Assembly: GCF_037042905.1 (NCBI RefSeq) | Contig: NC_087254.1 | Location: forward strand, 7,006,001-7,070,000 | Direction: 5' to 3' | Source of the DNA: Lytechinus pictus | Lineage: Eukaryota | Length of the DNA: 64,000 nucleotides | Part shown: positions 1 through 64,000 of the stretch, piece after piece | How positions within the stretch are numbered: the first letter of the stretch is position 1 | Layout of the letters: each line of letters opens with the position of its first letter | Notes under the pieces: model-generated | What the model was told of the DNA's origin: nothing | Database searches by the model: none | What the model saw: only the letters and a program-made list of their open reading frames with translations | Program-made: the position numbers and the translations under genes

Positions 1-37
1 GTATATGCTAGATGTTTCATAATAATATTACACTCAC

Positions 38-136
38 CTTATGTTTTCTGATGACTGCATCAATATCTTGAAGAGGAAGGAAGGTAAAAAGCTTCAAGGA
101 TTTTTCCACATCATTGTCATGCATTCTGATGAAATA
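38..136 (-). CDS. YARS2: YARS2 exon 9
   Basis: [33 protein letters not shown]; ag/gtgagt. Confidence 0.93.
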
Positions 137-3100
137 CTAGAAAAATAAAAAAACAAAATAAATTCTCTATAAATCTTTCATATCAAGAGTTTCTTTCTTA
201 GTACATGTGTCCATATCTTTGACAAGAATTCCCATGCTAAATGCGCTATATATGTTTTTCATGGCGACTTTTCCGCAATCCCCACGGTTATTTTCAATGA
301 TGAAATGTGAGAATTGAAATGAAAAGCTGTTGATGGGCTTCCTGCAGGAAAGCTGTGGTTCTGAAAGCTTTATATTGTATAAGCAATTCGGTGGATTCAC
401 AATACGGTATGCCATCTATCAGTTGCAGAGGACAGGCCAATATTCGCAATGCCTTATGGGAGAAGTCGACATCTGCTGCGCGCTAGTACATGCATGCATA
501 GGTGGCGGAAGCGGGGGGGGGACCACCCTAAAATTTATGTTGATAACATTTTTTTTCTTTTTTTTTTCCTGCGTCCCCCTAAATTCATGTAGAACCCCCC
601 CCCCCCCAATTTTTGTGGTCCACCCTTAAATTTTTGTTGATGACCTTTTTTTTTTTTGCTTGTCCAATTTTTTACCTGTGTCCATCCAAAAATTTCAAAA
701 GGACCCCCGCTAAATTGTTTGGCTTCTGCCGCCAATACAATATGCTGCGCTGGCCAGCTTGCATAAGATTATGCTGTTTACCAGGGTCCAGGTGGGAGAG
801 AAATTTGCCACATATTTATTTGGGAAATTTAAACCATTTCCTGTGAATTCTTCATCCCCATTTGCCATATGTATTTTCCTTTTTAAAGCATCATGGTCAC
901 ATTACACTGTGCGCTGCCTGCGCGAGATGTCGACCCCGAAGTTAAACATTGACCTGTCTGCTGCAACGGATAGATGGCACACCGTATTGTGAATCCACCA
1001 AATTGTGAGATGTTTTGTTTTCTCATATTGATTTTTATTAAGTCAAAAAAGTTAAAATGCTATCAACCACTTATTTCCTGATCATATCAGAAATGATAGT
1101 GTGCAGATATGATATCCCACAGAAACACATTTTATTTACATAACACACGTTTTTAATGGGTCAGAAAATGGATATTATCACCTTATTCCATCTCCTAAAA
1201 ACATTAAATGGATCAAAGTCTATTTCCTTAAAACTTCTCTTTTAGAAATTGAAAGTTGGTTTTGACAAAATCCCAGATCTCTACATCTAGCAGGCTCTGA
1301 AAAAAAGTTACATAGTTTACATAATAATGAAGTTGGTTTTAACAAATTCTGAATCTCTACATCTAAGAAGGCTCTGATAAATGTAAAATATCAAATACAC
1401 TTCAATCCAAGAAAGTAGCATATTAAAAGGTAAAGGTGAAAACTAGTTATTATGATTCTTGAATTTAAATGTATGGATGTGCAAAATTGTTACGCAAGCC
1501 TGCATATGGTATAGAAAGGTGAAAGTGCAAAGCCTTATATTCATGTTCTTGTGTTCCATGTATGAAATATTTACAAACCCTAGACTGCTTTATATGTGTT
1601 GCATCTTTACCTGATAGAGGTCAAACTCTGACGTTTTATCACTGTTAATCCATACTGCATTACCAGCTGTTTTACCTAATTTGTCTCCAGTTGAACTTGT
1701 GACTAATGGAATAGTCAGACCTGTGAAATAATGCAGAAAGGAGGTCATGTGATATATTTCAGCCAATCATATGATTAGGAACCATATCATCTTATAAATG
1801 TGATGAAAGGATGATTTTTTTTTTTTTGCAATTCAGTCTCAGACTAAGGTTTGCTTTATATTTACATCATAACAGTAAGATTAAACACGAATATATGCCG
1901 GGGTAATATAGGAGCACCTTGAACACCAAGCCAGGTGGATACGTGTGCTATACAAATCCTATATTATTATTATTACATACCATTTGAATTTTTATCTTTA
2001 TTTTTATGTATATTTTTGAAGAAGTTATCCTGCCCACGCATGCGCAGTCAATAATCACAGCTTCAAATGTGGCTACTTAAAGGGGAAGTTCACCCTGACG
2101 AAACTTTTGTTGTAAAAAAAGCAGAAAAAATAATAAAAAATATTGGTGAAGGTTTGACGAAAGTCCATTAAATACTAAGAAATTGATTACAATTTGAAGT
2201 TTTTGATTTCCGATGTCATAAACAAGCAGCTACCCCATATGTAATATAAATATAAAATGCATACATTTAATTTTTAATGGTTCATAATGACTTATTTTTT
2301 ATTTTCTTTTTAGGAGCACGTGTGAAATTATTTGTGTATTGATATACTGATGGTACAATAAGAACCATTTTTAATTTTCTGAGAAAATGACATTTCATTT
2401 TTTTTTTATCACACGATGTGTAGCAAAGCTCCTTGTGTATGAGATCAAAAATCAAATCATTAAAATTCTAATAACTTTTTTGTTCTTTGATGGATTTTCC
2501 TCAAACCTTCAGCGATATTTTCTATTATTTTTTCTGCTAGTTTTACAATAAACTTTTTGTCAGGGTGAACCTCCCCTTTAAATGAGTAAGAACATGAGAT
2601 CTTACACCAGAATCTGAAAGTTTGGTAGGTAAGGAGAGAATGTAATAACTTCGTCATAAACATTCATAAAACAAATATCAAACTTCAAACAGTTAGTTAT
2701 TGTATAATATAATCTTTTATTTCATATTTCCTTGGTCGTTATTTCATGAGATTTTGAAGCCCAGTAGGAAACACCAGCATATATGTCAATACACAAATAG
2801 CGAATAGACATGAGTGCTATGGTGTGAGATTTTGCACGAGGTTAAAGAAAGATGCTCTATTCAACGAGGCGTTAGCCGAGTTGAATAGAGCATCTCTTTC
2901 TTTCACCGAATGGGAAATCTTGCACCATTGCCAGAATATGAATATTCGCCATTTGTGTTGTACAATGCCTCAGAATCTAGCGAAAATTGGAAAAACAAGA
3001 GTTTTTCCCTGCAATAATCTATGAAAAGGGAGCAAACATAATATTGAAAGCGAAAAGCAAAATCCCACAAGCGCACGTGACCTTGGGCAGCATTGCGCAT

Positions 3101-6100
3101 TTAGCCAGCAAGCTATACACGTATTGCACCTTCATTTTTACTGAGCGCAACAAATTAAATCATATTGTGACGTCACTTCCTAAAGCCGTGCAACGGTACA
3201 TTTTGGATGGTACGTCATGTGTGCAACGGTACAAATGTTTGACATTCAGCCTCCCATTTGCTCGCGTACAACAAGCTATGTAGGCGTTGTACAACATTAA
3301 AATGTACATGCAATTACCAATGTCTCACCATACTTTGTGGCAATAGATGTTCTCTACACAAGGAACAACTTATTCCACATACATGTTCATTCCATGTATA
3401 CGGCATTATAACAATCCCAAGGACATTGTTAATATCTGTTTCATTTCAGTTAATTGACATCTGGTTTCCTAATGCCAGTTCAAAAGTTCTGTATCACTAG
3501 TGTAGAGCATGATCTTCTAACACTGCCTGGGAAAAGTTTATATTGTTTTGAATAGGCTTTCTATAAACTTTATGAAAGTTTTTTTCTGATGGCCATCCTG
3601 CTCAAGCTAGGATCTGGTCCAATGAAAGCACTGCCTTGGCAGCTGCAGAAGTTCAAACGTCATCTTGGGTGCGTTTCATCAACATTTTTGTCTGAAAAGT
3701 TGTCGGATCTGACAACTTTCCTTGATTTTGATTAGCTGAGATGCAATGTTACTTTGGTAACTGTCGGATAAAACTTGTACTGTTTTATACGATAGTTACC
3801 ATTGTAACAGTGCCTCTCAGCCAATCAGAATCAAGGAAAGTTGTCAGATCTGACAACTCTTTTAATCTGACAACTTTTTCCGCCACAGGTCCAGTTCTTT
3901 ATTGTGTACTTTCCAAAAGTAATCATCATACCTCTTAGAGTCTTTTAACATGATAAAACGATCCGTGTGACTCACCATAAACGTCATTGCCAGTTGTTCT
4001 TCTAATGAGATCATGACCCGACATCATATTACCCAGCTGATCTGTACCTCCAATCTGATAACATAAGAAGTAAAACATATAAAAATCAGTTCATTAATGT
4101 TTCAGAGATTTGAATGAAACTATAAATCAAGATGGAAATGTTTTTTCAAAATATTCTCTAAACAAATGCAGATATAAGATTTGTTTGATTGGGTGTACTA
4201 AACAAGAGCGTGAAACTGTGTGGGTGTAATGGATTCAAAATTCTTGTTCCACTACCAAAAAAAACCAAGTAAATCAAAAGGATATAGTGCAAGACCTAAA
4301 TATCTTTTTGCACAAAATAAATTCAACCTTGATTAATAAATGAGTGTGTAAAAAGTCATAAGCCTGGAATATTCAGTATGTGAGTTCAAAAATTCCTTAA
4401 TTCAAAATTCCACTTACCTGTATATTACATCCATATTGTTCGTGTAAGTGTAAGAAGTCATAGGCCTGAAATATTTGGTAGGTGAACTCAGAGAAACTCA
4501 TACCCTCTGGGCTGCTTAGTCTCGTCTGGACACTGAAAAAAAAGTAAAAAGTAAAATTTGACATAAGAAATAATTTTTACAAACACAAGATCCTTAAACC
4601 TTTTTAAGGTACACCTAATAATGCTAACACATTTCACAGACACTAATTTCATTTGTATGAGATGTCACATTTTTGTGGGTCTTGACAAAAAGCTTGCATA
4701 TGCCTTAGTTTGTACAATGATTTACTATGTTACCCTTCATGACAATTACTTTAGAAGTAAAAGTACACTACATTTCTAAAAATATATGCTTTCGTTTTTA
4801 TGTGAGGTGAAAATAAATGAATTAAATGTAACCAATTACTGAATTTCACTCACTCAAAATCAAATCAAACATTATACATGTAATAACGGATTATCACTAA
4901 GAGCAATAATATATAGTAAATAATAGTATCCTTTATTTTTATCAATTTGATGATAAATTGATGAATGAACAGAATGAATGGGTTATCAACTAAGCTTGAG
5001 TTTTGAAAAACTGTCTACTATCAATAAACAATAAGAAAAGTCAAATAAAATGAATTGTTTATAAGTACTTTAGTTAAAACCCAAAGTTAAACTAACATTA
5101 TGTAAAAAAAAAAATAGATCACTAAAAAGGAGTAGACTTGTGTATACCAGGGTTCCCACAGTCATGGAAAATCCTGGAAAAAATTGTGGTCATGGAAAGT
5201 CAGGGAATTTGGAAAATTTGTGAAAAGTCATGGAAAAGTCATGGAATTGCATTTACCTCTTGGCTATGGCAGCTTTCCAGTTTGTCGTGTCTTGCAACTC
5301 TCATACTCTGTAATCATACTCTATTATAATTGGTGTTCATGATTTCCATTTTTCCCGGTTTTGTGACATCCCAAATTCTACACGAGTCCTGAGACGTCAC
5401 AGGAAGTCATGGAAAGCAGCAATTTAGTCATGGAAAAGTCATGGAATTCTGTTTTCAAATTTCTGTGGGAACCCTGGTATACTCAATTGACTGAACATTC
5501 CATTGGTGTAAAGTACCTTACTTTTAATTCATGTCCATTAAATTATGATAGTTTTCAACAAATTGAGGTAAAAACATCATCTATTTATTTCTTACTGACA
5601 TGTCACAAATTTCATATCTAGATGATAAGCTTACCTCTGTCTTGAAAGCATGGAGCCCATTCTGAAGAAGCGACCATACGTCGCTAAGAACTGCACTAGG
5701 TTTTCTGATTCATACCACTCCTGGTTATTCATTATTCTATTAAAACAAAGACAAAATATTTGTGATATTCATATAAAAAATTGTGAAAAATGAAGTCAAT
5801 ATGTTGATTAAGTAATATCTGTGATTGTTATTCTTTTATCAGTCCTTTAATCTCGATAAATTATTTCAATAGAGCAAGGCCACTTTTCTACACAGGGCAT
5901 ATTTTGAAAATACACCACATCTGAAGGGTCAAATTTACCCTCCACCAGTAAAAACCTGGTCTCAAATAGCCGAGTATACTTATCATCCTTTTTAATAAAA
6001 ATAAAACTTTTAGGAAATTAGAATCTTGACACTTAATGGCCCCTCATAATTAATATAGGGGAAAAACATGTTCACAATAATTATAAAGAGTTCACTTGGA

Positions 6101-9100
6101 CTATATGATTCATATTTTTCCTTAATGCAAACATTTTCTCCACTTGTTCTGAAATTTTTCTTTAGATGGGAAGGGATATTTCTTTTTGTTGGACAAAGGC
6201 AATCCTAATTGTCAATGCGTAGTATCCTAATGGTATGATAGGTTGCGAGAATGCATATGACTAGTCTTTGATTGTACTGCATATTTACTGATTGGTGATA
6301 CTGTAAGTGGTCATGATGGCTCTGTCATGGATCTGCTCCACAGTACAACACTGCTCTCATTAACACCTACACACCATCTAGGTTTCTACGCTCCGGTCTT
6401 CTTACAGTTCCAAAATGTAAAACAAAGTGAGGGGGAGGGCATTCATCCATGCGGGTCCCTCGCTATGGCATTCCCTCCTACGAGAGATCAGGGAGAGCAA
6501 GTGTGTCGAAACACTTAAGATTAAGCTAAAAACTTACCTCTTAAAACTTATCTTATCAATGATTTTTTGCTATTTGTTATTTTATCATGACCGGTCATGG
6601 TTGTGAGATGATTGTTTATCAAATAACTAAGGATCCATATCACTGTCTTATAAAACAAATAATAGGAAGATTAAATGAGAACTTACCTGTTTGAAATTTA
6701 ATCTTTATTTTATAAGTAAGTCGTAGAGAAGAGACTACATGTCTCATCGGGAATAATATGAGATCCCGCTGATCACGTGCGTGTCAATCTTTAAAGCAGT
6801 ACAAGGCTACAGGTGAATTATAGGAAGATGAAGATGTTGAGAACTTGCCTAAATAAAACTATGTAAGTCGCAGGGTGGGAGAGGAGGGATGTAGTCTCTT
6901 CTCTACGACTTACTTATAAAATAAAGATTAAATTTCAAACAGGTAAGTTCTCATTTAATCTTCCTATTTTACTACGTAAGCCTCCGATTGAGACTACATG
7001 TCTCATCGGGAATAATATGAGATTTCAAAGCCCTGTAGACTTGTACGTAGTAATACCTCTGTAAGCCTATCAAGGCATCCAACAACAGAAAAACTCCCCA
7101 AAAGTATGGGCCTACATGTACCTGTACAAATGTAGTTCAAGACTAATTCACCTTGTGAAGTCAATGTTTCAAAACTGCCTGCGAAAATTGACCAGTATTC
7201 TGCAAAGGTTTGCAATAAAAAGTTTGGAATGTCTTCTCTGACACCCAACCTGCTCTAGACATAATCTCTGATACAGGTACCTCACTTCGTTGTGCTGCCG
7301 AAGTAGAAGCTGCTCTCGTAGAGTGAGCATGAAATAACTCTGTGTCGATACCTGCCTCATGCATGACAGTCTTGATCCAACGTGCTATTGTTTGCTTTGT
7401 AGCACGATGATGGGGCTTCTTACATGTTACTAACAAGTGTCTCTCCATGCCCCGCAGATTCTTTGTCCGTTGCACATATTCTTTCATATAGTTCATTATG
7501 CACAATCTCCTATCTGGAGGGTAAGCTTTAAGTGTTACATTGAGTCCTGTATTTCCAGGCTTATTTTGCTTCAGTGTATTTTCAAACGCAATCTCAACTG
7601 ACGATTTATTCCACCTCATCCTGTCCAGGTGAATGACATGTAGAGACTGCACTCTTTGTGCAGAAACAAGTGCTATCAACATAGTCAATTTCTGCGTTAG
7701 TTGCTTCAGATTAAGTGCCTTAGCTGGAGATAGCTTCCTGAGATAGTTCATTACCACTTTGACATCCCATATAGAAGAGTACCGGGGTGCAGGCGGACTC
7801 AGATGGAAAACTCCTTTCATAAATCTGTTAACAAGAGGATGCGACCCAAGAGGTTGGCATCCATCATCCACAATAAGAAATGTGGATAGGGCACTTCTAG
7901 CTGTATTTAAGCTGCTATAACCAACCTTCTCTTCGTCCAACATAAATGTGAGAAAGGCAAGAACATCACAAACTTTGACTTGTAAATAATTAATGTGTCT
8001 CTTGGCACAAAACTTTTTCCATTTCCTTATGTACACCTGGTACTGTGACTTGGTGGATCCTTTCCACGAAGCTGCTATAACATCTATTGTCCTTTGTGTG
8101 AGGCCTTGTTTGGCATAGAGTCCGCTCCAAGCCTGCAACATAAAAGTGATAAGTGATTATTCAAAGGATGTGGGGTACCTGTGACCAGCATGGGTTCCTC
8201 TACCAGCATACTGTTAAGAACAGGGAACCAAACTTGTGTTGGCCAGTTCGGTACAACCAATATCCCACATGCCTTATCCTTCTGAATCTTTTGCAAACAC
8301 AAAGGTATCATACTAAAAGGAGGGAAAGCATAAAATTCCCATTGGCCCCAATCAACAGTGAAGGCATCTACGGCCAAGGCCTCTGGATCAGGCCTCCAAG
8401 AAATGTACCTGTTAACCTGTTTATTCAGGCGGGAGGCAAACAAATCGATTTCTGGTATGCCAAATCTCTCTACTATTTTTTGGAATATCCTCTTATTCAA
8501 CATCCATTCTGTACTATCAGAGAATTTCCGTGACATACGATCTGCCTCAATATTCAATCTTCCAGGTAAATGAGCAGCTGTAAGCCAGATGTCATTATTG
8601 ATACACCATTTCCAAATATTAATGGCTGCTCTATTACATTCCGGCGACTTTGTGCCACCCATATTATTCAAGTATGCTACAGCTGTGGTATTGTCTGTCC
8701 TTACCAGTACATGAATGTTCTTTTTCTCTGAGCAAAAGGCTTTCAGCCCATGGCTAACAGCTATTGTTTCTAGCACATTAATTTTATTTTGATTGGCCAG
8801 TGCCATTTCTTCACTGTTCCATCTACCACCTGTTGAAAAGGAGAGATCTGTTGCCCCCCAACCTTTTCCACTAGCATCTGTATGAATTTCCACATCTGGT
8901 TTTGCCCTCTGCATGGGGTTGAATTGCGAATCAATGTTAAATATCCACCACTGCAATTCATAGATGCTTTCTCTTGATAGTGTCATTTGCCTATCAAAAT
9001 GTCCCTTGTTCTTTGCAAGGGCAAATATCTTGTCTTTCTCCAACGCTCTGTAAAAGAGAGGACCATATTGTACAGCTGGACAAGATGCTACTAATTGTCC

Positions 9101-12100
9101 AATTACCCTTGCAACTTTCCTAGTTTGCGGATTCTGATTACCCATCAATTCAAGATTGTTTAATGTTTTCTTGCTTCTCCCTTGGAAGCCTGACACTCAT
9201 GTCTCAGGTGTTCAGATTGAACCCCAGAAAGGTGATCTCACAAGTAGGATCTAAAACAGACTTTTCAGGGTGAATAATAAAACCCAACTCTGAAAGCAAT
9301 GTAGTAGTTGCTTTAACTGCTGCCTCTGATTTCTTAGCAGTTTTGGCTATAATAAGAGTGTCATCTAGATATCCAATTACAATATGGCCTTTCTCCCTGA
9401 GCGACGCAAAGACAGGTTTAAGCAGTTTTGTAAAAAGCCTTGGTGCTGAGCTAAGCCCATTGGGTAATGCTTGAAATTGCCATAATTTTCCCTGCCATAC
9501 AAATCTCAGATATTTTCTAGACTCAGGGTGAATAGGTACCGTGAAATATGCATCTCGAAGGTCGACTGAAGCTAAATAATCATCTTGAGAAATGAGGGGT
9601 AGAGCTGTTCTAATATTGTCCATCTTAAAATGGCAATATGAAATGCTTTTGTTCAATTCTGACAGATCTAATATGATCCGCAGGCCGCCATTTTTCTTTG
9701 GCCTTGTGAAAATATTCGATATAAATTCCCCTTTTATATGATCACATGATTCTATAACATTTTTCTCCAGCAGTTTATTTATCTCTTCTGTAATCACTGC
9801 TGTTTCCTCTGAATTTCTTTTAAACTCATGAAGGGGTTTTTCCCTTCTAGGGGGAAATTTTAGTGGATCAAATTCAAGCTTGTAACCCTGTACAGCTTGT
9901 AAAATAAATGAATCAGATGTAAGCTCTCCCCATTTATGAGCATAAAGCTTCAGTCGACCTCCGACTGGAAAATCATAATTCTGTGTAGATCTAGGTAGAT
10001 TGGAAGTCTTTCCTACCTTGTCAAAATCTGGTAGTTTCTCTACTTTCTGCCCTGCCCTTGGCTGGACTTTCTGAACTGTGGGGCTTGATGTCCCTCCCGA
10101 GCTGCTGTCGGTGTGAATGTGTGAGGGACCTGTGGAGCTCTTCTCCTCCACTGGGTTCGCTGGCCTAAAAAAGGTCTTGACGCACTGCCTGGTGAGTCAG
10201 AGTAGGATGTCCGCGACGTCCAACCAGCTTCTTTATATCTACGTTCATGCCCTTGGCTTGGATAAGGTCTATATGATGGTTTCGGTTTTTTATAACCACC
10301 TTTCATAACTCCAGCTGCCGCTTTATGCTGGTCTTGCAAGTCTTTCACCTGCTTGCCCAGATCATCTCCGAATAGGTACTTTGTTACTGGATTTGTGGGC
10401 TTGCAAAGATGAGTAAACTTTGTGTTAAGATCTGGCTTTATCAGTTCTTTGCGGAGGGCATTCATCTCAAAATTAGCATTGCATAACAATGCCAAAACGT
10501 CCTGTTGTTCAGAGGACATGTTATTTGGATCAAGAAGACTGACGTAAGCCGAGATGCCCCTCGTAAGAGATTTTTGGACCCTCTGAAGTTTGACATCCTT
10601 GGTACGGACAGAGGCAGACAAATTGTCCCAAATTGTCTGATTAACTTTCGGAGTGTCAATGACTCTGCAGTTTGACGGGCATGGATATTTGCTGCTGGTC
10701 TCATCCAGCACTTTTTCCTCCAAGTGATGGCTCATTAAGTAATTCACAGAGTTAGCCAATTCTTCCTCAAGAGGTTGCCCAATGTCTGATGCTACCGCAA
10801 ATTTAGCAGCAAAAGCTGGAACTTTTAGTGATTCAGTCATCTCCGTGCAAGACTCCAACTCTGCACTTGTGCTCTCATCTTCAACTTCCATAATTCCCTC
10901 TGTATGACTTGCGGTGGAGGCTGTTTCACTGCGACCAAGATCAAAATGTCGCTCTGGCTGTGCATGTCCCATGCCTGCCATATCATCTTGTTTATTGGGA
11001 AGAGCCTCCATAAATTGGCAAAGTAAGCCTTCGAGTCTGTCGAGACGATTGTTCACCATTCCAATTTCATCCTTCGACTTAGACGTTTTCGGCCGAGCCG
11101 TCGCGACCGCCGAGCGATCGCTAGACTTCTGCACCGCCGGAACTCCCCGGGTGCGCTCCGATCCTGTCGTCCCCTTGGCCGCCGCAGCACGGTCAGCCAG
11201 ACTCACGTTTTCCAACTCCATACTCGAAATTTCCGCCGCTACGCGGTCGGAATTCTTGTCCTTTTCCTTTTCCACGGCCACGCCTGCGGAACGTTTATCC
11301 TTTAAATCCTTCATAATAAGTTTGATTATTCCAAGTTTTAGAATTTCTGCGAAATTCTATGGATTTTTCTACGCTGTGAAAAATCTTTTCCGCTCAATCA
11401 CAACACGCGCCAACGAATTGACACGCACGTGATCAGCGGGATCTCATATTATTCCCGATGAGACATGTAGTCTCAATCGGAGGCTTACGTAGTAAAATAC
11501 ACATTATGTTGCGTGGGCTTTGGAATAATTACAAACCCTTTTTACCTTTGAAACAGTCCAAACAACCTAGGCAATGCCTTGGGCATGTTTGGAACTGTTC
11601 CACAGATTCCACCTCGAGCATGCAATTCTTACTTATACCCTAACTGATATTCATTATTTGCATAGTACCTGATATCTGGCAGTGTCTTATCACGTTTCCA
11701 GAGAAGTCTCTCGTGGTTGGTAAAGATTCTCTGAAGAGACTGGTGAATGGATTCGGCGTTCCTTTCTACTAGGTCTGGATGTAGGGCCTCCCTTTCTGTA
11801 GACTTCCCACTGGGGTCACCAATCAACGCTGTGGCTCCACCAATCTAATGTCAATAATTGCAATAACACATAAATCATTATCACACACATAGGCCTTGTA
11901 GCATGCATTGAAATGTTTGTTTTGGTCTTTATGATCTGCATGTGCAAATTCAGAATGTATTGCGCAACATGGATTAAATAGTTTATTTAAAATCGTGAAA
12001 CATTGAGGCAGAAACTTTTAACAATACAGATTTGTTGCATGAATTTTCCAGGGGTGTTAAATATTCCCTTTTTAAAAGGCGTTATTACATTTGTGGGTGA

Positions 12101-15100
12101 AATTATTACATTTGTGGGTAAAGTGATATTACATTTGTGGATGCAACATCCCCCCCCCCCCTCCAGTAGATGGGGTTAGTATACAATAATGTAATGCTTA
12201 CCAAAGCTACACACTGGTGTCCAGCTCTTTGGCAGTGAATGAGAGCTACAAGGGCAAGAAGATTACCAATGTGAAGACTATCGGCAGTAGGATCTACTCC
12301 ACAGTAGATGCACTGGGGGCTGGACATCAGAAGCTTCGGCAACTCATCACTGTATACACCAAATTCAAACAAACATTCATTTATTACTCAGGGACTTTAT
12401 GGCACTGATGCATCAACTGGTGGTTGTTTCATAAAGCTGTTTGTAAGTTGCAAATGACTTAACACATAACTGGGGCCCGTCTTACAAAGAGTTGTAATTG
12501 ATCCATTCAATCGCAACTATGGAAAGTCGGCAACGTCAACATCTAAAATACATGTTTGTTCAAAATATTTTCTAGAAATGATGTACATTCACACATTCGC
12601 TGTTTTCTTGACAATTCAGTTTGCTTCTCTTTGTTTTCAGAGGACATTGAGCAAACTTCCTGTCGAAAAAAATCATGACATTGATTGATTTCCATGTATC
12701 AATTGATTGGATTAATTGTAAGTCTTTGTAAGACGGGGCCCTGGTGATCTATTCTTGTGCTATGTATCTAAGTTGCTGATGCATACAGTTGTGCACAATT
12801 TTAAGGACAGCTTCATGAAACGCCTAAATTGCCACTTAGACACCCATCTTGTCTACTTTTTATGTAGTTCCATCTGACAAGGTCTAATCAGAGTATGTAC
12901 ACCATCAGTTTGTTGGTAAACTGCCAATTCGTCTATTGCCATCTCATCCATCTCTACCTTCCAATAGTCTAATGCCATTTTGTCTAATAGCCATTTGGTC
13001 CAATAACCATTTGGTCTAATAATCACTTTGCCTAATCACCAGTTCGTCCAAGACCATTTCGTCTCATAACCAGTTGGTCTAATACCTATTTTCATTTCAT
13101 TCATTTCGTCCAATTATACTAAATGGTATATGGAGTAAAAGGCTTTTGGACCGACTGATAAGTAGACGAAATGGTGAGTGGACGAAATGGCATTTAGACC
13201 AAGTAGAAAGTGGACGACTTGATGGTTACCCAAATGATAGACGAATTGGTAATGGTCGTATTGGCATTAGATCAATTGGAAATAAACCCATTTTGTCTAC
13301 TAACCCTTAAGTCAAACTGACATTCGACCCATCTATCATTTCATCCCATTTCCAGTTACTCTTTACCCACTTAATCAAATATCCACTTGGCCAAACACCA
13401 GTCGATATGATTAAATTAAATGTTTATGAACCAAATTTTCATTTGACATAGTGATTAATAATAGTAAACAAAGTGGAAACTAGACCATCTGGACATCACA
13501 CTAATGGGGCATTGCAAGAAACTTGTGATCAATTACAAGTCTATTTTCAGCCCCTAAATCAGTCACAAGTTTTGAAATTAATTGCAAATTTGTAACTGAT
13601 TTCTAATATGCTTCCTGAAACAAGCAGTGTAATCCGATTTGCTAGAGTTGAAATTCTATCAATTGTAAAATAGCAGTAGAATATTTGCAACTGATTGCAA
13701 ATGTTTTCTTGCAACACCCCTGAGTCTTTATAAATACCAAGTGATGGTTGGACAAAATTGATACATGTAGCAGAAGTGGACTAATGGTGTAAGATTGTAT
13801 GAGAATTAGACCACCTGCCAATAGACCAAATGAATACAGGTCCATACACGACTTAGCATTAATGTTAATGGTAACCTAACCATCCATGCTATAAACCTTT
13901 GATTTCCAGTGGCTGATGGGCAGGGACAGAGTTACTATGAAAATTATTATTAACACAGTAAATATTGTTTATGCAACAAGGCTCTGAAAGTTAAAAAAGC
14001 TAGACTTAAAACAGTTGACCAACTAAGAACAAAAATGTAATATATGCAACATTTACAGAAAAGGTGACAAAGGTATTCAAGAAATTTAATTTTTTCAACT
14101 TTTAAAACCCAAAATCAAGAATATAATACTGTCATACACGTAGTTCACTATCTTACAAAGAATCTTTCCATTCAATTTGAACCTGGCCTGGATGGAACTA
14201 AAATATTAACGAACCTCTTCATTCTGTTTTCTCATTCCTCCCTTTGCATTTAATTCTTTCTCACATCGTTCCGTGCCAGCCTTGCGAGTGACTTGCGGGT
14301 AACTATTTTTGCACCCGCAGGTCAGCCGCATTGACAGTATCTTGCGCGCAAGTCTGATTTGCACGCAGAAAAGTTTTGAACATACTCAAAACATTTTTGC
14401 GGGTGAGCTGCAGGCAATCACCCGCAAGGCTTGCGCGGAACAATGTGACAAGGCCTTTACAATCAAATCTCGTTGAAATGACATTACCTTTGAGGTGGGA
14501 ATACATCATTGAAGACCCCTCTTTGGTGGAGAGTCAATACATTACTGTGAGTGCAGTATGACCGTCTTCCATTCTGAATAACAAGCTGTAATTGGACGTG
14601 TCTCGTTAATAGTCTGTAATCAAACAAACAAGATATTAATATTGTCAGTGAAACAACAAAAGATTGCTTTCATATTCATCTGGCAATGAATTTAAATCTT
14701 CTGAGTTCTGAGTGTATGTTTATCTATTTTACATGTCCAATAAACACTTATTCTTCTCTTCTCAAGTACTTCCAAACAGTTCAAATGTGAATAACTAGAG
14801 GAATGTAAAACTAATCTTGAAGAATGCCACCTATCCTTTTTGACTTAAATCAAAAGCATCCTCCCCTAACCTCGTGCATTATACCAGACCAAATGTCCTG
14901 CACTGTAAAACATCAATATCAAGATTATGAGGTCAAACCTCAGCATTTTCCCCTCAGATTCTATGTGGGCCGGGAGCCCCCCCCTCAACGATTCGCACAA
15001 TATTTTCGCCGTGCGACATTTTTTGACGGCGCCGCTCACTGATTTTTTTACTTTAAAGTCTTGCGTATCTTTTGACAGCAAATTTGAGGCGCCTGGGTAC

Positions 15101-18100
15101 ATGTTTCCAAAATTACGCGACATTTTGTAAATGCATGTCAGACAGAAAATTGCTCAAGAATGTGAGTTCATGCACAAAGTCAATGCAAATTGTGTTTTCA
15201 ATCAAAAATCATAATTGTATGATTATTTTTAGTTTTGCTGGTCTAAATGGATTCATTTTATGCTATTTATGATCTCAAAAGAGTCCCCGACAAAGTTCAT
15301 CCAAAAAACAATGAAAAACAATAGGTAAAAAAACCCAAAGAAATACATAAGAATTTGCAAAAAACAATAGGCCTATATTAAGTGAAAATTTGTGTAAATT
15401 AGGGAGACCGCAAATTTTTCTATTTCATCAACCACTTCATTAAACTGTCTGATTTTTTCAGATCTTGATAAAAATAGTGCAAAATAGAAATCTACCAAAT
15501 TTCATAGTAATCCATGAATTGGTTTTTGAGTAATAATCAAATGAATTTCGAATGAAATTCCACCAAATGCTCCCAATAGGCTCTGTAGTATAATTTGTCA
15601 CAACACACACACAGCTGAAACACACGGCCACACACAGAGTGCAGATATTTTGTATGCAGTTTTGCATTGGGCTTTCTGGAGTAGTTGGGGTAAGGGTATT
15701 TTTAAAGCAATTCTGACACTTGATCCTTAGGGAAAGGTGAAAAATTTGTTTTTCCATTGGATTTGCCATTATCAATACTACAAAAACCCGCTAGTTTACA
15801 AAAATATGGTACTTTTAATCACAAGATACGAGACTTTGAACTTCCTTTTTTAATGCCACATCAAAATTATGGTAATAACCAAATGTAAACTGAGTAGGCT
15901 ATTTGGAGCATTTTATTCGCTTTAATTTGATACCAAAATCATTAAATTTGGATAACGGGATCATATGTCAGAAATGCGTTGAACGTTGATTTTTCCCTCA
16001 AAACCATGACCATTTTTGGCTGTGTGAATGCAGTGAAAAGGGTGAAATTATTTGCTCTGTGCGCAGTCTTGTCTTGTCTTTCCGCTAATGCCCACAATCA
16101 TTATATTGATTATTATGGCATATGAACGTCAAGATTGACTTGACCTGAATTTTTCCGGGACCGGCAGGTGCAATACACCGGGTGAACACCCTACTCTTTG
16201 ACGAATAGTGTATTGGTTTTAAGTTTAACGTGCATAGGTAATGACTCTCCTATACACAGGACCAACATTTGCATCCTTTCCCGATGGACAGAGTGTTTTC
16301 CAACTGCATTCACACCTGCACTGAATACAGTGGTGAGGCACGCTAACACACAACGCTATATAATAGCTGCATCAGATTTTTTGTTAAGGCCACCGCACAC
16401 CTTACGACTGTTCGCGATCCGATTTTGGAACAAATCGCATTTTGCTCAATTTCTGAAAATGTGAATGGAACATATCATTTTATTTGAGGTTGATATTAAT
16501 TGAAAGAATACTAGTATAACCATTTTGAAAGATTGCAAGCCTTTATTTTGGAGTAAAAGCCAAATTAGTTTCAAATCGTAGCCAATCGTACGACTGCTAT
16601 GACGTCATTACGACTAGATATTAAATTTGCTCTTATTCTAAGAAGGATGATAGCATAGTCACAGATTTGAACATAGGGTATTCGTACGATGATTTCGAAC
16701 ATTAAACATTAAGATATTTCAAGTCTCAATATTGGCATCAAATTCTACTACGTTTTATTCCAAAATTGAGTCGCAGATCAATCGTAAGGTGTGTGGTCGC
16801 CTTTAGACCGTTTCGGCATGAGCGGGACTCAAACCCCTCACGTTTTAGATCTACGATCTTATCCGAAACATGCGCTCTAACTGACTGAGCTACGCTGCCT
16901 ACAAATACAATCACCCTAGTATTAGTTTTAATTGTTTGTAAAGATTGTGATGTTGCATGAATTTTATATTTCCCCCCATAAAATCCCACCTTTGTCACTC
17001 GGAATATCAGGGCGAGTTCACGGGCTCAATGTTCGGGTAGGTGGAGCGTAGTGTAGGGGTAGTGAAGTGGAGCCTGCATGAACATCGCTTGAGACTGAGT
17101 ACCTCAAGTGAAGTTCGTGCAGGCCACCCAAGGGTACATTACCGCCGCCGTCCACAGGATAACCACTTGCACGGCACTTGCAATGCCTTTCGGGCTATAT
17201 ATTTTAAATTAGCAATATATATGGATTTAAGATCAGATAAGCTTTGGATATGAAACTTACAAAACGATATGAAGCCAATTTCAATTCCTCTCTGTCTTTC
17301 TGGTACTTTATATCAATGATTTTTCTTGATGTCGAAGCAGGCATGGCGCCGATTCGCTGGTTCTCTCTATACGCACAGAGAGGGCGCGCGATATTATTTA
17401 ATAAATTTGCTTGTTTACGTCGTTTACGTCAGATCAGCTGTACTGCTGGTTGCGTTCTAGGCGCTCCGCATTTTTTTCGCTGTTCAGCGTTATTTTATGA
17501 TGTAGCGCCATCAGCGATTATACGTGACATGCAACCTGTTGATTTTTGGTACAATTTCCTATTATGCGCCGGCGACTTGAATCTAGACTGTTCGATAGGA
17601 AAAATTCGCATTTTGATTGTTGTTTGCGTAATTTCCACCGCAGTATGAAGGATGACTAAGGACGGATCGAACGAAGTATCGTGGTTGAGATTTGGAGGTA
17701 AGCAATAAAAACACTTTTATAAATAATTTCCAATTCCTTTTTACAATGAACTTAAATGATACGATCAAGATTAACATAGTGGAAAAATATTGAAAGGTTT
17801 GGCGTGTTTTAGTCCCTCACATTCGTGTGATGAATGAAAACGTCAAAATGCACTATGAAATCACATGCGTTGTGCGAGGTTAGTATACTAACCTCGCATG
17901 TTGTGTGAGTGGTGCAGGCTCCAATCCCTTTCCCTTTTTCTTGAGCTTCCAACACACACCCTTCTATTCTGGTGTCCTCCTTCATTTACAATGAAAAACA
18001 ATAGGTAAAAAAACCCAAAGAAATACATAAGAATTTGCAAAAAACAATAGGCCTATATAAAGTGAAAATTTGTGTAAATTAGGGAGACCGCAAATTTTTC

Positions 18101-21100
18101 TATTTCATCAACCACTTCATTAAACTGTCTGATTTTTTCAGATCTTGATAAAAATAGTGCAAAATAGAAATCTACCAAATTTCATAGTAATCCATGAATT
18201 GGTTTTTGAGTAATAATCAAATGAATTTCGAATGAAATTCCACCAAATGCTCCCAATAGGCTCTGTAGTATAATTTGTCACAACACACACACAGCTGAAA
18301 CACACGGCCACACACAGAGTGCAGATATTTTGTATGCAGTTTTGCATTGGGCTTTCTGGAGTAGTTGGGGTAAGGGTATTTTTAAAGCAATTCTGACACT
18401 TGATCCTTAGGGAAAGGTGAAAAATTTGTTTTTCCATTGGATTTGCCATTATCAATACTACAAAAACCCGCTAGTTTACAAAAATATGGTACTTTTAATC
18501 ACAAGATACGAGACTTTGAACTTCCTTTTTTAATGCCACATCAAAATTATGGTAATAACCAAATGTAAACTGAGTAGGCTATTTGGAGCATTTTATTCGC
18601 TTTAATTTGATACCAAAATCATTAAATTTGGATAACGGGATCATATGTCAGAAATGCGTTGAACGTTGATTTTTCCCTCAAAACCATGACCATTTTTGGC
18701 TGTGTGAATGCAGTGAAAAGGGTGAAATTATTTGCTCTGTGCGCAGTCTTGTCTTGTCTTTCCGCTAATGCCCACAATCATTATATTGATTATTATGGCA
18801 TATGAACGTCAAGATTGACTTGACCTGAATTTTTCCGGGACCGGCAGGTGCAATACACCGGGTGAACACCCTACTCTTTGACGAATAGTGTATTGGTTTT
18901 AAGTTTAACGTGCATAGGTAATGACTCTCCTATACACAGGACCAACATTTGCATCCTTTCCCGATGGACAGAGTGTTTTCCAACTGCATTCACACCTGCA
19001 CTGAATACAGTGGTGAGGCACGCTAACACACAACGCTATATAATAGCTGCATCAGATTTTTTGTTAAGGCCACCGCACACCTTACGACTGTTCGCGATCC
19101 GATTTTGGAACAAATCGCATTTTGCTCAATTTCTGAAAATGTGAATGGAACATATCATTTTATTTGAGGTTGATATTAATTGAAAGAATACTAGTATAAC
19201 CATTTTGAAAGATTGCAAGCCTTTATTTTGGAGTAAAAGCCAAATTAGTTTCAAATCGTAGCCAATCGTACGACTGCTATGACGTCATTACGACTAGATA
19301 TTAAATTTGCTCTTATTCTAAGAACGATGATAGCATAGTCACAGATTTGAACATAGGGTATTCGTACGATGATTTCGAACATTAAACATTAAGATATTTC
19401 AAGTCTCAATATTGGCATCAAATTCTACTACGTTTTATTCCAAAATTGAGTCGCAGATCAATCGTAAGGTGTGTGGTCGCCTTTAGACCGTTTCGGCATG
19501 AGCGGGACTCAAACCCCTCACGTTTTAGATCTACGATCTTATCCGAAACATGCGCTCTAACTGACTGAGCTACGCTGCCTACAAATACAATCACCCTAGT
19601 ATTAGTTTTAATTGTTTGTAAAGATTGTGATGTTGCATGAATTTTATATTTCCCCCCATAAAATCCCACCTTTGTCACTCGGAATATCAGGGCGAGTTCA
19701 CGGGCTCAATGTTCGGGTAGGTGGAGCGTAGTGTAGGGGTAGTGAAGTGGAGCCTGCATGAACATCGCTTGAGACTGAGTACCTCAAGTGAAGTTCGTGC
19801 AGGCCACCCAAGGGTACATTACCGCCGCCGTCCACAGGATAACCACTTGCACGGCACTTGCAATGCCTTTCGGGCTATATATTTTAAATTAGCAATATAT
19901 ATGGATTTAAGATCAGATAAGCTTTGGATATGAAACTTACAAAACGATATGAAGCCAATTTCAATTCCTCTCTGTCTTTCTGGTACTTTATATCAATGAT
20001 TTTTCTTGATGTCGAAGCAGGCATGGCGCCGATTCGCTGGTTCTCTCTATACGCACAGAGAGGGCGCGCGATATTATTTAATAAATTTGCTTGTTTACGT
20101 CGTTTACGTCAGATCAGCTGTACTGCTGGTTGCGTTCTAGGCGCTCCGCATTTTTTTCGCTGTTCAGCGTTATTTTATGATGTAGCGCCATCAGCGATTA
20201 TACGTGACATGCAACCTGTTGATTTTTGGTACAATTTCCTATTATGCGCCGGCGACTTGAATCTAGACTGTTCGATAGGAAAAATTCGCATTTCGATTGT
20301 TGTTTGCGTAATTTCCACCGCAGTATGAAGGATGACTAAGGACGGATCGAACGAAGTATCGTGGTTGAGATTTGGAGGTAAGCAATAAAAACACTTTTAT
20401 AAATAATTTCCAATTCCTTTTTACAATGAACTTAAATGATACGATCAAGATTAACATAGTGGAAAAATATTGAAAGGTTTGGCGTGTTTTAGTCCCTCAC
20501 ATTCGTGTGATGAATGAAAACGTCAAAATGCACTATGAAATCACATGCGTTGTGCGAGGTTAGTATACTAACCTCGCATGTTGTGTGAGTGGTGCAGGCT
20601 CCACTCCACTTCACTACCGCTACACTACGCTCCACCCACCCAAGGGTTCATTAGTACATGCCACCACGCACAGAAGAATCAAGCCATAGTCATAGAAGTC
20701 GTGTGTTGTGGATCGTGGACACCAAAAGTGGGATCGCAGCACGCGCGACCCACTAGTTAGAAATCCACTGCCAAATGCGGTTCATGGTGCGAGGTTAGTA
20801 TACTAACCTCGCAATACGTGTGAGTGCGCTCCACCTGCCCGAACTTCGAGACCATGAACTCGTTCTGATATTCCGAGTGACAAAGGTGGGATTTTTTTTA
20901 TGGGGGGAAAATATAAAATTCATGCAACATCACGATCTTTAAAAAAAAAAAAAAAATTAAAACTAATATTCTTACTTTACATAAAGTTTCACCTCTTTTC
21001 ATAGACCAAAAGCTTTGGTCTCTGTTATGTTGGTTGTTCAGCTGAACTCCGTTGGCTTCACTCACCAAATACAGAGACCGAAGTTCTAGCGCGATCTGTA

Positions 21101-23855
21101 CAGGGGACTCAATGGCAATATGTTTATGTACTTAAGATCGGATAAAACGGGGAAGTGAATTTGCGCGACAGCCGAGGTAAGTCACTGTTTTTGTTCCTTT
21201 TAACTTGATTTTTCACCGTTTTTTGGCAATTAATGCCAAGAGGGAATATTAATTTGCATTTCGGTCGCATTAATTTTCAAAAGTTTGATTCATTAAAGAC
21301 AAAAATTGAAGAGCCCCGACGGGGGGATTTTGCATTGCAAGTCCCCTAATGGTGGCTGCACGCTAGCGAGCCGTCTGTGTACGAGGAGAAATAAAAAATA
21401 AAAAAAAGTTAAAAAAATCCTCGAAACAGACGGCTGCCAGCTGTCTACTCTTTTCAATGCTTCTATCAGTCTCAAAATTGGTGATTTAGAGCCAACATGA
21501 AGTTCCTCACATGTTCATATCTTCTCGCGTGCGAAGGAATATCAGTCATATGCACGCGACACACACAACAAGTCAAAAAGATAGTGGGCTTTTGCCCACA
21601 TAAAATATCACCAATAATCTGGTATTTCACATTCTGCTATGACACTTACCGAATCATTTAGATCCTTCCGTGACTTCTCCTTGAAGTTTTTTCTTAAAAA
21701 AATGGATATTTTCTTGATCTTTAGTGAAGATTTCACGGAGATAAAATTTGGTCAGCGTAGATATCAATTTTCGCCTAAAGAGGGCGCGCGATTTATATTC
21801 ATATCAAAGACACGACAAGGGAAAGATTAGGAACCTACACTATTTTACACGCAAATCGACGCAAGGCATTACGCGAAGTCCGTGAAGTGTCCAATCTTTT
21901 CATTGTATAGACTTTGGTATACCGTGACGTTCGTTAATACTGCTTGTACTGCTGGTTTCGTTCCAGGCATGTGTATTTAAAAAAAAAAAATTATATTAGT
22001 CATCGTTTTAAATTAATTGCAACAAAAGTGTTATCATCGCCAATAGTAATCCTGAATTATGTTTTTGAAGGTATTTTATTTATTGGTGCCCATAATTAGT
22101 AAATTAATCATAAGAATTGCGCATTCAAAGAATTTAGACACAGTTATAAAATTACCGAGGAGCTGAATCAAGGTTGTGAAATTTAATAGCGCCACCAACG
22201 GGCTTCCTTGTATTTCCATAGAAGAGACAAACGAAGTCACTTGCTAGGCCGAGGTAAGCGAAATTTGCTCTTTTTAAATGAAATGAGTTAAATATCATAT
22301 GTATAATTTTGTTATGTATTGCTACTTACCGGAAAGAGCCCCGGTGCGTAGCGAGAAGGAGTTTCGGCAAATATTACTTCAGCAATGAAGCAATGTTTGC
22401 CGACTACTTCGAAATCTACGGTCAAAAGCGGTCCGGTGTACGAGGTTCGTATATAATATATATACGAACCTCATATTAGTGTGAGTCACTTGTTCACTGC
22501 AACCACCCTGCCTGTGGGGAATCTACAGGTTGGACTATGGCATGCCAATGCTGTACAGAGCACACACTTTAAAAAATGATTAAAATATCACTTTTGTGAC
22601 CAATATTACTAATTTCAATACAGTTGCAATTTATTTTTCATTAGAAACTTGGGAATAATTTTTGTATTCACTAGAGCGCTCAAAAACGTTAATTTTGGGC
22701 ATATTTTTGTGTACGCCCTCTATTGGTGGAAAATAATATGGCAAGAAAATTTTCATTTTTTTATCTCTATTTTTAATTAAGAAAAAAATAATTTAAAGAA
22801 TCAAATTTACTTAAGGACCAAGTTGTATGACAAATGGGTGTATTTTAAACTGTCAGTGTAAAAAAAATTTGTCCCAAAGAAAAAGAGAAAATAAGCCAAA
22901 CATTGCCATCCTTATTTTGCCACACATGGAGATACAACTGAGAACAAGGTTATATCTAGACAGCTGGCAGCCGTCTGTTTCGAGGAGTTTTTTAACATTT
23001 TTTTAAATTTTTTATTCTCCTCGTACACAGACGGCTCGCTAGCGTGCAGCCACCATTAGGGGACTTGCAATGCGAAATCCCCCCGTCGGGGCTCTTCAAT
23101 TTTTGTCTTTAATGAATAAAAATTTTGAAAATTAACGCGACCAAAATGCAAATTAATATTCCCTCTTGGCATTAATTGCCCAAAAATGGAGAAAAATCAA
23201 GTTAAAAGGAACAAAAACAGTGACTTACCTCGGCTGTCGCGCAAATTCACTTCCCCGTTTTATCCGATCTTAAGTACATAAACATATATATGGCCATTGA
23301 GTCCCCTGTACAGATCGCGCTAGAACTTCGGTCTCTGTATTTGGTGAGTGAAGCCAACGGAGTTCAGCTGAACAACCAACATAACACATTAACAGAGACC
23401 GAAGCTTTTGGTCTAGGTTATAATAATATCATAACCTTGTTCATTGAATGAGTGACAGTGGTGTGAGTGGCGAATGCCGAGACCCTTGCCAAGCCTTGCG
23501 CATGCGATGTTTTGAAATCGGCAGCGAATTATTTATACGTTTGAGGAACTTCATGTTGGCTCTAAATCACCAATTTGAGACTGATACTAAGCATGGAAAA
23601 TAAGTGTAACTTAGTTAGAGTGGCTCGAGCTAGAGCCTGAGGCAATACGCATTCACGTTACACAGAAAAGCACGTGTGGGACTACACTTTGCAGACTGCG
23701 CCAGTATACTGTTTAGTAAATGTTTTCTTCGAACATGAACATATTCAAACACTATTACAGTTTAATTTCAGATTCTTAAATAAAGGACAAATTATTCGAT
23801 CACAAGATCATCATATTTACCTCTTAATGGTCAATGGAACTCTCGTAAAAGACAT
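38..23855 (-). CDS. YARS2: Mitochondrial tyrosyl-tRNA synthetase; 9 coding exons in window (330 aa), 3' end lies beyond the left edge
   Basis: Exons 23821-23855, 14488-14613, 12202-12349, 11669-11844, 5635-5736, 4418-4532, 3976-4054, 1611-1720, 38-136; all GT-AG with consistent phases. Spliced protein [32 protein letters not shown]...RGVFNDVFP...[15 protein letters not shown] (HIGH motif)...[13 protein letters not shown]...[12 protein letters not shown]...[10 protein letters not shown]...[11 protein letters not shown] (KMSKS-like). Arg-rich N-terminus without acidic residues fits a mitochondrial presequence. Confidence 0.95.
1611..1720 (-). CDS. YARS2: YARS2 exon 8 (KMSKS-like motif)
   Basis: [36 protein letters not shown]; ag/gtaaag. 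Confidence 0.95.
2081..2577. mobile_element. Non-autonomous DNA transposon (Kolobok-like MITE)
   Basis: TTAA on both sides; long TIR AGGGGAAGTTCACCCTGAC...GTCAGGGTGAACCTCCCCT; purine-purine termini. Confidence 0.85.
2790..3295 (-). mobile_element. Non-autonomous hairpin-bearing element (possibly Crypton-type)
   Basis: Long imperfect hairpin centred on gatgctctattcaac-gaggcgttagccga-gttgaatagagcatc; architecture similar to 37750-38130. Family assignment is from memory. Confidence 0.45.
3976..4054 (-). CDS. YARS2: YARS2 exon 7
   Basis: [26 protein letters not shown]; ag/gtgagt. Confidence 0.95.
4418..4532 (-). CDS. YARS2: YARS2 exon 6
   Basis: [38 protein letters not shown]; ag/gtaagt. Confidence 0.95.
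5148..5476. mobile_element. MITE with CAGGGTTCCCACAG TIRs
   Basis: Perfect 14-bp TIR, internal repeated agtcatggaa motifs, GTATAC on both flanks. Confidence 0.8.
5635..5736 (-). CDS. YARS2: YARS2 exon 5
   Basis: [33 protein letters not shown]; ag/gtaagc. Confidence 0.93.
6889..7023. repeat. DIRS internal complementary region (ICR)
   Basis: 6889-6968 is the exact reverse complement of 6661-6740; 6966-7023 is the exact reverse complement of 11441-11498. Confidence 0.95.
7161..8141 (-). CDS. DIRS tyrosine recombinase, 326 aa, intact
   Basis: Catalytic residues R (SAQRVQSL), K (LKQNK), HxxR (HSTR), W (AGW), Y (TFQTFY); N-terminal core-binding region (STKSQY...LNTARSALS). Confidence 0.95.
   Translation of the reverse strand: MLQAWSGLYAKQGLTQRTIDVIAASWKGSTKSQYQVYIRKWKKFCAKRHINYLQVKVCDVLAFLTFMLDEEKVGYSSLNTARSALSTFLIVDDGCQPLGSHPLVNRFMKGVFHLSPPAPRYSSIWDVKVVMNYLRKLSPAKALNLKQLTQKLTMLIALVSAQRVQSLHVIHLDRMRWNKSSVEIAFENTLKQNKPGNTGLNVTLKAYPPDRRLCIMNYMKEYVQRTKNLRGMERHLLVTCKKPHHRATKQTIARWIKTVMHEAGIDTELFHAHSTRAASTSAAQRSEVPVSEIMSRAGWVSEKTFQTFYCKPLQNTGQFSQAVLKH
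8084..9196 (-). pseudogene. DIRS RNase H plus N6-adenine methyltransferase-like domain (pol C-half, frameshifted from RT)
   Basis: [32 protein letters not shown] (RNase H); IDLFAS and YAFPPF (MT). Frameshift near 9150. Confidence 0.9.
9204..10151 (-). pseudogene. DIRS reverse transcriptase (pol N-half), ended by a premature TGA
   Basis: VGGRL...[49 protein letters not shown]. In-frame TGA at 9204-9206, after which the frame continues [16 protein letters not shown]. Confidence 0.93.
10040..11314 (-). CDS. DIRS ORF1 (gag-like), 424 aa
   Basis: Intact ORF overlapping pol; YPCPSNC...PKVNQTIW...[11 protein letters not shown]...YLFGDDL is typical of invertebrate DIRS ORF1. Confidence 0.85.
   Translation of the reverse strand: MKDLKDKRSAGVAVEKEKDKNSDRVAAEISSMELENVSLADRAAAAKGTTGSERTRGVPAVQKSSDRSAVATARPKTSKSKDEIGMVNNRLDRLEGLLCQFMEALPNKQDDMAGMGHAQPERHFDLGRSETASTASHTEGIMEVEDESTSAELESCTEMTESLKVPAFAAKFAVASDIGQPLEEELANSVNYLMSHHLEEKVLDETSSKYPCPSNCRVIDTPKVNQTIWDNLSASVRTKDVKLQRVQKSLTRGISAYVSLLDPNNMSSEQQDVLALLCNANFEMNALRKELIKPDLNTKFTHLCKPTNPVTKYLFGDDLGKQVKDLQDQHKAAAGVMKGGYKKPKPSYRPYPSQGHERRYKEAGWTSRTSYSDSPGSASRPFLGQRTQWRRRAPQVPHTFTPTAAREGHQAPQFRKSSQGQGRK
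11669..11844 (-). CDS. YARS2: YARS2 exon 4
   Basis: [21 protein letters not shown]; ag/gt boundaries. Confidence 0.93.
12202..12349 (-). CDS. YARS2: YARS2 exon 3 (HIGH motif)
   Basis: [31 protein letters not shown]; ag/gtaag boundaries. Confidence 0.95.
12473..12740. mobile_element. MITE family A (GGGCCCGTCTTACAAAGA TIR; PIF/Harbinger-like)
   Basis: TIRs, CTG flanks; homologous copies at 54615-54895 and 56374-56638. Confidence 0.8.
14488..14613 (-). CDS. YARS2: YARS2 exon 2 ([41 protein letters not shown])
   Basis: ttacag acceptor, gtaatg donor; RGVFNDVFP resembles the TyrRS N-terminal RG-F motif. Confidence 0.85.
16066..16899 (-). mobile_element. tRNA-derived SINE interrupted by a MITE (second copy 18746-19579)
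   Basis: tRNA-like head 16814-16899 with A-box TAGCTCAGTCAG and B-box-like GTTTGAGTC; body with gcacgttaaa...cactattcgtcaaagagtaggg core; (AAGAC)n tail at 16066-16080. Confidence 0.7.
16388..16801. mobile_element. Harbinger-like MITE nested in the SINE (second copy 19068-19481)
   Basis: TIR GGCCACCGCACACCTTACGA...TCGTAAGGTGTGTGGTCGCC. Confidence 0.75.
21002..21447 (+). mobile_element. Non-autonomous DNA transposon with TAGAC...GTCTA ends and a 9-bp TSD (possibly AcademH-like)
   Basis: Perfect TSD CTCTTTTCA at 20993-21001 and 21448-21456; inverted copy at 22957-23415; terminal fragment near 50448-50505. Confidence 0.8.
22957..23415 (-). mobile_element. Second, inverted copy of the 9-bp-TSD element
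   Basis: Highly similar reverse complement of 21002-21447; imperfect TSD GGTTATATC/GGTTATAAT. Confidence 0.8.
23821..23855 (-). CDS. YARS2: YARS2 coding exon 1 ([12 protein letters not shown])
   Basis: ATG at 23855-23853, donor AG|gtaaat; phase 2 matches the acceptor at 14613; presequence-like composition. Short exon, so less certain. Confidence 0.7.
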
Positions 23856-24104
23856 TTTATCAGTGACGGTCAAGCTCGAGTCGCAGAATAATTTGTTACA
23901 GTATGGTGAATGGGAAGATAAAATCTCAAATAGAATTATTGAAGAAATACGATTGGAAGAACGCGATTAGCTACTAGATTGCCTCCACTTCGATCATATT
24001 CCCGGGGGAAAACGCGATTGAATAGGTAATTAATTAGGAAAGTTTCTTCAAAATGTTGATAGATATAATTTAGTCTTATAAAATCATCAATAACGATTAG
24101 TACT

Positions 24105-24340
24105 TATCCTCTGGGGGCCTAGGCACAGCAAGAAGAGGGAGAAGTCGGGATCAATGTTTTGAAAGAACTCAAAGAAGGAAGACTCAGGCATATCATTCAT
24201 AGACTGAGGACAGCCATGCTGGATAGAGAGAGGTCTCAGGTCTGGAAGTGTTTCTATGTCCTGTTCACCATTCTATGTTCATGGAAACCGAGATGGCATA
24301 TGCTAGAGCTATTCCATGCCGTCAAATTGACTTGACTTGA
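24105..24340 (+). mobile_element. Decayed 3' fragment of an RTE-type LINE
   Basis: Remnant peptides ILWGPRHSKK and LRTAMLDRE...W resemble RTE C-termini; (TTGAC)n tail. Confidence 0.5.
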
Positions 24341-27300
24341 GACTGACGAGGACTTTACCGTTTACCCCGGCCCACTCCTTTGGAGAATTTTATCCAGCCT
24401 CAACTTGTATATAATAGGGTCTACATTGTCAACCATTATGAACCTACTGAATTTAGAAAAAAAAACAATTGTCTGGTAAACTTTATGAAAATGCAGTTTT
24501 TAAGCAATCAATAATCAAAATTGAACATTGCTGTTTAATAATTTCCAAAACTTTGTACAAAATTAAATACATAAACTGTTTACGATTGTTTACTTAGTAA
24601 AACAGTTTTTTTCAGTTTATACATGTAAAGGAAAAACTGAAATAAAAGATCGTCATTTTGTCCAAAATTATAAAAGTGACAGAAATTATAATAAAAAGCA
24701 ACAACACCCCCCCCCCAAAAAAAAGGAATACCAGTAGCGTACCGTACGCAGGATTTTTTAAAGGGGGGTCTTGCTGAATGAAATGTTGACACCCCCCCAA
24801 AAAAAAAAAGTCTTCACCACCAATTATTGTAGGTCGTTTTATACCCAACAAAAATTAACAGGCAAATAGAAAAAAGGCCTTCGCCACACATTTTTAGTCA
24901 TTTCGTACTTCAACAAATTGGTTTGTGTATCAACAAATTTTAAGGGGGATTGAACCCCTGTAACCCCCGCCCCCCCCCCCCTCCCTGCGTACGCCACTAT
25001 ACTGATTGTAGTGTTTATGATGATCGCATTTGAGTGGCTAATTTTGCTCAGGAGAAATGTTGAATTATATATTTGTTTTACTTTCAAAATGACAGGAAAG
25101 AATATAGAAAAAGAATAAAAAGAAAGAAAGTTCGGGCATGAATAGGCCCAGAAGAAGGCTTTACAATCGCTGCATTAAAAGGAAGGAAGGATTAAAGAAA
25201 CACAAATTATGAATAAATGTAGCTAATTCAATTTCAAAATTAAGGTATGATAATTAATGAACACTACTCCCAACCGATTTCAATTTGAAGGGGGCGGTAA
25301 ATGCTCGCGAAGCGTGCCAACACATACAGAGCACGCGAAGCGCACTCCCTAGTGGGTGGGTGCAGGGGGAGGGAGTTTCACCCTCCTGCGCGAAGCGCGA
25401 AGCTTTCGGTGTTTCATAAATTAAAATAAAAAGGAACTGTCTCTCTTGTCTCTAGTACCTATATCAGCTCCAATTCAGTGGACTATATTGTGATTTGGAA
25501 CCTTGTTTTCAAAAGTATATTGTGAACGCACAAAAAAGGATAAAATGGAGGAAATAAAAATAATAATACTCTGCGCAAAGACCAGAAGCTAAATCGTTTT
25601 ATCAAGTTTTTTCCCAAAGAAAGGGGTCCCGAGATAAGCTAGGTATTCTCTTAGTCATATTGGATGCTTTCATTGGAAAGATCAGATATGATTACAAACA
25701 ATTTAGCGATAGTGCATATACTCGCTAAACAGAGAAAAGGGGTATATGCCGAGAGGAAGCTATTCCTCCCCGCGCAGAGCAATGAAACTCTGAAATTTCA
25801 AAGGGCGGATGTTTCATCAAATCTAGATCTCTAATACCCCATTGGCTCTAATTCAATTGATTTTTTTTAAAGATTATTGAACTTCATCAAAGGAAAATAA
25901 GGAAAATAGTGCGCAAAAAGTGGAAACTTCTGTGATTTATTGAAATTATATAAAAAAGGATGATGTACAATTTCTTTGACTTATCCTGATGCGCTTCATT
26001 TTGAATGATAAGGAAACTGAAGTGTCATTCAAAATTTCAAACTGGACAGGAGATGAATGTGCAGGGAAATGACATGAAGTTTAATATATTTAATACGACA
26101 CGAATTTTATACCCTCCTCTTTTTAAATTAGGAACCTGTTTTCCCCCAAATTATGGTTGTTTAGAAATGAGCTGAAAAGCGGGAGAAGTTGCCTATATGT
26201 AGGTGACGGCAGAAATTGATATAAAGATTTTCCCCGCCCGGAGTCGACCCGACCAGAAGTTGTGCGATCAATTTGGGGAAAAAAGATAACTTCATACACT
26301 TCGGCCTAACCTTACTCTAATTCCATGCCCTAATGTATACATTTGAACTTTAACTGGCAAGAAACACATATAGCTGAGGTGGAAAAACAGGGTTAGAGAA
26401 AGGATGAGGGAAACAAAGGAGAATTGTCATTTAACCGCGCACAGCGCCGAAGCAAAATTCATATATAAAAATTTAGAGCAAGAGTGAAGGAGTTTTTCTT
26501 TTGAGAAAAAAAAAGAATAAAAAGAAAAACCCAAAAAGCTACCTTTCTTCCCATTCCTCTCTTCGATTTTCCTTTTCTCCTCTCTTTTTTCCTTTTTTTT
26601 TTTGGGGGGGGGGAGGGGGCGACCGCCCCCTGGCTACACGCCTGACTACTCCCTCTATCAAAACCACCATACCACTCCCACCCCCCTCCCTCCTCGATCT
26701 CAGGCTGTATTTTTAATAGTCTTTTATTCTCTTCTCTAATCAAACAACTTTGAACATATAGCAAAATATTACATTCATGATCCAATTCAAAACGGTGTTA
26801 AATTAAATTACACCATAAATAACAAAGCTTGGTTTTAACGTACAATTATTGTGATCAACACATCCATACTTTTTGACAATTCTTAACGAAAATGAAGTAA
26901 AACAATGTCATGAATAAATTCTAAATCAGTTCAATTTGTGCTCAAAATACCTGATGTACATTTTTTTAAATAACTTTTTGATTCCATAATTATTTAATTC
27001 TCTTACATTTATACACATAACATAATATACATAATAAATATTTGTAATTAAATCTACATTGAAAAGCAGTACAACGTAAAAACAAATCAAACAAATTATT
27101 CACCATTTCTTGATAGTTGTTTCACACGGGCACACAAAATATTGAATCCTGTAAATTAAAGAATTCAACTAGATTTATGAGAGAAGATTTAATATTCATA
27201 AATCTTCGGACCCCTCCGACACACTTACAGCCCTCCCCATTTTCGTCGATATTTTTTGTTTTGTTTTGTAATAATATTTATCAAATCATTCAGTTCAAAC

Positions 27301-28151
27301 TAAAAGTGATGGTACATTGCAAAATATTATAATATCAATATTAACAAAACACTGTTCACAAAAGACAAATAATTATCCATAATACAAATAATCGTACAAA
27401 ATGTCATAGAATTAACATATTCATATAAAATGGATAAATTCAGAAACAAAAAAAGTAAATATTAACCATTTATAACCAATATAAATTCACAAAATCATAC
27501 AATAGTTATGCAGAAAATTCATCGCTCAACATTGATGAAACTGAATGAAATTTATAACAAAGGGGAAATGGTATCGATATGATCGATCAATCCAAATGCA
27601 AAATCGATAACAAACCAGCTGAGGATGAACGTGGACTCGACAAAAATAAATAAACAATTTCTTTCATCCAGAAACGTTATAACCAATCTATAATTTCAGA
27701 GAAGAATTCGACAACGTAACTAGGATCCATATTAAACCAGGTAGGGTCGAAATGTATATACGATAATGTAATAAATAAAAATAGATTAACAAGTCACTTA
27801 ATTCTTGACCCCCTCTCATTCTCTCTGACTCCAGTCGGTCCCCTCTCTCTTGACTTGGCCCCGGCTAGTTTAGCGTGGGTCTCCGTCCTGCGGCGGCGCC
27901 GCCGCCTTGTGGTGTTGGAGACCAGCTTGTGCCGGTATCCTTCCCCGACCCCGGGGTCCCTCCCAACCGACTCCTACGACATACGACGATCTATTCAGTA
28001 GATCTATTCTAAATTAAAAATTAACAGTTAGACCTTGGCCTATTAAAGGCTATATATTCGGTTTTTTGTGATGGGGCGTGTGTGTTGACTGTTTCACTGA
28101 GAAGAAGTTTAGCTTGAACTTAAGACTAGTTATTGTCTTATAATCGATTAA

Positions 28152-28672
28152 CCCAGAGAGCTCCCGCCCGCGCAGCGGGCGGGAGCCCAGAAGCTCACAG
28201 TGTATTCTACCATTGCCACCGAACAAGGGTGATTTATGGTCTAAATATTTCTCCAAATGAATTGTGAAAACAAAAAGTGTACAATTACCACGATTATATG
28301 GATGAAGGTCTAGCGAGTGGCAGATTCCTGACATCTGAGCACAGTCTGGAACCTCAAAAAACCAAAAGTTCTCTCCTTCTACCCAGTCTCGATCGGCCGT
28401 TTTGTTACGATTTTTAACAAAAATGGCCGATCGAGACGGGGTAGAAGCAGAGAACTTTTCGTTTTTTTGAGGTTCCAGACTGTGCTCAGATGTCAGGAAT
28501 CTGCCACTCGCTAGACCTTCATCCATATAATCGTGGTAATTGTACACTTTTTGTTTTCACAATTCATTTGGAGAAATATTTAGACCATAAATCACCCTTG
28601 TCCGGTGGCAATGGTAGAATACACTGTGAGCTTCTGGGCTCCCGCCCGCTGCGCGGACGGGAGCTCTCTGGG
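28152..28672. mobile_element. Almost fully palindromic piggyBac-like MITE
   Basis: TTAA at 28148-28151 and 28673-28676; CCC...GGG termini; about 255-bp arms with a roughly 10-bp centre near 28410. Confidence 0.9.
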
Positions 28673-29392
28673 TTAATAATCGATAGAAGATAACGTTTAA
28701 TACACTAAACAGTTAATAATAGAGATCTAACGTAAACCGTTAGGCCAAACTATCCGTACTATAGTATTAACTTAAGTCTTTATGGATGCTAATCTAACTC
28801 AAAGTTAGGTCTAACGTTAGATCAAGTATATCTAATATTGAATCTGTCACTGAATATTATCAATTTTATTTTCATTACCCTATGTCATTCTCTAGACTTA
28901 GTCTTTTTTAAAACTTAGTTTGTCTTAATTCTAATGACTTTTGTGTAACACTGACATTACCTACGCTACGGTACTAGGCCTACACAGTTACTTAGTTAGA
29001 TAATAGAACTGGAAATGGAGATCAGACTAGACTAGATCTATAACTTTTGGATCTTCTTATAATTAACAGATAAAGGAATGTTACTATAGAACAGAGCCTT
29101 GATAATTTTCTTCAGCCTAGGCCCTAACTAGTAACTTTAGTAGTTTTCTAAACACTAAGTTATAATGTTAACTTTTGAATCAATAACTATGCATGACAGT
29201 GGGGCTGTCAGTATCACTAATGTTAGGTTAATACTTGATCACCTTGGCTGTTTTAAGCTGGTAGATCAAAATTAATTTAGCTCTATACTCTAGATCAAAG
29301 AATTTGTAAATTTGCTGCATTAGCTATAGTGTATGTTGTATAACCTAGGCCTACCTAAAAATAATTGCCATTTTTCATTATTGCTCAAATAG

Positions 29393-29575
29393 ATGGCATG
29401 GGCAGGCAATATCGGTGGTGACTTTGGTTCCCAGAATACCTGGCCAGATGGGACACCTATCAAGCATGGACTTGGACTTGGACCATCAAAAAGAGCATCA
29501 AACCAAGCATACGGTGCTGGTGATGAAGAGAGGAAGGGGAACCTCAAAGATTTGACTGCACAGGCATCCAATGTG
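29393..29575 (+). CDS. MEIOB: MEIOB coding exon 1
   Basis: ATG directly after a tag acceptor, implying an upstream non-coding exon; ends ...LKDLTAQASNV|gtaag. Confidence 0.8.
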
Positions 29576-32500
29576 GTAAGTTAACATCTAACTTAGATAA
29601 AGATTCCCATTCTATGAAAATGTTAATGTCATATCTATCTTTTTTAAATGAGATCAAGACCAATGACTTTTTTGTTTTTGTCTTCTTTGTTTTGAGTGTG
29701 TATCATGATTATCCACCTATTAGGTTGATTTGAAAATAGAATACACTTTTCCCTTTTCCCTCTTTCTTAAGTAAGCTGAGAGATTGGTTATTGTTGGGAT
29801 TTTGTTTTTAATGTCTTTGATTTGAATAATACCTTTCACAGAAAATCTTCATCATCATATGAATACTTTAACCTTGCTGTTGGTTGAGCGAACACATGCT
29901 GGAACTCAGCAATAAATTCAGAATTGGGGATATTGGTAAGATATTGAAGTTTACTCACTCCATGTCATTGAGTGTGTTCAAAATGTACTCAAATGGATTA
30001 ATATAACAAATTAAAGCTTGTTCAATAAGATTACTTCAGCCGGCATAGATTTACCCATTTCTTAATTGCAGGTTGTCATTGGCATTGTAATTGCAAAACA
30101 GAAACCAAGACAAGTGCAAAGTAAAACAAGTAAGTGCACACTGCTGGAATAACTGGAGGATTTTTGTAATATTTTCATCTTATTTTAATATATACTTTTT
30201 ATAATCAATTATTTTATGAATTTTATAATTCATAGCAGCTGTTAATGGTTGTAATGAAAAATAATCAAATGGACTACAGCTTACAATGTATGAATAACTG
30301 GTGCATTTATAGTAAGACTTAGATTACTTTGATTTAATAGGAATACTTATTTCATAAGAATAGAAGGTTAGATTTAATAGCACTTCACATACAGTGTCAA
30401 ATTTAGATCACTTTTATGAAACAAAATGCTCCTACTTTAGGTATTTTCAGATATTGCAATATAAGAATATACAAAAAGAAAATTTATGGGTATGATCATT
30501 TCATGAAGTTCATGTTTGTCAAGCAAGGTGCTCCCTTCCACAAAACAAACCAAAAGCAATAAAAGCAATTATAATTTAATTGACAAGTTGATTACACTGA
30601 ACTTAATACTCAATTTGATTATTTTTGTGTCTCTGTAGATCCTGGTACTGATCGTTCAGTGTTTGGTTTCACCCTCCGCGATTCTCCTGTTGATTTCATC
30701 AATGCGTCTTGCTGGGGTTCAAGCGAACATGTGCTGGAACTCAGCAATAAATTCAGAATTGGGGATATTGGTAAGATATTGAATTTTACCCACTCCATGT
30801 CACTGAGTTTATTCAAAATTTGCTCAAGTGGATTTATATAACAAATGAAAGCTTGTTCAACAAGATTATTTCAGCAGGCATAGTGTTATGTTTATCATCA
30901 GAGATGATTTCTGATGAAATAATGTATTCAATATTTTGACTATATAGATAAAGAAGTGAGACATGTAGGTAAAAATGAGAAATGACTCAGAAATATGAAT
31001 GTGTATATTTCATTTGATTATGAATAGATGAATAAAAAGTATTAAGATTAACAAACAATAGAAGTATGTTCTTAAAAAAAAGTAGCCACAGAGGGAGAAA
31101 ATAGTGCAATAATAATGACAGAGTACTCAACATTTCTCAACTTTACCCCCACTTTCTATGGTGGCTCAAGATCCCAACTGGTGGAGCTTGAGTTTATTGT
31201 GGAGAGTACAAACTTCCTATGAGTGCTCAAGTTTAATGATATATCTGACAGTAGTTTAATTCCCTCTGAAGTAAACATTTTACTTCAATTGATGTAAAGA
31301 GAAATGATCGTTGATAGGCTATCACCGTTAATGTTCCTCGACATTCTACTTTCTATTAGCCATTAAATCTACAAATTTGTTATCATTAATTTATCAAAAT
31401 TATACTTATTATGATCAATGGATATTATTGTTTTAATTAGCATTGTTTCTATATTTTTTTCATTGCTATCATCACCATCATAATGTTTATCATCATAATT
31501 ATCATTATCATTATTGTGCCGTCTTTTATCAGATGAATAACTAAGATAAAAGTATTCTTTTCTGACATTTTGATATAGTTGAGCTGAAGAACCCACAAGT
31601 TCAGACTAAGTCAAATAGTGAAATAGAGGAGAGATGCAGACCGTGGACTCCAAGGTCAGCATGATCCCTTTATTTTAGTTGTGTTTAGTATAAATATATG
31701 ACTAAACAATTTAGCAATTTGTGTGAAGAGAACATTTATTGTGACCTGGGCTCCATAACACAAAGGTTTGCGATGAATTGCAAATATGAAAGAACCCCAC
31801 TGATTGGTTCTTGGTCAGTATTTTAAACAGAGTGCTCATGCAAGGATGATCTTAATTGGTCATTCGTATTTAGTGATTGATTGCAAACCTTTGTGTTACA
31901 AATCACAGGAGAAGAAATTACTATTCTATTTGAAATAATAGTACATACATGTAGTTAAACAAGTCTACCGGTACTCTGATTTTTTGTTTGATGTACAATA
32001 GAACTTTCAATATATAGCAAGTCATGTTCACTGCTTTTTTTAATGACGGTCTCATTGATCAGGTTGTTAATGCTATTTAAAACCTACTTGTTCCAAACTT
32101 TTGCAAGATGCATGGTAAAGTTTAATTTTAAACTACCTCAAGCAGACCACAGCAGACACTTATAGTACTTAAAAAAAAAGATTCACAAAACTGCTGACGA
32201 AATCACATTCATGAATGAATTATTGAAGGTTCTGATGAAAAATAAAAGGTGTATTTGTTATCATTGTTAAACTTAATTCATAGCACACTTTGGTTGAACA
32301 AAAATAGCCAAAGTGCAAAGATTCTCAATATGTGTAAATGGTTTTAATCTTTTTTTTCACCATACTGTGTATTCTTGACATATTTTTTGGTCCCACTGCA
32401 TTTTCTGTCAAGTTACCTGACGGGAGTAACCTTTCAAGACGGCTTCTCCGTTTGCACTAACCCATTTCTCATAAATCCTTTGATAGCGCCTTCCAACTGA

Positions 32501-35500
32501 ACGTGAGCGAACGCTACTCCAAGCTGAACCTGTATGACGGATGGCATGCTGAGCCGTTCGGAGCCTTACAGCACATGCCAATTAGAGAGAGCACTGATTA
32601 CTATACCCTGGGTGATGTCCTGGCTAATGGGCGCAATCTTCACGGAGAGCACATCAACCTCCTAACACTCGTCAAGAAGGTATAATTACCCTGTATCGGT
32701 GTAAACACACCTGGTGCCCGGGCTTATGTAATTGTTATAGGTCATGCTGTTGACTGTTAAACCATTCAAATTGGAGTCAATCTTTGCTACATGTGTTATT
32801 TCATTGAAAAAAGGGACAAGCAAGGCTGCCAATTAGTACTGATTTTCATTATTTAGTACTGAAAAGTCAGAAGAATACTGATGGTTTCATCAATTTTCAT
32901 GCAAAATGCTGATTTCTAAAATTTGAGCATAATATGCTGTCCTATGTTATTACTTTGACAATACTTAATTCCTCACCATAATACTGATTTTCGGCCTTGA
33001 AAATACTGAAATGTTCTTGTTCAGGTTGGCAACTCTGGACAAGGGGAGACAAAAGGAAAGAAGAAGAAGAGAGAGAGCAAGAGAGGGAAAGAGAAGACAA
33101 GAATAAGGAGGAGAAGAAATGGACAAGGAGAAGAGGAAGATGGTTGTATAATCTTTGAGAAGATGTTAACTTTAATTAATCAAGAGGCACAAAAAATCTA
33201 GATATAAATATTTGCACGATTTCTTGCAACTGCCATTAATAATAGATTACATAAGAATATTCAAAGTCACTGTTTTATTACCAAGCAGTTTTTTGGCTGG
33301 AAGATATTTTGTTAGTGAAAAATAAAACTATGTATTGCTAAAGAATAATATATAAGGTTTTCCAAAGAGCTGCTATCCACATTTACTGATAGTGAATTGC
33401 ATTAAAAAAAGAAGTACATGTATTTTATGAGTAAATTGCCACTTGGTCTATACCCACTTTGCCTACTTTCCATTTATTCTCATCACACACAATGTGACCC
33501 TTGTTTGTCTAAAACTGCTCTCTACAAACCATTTGGTCTCATTGCTATAATTTAGCCCAATCACAATTTTGTTTAATATTCAGTTATTGGCTATACCTTT
33601 CACTATGTACAATATCCACTAGGTCCAGTACCACTTAGTCTATATGATAATGTGACTCGTCTATGGACCAAGCTTTCATTTTACAAAGTGGAAAACAATG
33701 AATAGACAAATTGGAAATTAGACCATCTGGGCATTAGACTAAATGGTACCAAGTGAGCAATTGACTGTTGGACCATACTGTAATTATACCAAATAGATAG
33801 TGAGTTTAGCCGTGATGGTATGATATGATTTGAGCATTAGACCATCTGCTAGTAGACCAAGTGGGTATAGCAATCATGGAATAAGATGATTTGAGGATTA
33901 CACCATTTGCTTTACCATGATGGCATTAGATGATTTTAGCATTAGACCATTTGCTAGTTAGACCAAGTGGGTATAGCCATCATGGTATTAGATGATTTGA
34001 GTATTAGAGCATTTTCTATTCTATCGGACCAAGTGGATTTGCTATGATGGCATTAAATGATGTGAGTCAATCTTATAGTAGACCAAGTGGGTTTAGCCGT
34101 GATGGTGTTAGTTGATTTGAGTATTAGAGCATTTTCTATTGAACCAAGTGGATTTGCCATGATGGCATTAAATGATGTGAACATTAGACCATCTGCTGGT
34201 AGACCAAGTGGGTTTTGCCATTATAGCATTAGATGATGTGAGTATTAGACCATCTTATAGTAGACCAAGTGGGTTTAGCAATGATAGTGTTTTATGATTT
34301 GAGTATTAGAGCATCTACTATTGGACCAAGTGGATTTGCCATGATGGCATTAGATGCTGTGAGTATTACTTAGTAGATCATCTGCTATTAGACCAAGTGG
34401 GTATAGCCATCATGGAATTAGATGATTTGAGCATTAAACCATCTGCTAGTTAGACCAAGTAGGTTTAGCCATGATGGAGTTAGACGATTTGAGTATTAGA
34501 GCATCTTCTATTGGACCAAGTGGATAAAAACAATTTTATCTACTATAGCAATCTAAAGAAGATGTGAATATACCACTAAAAAAAATGTATGTCAAATACC
34601 TCTGAATCCAGAACTGTGCAATATGTGAGTATATATTTCATTCAAATTGACAAAGGGTATAAGAATACCGGTATATCATATTCACTTTTATGGAAGTTCC
34701 TAGGTAAAATAATTGTATCCCCCAAACAGAGTTCGGAGGATACTATGAATGTGGCCTCGTCGCGCCACGTCCGCCGCAGAGATTTTGTTGTGAGCGCTCT
34801 ATCAGCTGCATTTCTTCTTCGATCATCTCTAAATTTGACATGAAGGTTAAGTATGGTATAGCAAAGCCGCCTATTGATTTTGGTGTGGGCGGAGACATCG
34901 TTGCCATGGTAACAAGTGTTTTTGTGGAATAGCAGAGATGTCCTTGTAAGCGCTCTACCAGCTGCATTTCTTCTCCAATTATCTTCAAATTTGTCATGAA
35001 GGTCCATTATGGTAAAGCAAAGCTGCCTAATGATTTTGGAGTGGGTGGAGACATGGTTGCCATGGTAACCATATTTTTGTGGAAAATTTGGTAAAACCTG
35101 TAACTGCTTTTTTTCCAGTTTGTCATAACAGTTGGCACACAGAAGCAATATTAGAAGGTAAAGCGAAGATGCCTATCATTTTTGGTGGGGGGGTCTTAGG
35201 GTTAGGTTTACAAAATATATCCAGATTACTCTATAATTGTATTCCCCAACAGGTGATACTGGACAATACTTTAGGTTCTGCAGAGTCACGCTGCTACGTC
35301 ATATTATTGTTGTCAAATTTGGAACCCACAGGCAAAATGTGGGCAGGGTCATTGTCGCCATGATAATTGTATTTATTTGTCTAATTTTTGTATGAGCTCT
35401 ATATATTACAATGACGGATGACGCGGTGGGTTCGGAGGATACATGTGCTCGGCCACTTGACCCGCCGAGCATCTCTAGTTGTGTATGTGTCATTCTAAGT

Positions 35501-38500
35501 TTACCACGTCACCCAATACTCAATAGGCATTCTTAGAATGAAAACTTCTAATAGTTATATGTTAATGCGAAGACAATTTATACTTTTTTACATTTTAGAT
35601 CTATCTATGTAAAGCTTTTGACAAAATATATTTGCTTATTCTGTTGTGTGAAGAAATACATGTATACTATGATAATGGGATACACCTTGTTTCTTAGACT
35701 AAATTAGGTTTTGTATTTTGAGTTGAAGTTCATTGCTATCTTAAAAACAAATATTCAATACTACATTGCAAATATTTGTATTAATTATGTAGTTCAGTTT
35801 ATGGTAGTGTTCTTTAAATGTAGGAAATTCTTAATTCAAAGAAATGACATATTAGAATTGTCACATTGATCTACGTTCGATGTGAAACTATTTTTTTTTA
35901 AAGTTTAATTTCTCAGTAATTTTATACAAGAGGATACTGTTGCAACTAGATCTATGGATACTGTTCATTCTTTACCTAACTCATACCCTTCCCTCTCTCT
36001 CTCTCTCTCTCTCTCTCCCTCTTTCTGTGTTGAACATCTTATACTAGTAATTAACTGGATTTGTTTTGTTATGTATGTGTGGGAGCTAGTAAAAATCAAT
36101 GAATGACGCAGCAAATCCTGTTTGCTTGCGCTTTCATATTTATTACACTAATTTGGAGCAAATGACTTGTGAAAATACAACAGGATATAGGCCAATAATC
36201 ACAAACTAATGCACATCAAATAAAGTATTTATATACATGTGTTTTTTTCTTGTTCATTGGAAGTACAGATAGACTGCATGTGAGGAACAACATGATATTT
36301 TTTTTACTCACTCTTTCCCTCTCTCCTTCTTTCTTTTGTTCACTGGAAGCACAGAGAAACTGCTATTTAGTAAGAATCTTATGTGTTTTTTTTATCTGGT
36401 TTGTTGCCTTGTTTTCTTCATTCTTTCTTAAGGGTATTGCTTTTGCATGCATCCTATCGTCATCCATGTCTTCTTAAGCCATCCCTCCTTAAGTGCCCTC
36501 GTGTTTTCTCTTCCATTCAGGTTGGTGCTCCAAAAGACATTGTAACAAAAGGAGGTCGGGAGACAAAGAGATGCGAGGTGTCTCTCTTTGATGAGACATG
36601 CTCCTCTTTTTCTATGGTCATGTAAGTAGGGAAGCATCGTTTTACTTCTTCATTCTGCATTAAAATCATGAAAATATATCAGGTCTATACATGTATTTGC
36701 AATATATATATCAATAAAAAGGCGAAGTGTATAGAATAGGGGGGTGAGTTTTTTTTTTCATGTTTATTATGCTGAGCAATTGGCCATCATTTAAGAATCT
36801 TTGATGCAAGAGAATATATCTCCGCTTTTACATGAATATCTATATCACATTGTGTCTTAATGCTATCTTAATGCCGTGCAGTACTTCCCGGGGAGTAGAG
36901 GATGTGCATATATTGTGTGAATGACTGTTTGAATCTGATGACCGGGGAATTAATAAATCTGTAAGCACTTAGATATGTGCAATGTATAGAATAGAATAGA
37001 AATGGTTTATTGAACAAAACAAATCATTTGCGGTCCAAAGGCCGAATTACGGATTTTCATACATAAAAGCAAATACACAAATATACATAAAAATTACAAC
37101 ATAATGAAAAACGGGAATTTTATAACACAATTCCAAAATACATCAAAAAAATAATCACATGCCTGAGGTAAATAATACATACATACATACATACATACAG
37201 TACGTTATTGTGAAATCAATCATCATTGTAATACAATCATTCTTAAGCACATTATAAATAACCAGGTTATTATTAATATCTGCCTTATTTACAAACATAA
37301 TGATCAAATTTTGTGTGTTTCAATCTCTGATATTTCTGTATCATGTATGCATTTCTCCATTCCCTTTCTCCTCTTCCCCTTCTCCCCCCCCCCCCTCTCT
37401 CTCTCTCTCTAGCTGGGATGAAGAAGTTATAGATCTGGTGCAGCAATGGGAACCCAAGGAAACAGGTAACTCATCCCAACAGGATCTGTTGTTTCACAAA
37501 TTTTGCACTCATGTTTGATAATAATCTTTAATAAAATACAATAAATGATGAGTACATGTAGGTACTTGAATTTCATTGAATCAAGCATGCATGGAAAAAA
37601 TCATTTCCCAGGGTGGTTAGAAAACCTTACATTGGTTGCTGTACATTTTTTTTTTTTTGGGGGGGGAGTAGTGAAGGGACCCATCATCGCCCCTTGCTGT
37701 GATTGCTGCTAACGATAATGCACTACATAGTCATTCATTTAAATAATCATTATTATACAACACCCAAGAATGTTCTGTAATCTGATTGGTCCAAATCGGA
37801 TCACATGATATTCAGCGAATTGCACTCTGGCACCCTGCACTCTGATGTCAGAGTGCAGGATAGTGCGAGGTCTGGAATAATCTAGAATTTAGATCAAATA
37901 TAGCATTCGGGGCAACTCGGTAACATAGGGGAGGAGGGGGTTGTATAAAACAAACAATGCACGCATTCTTGTGCATAGAGGACCTAAATTAAAATCTCTG
38001 TGCTCGACTCACCAAATGGATATACCGCACTCGGTCCAGAGAACCTCGGTGCAGTATATCCATTGGCTCTTCTTGCACATTTTTCATTATTTGGCCCTGC
38101 GTGCACCCGCTTACGTGCATTATTTGTATATTACCATCCCTGTGTATTGTTTATTACTATTAATATCATCATTATTGTCATTACTTTACATAGATATAGT
38201 TTGTTGTATTTAGTGTTTATCAATGCTCATAGCATAATGCCTAATTCATTTTATTTCAATGCAGTGATATTTGCTGTGGATATTGTAGCAAAATATGATG
38301 ATTTCCGGAACACGATGGTAGCCAGTGTGGACTCTAAATCCATCTTCACAGTCAATCCTGGTATGTATATATATCATCAATGTGTTTGGTGGATTGAATT
38401 GAAAACCCCCGATTAATCAATATCAGTGCCATTTCCCCTAAAAAAAGGGAAAAATGAATAATGCAAAATAAATGAACAAATAGAAAAATGTATGATGATA

Positions 38501-41500
38501 AAAACAACAATGATAATAATGATGATAATAGCAATATTGATAATAATAATAATAATCATCATTAATAATAATAATTATAATAATTATAATAGTAATAATG
38601 ATAATGTCAAAATGTCAAAATATTGAAGATTGTTTTTCTTCTTTAATGAATGTACATAAAATTGCAAACTTTTTCTTCTATAATAAAAAAAAACATGGAA
38701 AAAAAGAGGTTCTAATAGTATTTGATTAATTTTTCCATTATTTGCGAGACACACATAGTAAGAAAGTTACTCTATAACATTGTTCATTTTCACTTTAGTT
38801 TGAATATTGAATGGTGTCTTCAAGCTTTTACTCCAATTCTTTTGTACTTTTTCCAGATACCCGGGAGGCACATTCTCTATACAAGTTTGGTAAATCATGT
38901 ACAGCTGATGAAGAGAGTTCAGAAGACACAAGAGAGAGCATTGATTGTAAGAAATTGTCTTGAATTCTAATTGATAATAATAATAGTATGCAACATTTAT
39001 ACGTACAGTGCTTAATACAAACGTTTCTAAGTGCTGCATATTATTACTCCAGCTTTAGCATGGCTACCCTGATTGGACGCTTGAACATTCAAGGAATTCC
39101 TTCCTACCGTGTACCTATTTACTACACCTGGGTGGAGAGTGGCAAGTGTAGATAAACGCCTTGCCAAAGGATGTGAGTGCTGCGATGGGATTTGAACTCC
39201 GGACCTTGTGGTTTAAAGTCCGGAGACATCTACTGAGCCACAACACCTCTATAAATTAAATTATTTTCAATGTTTTTTTCTGCCCCAATTCCATTCTATA
39301 GTTTTTGTTTTGTTTGTTTATTTGTTGGTCGGTTTTGAATAGCAAGGATTATTAAATGTTCAGTATTTTGGTGAAGTGACATATGTTTCATGTGCCAGGC
39401 AATCAGGAACAAGAGAAAAGTAATTTAACTGAAATTAATATTTAAAAATTGGTGTAATCTTTCTGTTTTACTTACTTTTGGAAAGTAAATGCAAAAATGC
39501 TGTCTTGATATGCTTATCGCTCATTTGAAAATTTGCATCTAGAATTTGTTTTGAATTTTCCACAGATCTTGCCATAGAGGATGATCTTTTGTTACTAGGG
39601 GTGTTGGGATGATTCTGAGCAGTAGGCACCCCCAGTATCAATGTAATAATCCTTCATGGCCAGGTCCCTGGAAATGTCCAAACTGTTCTTCAGTTTTCTC
39701 CTAAATTCATGTTTAACATAAAAAGAGGAAAGATTAGTTTCAACCAGTACAAAGCAGATTGGCTATACACTTAAAATGCAGGAGTTTACTAAAGACCAAT
39801 CGTAGATTACTTGCAACATCCCCTAATATTGCTTCATCCAGTATATTTGATTACAAAAATGCTAATACATGCATCAAATGGATTTATCAGGAAGATATTT
39901 GTACCATTTCTTTTCAGATTTCAGTAAAAAACTTTTTTTCCCATAATACTGTGTTCCCCAAAAAAAGTTTGACTTGACAGTGAAAGCAAACATGTCATCA
40001 AATGTATTTGTCTGTAAGAGTACTTTGTCAGAAAAGGTATACTACATGTACTTCTATTGAGTGAATAATCTGATATTTTGAAACCATGCACTTTCCCATG
40101 CTGTTTAATGGTATTTTCCCCCGTCATGACAGTACAAACCATCCATGATGTATACATGATAGACGAGTTGAAGGCTAAGATGAATGACAAGCAACCGATG
40201 ATGATGCAATCACCTTATGGCATTGTCTATGCGTTCCTTTCATCCTATGATCTGGATGGACCGTCGTCTGCTGTGTTATCTATGAGATGGTGAGATGTAA
40301 AGAAGATTATACTGTTATCATTCCTATCTCTCCTTGAGTGACATGACCTTATTCTCTTCCTCCACCTTCTTCTCCTCCTATTTTGGTCCTTGTTTTTCTT
40401 GTTGTTGTTGTTCCTCTTCTTGTTTTATTCTTGCTTTATTGTTCTTATTGATCCTTTTCTTCTCCTTGTCCTTTCCCTCTCTTCTTTCTCTTTCATCCTA
40501 TGATCTGGATGGACCATCCTCTGCTGAGATGGTGAGATGTTAAGAAGATTATTGCTATCATCTGCATCTCTCCTTGACAGAGCAACATGACCTTATTCTC
40601 TTCCATCACCTTAATTCTTCTCCTATTTTGGTCTTTGTCTTTCTTGTTGTTGTTGTCCTCTTCTTGTTTTTATTCTTGCTTTTCTGTTACTTATTGTTCC
40701 TTTTCTTCTCTTTGTCCCCTTTTCCTTTCCCCTCTTCTTTCTCTTTCATCCTATGATCTCGATGGACCGTCCTCTACTGTATTATCTATGAGATGGTGAG
40801 ATGTTAAGAAGATTATACTGTTATCATCCCCATCTCTCCTTGACAGAGTGCATGACCTTATTCTCTTCCTCCACCTTAATTCTCCTTCTCCTTTCTTTGG
40901 TCTTTGTTTTTCTTGTTGTTGTTGTTTCTCTTGTTTTTTATTCTTGCTTTTCTGCTTCTTATTGTTCCTTTTCTTCTCTTTGTCCTCCTTTCCTTCTCTT
41001 CCATTCTATGATCTGGATGGACCGTCTTCTGCTGTGTTATCTATGAGATGGTAAAGAAGATTATTGCTATCATCTGCATCTCTCCTTGAAAGGGTGACAT
41101 GACCTTTTTTGTCTTTTGCATCCTTCTCCTCCACTTGTTCTTGTTCATATTTCTTGCTGATTTTTTGTTTGTTGCAATTTTGTTTGCTGTATTTATTCCT
41201 TTCTCTACTTTTTTCTTCTTTTTTTTCTTCTACTTCTTCTTCTTCTTTTCCCCCTCCTTCTTCTTCTCCTTTCCTTCCTCTCTTCTTTCTCTTTCATCCT
41301 ATGATCTAGATGGACCGTCCTCTGCTGTATTATCTATGATATGGTGAGATGTTAAGAAGATTCCATTGTTATCATCTGCATCTCNNNNNNNNNNNNNNNN
41401 NNNNNNNNNNNNNNNNNNNNNNNNNNNNNNNNNNNNNNNNNNNNNNNNNNNNNNNNNNNNNNNNNNNNNNNNNNNNNNNNNNNNNNNNNNNNNNNNNNNN

Positions 41501-44383
41501 NNNNNNNNNNNNNNNNNNNNNNNNNNNNNNNNNNNNNNNNNNNNNNNNNNNNNNNNNNNNNNNNNNNNNNNNNNNNNNNNNNNNNNNNNNNNNNNNNNNN
41601 NNNNNNNNNNNNNNNNNNNNNNNNNNNNNNNNNNNNNNNNNNNNNNNNNNNNNNNNNNNNNNNNNNNNNNNNNNNNNNNNNNNNNNNNNNNNNNNNNNNN
41701 NNNNNNNNNNNNNNNNNNNNNNNNNNNNNNNNNNNNNNNNNNNNNNNNNNNNNNNNNNNNNNNNNNNNNNNNNNNNNNNNNNNNNNNNNNNNNNNNTCTA
41801 CTTCTTCTTCTTTCTCAGTCCTCTTCTTCTTTTTCATCTTCTACTACTTCTTGTTATCGTTCTTCTCCTTTCATTCTCCTCTCCTTTCATCGTTTTTATG
41901 TCTGAAAAAGGCATTATACGATCAAGTTAATTATTATGGTGAAAAGTAGTGGTGACAATTATAGTTATAATGATCATGTTGATGATAATGATAATAGAAA
42001 AAAAACTATAATAGTAATAATAATGATAACAATTAAAAGGGTGAGAAAGAGCTAATACAGTTCATAATTATCGCAATGATAACTAAGAGTGCTGGTAATA
42101 ATAATCTTAGTAATCATAACACCAACAGTCAAACTAATAGGTAGACACTAAAGTGTGACAGAAACTTAATTCATTTGAACTCGATGCTTGAAAGACAGAC
42201 GTGTATGCTATCCCCTTGAAAATACTTCTTACCCCGTCAATAAACATCTTCATCCCGGGCACATGAGTGGATGCGCAAATCTTCAATTGTTTTCAGAGGG
42301 CTTATCCTTGCTCTATTAGTAATTTGCCTCTGGATATGTTGCATATATGAATAATCTCCAATTTTTTTAATGAGGAAAATAAGTTCATTCATTTGGGATG
42401 TGGTGAAGATAACTGATCTAGGGCCTGTTGTAGAAAGAGTTGCAATCAATCGCAACTCTAAAAATCATGCGCAACTTGATTTTCAACCAATCAACAGCGC
42501 GCATTTCGGACTTGCGATTGATATTTTGACTTGCGTTTAAACGCAACTCTTTCTGCAATGGACCCCTGTTCTAATAAGAGGGCAAACGTCCTATCTTATA
42601 TTTAATATTAGGTCACATGGGCATAGTATCATGGTGTGTCTTTTCATTCATATCTTTGGAGGGGATGATAGTGTGGGATGATCATTTTTGCTTCAGAATT
42701 AAATATTTAAAACTTATAAAAAATTAAAATTTCATTCAGGAGAGTAGAAACTGAGAACCCTGAATTGAAATACTAGTAAGATATTGTTAAAAGAGCCATA
42801 CATTACTCCAATCTGTGCAAAGAAAGATTGTTTAATCTCCCTTTTACAGAAACTATTATTGTTGCTTTTGTTAATACTATCATTTTTTTTTCATTTTAAT
42901 TATTGATTAATAATTAATTAATTAACTAATTAATTTATTTATTTATTTATCACGGTATTCATTCATTCATTCATTTATAAATTAATTTATTGATTTTTTT
43001 TCAGAATTTTTTTTTCTTGTGAGAATCTATATTTTGATGTAAGTCATATTTTTATAATCATATCTCAATGTCTCCTTACAGTACAAGCTGTCGGTGGAGA
43101 GTAGATAAGGAGACAGGGACATGCTTGAATAGCAATTGTTCTGCTGCCCTCACTGACCAATCCCAGGCCGTTTTGAACTATGACCTCAGGGTCAGTCTGT
43201 CTGACCTGTCCGGAACTATCAGTGGGGTCTTTATCGGAGGATATGTGGCAGAGCAAATCATTGGAAAATCGGTAAGTAGAAATGGAATTTATGGAGCGTC
43301 GCGGCCCAGCGGATTAGTCTCCGGACTTTGAAACAGAGGGTTGTGGGTTCAAATCCTAGCCATGGCGTAATTTCCTTCAGCAACAAATTCATCCACAGTG
43401 TGCTGCTCTCAACCCAGGTGAGGTAAATGGGTACAGGCAGGAAGTAATTCCTCAAAAAGCTGAGTGCACCTGAATAGGTAGCCTAGTTTAGCCGGGCAGT
43501 AATAGCAGGGCCCGCTGGGAGAACAGTTTTCGGAACTAAAGTGGCTACCCTGGGTGAATATACCGTTATTATTATTATCTATTTCATTATTATGATTTTG
43601 TAAAGGAAGGGTTAAGATGATGGATGGTAGATTGAAAAAGAGATTGGGTGATTCAAGTTGGATGTTGTTGGTGTTGGGCCAATTTTTACATCAGCCCCAA
43701 ATGAAAAGTAAACAGGTAGTTAGGACATTAAGTCTCACTTCATAATAATAATGATATAGTATCTATTCATAGAGAGCAGAAACTATTCAACAAAGTATAT
43801 ATTCTACTGCGCTATATAAGTGAATGTATTTTAAATTTTGATTTGAAGTTGGTCCTGACTTCAAGCGGTAAGCTATATGAGTTTGGGGGCAACATAAGTA
43901 GCAAATCCTTTACTACCTAGAATTTAGGTGTTAGCCCTTCAACAGAATTATTTGTATATATCTTAGTCTGAATAGATACTTTGTAACTGAAAAAAGGAGA
44001 GAAATGTATTTTGTTATATCCAGTCTTTTTTTTTTGGGGGGGGGGTTGGGGGCATTTGCATGAATGCTTCACCTTGCTGAGAACCATTGACATGGTTTGT
44101 GTAATGCCTTTGATCAATCGAGAAGTAATATACAATCTCCTTGCACTTCTCTTGATCCGGGCAGGCTGAGGACTTCTCCAAGTGTTCCAAAGGTGAGCTG
44201 ACGAGGATCAAATGGCAGCGGCTTCTCGAGAGGTGCAAGGTGTACTTCAAGATTCAGGAGAGACCCGGGATCGTCAACGGCTCTTCTTCGTTTCTCAAGA
44301 TATTGCATTGCGAGAGAGCTGAACCCGATGAGGTACTCAAGAACATCAGGTCTAGACAGACACAGGCATCTCATGTACAGTAG
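29393..44383 (+). CDS. MEIOB: Meiosis-specific OB-fold ssDNA-binding protein (RPA1 paralog); complete, 12 coding exons, 515 aa
   Basis: Exons 29393-29575, 30072-30129, 30639-30770, 31579-31654, 32487-32679, 36521-36621, 37413-37465, 38265-38360, 38857-38946, 40133-40289, 43082-43271, 44165-44383 (1548 nt, GT-AG, phases consistent). Motifs recognisable from vertebrate MEIOB: VIGIVIAK, FTLRDSPVDFINASCWG, DYYTLGDVLANG, KRCEVSLFDET, WEPKETVIFA, YGIVYAFLS, C4 zinc motif RCTSC...CLNSNC, SDLSGT, KWQRLLERCKVYFK. Confidence 0.93.
30072..30129 (+). CDS. MEIOB: MEIOB exon 2
   Basis: VVIGIVIAKQKPRQVQSKT. Confidence 0.9.
30639..30770 (+). CDS. MEIOB: MEIOB exon 3
   Basis: PGTDRSVFGFTLRDSPVDFINASCWGSSEHVLELSNKFRIGDI. 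Confidence 0.93.
31579..31654 (+). CDS. MEIOB: MEIOB exon 4
   Basis: ELKNPQVQTKSNSEIEERCRPWTP. Confidence 0.88.
32487..32679 (+). CDS. MEIOB: MEIOB exon 5
   Basis: HMPIRESTDYYTLGDVLANGRNLHGEHINLLTLVKK. Confidence 0.93.
33715..34525 (+). repeat. Degenerate minisatellite (about 60-bp unit with 20-bp substructure)
   Basis: Repeated ttagaccatctgctagtagaccaagtgggtatagccatcatggtattagatgatttgag; related degenerate arrays near 12910-13290. Confidence 0.85.
34712..35480 (+). mobile_element. Non-autonomous Helentron/Helitron-like (HINE/DINE-1 architecture) element
   Basis: 5' palindrome gtatcccccaaac...gttcggaggatac; 3' repeat gttcggaggataca followed by stem-loop tgctcggc...gccgagca and tctctagt; internal direct repeats. 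Confidence 0.7.
36521..36621 (+). CDS. MEIOB: MEIOB exon 6
   Basis: VGAPKDIVTKGGRETKRCEVSLFDETCSSFSMV. Confidence 0.93.
37413..37465 (+). CDS. MEIOB: MEIOB exon 7
   Basis: WDEEVIDLVQQWEPKET. Confidence 0.9.
37750..38130 (+). mobile_element. Non-autonomous hairpin-bearing element (possibly Crypton-type)
   Basis: ttatacaac...gttgtataa inverted pair followed by a long terminal hairpin (aatggatataccgcac...gtgcagtatatccatt). Confidence 0.45.
38265..38360 (+). CDS. MEIOB: MEIOB exon 8
   Basis: IFAVDIVAKYDDFRNTMVASVDSKSIFTVNP. Confidence 0.92.
38857..38946 (+). CDS. MEIOB: MEIOB exon 9
   Basis: TREAHSLYKFGKSCTADEESSEDTRESID. Confidence 0.85.
39005..39250 (-). mobile_element. tRNA-derived SINE
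   Basis: Reverse-strand A/B boxes (gttcaaatccc) and ccacccaggtgt core shared with the other SINEs in the window. Confidence 0.75.
40133..40289 (+). CDS. MEIOB: MEIOB exon 10
   Basis: QTIHDVYMIDELKAK...YGIVYAFLSSYDLDGPSSAVLSMR. Confidence 0.92.
40238..41384 (+). repeat. Tandem repeat (about 250-290 bp, at least 4.5 copies) built from the 3' end of MEIOB exon 10 plus the intron start
   Basis: ctttcatcctatgatctggatggaccg...atgagatg|gtgagatg recurs at about 40238, 40491, 40743, 41000 and 41291; runs into the N-gap. Confidence 0.9.
41385..41796. other. Assembly gap (others at 53707-53951 and 57183-57601)
   Basis: N runs. Confidence 0.99.
43082..43271 (+). CDS. MEIOB: MEIOB exon 11 (zinc ribbon)
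   Basis: TSCRWRVDKETGTCLNSNC...YDLRVSLSDLSGTI. Confidence 0.93.
43293..43578 (+). mobile_element. tRNA-derived SINE
   Basis: A-box-like cggcccagcgg, B-box ggttcaaatcc, acccaggtgaggtaaatgggtac core, (TTA)n tail. Confidence 0.8.
44165..44383 (+). CDS. MEIOB: MEIOB terminal exon 12
   Basis: AEDFSKCSKGELTRIKWQRLLERCKVYFKI...HVQ-TAG. Confidence 0.9.
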   Translation, partial: AEDFSKCSKGELTRIKWQRLLERCKVYFKIQERPGIVNGSSSFLKILHCERAEPDEVLKNIRSRQTQASHVQ

Positions 44384-44415
44384 TGCCTCAGTCACATTAA
44401 CTGAACAGACTCCAG

Positions 44416-44544
44416 GGGTCCGTAACACAAAGCTTAGCCATCATCGTAGAACATTTCTTTACGATTGATTGCATTGACTTCAGTGTACAATCAGACGTGA
44501 AAAGCAAGCGTATGATCGATCGCTAACCATCGTGTTACGGGACC
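44416..44544. mobile_element. MITE family B (GGGTCCGTAACAC TIR) in the MEIOB 3' UTR; another copy at 47803-47931
   Basis: TIRs, CAG flanks, two homologous copies. Confidence 0.75.
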
Positions 44545-45729
44545 CAGAGCAACCAAAGATATTCCATCATTTCAAATGACATACGATTGTTCGGTTTGGA
44601 GTCATTTTTGTAGTGACTGAAACATTTCTTCCCTCTGCTTTATGAAATAAGGACAGTACAACTTTGTCTGAAAAGGGGAATTTAATGATTTCCACCATCA
44701 TTGTCATTGTAACTTTGAACATTAAATGGCAGTTGGAGGATCCATGCCGGGGAGGGGGGGAGGCGAGGGCACCCTCTATGTTTTGATAATCATCCACTGA
44801 GCATATATATACATATTTAAAAAAAACAGTGTAACTAAATCAAACAAAAGTGTCATTTACACTACCTTAAATTTGCGCTATGCGCCCCTTTTATTTAAAA
44901 TTCCTGAATATACCACTTGTGTATGGTGTAGGTATTTTCCCCATTCCTTAAGAGAATATCTTTAAGTGATCCCATTTCTTCCTTTCAGAGTTGGCTGAAA
45001 AGATTTGATGACATTTTTGACAATCTTGAAATTTGTAAAGTTATTTTTGCACTATTTAAATAACAATCTGAAAGTAATTTCAATACATGAATGAATGGCA
45101 ATATTGATTTTCTTATAGCCTGCAGAAATGGCTTAGATTCATTTATTATTGAACATATTTAAAAATGTATAATATATTGAACCAAAGGTATGTATTTATA
45201 ACATTTTAAGAAATGCTTTATCTATGTTGTATGCCAAAGAAGGAACAATGTACTAAAACATGATCAATAATATGCTGCTTTTTATAATCATTTTTAATGT
45301 GGTTAATTGTATGTAATATTAAAATACATATTCAAATATTAAATACAATCTAAGTTTCCTAACCTCATAAAAGAATTACTTTTTAATTTCAATGTAACAT
45401 TTTATTTGTAAATACCTTGATGCACAGTGAATATGTTTTCTAAGAAATGTTTATGTAAGTATATGATATGGAGGACTACATTTTGTATTCTTTATGGGAA
45501 GAGAGTATATATACTTAAGAATAAAGATATGTGTTTTTATAACATTTTAACCCGAATTCCGTACAGAATTTGATTTCTGCCAAAATATGGACTCTTCACA
45601 TCGTATGTTTTTTTATATAACAAAAGGAGTTTCTTCTTAAAAATGTGTATTTCCCATCTGTTTGGTCAATGCAAGATTCACTCGTAGGCAGAACTTTACA
45701 GAGCAATCATTATCAATATTTGCAATGTC

Positions 45730-46048
45730 GAGAGCCGTGGTGTAGTGGTTCTAACTCTTGCCTTGTAAACAGAGGGTCCTGTGTTCGAATCCCATCGCGG
45801 TCTAGCGTCTTTGGCAAGGCGTTAATCCACACTTTGCTACTCTCGACCCAGGTGCTATATGGGTACCAGGTAGGATGCGAAAGATATTGTATGTTTGAAT
45901 TTGCCAATGCCATAATTAGGCTGCAATGAATGCAAGGAATGCTCCCCAGGGAGTGGAAATTGTGCACTTTTCGTGCGGGATTAAAATGAATCCAATGACC
46001 GGGGTAATAATATGCTGTAAAATGCTTTGAGCCGTTCTGGGAAAAGCG
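45730..46048 (+). mobile_element. tRNA-derived SINE
   Basis: A-box tggtgtagtgg, B-box gttcgaatcc, acccaggtgc...atgggtacc core, aagcgctata 3' end. Confidence 0.8.
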
Positions 46049-47802
46049 CTATACAAAAAATTGACTATTTACACATCTTGATTATTTGGGAACTATGGAG
46101 GAAGAGTGTTCCTTCAAATGGCTCTGGGGAGCTTTACATGAAGAGTTTTGTCGTTGTCGGTGATATTCACTGACTAATGTGCTCTCAGCCAATCAGATGC
46201 AAGGATTTTCAGTAGCTTATAATTTTTTTTTAATGAAACCCTCAATGCCCAAGTTGTCTCGTGTATAGAGGGACCTCCTTCAAATATGTATTTAATTTGG
46301 ATATGTTGCATTGGAAGTGACTTGTGTTTAAGGTGTTTTAATTCACTGTCTAAACATATATTTTCTTATAAAGATAGCAAAAAGCTTGAATATGACTGCA
46401 TCAACAATATGGAAATGGTGAAAATTATTTCTATAATCAAATAAGGCTAACAAATGTAGCTTCTCGTGAACGTCTATATACAGAAGTGGATGAATGTTTT
46501 GCATGCTGCATTAAAAAAGCAAATTTACGCTCCGAGAACCCTCTTGTTTGATAGCCAGACCCTTGGAGAAGAGGAGTAGATATTAATCAGATGAAAATCA
46601 ACAAAAAATGATACAGAACAAGGCGGGAATAGGCGTGCTAAAGGAATGTAAAATAGTCATGACGCACTCTTGATACAAACAAACACAGAAGCATGATCGG
46701 TGGCCGTGTTGAGTGAGGAACTGTGCATTTCCTTGACATTAAACAATGTGCTCAATTCAGGCATGAACACAAATGCAGAGAATCTTTTCCACCCATTTTA
46801 GCGTTGACAAATATTGACTTGCCAAGCCCCTATTTTTATGGAACATACTCTGACCGCTTCCTTCACGCCTGTATTGGAATAAGACATTAAGTGAAGGGGA
46901 AGGGAGCTGGATGGAATATGTCAATGTTGTTGAAATTGGTGAACATTGAATGTGTTTTATTCATTTGGTAACACTATGCAGTAGTACTTGTACCATGGCG
47001 TCTGTGTATGTGCGAGTGCGAATTTGCAAAATTGTATTCTTCAAATTCAGATTTCCAAAAGAAATAATTTTCTCTGATCAAATTGATTTTATAATTTCTT
47101 CTTTCAAACTATTTTACTTTTTTATTTGTTTTATCAATCTATCTATTTATATAAACTCATAGAATATAATTCATACTTGAATAACCTATACGTATATAAA
47201 CTTATACAATACATATGTTAATATATCAAGCATTAAATAGGAAAATAATACTTTAATATATGATAGCTTAAAAACACATTATCTATGAATAAATATATAC
47301 TATTGAAAATTGCAATGATGTTACTTTGATATTGGTTCTTTTTCAGTCTAAAAAATTGACTTTCAAGACTGATCATATAAATATATATATATAATATTAT
47401 ATAAACATATAAATGTGTATATTTTACATAAGCGATATTTAAAATGCAAAATAATTGTCCATAAAGTTATAAATCCAATGATATTTTGCATTTTTTAGAT
47501 CCTAAATACAATCAATTTTATGTTGGAATATATTTTTTTTTTTTTTCATTGACTAAAATGTTACAAAGTTAAAGAATTTGTAGCTTATTACATCAAAAAT
47601 TTCAATAAAAGTGTTCTTGAAACATCCTTAATTTCTCTGGCTTAGTTTATTAATTATCAATCGTCATCTTGCCATTATTGTCAACATAAATGCTTCTATC
47701 TGACTGAATTTGTATTCCACGTGCAGGTGTGTTTTATCAGGTTGTTGGTTTATGCACTTGAGTATTTGTAGAGTAAAAAAAACTACACCAACATATGATC
47801 TG

Positions 47803-48089
47803 GGGCCCGTAACACAAAGCTTAGCAATGATCGTAGAACATTTTTCTACGATTGATTCCATAGACTACAATGTACAATCAATCGTAAAAATCAAGCATCC
47901 AATTAATCGCTAACCTTTGTGTTACGGGACCCAGGGGCCCGTTTCATAAAGAGTTTCAACTATGGTAACTTTGCCATTATGACAGCTACCGTGGCAACAG
48001 GGCATAGCAGCCAATCAGGATCAAGGTTACCATGATAGTTGCCATAATGGCAAAGTTACAACAGTTGTAAATCTTTATGAAACGGGCCC
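47803..48089. mobile_element. Two abutting Harbinger-like MITEs sharing a CAG junction
   Basis: 47803-47931 (family B) and 47935-48089 (GGGCCCGTTTCATAAAGA TIR). Confidence 0.75.
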
Positions 48090-49282
48090 CTGGTATGTTT
48101 TGATCACTTGATAAAATCGAGAGTTACGTACACACATGTGGGTATTGGTATTCATTAAAGCTGATTGTCATTTGGATCCTGTTTCAAATATAGACTTTTT
48201 ATATCAAATGCACTATTCCTATTATGAGTATACTATCAGCCAATCAAATTGTATGATTTCAGTAGCTTTTGATTGATGTTACAAGTTTGTTATTATAATG
48301 GATTTTATGAAACTGGCCCCAGATTTTACGTGTAGTTCACACGAGATCCTGATCTAGCTGGGAACAGAAAGGAATATTGAATGTTTCCTTCAGTCATCAA
48401 CCCATCCCTGATACCGTGAATATGATATCAATTTGATATATTATTCAAAATAAAAGCCATGAATTGATTTTAATTATATTCATATTGGTTAAGCCCATCT
48501 AAACCTTTGGTAAATGGTCGAAAATATATAACATTCCAGTCTTACAATATGTTCAATTCAAGTAAACATTTATTTTCTTCCGATTGACATTACACAGGTT
48601 ACATCCATTTCATATGAAATAAACAAATCAATAATACAGCAATATAACAAATGTAAATACAATATGTAACACATACAAATACAGAAAGTTATTTGGAGTT
48701 CTATAAATGCAGGATATTAATCAGTTAAAGCTGTCATTACTATATCATATTTAAAAAAAACACTTAATCAAATTTCTAAATTAGAATGGAAGATATACGT
48801 AGAATTAATCTGTCATTGCATATAATTTAAAAATGTACAGCAAATATAATGAGAGTTATGTACTATTTCCAAGGGGGATCCACACTTTACAAGCTTTGCT
48901 TTTTAGTGGACCCTCCTCATTTCCATTTATGCTCAATATTATACTGTTTTTTGTTTTACGAAGTAAGAATGCTTGTCTGTAAAATTGTATTTGATTTGTA
49001 TTACTTTATATTACTTTGTATTATGTTTTGAATGGAAATGGAATAAAGAATTGAATTGAATGAATTGAATATACAATGGGACAATGATGGTCATTCAGTT
49101 CCTACTACGGTATCGTTTTAATTATTATTATTTGTTATTATTTTACTGTAAAATCGCAGAGTTCATTAAATTAATGTAACCCACTTAAAGTTATATCCTT
49201 CACATCAGCTGTTGTAGGGTATATGCACATTCATTATACCTGAGTAATGATTCGGATTCGTATATGACAGACACTTATATTA

Positions 49283-49589
49283 GGCCCGTATTCTGAAGTC
49301 AGGTTTAACTTAGACCATGGTCTAACTGTGCTAAAATTATGGGAAGCCAAAAGTGACACAATTTTTATTAAGTTGTATATTTCTTATATTTACTGCGCTC
49401 TGTCCTCATTCTTCAATGGTGAAGACTAATCTATTTATACTTCCTAGACAATTATGAATGATTTGAAAGCCAAATGAGCTGAAATATGATTTCCCTACTG
49501 TTAGTGATTTATGTAACAATTGGCTATCCATACTTAAACCTCAACTTGAAATCTGAGTTTAAGTTAAACCCGACTTCAGAATACGGGCC
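49283..49589. mobile_element. MITE with GGCCCGTATTCTGAAGTC TIR
   Basis: Perfect terminal inverted repeat, TTA-like flanks. Confidence 0.8.
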
Positions 49590-52500
49590 TTACGGGGTGG
49601 ATTCACCACACAAGATAAATAGAAATTTACCACGCTTCAATCCTCAACCCACATACTAAACATGAAAATCATGTCCTAGTTCTCAAATGATAATGAAGAG
49701 ATATGGTCAAATAAATTGGTTGCATTACCTAAACTACAATGGGGGAAATCCCTCAGCGGGTCACAGTAAATTTAGGATATTGCGATAAACAAGCAGGAGC
49801 ATATTACAGAAAGCCAACGTTCCTTGAGCGAAGCAGGATTTACTTTTTCCTCTATATTAATTTGAGACACGTGCGTAATGCGTTGGTGTTCATGTATTTT
49901 TAATGTTGTTTTTTTGTTTTCGTTTTGTTTAATTCGTGACTCTGTTTATTGTAAAAAAAAATGTTCATTTATCATGTTAACTTTTTGTTCGATAATTTGT
50001 AAAAATGGTTAATTATCTTTTATTGCAATTCTCTATGTTTGGATTGGAAATCAGTAAAATAAACTTGAAACTTGTTGTTTTAATATTAGATGTTGAGAGA
50101 GGGGGTACGTAGGCAGATAGAGAAAACGGGAGACGACATCTTCGAAAATAATAGCACTGCATTTATGTTCGTTCATATCCAATGTTTTGTACTTTTTTTC
50201 TGCACCTTTTTTCTCTTTTAACCGCATTTCCCCTTTCATCTACTACTTAAAAAGGCGTGGGGGAGCAGTCGCCTCCTGCCCCCCCCCCCCCCCCCCCCCA
50301 CTTAGCACAACCTCTGATGGTGCTGATGATGGCGTCATGGAACGTAATGTATGACGACGATGATGATGATGATGATGATAAAGCTTATAATCGTGGAATA
50401 AATTGAACTTTTATTATTAGTTATCAGCTGATTTGCATGTATAGGCTAGACCAATTAAAAGCTTCAGTCTCTGTATTGGTTGTTCAGCTGAACTCAGTTC
50501 GTTGGTTATACACTCACAAGTGCATACAATCATGTAATATTAGAGTTAAATGCCAGAAACATTAAATATATCCCCAGAAAAAACGGTTATTCCTGTGATA
50601 TATAAACATATCCTCTTTCTTGACAATGACAAGAAAAAAATAGGTTTTGTTGTCCTTTGCCCAAGCCAGTATTATGATATTTTTTATTTGCAGTATGTTA
50701 CTGACCTAATTGATATGCCCTTTTCGACATGTTTTGTTTGATATCCATATTTCATCTTTAATGATGCAAATAGTTCCCCCGTGAAATTTGCTAAATGTGT
50801 TTTCTCTCATTGTGGTTCATTGGCGAGTGAAATCGTTGAAATTAAATTATAGCGGGAAGAAATCTTCCTTTTCACAAAATACCGTCTTTGCTATAAGCAC
50901 CGCTATACTTATTTCTTCTGCTTCTTTGGAGTGAAGTAATTAATTTTCATAAAAGTCGACAAAGAGATATGAATCGAGCGAGAGAAAGGGTAAGGATCGA
51001 GGGAGGGAGATAGACATTCGGAGAAGGACTTGTTTTGTGCGTGGTGCTTTAATTCTCCCATATATTATTATGCTCGCTTATATTGTATATGATTTGCTGA
51101 CTACATGTACATAGCTTTCAGTCTGATTGGCATATGTGTTTACATAAATCATTAATAGGATCAGATTTTCATTTCATACAGAGCAGTCGACTCCTTAAAG
51201 ATTGAATTTGGCTATATAATTATTTGTGTGTGAGTTTGACGTGTGTTCGTGCTTGTCTAAACCAGCAAATTATTGGTCCGATCACGGCGTATTGTCGTAT
51301 GCTTTGTAAACCAACATTATACCGGGGACCAAGACACGCAATCTCATTCGAGGCAATTTTACACGGAAGTGATGTGTATAGGGGAATATGATTGAAACGG
51401 TGGTTGAAAAGAATGATGGAGAGGGTGAATAGTCAAGAGGAAAGAATGATGAAGATTTTGGACAAGTATACTCCAAAAGACGAATTTGGTATTATAAGCA
51501 TATTAGATCAAATTTTAGTTTGGAATGTAAATTTTAAAGCAGGCCGGGGCGGTGCCCGGGGATAGGGGCGTCCGTTTTATTAATTGTGTTTCGAGAAAAT
51601 AATAATAATAGTCCGCTTTTATATATCGCTTAATACATCGGAACGACGTGTCTAAGCGCTTTACAGATTTATTATTAACCCGGTCATCGGATTCAATCAG
51701 TCAAGAAAACCAAACTTGATTTCGAACGAGGGAGATAAAACCCGGGGGAAGAGAGTGATAAAAGGTGAAAAGGAATATAAAGAGGGCTAGATCAGACATG
51801 TGTTTTGTTTAAAGGAGACAAATAGTTTAAGTATCAAAACACCTTGGCGGCTCCCTGCATGGTTTAAAGTTCAAAACTTTCCCAACTATCATTTACAGAC
51901 ATTAAAAGTTTCAAAGTGCATTTTCGTTCGATGGAGACATTACAACAATAAGACAGAGTAAAATAATAGGGGAAGGTAATTGTCATACCGTTTACAAGCT
52001 AAAAGTACAAATGATGAATTATCGAATTAAAAATTCGAGATTGAAAAAGGGGAAATTTCAAACCCAATAAAGTAAAGAGCTTGGCGGCTACGAATGAAGT
52101 GAAGCGCGCTATGATTTGACGCACGAAATACAAAGTTCTATATTCTTCACTGCTTACCGTATATAGGAAGCGGAAGGCAACCACGCGTTCAACATCATAT
52201 TACCATGGCAACCGGTTTCTTTTAAATCAAGTTTGGTTTTTCACGACTGAATAAAAGCGGTCTTTTCACTCTTTGAAGCGTGTTATATATAGGATCGCAG
52301 TCGTTTGAGATTGTTCTATCATGCATGTGACATGCATGTGAATGTAATGTATCTCTTCAAAGCGAGACCACAGAATATTATATAGGCCTACATGCAAGAG
52401 ATGGATGTTTCCTTGACGAAACTCGTCATCAATAATCATCAGTGCATATACATTCTAAAAATCATCTAGTCAAAATGACTAGGTCACTAGTCATGTGCAC

Positions 52501-52815
52501 TATATATATCTTTCTTTTATTTTTCATATATACTCCACTCGATGGTAGAATTTGAAACTTTTTTAGTAATATTGACATGCTGTAAAAAAAAGTATAATAA
52601 CATAAAGTTTAAATAGAAAATTCAATTTTAAGAGGAAAATTTCGGTACCAATTTACTATGTAAATTCATATATTCTTACTGCTTTAACATATTGACATAA
52701 GTGAAGAAGAAAGAAGCAGTATACTAGCAGATGTTTTGTTGAAAATGAAATTGAAAATACGTTATCTATGATTTCCATACACTCCTCTTATCATCAATAT
52801 GTCAGCATTGCACTA

Positions 52816-52981
52816 CACTGTAAAAAATGATGTGCTAATTTAGCACTTACAGTGCTTGTATAGTGACTGCACTACGAGTGCTGATTTTCAAGTTCAAATT
52901 TAAACTAGAAAATCAGCACTCGTAGTGCAGTCACTGTACAAGCACTGTAAGTGCTAAATTAGCACATCATTTTTTACAGTG
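52816..52981. mobile_element. Palindromic MITE (CACTGTAAAAAATG termini, TA flanks)
   Basis: Nearly perfect 166-bp hairpin. Confidence 0.85.
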
Positions 52982-54085
52982 TACACATCGCGGTTATAAA
53001 ACCGCATATCCATTCTTGTCATTTTGTGTGTATAGTATACAAGTAGAAATGAGACATTCTTTGGCATTTTTACTGGATGTAGATCACTTTTCTTGCTGTG
53101 CATTATTTTCATTTATCAGTTTTTCCTCGATATATTGGCGCAGTCATCATGCTCGTGTTTCCATGGTAACTCTTCAACAAATAGCTCCGAGATCGGATTC
53201 TTACGTAAGATGTGACGCTATATTTATAATAATATTATGCACATCAAGAAGCAGACAAGTGTAAAGAAAATACATGACAAGCATTTTAAACCACAAACAA
53301 AATCAAGTTTTTGGCTTAATCGAGAATGGAACTTGTATGTCGGGAAAACACGCATAACCATGATGGTGAAGTGATAGCCAAGGTAACTAAAAAGCAAAAG
53401 ATATGATAATGCATGATATACATGTTTTTTTTTTCGTATTAGACAAGGAACGTGTAAAAGATAAGATGGTGCATTAATGATTAAACAGACTACGTTGTCT
53501 TAATAATGGTGATCATAGTGATGGTGACAACAACGACGGCAGCGACAGCGACGTTGAAGATGGCAAACTACATAGGATGATGTGGAAGATGATGATGCTG
53601 ATCATCATCATCATGATCATGGGTGATGATAAAATAAATGATGATGATGATGGATGATGGTGACGATAATGGTGATGATGGCGATGATGGTGATGATAAA
53701 GTTAATNNNNNNNNNNNNNNNNNNNNNNNNNNNNNNNNNNNNNNNNNNNNNNNNNNNNNNNNNNNNNNNNNNNNNNNNNNNNNNNNNNNNNNNNNNNNNN
53801 NNNNNNNNNNNNNNNNNNNNNNNNNNNNNNNNNNNNNNNNNNNNNNNNNNNNNNNNNNNNNNNNNNNNNNNNNNNNNNNNNNNNNNNNNNNNNNNNNNNN
53901 NNNNNNNNNNNNNNNNNNNNNNNNNNNNNNNNNNNNNNNNNNNNNNNNNNNTAATGTTGATAATGATGCTAGCATGTGATTTATGCATGCATTTTAAGGT
54001 TCTATTCATATATAAGGATAAACATCAAAACTTGAATTTCCTTGTAGTTGTTACTGTTTTAGCTCCTTTTTTTATTCGCGACCGT

Positions 54086-54090
<5 letters not shown>

Positions 54091-54148
<58 letters not shown>
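54091..54148. repeat. (TA)n microsatellite
   Basis: Read directly. Confidence 0.95.
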
Positions 54149-54154
<6 letters not shown>

Positions 54155-54614
54155 AATGTTTTACCACACTCATTAAATTCAATTGTTAATTGAAATTGAA
54201 TTGAAAAAGAGCACGGAGCAGAAGCTAGCAAAATATCGTTTCCGTTTTGATTAATCCTTTCGGGTAGCTTTGATAAGCCTAGTTTTATATTAAGGGAAAT
54301 AAATACTTCAGAATGGAAAAATCAGATCCGCAAAAAGACTTGTAACGTCATCTAAACAAATGGACGATAAAATAAGATAAATGGAGGCAAATATGACTCG
54401 AGAGAATTGAAATACATCTCAGCGAAATCCAAAACAAGTCATGAAAGACAAGAACAATTTTCGTGATGAATTAAAATTCTGCTTATTGAACTGGCAACCA
54501 ATTGATTGCCAGCGTTGATGTCGGGTGGTTCAATGGACTGCTTCATTTTACGAAGTCTCCAGAGAATACGGGCAGATACAGCCCCGTGTTCGAAAGGTTC
54601 GGAGCGTCAACCTG

Positions 54615-54895
54615 GGTCCAATCTTACAAAGAGTGACGATTGATCCAATCAATCGCAACTATGGAAAGCCAGCAATGTCAACATCTAAAAATGCATGTTT
54701 GTTCAAAATATTTTCTTGTTTTGAGGTATGTTCATACATTAACTGGTTGTTGTTGTTTTTTGACAATTCAGTATGCTTCTCTTTGTTTTCAAAGGACATT
54801 GTGCAAATTTCCTGTAGACAAAATTATGACACTGATGGATTTCCATATAGTTACGATTGGTCGGATCAATCGTAGCTCTTTGTAAGACGGGGCCC
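54615..54895. mobile_element. MITE family A copy
   Basis: Homologous to 12473-12740. Confidence 0.75.
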
Positions 54896-54953
54896 AGGAC
54901 TTATGCCTTAAATGTATTGCCCTGAAGTTTAGAACCTTCTCTCCATAATTCTA

Positions 54954-55260
54954 TTCCATGAGAAATGAATTAGTGCAAGATTACATCTTAGGGTATTATT
55001 GCGTGATATTGATGTGGATATTGACTTCGATAATCATTGCCTGCTTTCCATGATTCTTTTTTCCATGAGAAATTAATTAGTGCAAAATTACATTTTAGTG
55101 TATTATTGCGCGATGTTGAAGTGGATATTGACTTCGATAATCATTGCCTACATTCCAAGATTCTTTTTTTCCATGAGAAATGAATTAGTGCAAAATTACA
55201 TTTTAGTGTATTATTGCGCGTTATTGATGTGGATATTGACTTCGATGATCATTGCCTACA
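54954..55260 (+). repeat. 107-108 bp tandem repeat, about 3 copies
   Basis: ttccatgagaaat...cattgcct starts at 54954, 55061 and 55169. Confidence 0.9.
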
Positions 55261-56373
55261 TGGAAAGTACTTTTCCCAAGAACGTAAATGATCAAGATTG
55301 GATTATAATTATCTACCAAGTACCCTACTTATACCGAATTAGCGCAACTATAAGTAAAATGAGGAGGGGGGTGTAAAAGGATTCCTAGAAAGAATGAAAT
55401 TGATAAATAAAAGGTACAACGTACTATTATAGTTGACAGCTTGATTTTTTTTTAATATATGTATTTTGTTTTGAAACTACTTTTTGTAATGATCATAGAC
55501 AATAATGATGAGAATATAAATCTACCTGACCATGGCATTCAATTTTGCACCTAAATAAAAACATTGTGAGTTTTCTTTTTGGCTACAACTCTATATTTTA
55601 AAATCATCTTGCACCATGATCTAAAACTTTAATAGCTACATATATTTTGCACTCTAAAGGATACAGAATTCTACCCTTTAGATAAGGTGCAAATATGCAC
55701 CTTTTTAGAATGCAAATGGGCATTCCCAGGTGTAGACCAGAACAAAAAGTCCTGGGGAAATTGGTGGTTTTTCACTTGAATTGCAAGGTGTATTCCGAAA
55801 TGTGGCGCAAAGGTTGCATTTAAGGTGCAGAATCAAACCGTTTTTTTTCCCTCAAGTTTGTGCGTGGAGCGACCTATTTTGTTAATCAATAAATGCACAA
55901 ACAACCGTGTCATGATAATGATGATATCTCTTCTTATCTACTGCAGCAAGTATGGAATATAATGGCAAAACAAGAAATAGAATCATTCGAGTCTTTGATA
56001 TATGCGCTCAGAAAGATTCGGGTATGGTATGAGGACAGAGAAGGAACAATTAGGCCTTCAAGTGTCGGCCTACAATCTCAAGCCCCTGAAAGTTTGTATA
56101 GAAGAGCGATCCTCCATACGAGGCATCGGAAATAAACCGACTAGAGTGGAAGAGAAAGATGGCTACACAAACCTCTCATACTCCACTTTGAATAAGAATT
56201 CGCTTTATGGAGTAGACTAATAGAATTGGACCCTACTAATTAAGTTAAACAGACATGTCTCTGTTCAAGACAAGATGTAATATGCTGTATTTCCGGCTAT
56301 GTACCCTATACGAATTATACTGTTGTAATACACTGTATTCAAGCAGTGAAATCTAGTTAAAGAAAGAAACCAG

Positions 56374-56638
56374 GGCCCCGTCTTACAAAGAGTTACGATT
56401 GATCAAATCATCGTAACTCTATGGGAATCCATCAGTGTCATCATTTTTTCTACAAAAAAATTGCACAATGTCCTTTGTAAACAAAAAGCACAGTGAATTT
56501 TCAAGAAAAAACAATGAATGCATGAATATACATCATAGTGAAGATTTTGAACAAACATTTATTATAGATGTTGACGTTGCTGGCCGTCCATAGTTGTGAT
56601 TGATCGGATCAATCACAACTCTTTGTAAGACAGGGCCC
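56374..56638. mobile_element. MITE family A copy (inverted)
   Basis: Homologous to 12473-12740 in reverse orientation. Confidence 0.75.
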
Positions 56639-59600
56639 TCGAGACTGAATGCTTTCAGAAAAGCTTCTTGTTCGTGGTAGCTTAATAACAGGCTTGATAA
56701 TTAAGTCAAAATGATATAAACTGATATTATGTAAAATGTGAGGAAGGCCTAACGCATAGTTGAGTGAACATGTGCTTCTTTCCTCAAGTAATATGAAATT
56801 AGTATAGTCTTTTATCATTGGTAGAATTGGAGTTGCTGAGGTAGAAGAAGAACACGGAGCGCGGGTATTGAAGCAGAGCAGTTAGCAGCAGCATGGGGTG
56901 AGGGCACTTCCAATACAAGTTGGACACCATTTAAGCACGTGAAAAGTGTTTTTTTAAGACCGGGAAATGTTTACGCGCGTAAGAGTAACAAGGGGTATCA
57001 AAAGTTTGCAAAATCCGGAGGAATTTGTTAAATGTCAACAATCTATAACGTGTAAAAAGTGATGATGTCTAGATCCATACTTAATATTGTAATATTTAGG
57101 GGATTATTAGAGTTTTAACATTAACCTTGTGCAATGTACCCTGAAATATACCTTGTCATGACAGTGTCCTCTGAAAGTATCTNNNNNNNNNNNNNNNNNN
57201 NNNNNNNNNNNNNNNNNNNNNNNNNNNNNNNNNNNNNNNNNNNNNNNNNNNNNNNNNNNNNNNNNNNNNNNNNNNNNNNNNNNNNNNNNNNNNNNNNNNN
57301 NNNNNNNNNNNNNNNNNNNNNNNNNNNNNNNNNNNNNNNNNNNNNNNNNNNNNNNNNNNNNNNNNNNNNNNNNNNNNNNNNNNNNNNNNNNNNNNNNNNN
57401 NNNNNNNNNNNNNNNNNNNNNNNNNNNNNNNNNNNNNNNNNNNNNNNNNNNNNNNNNNNNNNNNNNNNNNNNNNNNNNNNNNNNNNNNNNNNNNNNNNNN
57501 NNNNNNNNNNNNNNNNNNNNNNNNNNNNNNNNNNNNNNNNNNNNNNNNNNNNNNNNNNNNNNNNNNNNNNNNNNNNNNNNNNNNNNNNNNNNNNNNNNNN
57601 NGGTGGTTCACAAGAACGATAAGAGTAGACATAAGTAATAATTAGTTAAGCAAGGGATACGAAGATAGAATGAAAGAAAGGGTGAAAGAGCTAGATAAAG
57701 AAAGGGGTGGTGGTGTATAAGAATTACTAGAGTACATAGAAATATTAACAAGTTAAAATAAAGAGAGAGGGACACAGAAAGGGCGAGAACCGGGGGGGGG
57801 GGGGCTATATTCCTCTCCCACCAATGATCAAGATGTGAAAGCCGTCATCACTGGTTACGCCCTTAATTCTCTCGCTTCGTGATGGAGACCACGCGCAAAC
57901 ACTCTCTCTATTAAGGCACACATATTTATTGCCCTTGACATATCGGCTGTCTTCCCTCTCATTCTCGCGTCTTCTATTATAGCCCTGCTCGACATACATC
58001 CAGCAAGCTTTCAAGAAATTTGTTCCATACATGGTCCAAATCATCCCCACAATGGACGCCGATATTTCATGACGACTGAGTAAATGATGCTCCGTTCTCA
58101 AATCTAATGCACTGCAAATTTAGTTGGCAAATAAAAATTGCTCCGGCGGTAATGTTCTCTGCACCATGTTCCAAGTGACTTTCATAACTGTCTGCATTTC
58201 AAATATGTACATTAGTCATGAAAATGTAAATTCTCATGTGAATTTACCAAATACCAATCATTATGTATTCTCTCTCTCGATCTTTATTCCTCCCCTGCGA
58301 CACTATTTATGTGTCTATTTTTAGTTTTTTTCTCTGTTATTAAAGCAGGGATTTATTAATTTTTTAGTAAATCTGAAGAATTTTTTCATTCTTCAAAGTT
58401 TTTATTCTGTTTTCTGATGATATGAAAAAATGTAAAATAATTTGCCTGGCAATGTGATCAAAACATATATCAGGTTTGCAATTTCAGTGTTTGAATAAAA
58501 AGGTCGAGGCAAAATAAGGTAAATAGTTATGTTGTCTCTTTTTTGCAATAAAAAGACATTTATAGCATGCTCCTATATATCATTTAAGTATAACAGCAAA
58601 ATGTTGATAGATCGTAGGCAATAAATTAATAAAGGAAACAAGGATCGTCCGGATTATGGATGATTTTTAAATTGTCTAACATAAAGATTTTACATGTAGA
58701 GCACACAACACACATCTTAAATGAATTTGGAAACGACAACAATCTTACTTTATACTTTATTTTATTCCTGAATATTTCATCATTGTCTATATAAACATCT
58801 TAGGCACGTCTCTAGTCATTATATTCTAGGCAAGATATGAAGGCTCTTAATTGTTCTATATATCATTATTTTGTTCTTGTTTCATAAAATACAATTGTTT
58901 GTGTAGTACTTTGCATTTTCGGAAAACAGTAAAATGGACATCGTACTAAATTTTTTCGACATGAACACTTCTAAGTTAAATTGCATCAATCCCGTATGCC
59001 GATTTTTTTTGCAGTATACTTAACACTTGTTCATTCACTTTGCATTTAGTTTGGCAGACTATATTTGCGTATCATATTATCTCTTATATTTCACAAAACA
59101 ATAACAATGTAAATATAAATAATGGTTCAATTTGAATATGAAAAAAGTTATATTAAGTAAACACGACAGTAAAAATAGGTTCATTGCGTACCAATCTAAA
59201 AATATATATTCAAATGATATAATGAAAGTATGAAAAGCAGTCAGACAGCATGGTCGGTATTCGAGTAAAAAAAAAATCACACAAAACACAAAGAACATAA
59301 AAGAAATGGTAATATTTACATTCGAAATAATTATTCACCTAATAGAAAATACAGAATAATCTACAAATCACTTGTTGTCATTATAATTTATCATTTGTAG
59401 ATTACCCAAAATATGTTTTAGGTGTGCAATTTTGTGAATATTGAATTCTGAAACAGGATTAAAACGATTTCTGTGGTGAAATTATGCAATGTGCCATTGC
59501 ATTTTCTATTCAAAGATTATTTTCAGCTGCGGAATATTGTACTATACGAAGTTTTACACTGTTATGATCATGATTTCTTTTTAAATATTCTGAAAAGTGG

Positions 59601-62600
59601 ACGACCCCCCCCCCCCCATAAAAACACTAAAAATAACAATAATTAAGATTTTTTTTAAAGATCTGTATCAGCAGCACCCTGTGTGGAAGATCTATCAATC
59701 TTTCATTTTCTATTTTTACATGCACAAGATAAATCTATATCTGTTATCTTAGAAGTTAATCGCTATAAAATATTTATTATATAATACACGAACAATATTC
59801 CTTTGCCAGCGTTGTTCAGAATTTGTTTGCGTAGTCGCGCACATGGCCCTAAAAATTAGATTCTCGAATAAAATGATTTTGCTCTAAAATCGGATATTTG
59901 CTATACTGTATTACCTTTCTGCTAAATGTTGCAACATAAATCTTTTAAAATTGGTAAGTTACATATTGAAAGAACAAACAGGGGGCAATCACAAGAAACA
60001 TATAAATATTCTTCTTCATTTTAAACGCGACCTTTGATATTCTTTCACGGACCGCGGCAATCAGCACGATTACCCTGACATTTTGAGACCAATGCCACTA
60101 AGACAAATGACCACCTGAGATAGGCTTGATCAGGGGCGGTGATTCAGGGGGTGGGGGCAGTTGACCTCCCATTCTTTCAAGTAATGAAAAAAGGAGGATA
60201 AATAGAAAGAAGAAGAAAATGGAAAGTGTGACGCCAAAAGGGGGGTGAGGGCCTATGATTTGCAAGTAGTGAACAAACAAGGAGAAAGAAGGAGGAAAGG
60301 AGAAGAAGAAACGAAAAGAAGGGAGAAAAGAGGGTGTTAATAAAAAATGTTTGGGTCATTTAACTATACATTAAACTTATCAACAGTACGTGGGATTGGC
60401 CTGATCAGGGGCGCGGCGCTACAAAGGGGTGGGGCGATGGGCTACGATACTTCAAATAGTTAACAAACAAATGAACAAAAAAGGAGAATGTGGAAAAAGA
60501 AAGAATAGTGTTTTAAAGGGGAAGTTTGGGTCGTGTAATTCTATGTCACCCCCGTTGAGAAAAGAATGACGTCAAATTGGGGTCGTATTGCCCCCCCCCC
60601 CCCTTAATAAAATACCCCTGGCACCGCTCCTGGTCGTGATTACTGCGCTGAAGTATACTGAGTAGATCTATCATCGTAATGATAAACAAGCCGTGGACGA
60701 GCCAATAGAAGAGCAATTGATATTTGCCCTCTAATCACGACCATCGCGCGGCCATTATGGCCCCTAAAAGTTATATCTCTGAAGACTTTCTAGAGATTAA
60801 TTCTGATGAAAACAATATGCTTCAATACCGCAGCAAAAATGAGACAATTTTGTTCTGATCATATCAATTATGTGTATATGTATGTCAGTGCTGTATTACT
60901 ATTACACATAAACCAAACATGAGAGTATATCTCATAAATCAAACATAGTTTGAAGAAGATATTTTCTAACGTCTGTGCTGCTTAAAAATTGATAAAAACG
61001 CAATTGTAAACCAAACACAATGTTTAAATCAGTATGGAAATGCTATTCAAATTGACAGGTTATTCTGCACATACGAAATTAAACAAAATTTCCAAACTGG
61101 TAACAGAGCCTGACGTTTTATGAGGTACCATCCGAATATGTTTTGAAACAACTGCATCAATCCGTAGTACATCTTGAGATGAAATGCATACATAATTTAA
61201 ATACATAATAAAATGAACAAAATTTGCAGTCTATATAGATTTACTCATTATGACCTGTTCCAGTAATTCGTAAATTACAATATTCATTCAATACAAAATT
61301 ATCGAGAAAGCAGCGCGAGGGGTTTATGTACAGCATTACGTTTATACACAAAAGCGTTTCATTAAAAGTTAATTAATATTCCAACAATATTTTATCAGGA
61401 TAAACCCCAGTGGTATTTTTTCATCTGAATATAAGCTGGACTTAATAAAAATATGTTTTTAGAAGTAATTTAAGGCTTCATCAGGGTAAATTGCTATAAG
61501 GCAATGGCAGTCTTTCATAATTATGCAGCATAGCAAGACATGGAACCTTTTTATGTTTTCCGATGTGAAAATTGTTATGACGGTGTATGACTTATTTAAT
61601 CTAAACAAAATACATTAATATTCTCAAGTGTAATTGCGAAGATACACAAACAGAGTGACACAAAACTAAGTGAAATTCACGCTAAATGCTAGAAGTGTTG
61701 ACGTTTGTGCGATTGCTGTATGAATAAATCTTTGGTAAAGCTATAATAGACCTCTATACAAAAAAAGCGATATTGCACAGAATCATGAAAATTGCACTTT
61801 CATCATTTTTTTGCTATTAAAGTCTTTGTTCTTATATAATTTTCACTTATTAATAAAGACCCTTCTTGATGCACTTTCAAAACCAGTTTCTTTTGGGAGA
61901 AGCTTTAACGATTTAGCCTCTGTTTGGTATTCTAAAGTCAATTATGGATACGAAAGATGGTGAAGATTAAAAAAAACAATTAAAGTGCAACAGATGTAAA
62001 CCCTGTGCAATGGGTCCGAATAGGAATTACATGTAGCAATAATAGAGAAAGAAAGAGATGGAGGGAGAAAGAGGGAAATTGAGAGAGAGAAAGAGAGAGA
62101 GAGGGAGGAGAAGGGACCACATCTTATTTTAAAACTGTGATTCATCAAGAAAGCCAGCTACACCATCATCTACAATGCACATTTTTATTAAAATTATCTG
62201 TATTTCAAAAAAATGAATGCATTATTGTTCCGACCAATCAAATTCAATTTTTGTTTTAAACAAAGTGGAGATACACGTTAAGATATTGATGGATATCCAT
62301 CATACATATTTGCAAAATTTAAGATTGGATAAATCACAAGTTTCTTAAGATAGGGGACAGATGACAGGACAAAGAGCGAGAATTTCGCTTTCGGAGAAGC
62401 CGCACCCGAGGAGGGGGGGGGGGGTCTGCCATACAATCAATTCTGCAGATGGTTGACTGTCCTTTGAAGATAAAACCCCTATTATTTTCCATGTTGATTA
62501 AGGCTCATTAGACGCGTTAGAAGGGCATGGAGGGATTCCCTTTGAGTTGTTTTGTTGATGATGCCAGAAATGACCATACGCAACTCTCGTATGGCTTCTC

Positions 62601-62859
62601 GGATAGATCCACTCGTCACAACCTTACATATGCCAAAGAAAGGCAAAATTTGCCATTTATACTCCCTGTTCCTTTCAAAGACAAAGGAGCATACCCCGCA
62701 TGAAGCATGCATAAATGGTTAGCGATATACAGGGAACGTTGATTCTTCAACACATAAGCATACCCTGATCATTAGTTGTAAACATGATAAAAATAGTGTT
62801 ATTTAATGATTAATCACCCGTTTCAATGCTCTTTGATCTCGTGTGCTGACGTGATGTAA

Positions 62860-63999
62860 TTACTTGAGAAGAAACGGAGACGGGTTGACTCCGTGTAGAC
62901 TGTCCATAATGGCCCTGAACTCCGGACTGCATTTAGCATTCAAAGTCACATCCGGTGGCTGGAACTTCGCGATCTTCAAGATGGACTTGTTTGGTTTCTT
63001 TTCAGGCATTGCTTGTGTTTTAGGCACATTGACATCATCCCCTGATGGTATCGGCACCTCCTTCTCGGTGTTCTTACTTTCCGAGACCTTGATGTCGGGC
63101 TTTGATTGTCCGATTTTAGGCAGCGTTGACACTGGTTTGGCCGTGAACTGTGGCACTTCTTTCTTTTCCGTCGAGAAGGATTTATCAGTAATGGTAGACT
63201 TGGTTTGTTTCCTGACAGGGGAGAGCTGGCCGTACTTGCCACCGGCGAAACCATTGTCAGTGGCTTGCTGCCGACGAAGTTTGGCACGATAGGCGTTCTT
63301 AAATGGCGTTCTGTTGGCCTGGATAAACATGGCGAACTCTTCATCGATGTTCAGAATACAGATAGGTCCAAACGACACATGCTTACCTTCTTTCTTATTT
63401 GGTTGATTATTTTCAATGTCTTCTTCCTTGTCATCCGTCCTTTTTTCGTCCTTCTTGTCGGAACCGTCCCTTTTAATGTGATGCCCCAACTTGGGCAACA
63501 CTTTCGGCACAGTTCGCTTCGGACGATAACCCGTGGAGGACAGCTCGAGTATATACTTATTATAATCGGAGATCCGTGGCATCTTTCTTCGCCGCAGTAG
63601 CAACTCTTTCTTGGTCTCTGACCTCAGCTTCCTCTCTCTAACTTTCCCCAATAGCGAAGACCTCGCTGTTGTAGTTACCCCGCGAGTTGCATCCTTGTCA
63701 ACAGGTTTCAGAAGTTCATCAGGTTTGATGATGTTGCCTTCGGGAAGCATATCAAGTGCAGCAATTTCCCGAGAGAGCCTAAGACGCCGCCTTTCCAGTG
63801 TTCTCTTATTGGTGGCAACGTTGAAAGGTTCATTCATCAGATTGAACAGTGGAGACTTCTTAGGTCCTCCCCGAGCCCCTGCGGTACTTCTGAACTCTGG
63901 TAGCTTGTCCGTTTTAATCGGTGAAAATTTCCCATACGCGTACGGTGCATCTTTCCTCTGACCCTCTTTCCTCATGAGAGATTCGATGACACGATCCCT
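62860..63999 (-). CDS. Probable terminal coding exon of an unidentified Lys/Arg-rich, likely disordered protein
   Basis: Frame open for at least 379 codons, to the window edge (RDRVIESL precedes the annotated Met). GC content is higher than the flanks; an AT-rich UTR-like region follows. No domain recognised. Confidence 0.75.
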   Translation of the reverse strand, partial: RDRVIESLMRKEGQRKDAPYAYGKFSPIKTDKLPEFRSTAGARGGPKKSPLFNLMNEPFNVATNKRTLERRRLRLSREIAALDMLPEGNIIKPDELLKPVDKDATRGVTTTARSSLLGKVRERKLRSETKKELLLRRRKMPRISDYNKYILELSSTGYRPKRTVPKVLPKLGHHIKRDGSDKKDEKRTDDKEEDIENNQPNKKEGKHVSFGPICILNIDEEFAMFIQANRTPFKNAYRAKLRRQQATDNGFAGGKYGQLSPVRKQTKSTITDKSFSTEKKEVPQFTAKPVSTLPKIGQSKPDIKVSESKNTEKEVPIPSGDDVNVPKTQAMPEKKPNKSILKIAKFQPPDVTLNAKCSPEFRAIMDSLHGVNPSPFLLK

Positions 64000-64000
64000 G

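What the first reader, a model, noticed from the sequence alone, without database searches (positions are those of the whole stretch)
14867..23460. Chain of non-coding modules joined at palindromic GAGGTT-(AT)-AACCTC junctions fills YARS2 intron 1
Seen in sequence: the perfect 26-bp palindrome TGCGAGGTTAGTATACTAACCTCGCA occurs at 17873, 20553 (the duplicate) and, in different flanks, at 20788. Diverged versions lie at 22442-22472 (GAGGTTCGTATA-taatata-TATACGAACCTC) and 22942-23442 (GAACAAGGTTAT-aataatatc-ATAACCTTGTTC once a later insertion is removed). Both arms change together from site to site. The sites are directional: each is followed by AACCTY-N6/7-G(TG/AA)TGAGT, and two are preceded by AAAN-GCGGTYC...CGAGGTT. 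A head-to-head junction sits at 17072-17124 and a lone half-site (TAACCTCGT...ACCAGACC) at 14867. The modules (about 0.23-2.2 kb) differ but share blocks. Inference: this is a cassette-like array built by repeated integration at its own junction. Candidate mechanisms are a self-targeting family of non-autonomous DNA transposons (ends reminiscent of AcademH-type) or a tyrosine-recombinase att-site system. No cognate enzyme is encoded in the array.
Basis: partly seen in the sequence, partly recalled or inferred. Interest (0 to 1): 0.72.

Follow-up and report, generated by a model that had tools for sequence, protein, structure and literature searches.

The report
Nested hairpin-ended DNA transposons, sea urchin intron
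The palindromes are not joints between cassettes: each is a stem-loop 12-14 bases inside the 3' end of a common non-coding cut-and-paste transposon, and the "chain" is a pile-up of such transposons in a gene intron, an ordinary kind of thing whose one notable trait is that these elements tend to land in and beside each other.

Summary

**What the palindrome is.** The 26-bp palindrome occurs three times in the window and 179 times in the genome. In every copy examined, homology runs through it and stops 13 nt later at GTGTGAGTG. It is therefore a fixed sub-terminal 3' stem-loop, not a junction.

**What the elements are.**
- Ends: 5'-CACYYAWGG ... stem-loop ... (G/A)TGAGTG-3'.
- 29 of 31 insertions scored have perfect 9-bp target-site duplications (TSDs).
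- No ORFs.
- At least 2,900 genomic 3' ends, in three hairpin types whose arms differ by compensatory changes.

These are non-autonomous cut-and-paste DNA transposons. They are not Helitrons and not tyrosine-recombinase cassettes.

**What the array is.** The window array holds four independent insertions of four subfamilies and two copies of a TAGAC-ended element with 9-bp TSDs. They sit in older inverted-repeat elements, and a 2.68-kb local tandem duplication was added later. RNA reads are consistent with a location in intron 1 of the YARS2-like gene.

Members cluster 20-30 fold over chance, while an unrelated miniature transposon (MITE) does not. Several members sit in relatives' hairpin loops, termini or used target sites. 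Strict tail-to-head chains are rare (7 genome-wide).

**What is open.** The superfamily is unresolved. AcademH is favoured and MuDR is possible. No autonomous partner could be linked.

The parts
17125..17911 (+). E1: 787-bp non-autonomous element, 5' CACCCAAGGG..., hairpin type A at 17873-17898, 3' ...GTGTGAGTG. Flanked by the 8-bp TSD GTGCAGGC (17117-17124 and 17912-17919).
   Evidence: Homology to genomic copies starts at 17124/5 and ends at 17911. Five full-length relatives have 8-9-bp TSDs.
19805..20591 (+). E1': a copy of E1 made by the local tandem duplication, not by transposition.
   Evidence: 15308-17935 matches 17988-20615 at 99.7% identity, period 2680, with about 52-62 nt of unique filler between the copies.
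15308..20615 (.). Two copies of a 2.63-kb segment (15308-17935 and 17988-20615): a recent segmental tandem duplication that carries E1 and the left arm of the older inverted repeat.
   Evidence: The left breakpoint cuts a repeat that is intact in the first copy. The right breakpoint cuts the inverted-repeat arm that is intact after the second copy.
20637..20826 (+). E2: 190-bp element, hairpin type A at 20788-20813, perfect 9-bp TSD CGCTCCACC (20628-20636 and 20827-20835).
   Evidence: TSD-anchored search. Relatives in L004, L007, L011 and L013.
16920..17078 (-). Left arm of an older inverted-repeat (foldback-like) element C. Its right arm is 20592-20636 plus 20836-20968. E1 and E2 both sit in the right arm.
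   Evidence: Inverted repeats I3-I14; 84-95% complementary arms.
21002..21447 (+). E5': 446-bp TAGAC...GTCTA element with palindromic ends and a perfect 9-bp TSD CTCTTTTCA (20993-21001 and 21448-21456).
   Evidence: The end motif has 1,833 genomic hits.
21513..22486 (+). E3: about 975-bp element, hairpin type B at 22442-22472. It is 5'-truncated by about 9 nt and has no TSD here. Its last base is replaced by the E4 insertion.
   Evidence: Genomic copies are 93-98% identical and match from 21513 to 22486, with at least 1,597 first-look candidates. Intact copies start CACCCATGGG and have 9-bp TSDs.
22487..23454 (+). E4: about 510-bp element (5' CACTTGTTCACTG..., hairpin type C, 3' ...GAATGAGTG) inserted in the last 8-9 nt of E3. 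GTGTGAGT recurs at 23461-23468, after a 6-nt filler. Its own hairpin is split by E5.
   Evidence: The homology boundary at 22487 and the 3' end are shared by 7 copies whose flanks differ. The L004 copy has its own TSD.
22957..23415 (-). E5: inverted copy of the TAGAC element, inserted in the loop of the E4 hairpin (TSD GGTTATATC; the right copy carries a 6-nt indel).
   Evidence: 94% identical to 21002-21447 in reverse. The consensus E4-type loop comes from other copies.
21448..21512 (+). Left arm of a small inverted-repeat element X. The right arm is 23540-23603. E3 and E4 lie between the arms.
   Evidence: 93% complementary over 60 nt. The same X element is hit at the same 9-bp site by an E3-type copy in L036.
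14488..14615 (-). Coding exon of the YARS2-like gene, with no start codon. It is spliced to exon 12202-12349, which carries the HIGH motif. A further 5' exon lies beyond 17900.
   Evidence: Splice joint 12349->14488 in RNA reads and contigs; translation; Pfam tRNA-synt_1b match.

Best explanation
The region is a nest of non-autonomous cut-and-paste DNA transposons. Each palindrome is the sub-terminal 3' stem-loop of one element, 12-14 nt inside its end. The family has asymmetric ends (5'-CACYYAWGG...; ...stem-loop-(G/A)TGAGTG-3'; only about 6 bp of true terminal inverted repeat). It makes 9-bp target-site duplications, prefers a roughly symmetric target (C-W-N|G-N7-C|A-T-G), has no ORF, and has at least 2,900 copies. 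Shown: four subfamilies (E1-E4) and two copies of a TAGAC-ended 9-bp-TSD element inserted one after another into older inverted-repeat elements inside an intron of the YARS2-like gene, and a 2.68-kb tandem duplication then copied one of them. Inferred: the pile-up is not passive. Incoming elements are drawn to resident relatives, most simply because the transposase that binds the conserved AGGTT/AACCT palindrome on resident copies also captures nearby DNA as target, and because a site that was once a good target stays one. Inferred, weaker: the mobilising enzyme belongs to the AcademH lineage (9-10-bp TSDs), which has an intact helicase-bearing copy in this genome. MuDR is the alternative.
For: Ends and TSDs: in 28 of 28 copies, homology stops at ...GTGTGAGTG, 13 nt after the palindrome. 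31 insertions have 9-bp TSDs, 29 of them perfect. Copy number: 1,807 type A/B 3' ends against 2 for the control, and 1,072 type C ends. E3-type copies are 93-98% identical. No coding capacity. Hairpins are stable and their arms covary. Target consensus from 30 empty sites. Clustering on contig C1: 9 neighbour pairs within 2.2 kb against 0.48 expected. Type C ends lie near A/B ends in 7 of 49 cases against 0.23 expected, and TAGAC-type ends in 8 of 78 against 0.36. An unrelated MITE gives 1 of 37 against 0.17, not significant. Direct nesting: insertions in relatives' hairpin loops (L047, L038, L024, window E5 in E4), in their termini (L002, window E4 in E3), 8 nt from an end (L028), and stacked on a used TSD (L038, L016). 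AcademH makes 9-10-bp TSDs (PMC10045372, citing Kojima 2020).
Against: No autonomous copy was linked to the family. The 97 exact matches to the 5' end of the longest subfamily include none near the helicase element, and those that could be paired with a 3' end on C1-C3 give elements of 5.1 kb or less. MULE loci carry no family motifs within 1.5 kb. Clustering statistics use a uniform null on one contig and near-exact motifs only. E3 in the window lacks a TSD and E4 has an irregular one, so part of the local history involves deletion or repair. Tandem stacking at exactly 9 nt is rare (7 against 2). Empty sites as a whole show no excess dyad symmetry, so a general cruciform-targeting model is not supported.
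Confidence: 0.8

Rival explanations
1. Passive graveyard: the elements are transposons as described, but the cluster only reflects tolerance of insertions in a large intron or TE-rich region, without any attraction between family members.
For: The intron also holds unrelated repeats: a MITE at 16361-16808, a tRNA-like repeat, and a DIRS-like element in the next intron. One control-MITE copy also lies near a family end. Empty sites show no general dyad symmetry.
Against: The unrelated MITE of similar abundance does not co-localise (1 of 37, not significant), whereas relatives do (7 of 49 and 8 of 78). Hairpin loops make up about 0.01% of the genome, yet four were hit in my sample. Two independent elements used the identical 9-bp site in X (window and L036), and stacked TSDs occur.
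Confidence: 0.2
2. The family belongs to the MuDR/Foldback superfamily rather than AcademH and is mobilised by a MULE transposase.
For: A 9-bp TSD is the MuDR norm. 17 MULE-domain matches, three in open frames over 700 aa, exist in the genome. Earlier follow-up notes filed other 9-bp-TSD foldback elements of this genome under Mutator.
Against: There are no long terminal inverted repeats. No family motif lies within 1.5 kb of any MULE match, and there is no DNA similarity. The TAGAC-ended relative is reported (unchecked) to carry a helicase.
Confidence: 0.3
3. Helitron/Helentron-type rolling-circle elements: the palindrome is the 3' terminator hairpin, and arrays arise by terminator read-through or tandem insertion.
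For: There is a sub-terminal 3' hairpin 12-14 nt from the end, the ends are asymmetric, and the elements are non-coding, abundant and clustered.
Against: 29 perfect 9-bp TSDs at varied target sequences. The termini are CAC...GTG, not TC...CTRR. There is no A/T or T/T target.
Confidence: 0.02
4. Cassette array built by a tyrosine recombinase acting on the palindromes as att/attC-like sites.
For: Palindromes recur between different modules. A tyrosine-recombinase ORF exists 7 kb away, at 7161-8141.
Against: Homology always continues 12-14 nt past the palindrome to a fixed terminus. The elements have TSDs. That recombinase is part of a DIRS-like retroelement with RT. Copies are dispersed singly over all chromosomes.
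Confidence: 0.02

Closest known systems
AcademH lineage of Academ DNA transposons (Kojima 2020, as cited in PMC10045372)
   Same: 9-10-bp TSDs. Found in animals.
   Different: No transposase or helicase lies inside or was linked to these copies. The published termini could not be compared because the paper is not held. Membership rests on TSD length alone.
MuDR/Mutator, including Foldback elements
   Same: 9-bp TSD, abundant non-autonomous derivatives, and palindromic or foldback end structures.
   Different: Only about 6 bp of terminal inverted repeat and asymmetric ends. No link to the 17 MULE-domain loci.
Helitron/Helentron 3' hairpins
   Same: A stem-loop about 10-14 nt before the 3' terminus whose stem sequence varies between families while pairing is kept. 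The elements are directional.
   Different: The elements here make 9-bp TSDs and so use staggered-cut integration, not rolling-circle insertion.
Nested MITEs in plants (Jiang and Wessler 2001, Plant Cell; recalled from memory)
   Same: Miniature non-autonomous elements insert into other copies of their own kind more often than chance allows.
   Different: Here the hits concentrate on the relatives' stem-loop, termini and used TSDs, and extend across subfamilies that share only their ends.

Membership tests
Helitron/Helentron | No target-site duplication; insertion between A and T (or T and T) | tested here: not met
   29 perfect and 2 one-mismatch 9-bp TSDs with varied sequences.
Helitron/Helentron | Sub-terminal 3' hairpin about 10-12 nt from the end | tested here: met
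   The hairpin ends 12-14 nt before the terminus in all three types.
Helitron/Helentron | 5'-TC ... CTRR-3' termini | tested here: not met
   The termini are 5'-CAC ... GTG-3'.
AcademH | 9- or 10-bp TSDs | tested here: met
   9 bp in 29 of 31 cases, and 8 bp in two or three more. Criterion from PMC10045372.
AcademH | Autonomous copies with the same termini encode an Academ DDE transposase and a helicase | not testable with these tools
Only the position of a helicase ORF could be confirmed. No 5' end of the long subfamily lies there.
MuDR/MULE | 8-10-bp (mostly 9-bp) TSDs | tested here: met
MuDR/MULE | Long terminal inverted repeats (typical, not universal) | tested here: not met
   The two ends share only CACYCA / TGAGTG.
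MuDR/MULE | Mobilising MULE transposase that shares the termini | tested here: inconclusive
   17 PF10551 matches were found. No family motif or DNA similarity lies in the 3.2-kb loci around them, but the element ends may lie further out.
Tyrosine-recombinase cassette/att system (integron-like, Crypton, DIRS) | Exchange within the palindromic core, no TSD, recombinase associated | tested here: not met
   Break points lie 12-14 nt beyond the palindrome, and TSDs are present. The only tyrosine recombinase nearby belongs to a DIRS-like retroelement.
MITE (descriptive class) | Short, non-coding, high copy number, TSD-flanked, dependent on a transposase supplied in trans | tested here: met
   Elements are 190-5,100 bp with no ORFs, at least 2,900 ends exist, and TSDs are present. 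The terminal inverted repeat is unusually short.

The most novel reading that the evidence does not exclude
The family uses its two ends differently. A structure-specific 3' stem-loop, whose pairing is kept by compensatory change over three subfamilies, would be read on unwound DNA by a helicase-assisted (AcademH-type) transposition complex. The same recognition would draw incoming copies into resident stem-loops. That would be a DDE cut-and-paste system with Helitron/IS200-like hairpin recognition and built-in homing, which has not been described.
Probability: 0.12. Interest if true: 0.65.

Novelty: new member of a known kind. Interest (0 to 1): 0.3.

Why it matters
It turns an apparently exotic cassette array into an ordinary transposon nest.

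Two points could repay work by transposon specialists. First, there is a covarying 3' stem-loop in an element that makes 9-bp TSDs. Second, there is a measurable tendency to insert into relatives' stem-loops, ends and used target sites. If the partner is AcademH, a superfamily that has never been studied experimentally, these short elements would be convenient substrates for a first transposition assay.

Tried and rejected
- **Helitron/Helentron.** This was my first guess. I dropped it once TSDs were found.
- **Autonomous partner.**
  - ORF scans of 1.8-4.2-kb copies gave only low-complexity frames.
  - Pfam MULE matches gave no link.
  - RecQ_Zn_bind matched only two places, neither linked to the family.
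  - Helicase_C places one open frame at the reported AcademH site, but nothing ties it to the family.
  - An exact 5'-end search of the long subfamily found no hit near the helicase element, and no paired element longer than 5.1 kb.
- **General cruciform or dyad-symmetric targeting.** Not supported: 7.5 against 7.1 complementary pairs of 16, P = 0.3.
- **Strict tail-to-head chaining through a shared 9-nt site.** Rare: 7 against 2.
- **tRNA genes.** None.
- **Formal pair counting on a MAFFT alignment of the three hairpin types.** Abandoned because type C aligned out of register. I read the compensatory changes by hand.
- **Spliced use of the exon-like GAG|GTAAG block of E1.** No joint in RNA reads.
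- **The Kojima 2020 AcademH paper.** Not held.

Full report
**Observation**

The 26-bp perfect palindrome is at 17873, 20553 and 20788, with none expected by chance. The diverged palindromes at 22442-22472 and at 22942-22953/23431-23442 are as described. The genome is an 812-Mb animal assembly; earlier notes of this scan call it the sea urchin Lytechinus pictus, which I did not check. It holds 179 exact copies of the 24-bp core spread over all large contigs, against 0 for the control.

**What the palindrome marks**

I oriented 28 copies by the downstream motif. In every one the conserved sequence runs through the palindrome and a further 13 nt, and ends exactly at ...GTGTGAGTG. After that the flanks are unrelated. 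The palindrome is therefore an internal, sub-terminal feature of a dispersed element, not a joint between modules.

**5' ends and target-site duplications**

The 5' ends were found where homology stops on the other side. They read CACC(T/C)A(T/A)GGGTACATT... in a 787-bp form (window 17125-17911) and CACTCATGGGATCAATGC... in forms of 1.8-4.2 kb. The bases before the 5' end repeat the bases after the 3' end.

A search anchored on that rule found 31 insertions with 9-bp target-site duplications, 29 of them perfect. Far less than one would be expected by chance. This excludes Helitron-type and tyrosine-recombinase mechanisms. It identifies cut-and-paste elements that integrate at staggered cuts 9 nt apart.

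The two ends share only about six bases (CACYCA / TGAGTG). No copy has an ORF other than low-complexity frames.

**Family size and the stem-loop**

- The 3' motif AACCTC-N6/7-GTGTGAGTG occurs 1,807 times, against 2 for the control.
- The type C end (...AACCTTGTTCATTGAATGAGTG) occurs 1,072 times.
- E3-type copies are 93-98% identical, so the group is young.

Three stem types exist: A, B and C. A and B differ at two stem positions, and both arms changed at each (G-C to A-T and A-T to C-G). C differs at further positions, again on both arms. The AGGTT/AACCT core is constant. Each type folds as a strong DNA hairpin (z -5.5 to -8.3).

**Anatomy of the window**

- An older inverted-repeat element C has arms at 16920-17078 and 20592-20968 around a 38-nt spacer.
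  - E1 (17125-17911, TSD GTGCAGGC) inserted into its right arm.
  - E2 (20637-20826, TSD CGCTCCACC) also inserted into its right arm.
- A 2.63-kb segment including E1 was later duplicated in tandem (15308-17935 and 17988-20615, 99.7% identical). This explains the palindrome at 20553.
- Further right, a small inverted-repeat element X (arms 21448-21512 and 23540-23603) carries several insertions.
  - E5' (21002-21447) is a TAGAC...GTCTA element with a perfect 9-bp TSD.
  - E3 (21513-22486) is 5'-truncated and has no TSD here.
  - E4 (22487-23454) is inserted into the last bases of E3.
  - A second, inverted TAGAC element (22957-23415) sits inside the loop of E4's hairpin.
- All five family copies lie on the + strand, antisense to the gene.
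- The 'half-site' at 14867 belongs to another repeat.

**Gene context**

A tRNA-synt_1b match lies at 12199-12312 on the minus strand. RNA reads and contigs join 12349 to 14488 with GT..AG on the minus strand. The joined exons read as a mitochondrial-type TyrRS N-terminal region with the HIGH motif.

Exon 14488-14615 has no start codon. One RNA contig carries 89 more 5' bases that do not lie within 12000-17900. The first exon is therefore further upstream, and the finding region is consistent with intron 1. I did not locate exon 1.

**Is the pile-up more than chance?**

On contig C1 (44.3 Mb):

| Comparison | Distance | Observed | Expected |
|---|---|---|---|
| Neighbour pairs among 100 type A/B ends | within 2.2 kb | 9 | 0.48 |
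| Neighbour pairs among 100 type A/B ends | within 500 bp | 6 | 0.11 |
| Type C ends near an A/B end | within 1.1 kb | 7 of 49 | 0.23 |
| TAGAC-type ends near an A/B end | within 1.1 kb | 8 of 78 | 0.36 |
| Unrelated MITE ends (1,493 copies genome-wide) near an A/B end | within 1.1 kb | 1 of 37 | 0.17 (not significant) |

At base level, insertions sit:

- in the hairpin loops of relatives (L047, L038, L024, and E5 in E4);
- in relatives' termini (L002, and E4 in E3);
- 8 nt from an end (L028);
- exactly on an already used TSD (L038, L016, and two TAGAC ends 9 nt apart on C1).

An E3-type copy and a TAGAC copy used the same 9-bp site in two different copies of X.

The 30 empty sites give a roughly symmetric target preference, C-W-N|G-N7-C|A-T-G. 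As a set they show no excess dyad symmetry, so only family hairpins, not palindromes in general, are favoured. Strict tail-to-head joining through one shared 9-nt site is rare (7 against 2).

**Mechanism**

*Shown:* staggered 9-nt integration, fixed asymmetric ends, a conserved and covarying 3' stem-loop, and non-random association with relatives.

*Inferred:* the palindrome is a recognition site for the mobilising enzyme. Resident copies that bind that enzyme bias target capture to themselves, and good target sites are re-used.

**Superfamily**

Among eukaryotic superfamilies, 9-bp TSDs point to MuDR or to AcademH, which makes 9-10 bp (PMC10045372, citing Kojima 2020). MULE-domain loci exist but could not be tied to the family.

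Earlier notes of this scan, which are unchecked leads, describe an intact 17-kb AcademH about 25.19 Mb beyond this window. I confirmed only that a Helicase_C match in a 452-aa open frame lies there. I favour AcademH (about 0.45) over MuDR (about 0.3), and neither is demonstrated.

**Verdict**

This is an ordinary transposon nest plus a local duplication, built from a well-defined but previously uncharacterised family of a known kind. The family's two mildly interesting traits are its 3' stem-loop and its tendency to insert into relatives.

Noticed in passing
window 7161-11314 (minus strand): Adjacent ORFs match a tyrosine recombinase (Phage_integrase), weakly a Dam/PCIF1-like methyltransferase, and a reverse transcriptase. 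Together they look like a DIRS-like retroelement in the next intron of the YARS2-like gene. It is unrelated to the palindrome family.
   Followed up: partly
window 16361-16808: A 448-bp MITE (terminal repeat AAGGCCACCGCACACC..., 1,493 genomic hits) sits inside a tRNA-like/SINE-like repeat. RNA reads from other, empty copies of that repeat skip it (joint 16360->16809). The repeat at 16334-16727 has by far the highest read depth in the stretch.
   Followed up: partly
window 17690-17702, 21170-21182, 22246-22258: E1, E5' and E3 each carry an exon-like block ending in GAG|GTAAG, 200-300 nt before their 3' end. This may be the relic first exon of the lost internal gene. No spliced reads were seen for E1.
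   Followed up: partly
G000:C1:35208611-35208669: Two TAGAC-type element ends face each other exactly 9 nt apart, as expected if a second element integrated on the TSD of the first.
   Followed up: no
L007 (G000:C1:33731137-33731188): One palindrome is flanked on both sides by the terminal motif (CACTCACAC...palindrome...GTGTGAGTG). This is either a 52-bp mini-element or two 3' ends sharing one stem-loop.
   Followed up: no
L026 (G000:C1:655800-665799): Two long family copies lie head to head, about 155 bp apart, each with its own 9-bp TSD. Together they mimic a 5.9-kb foldback element. A Tc1-like transposase ORF of 408 aa lies in the flank.
   Followed up: partly
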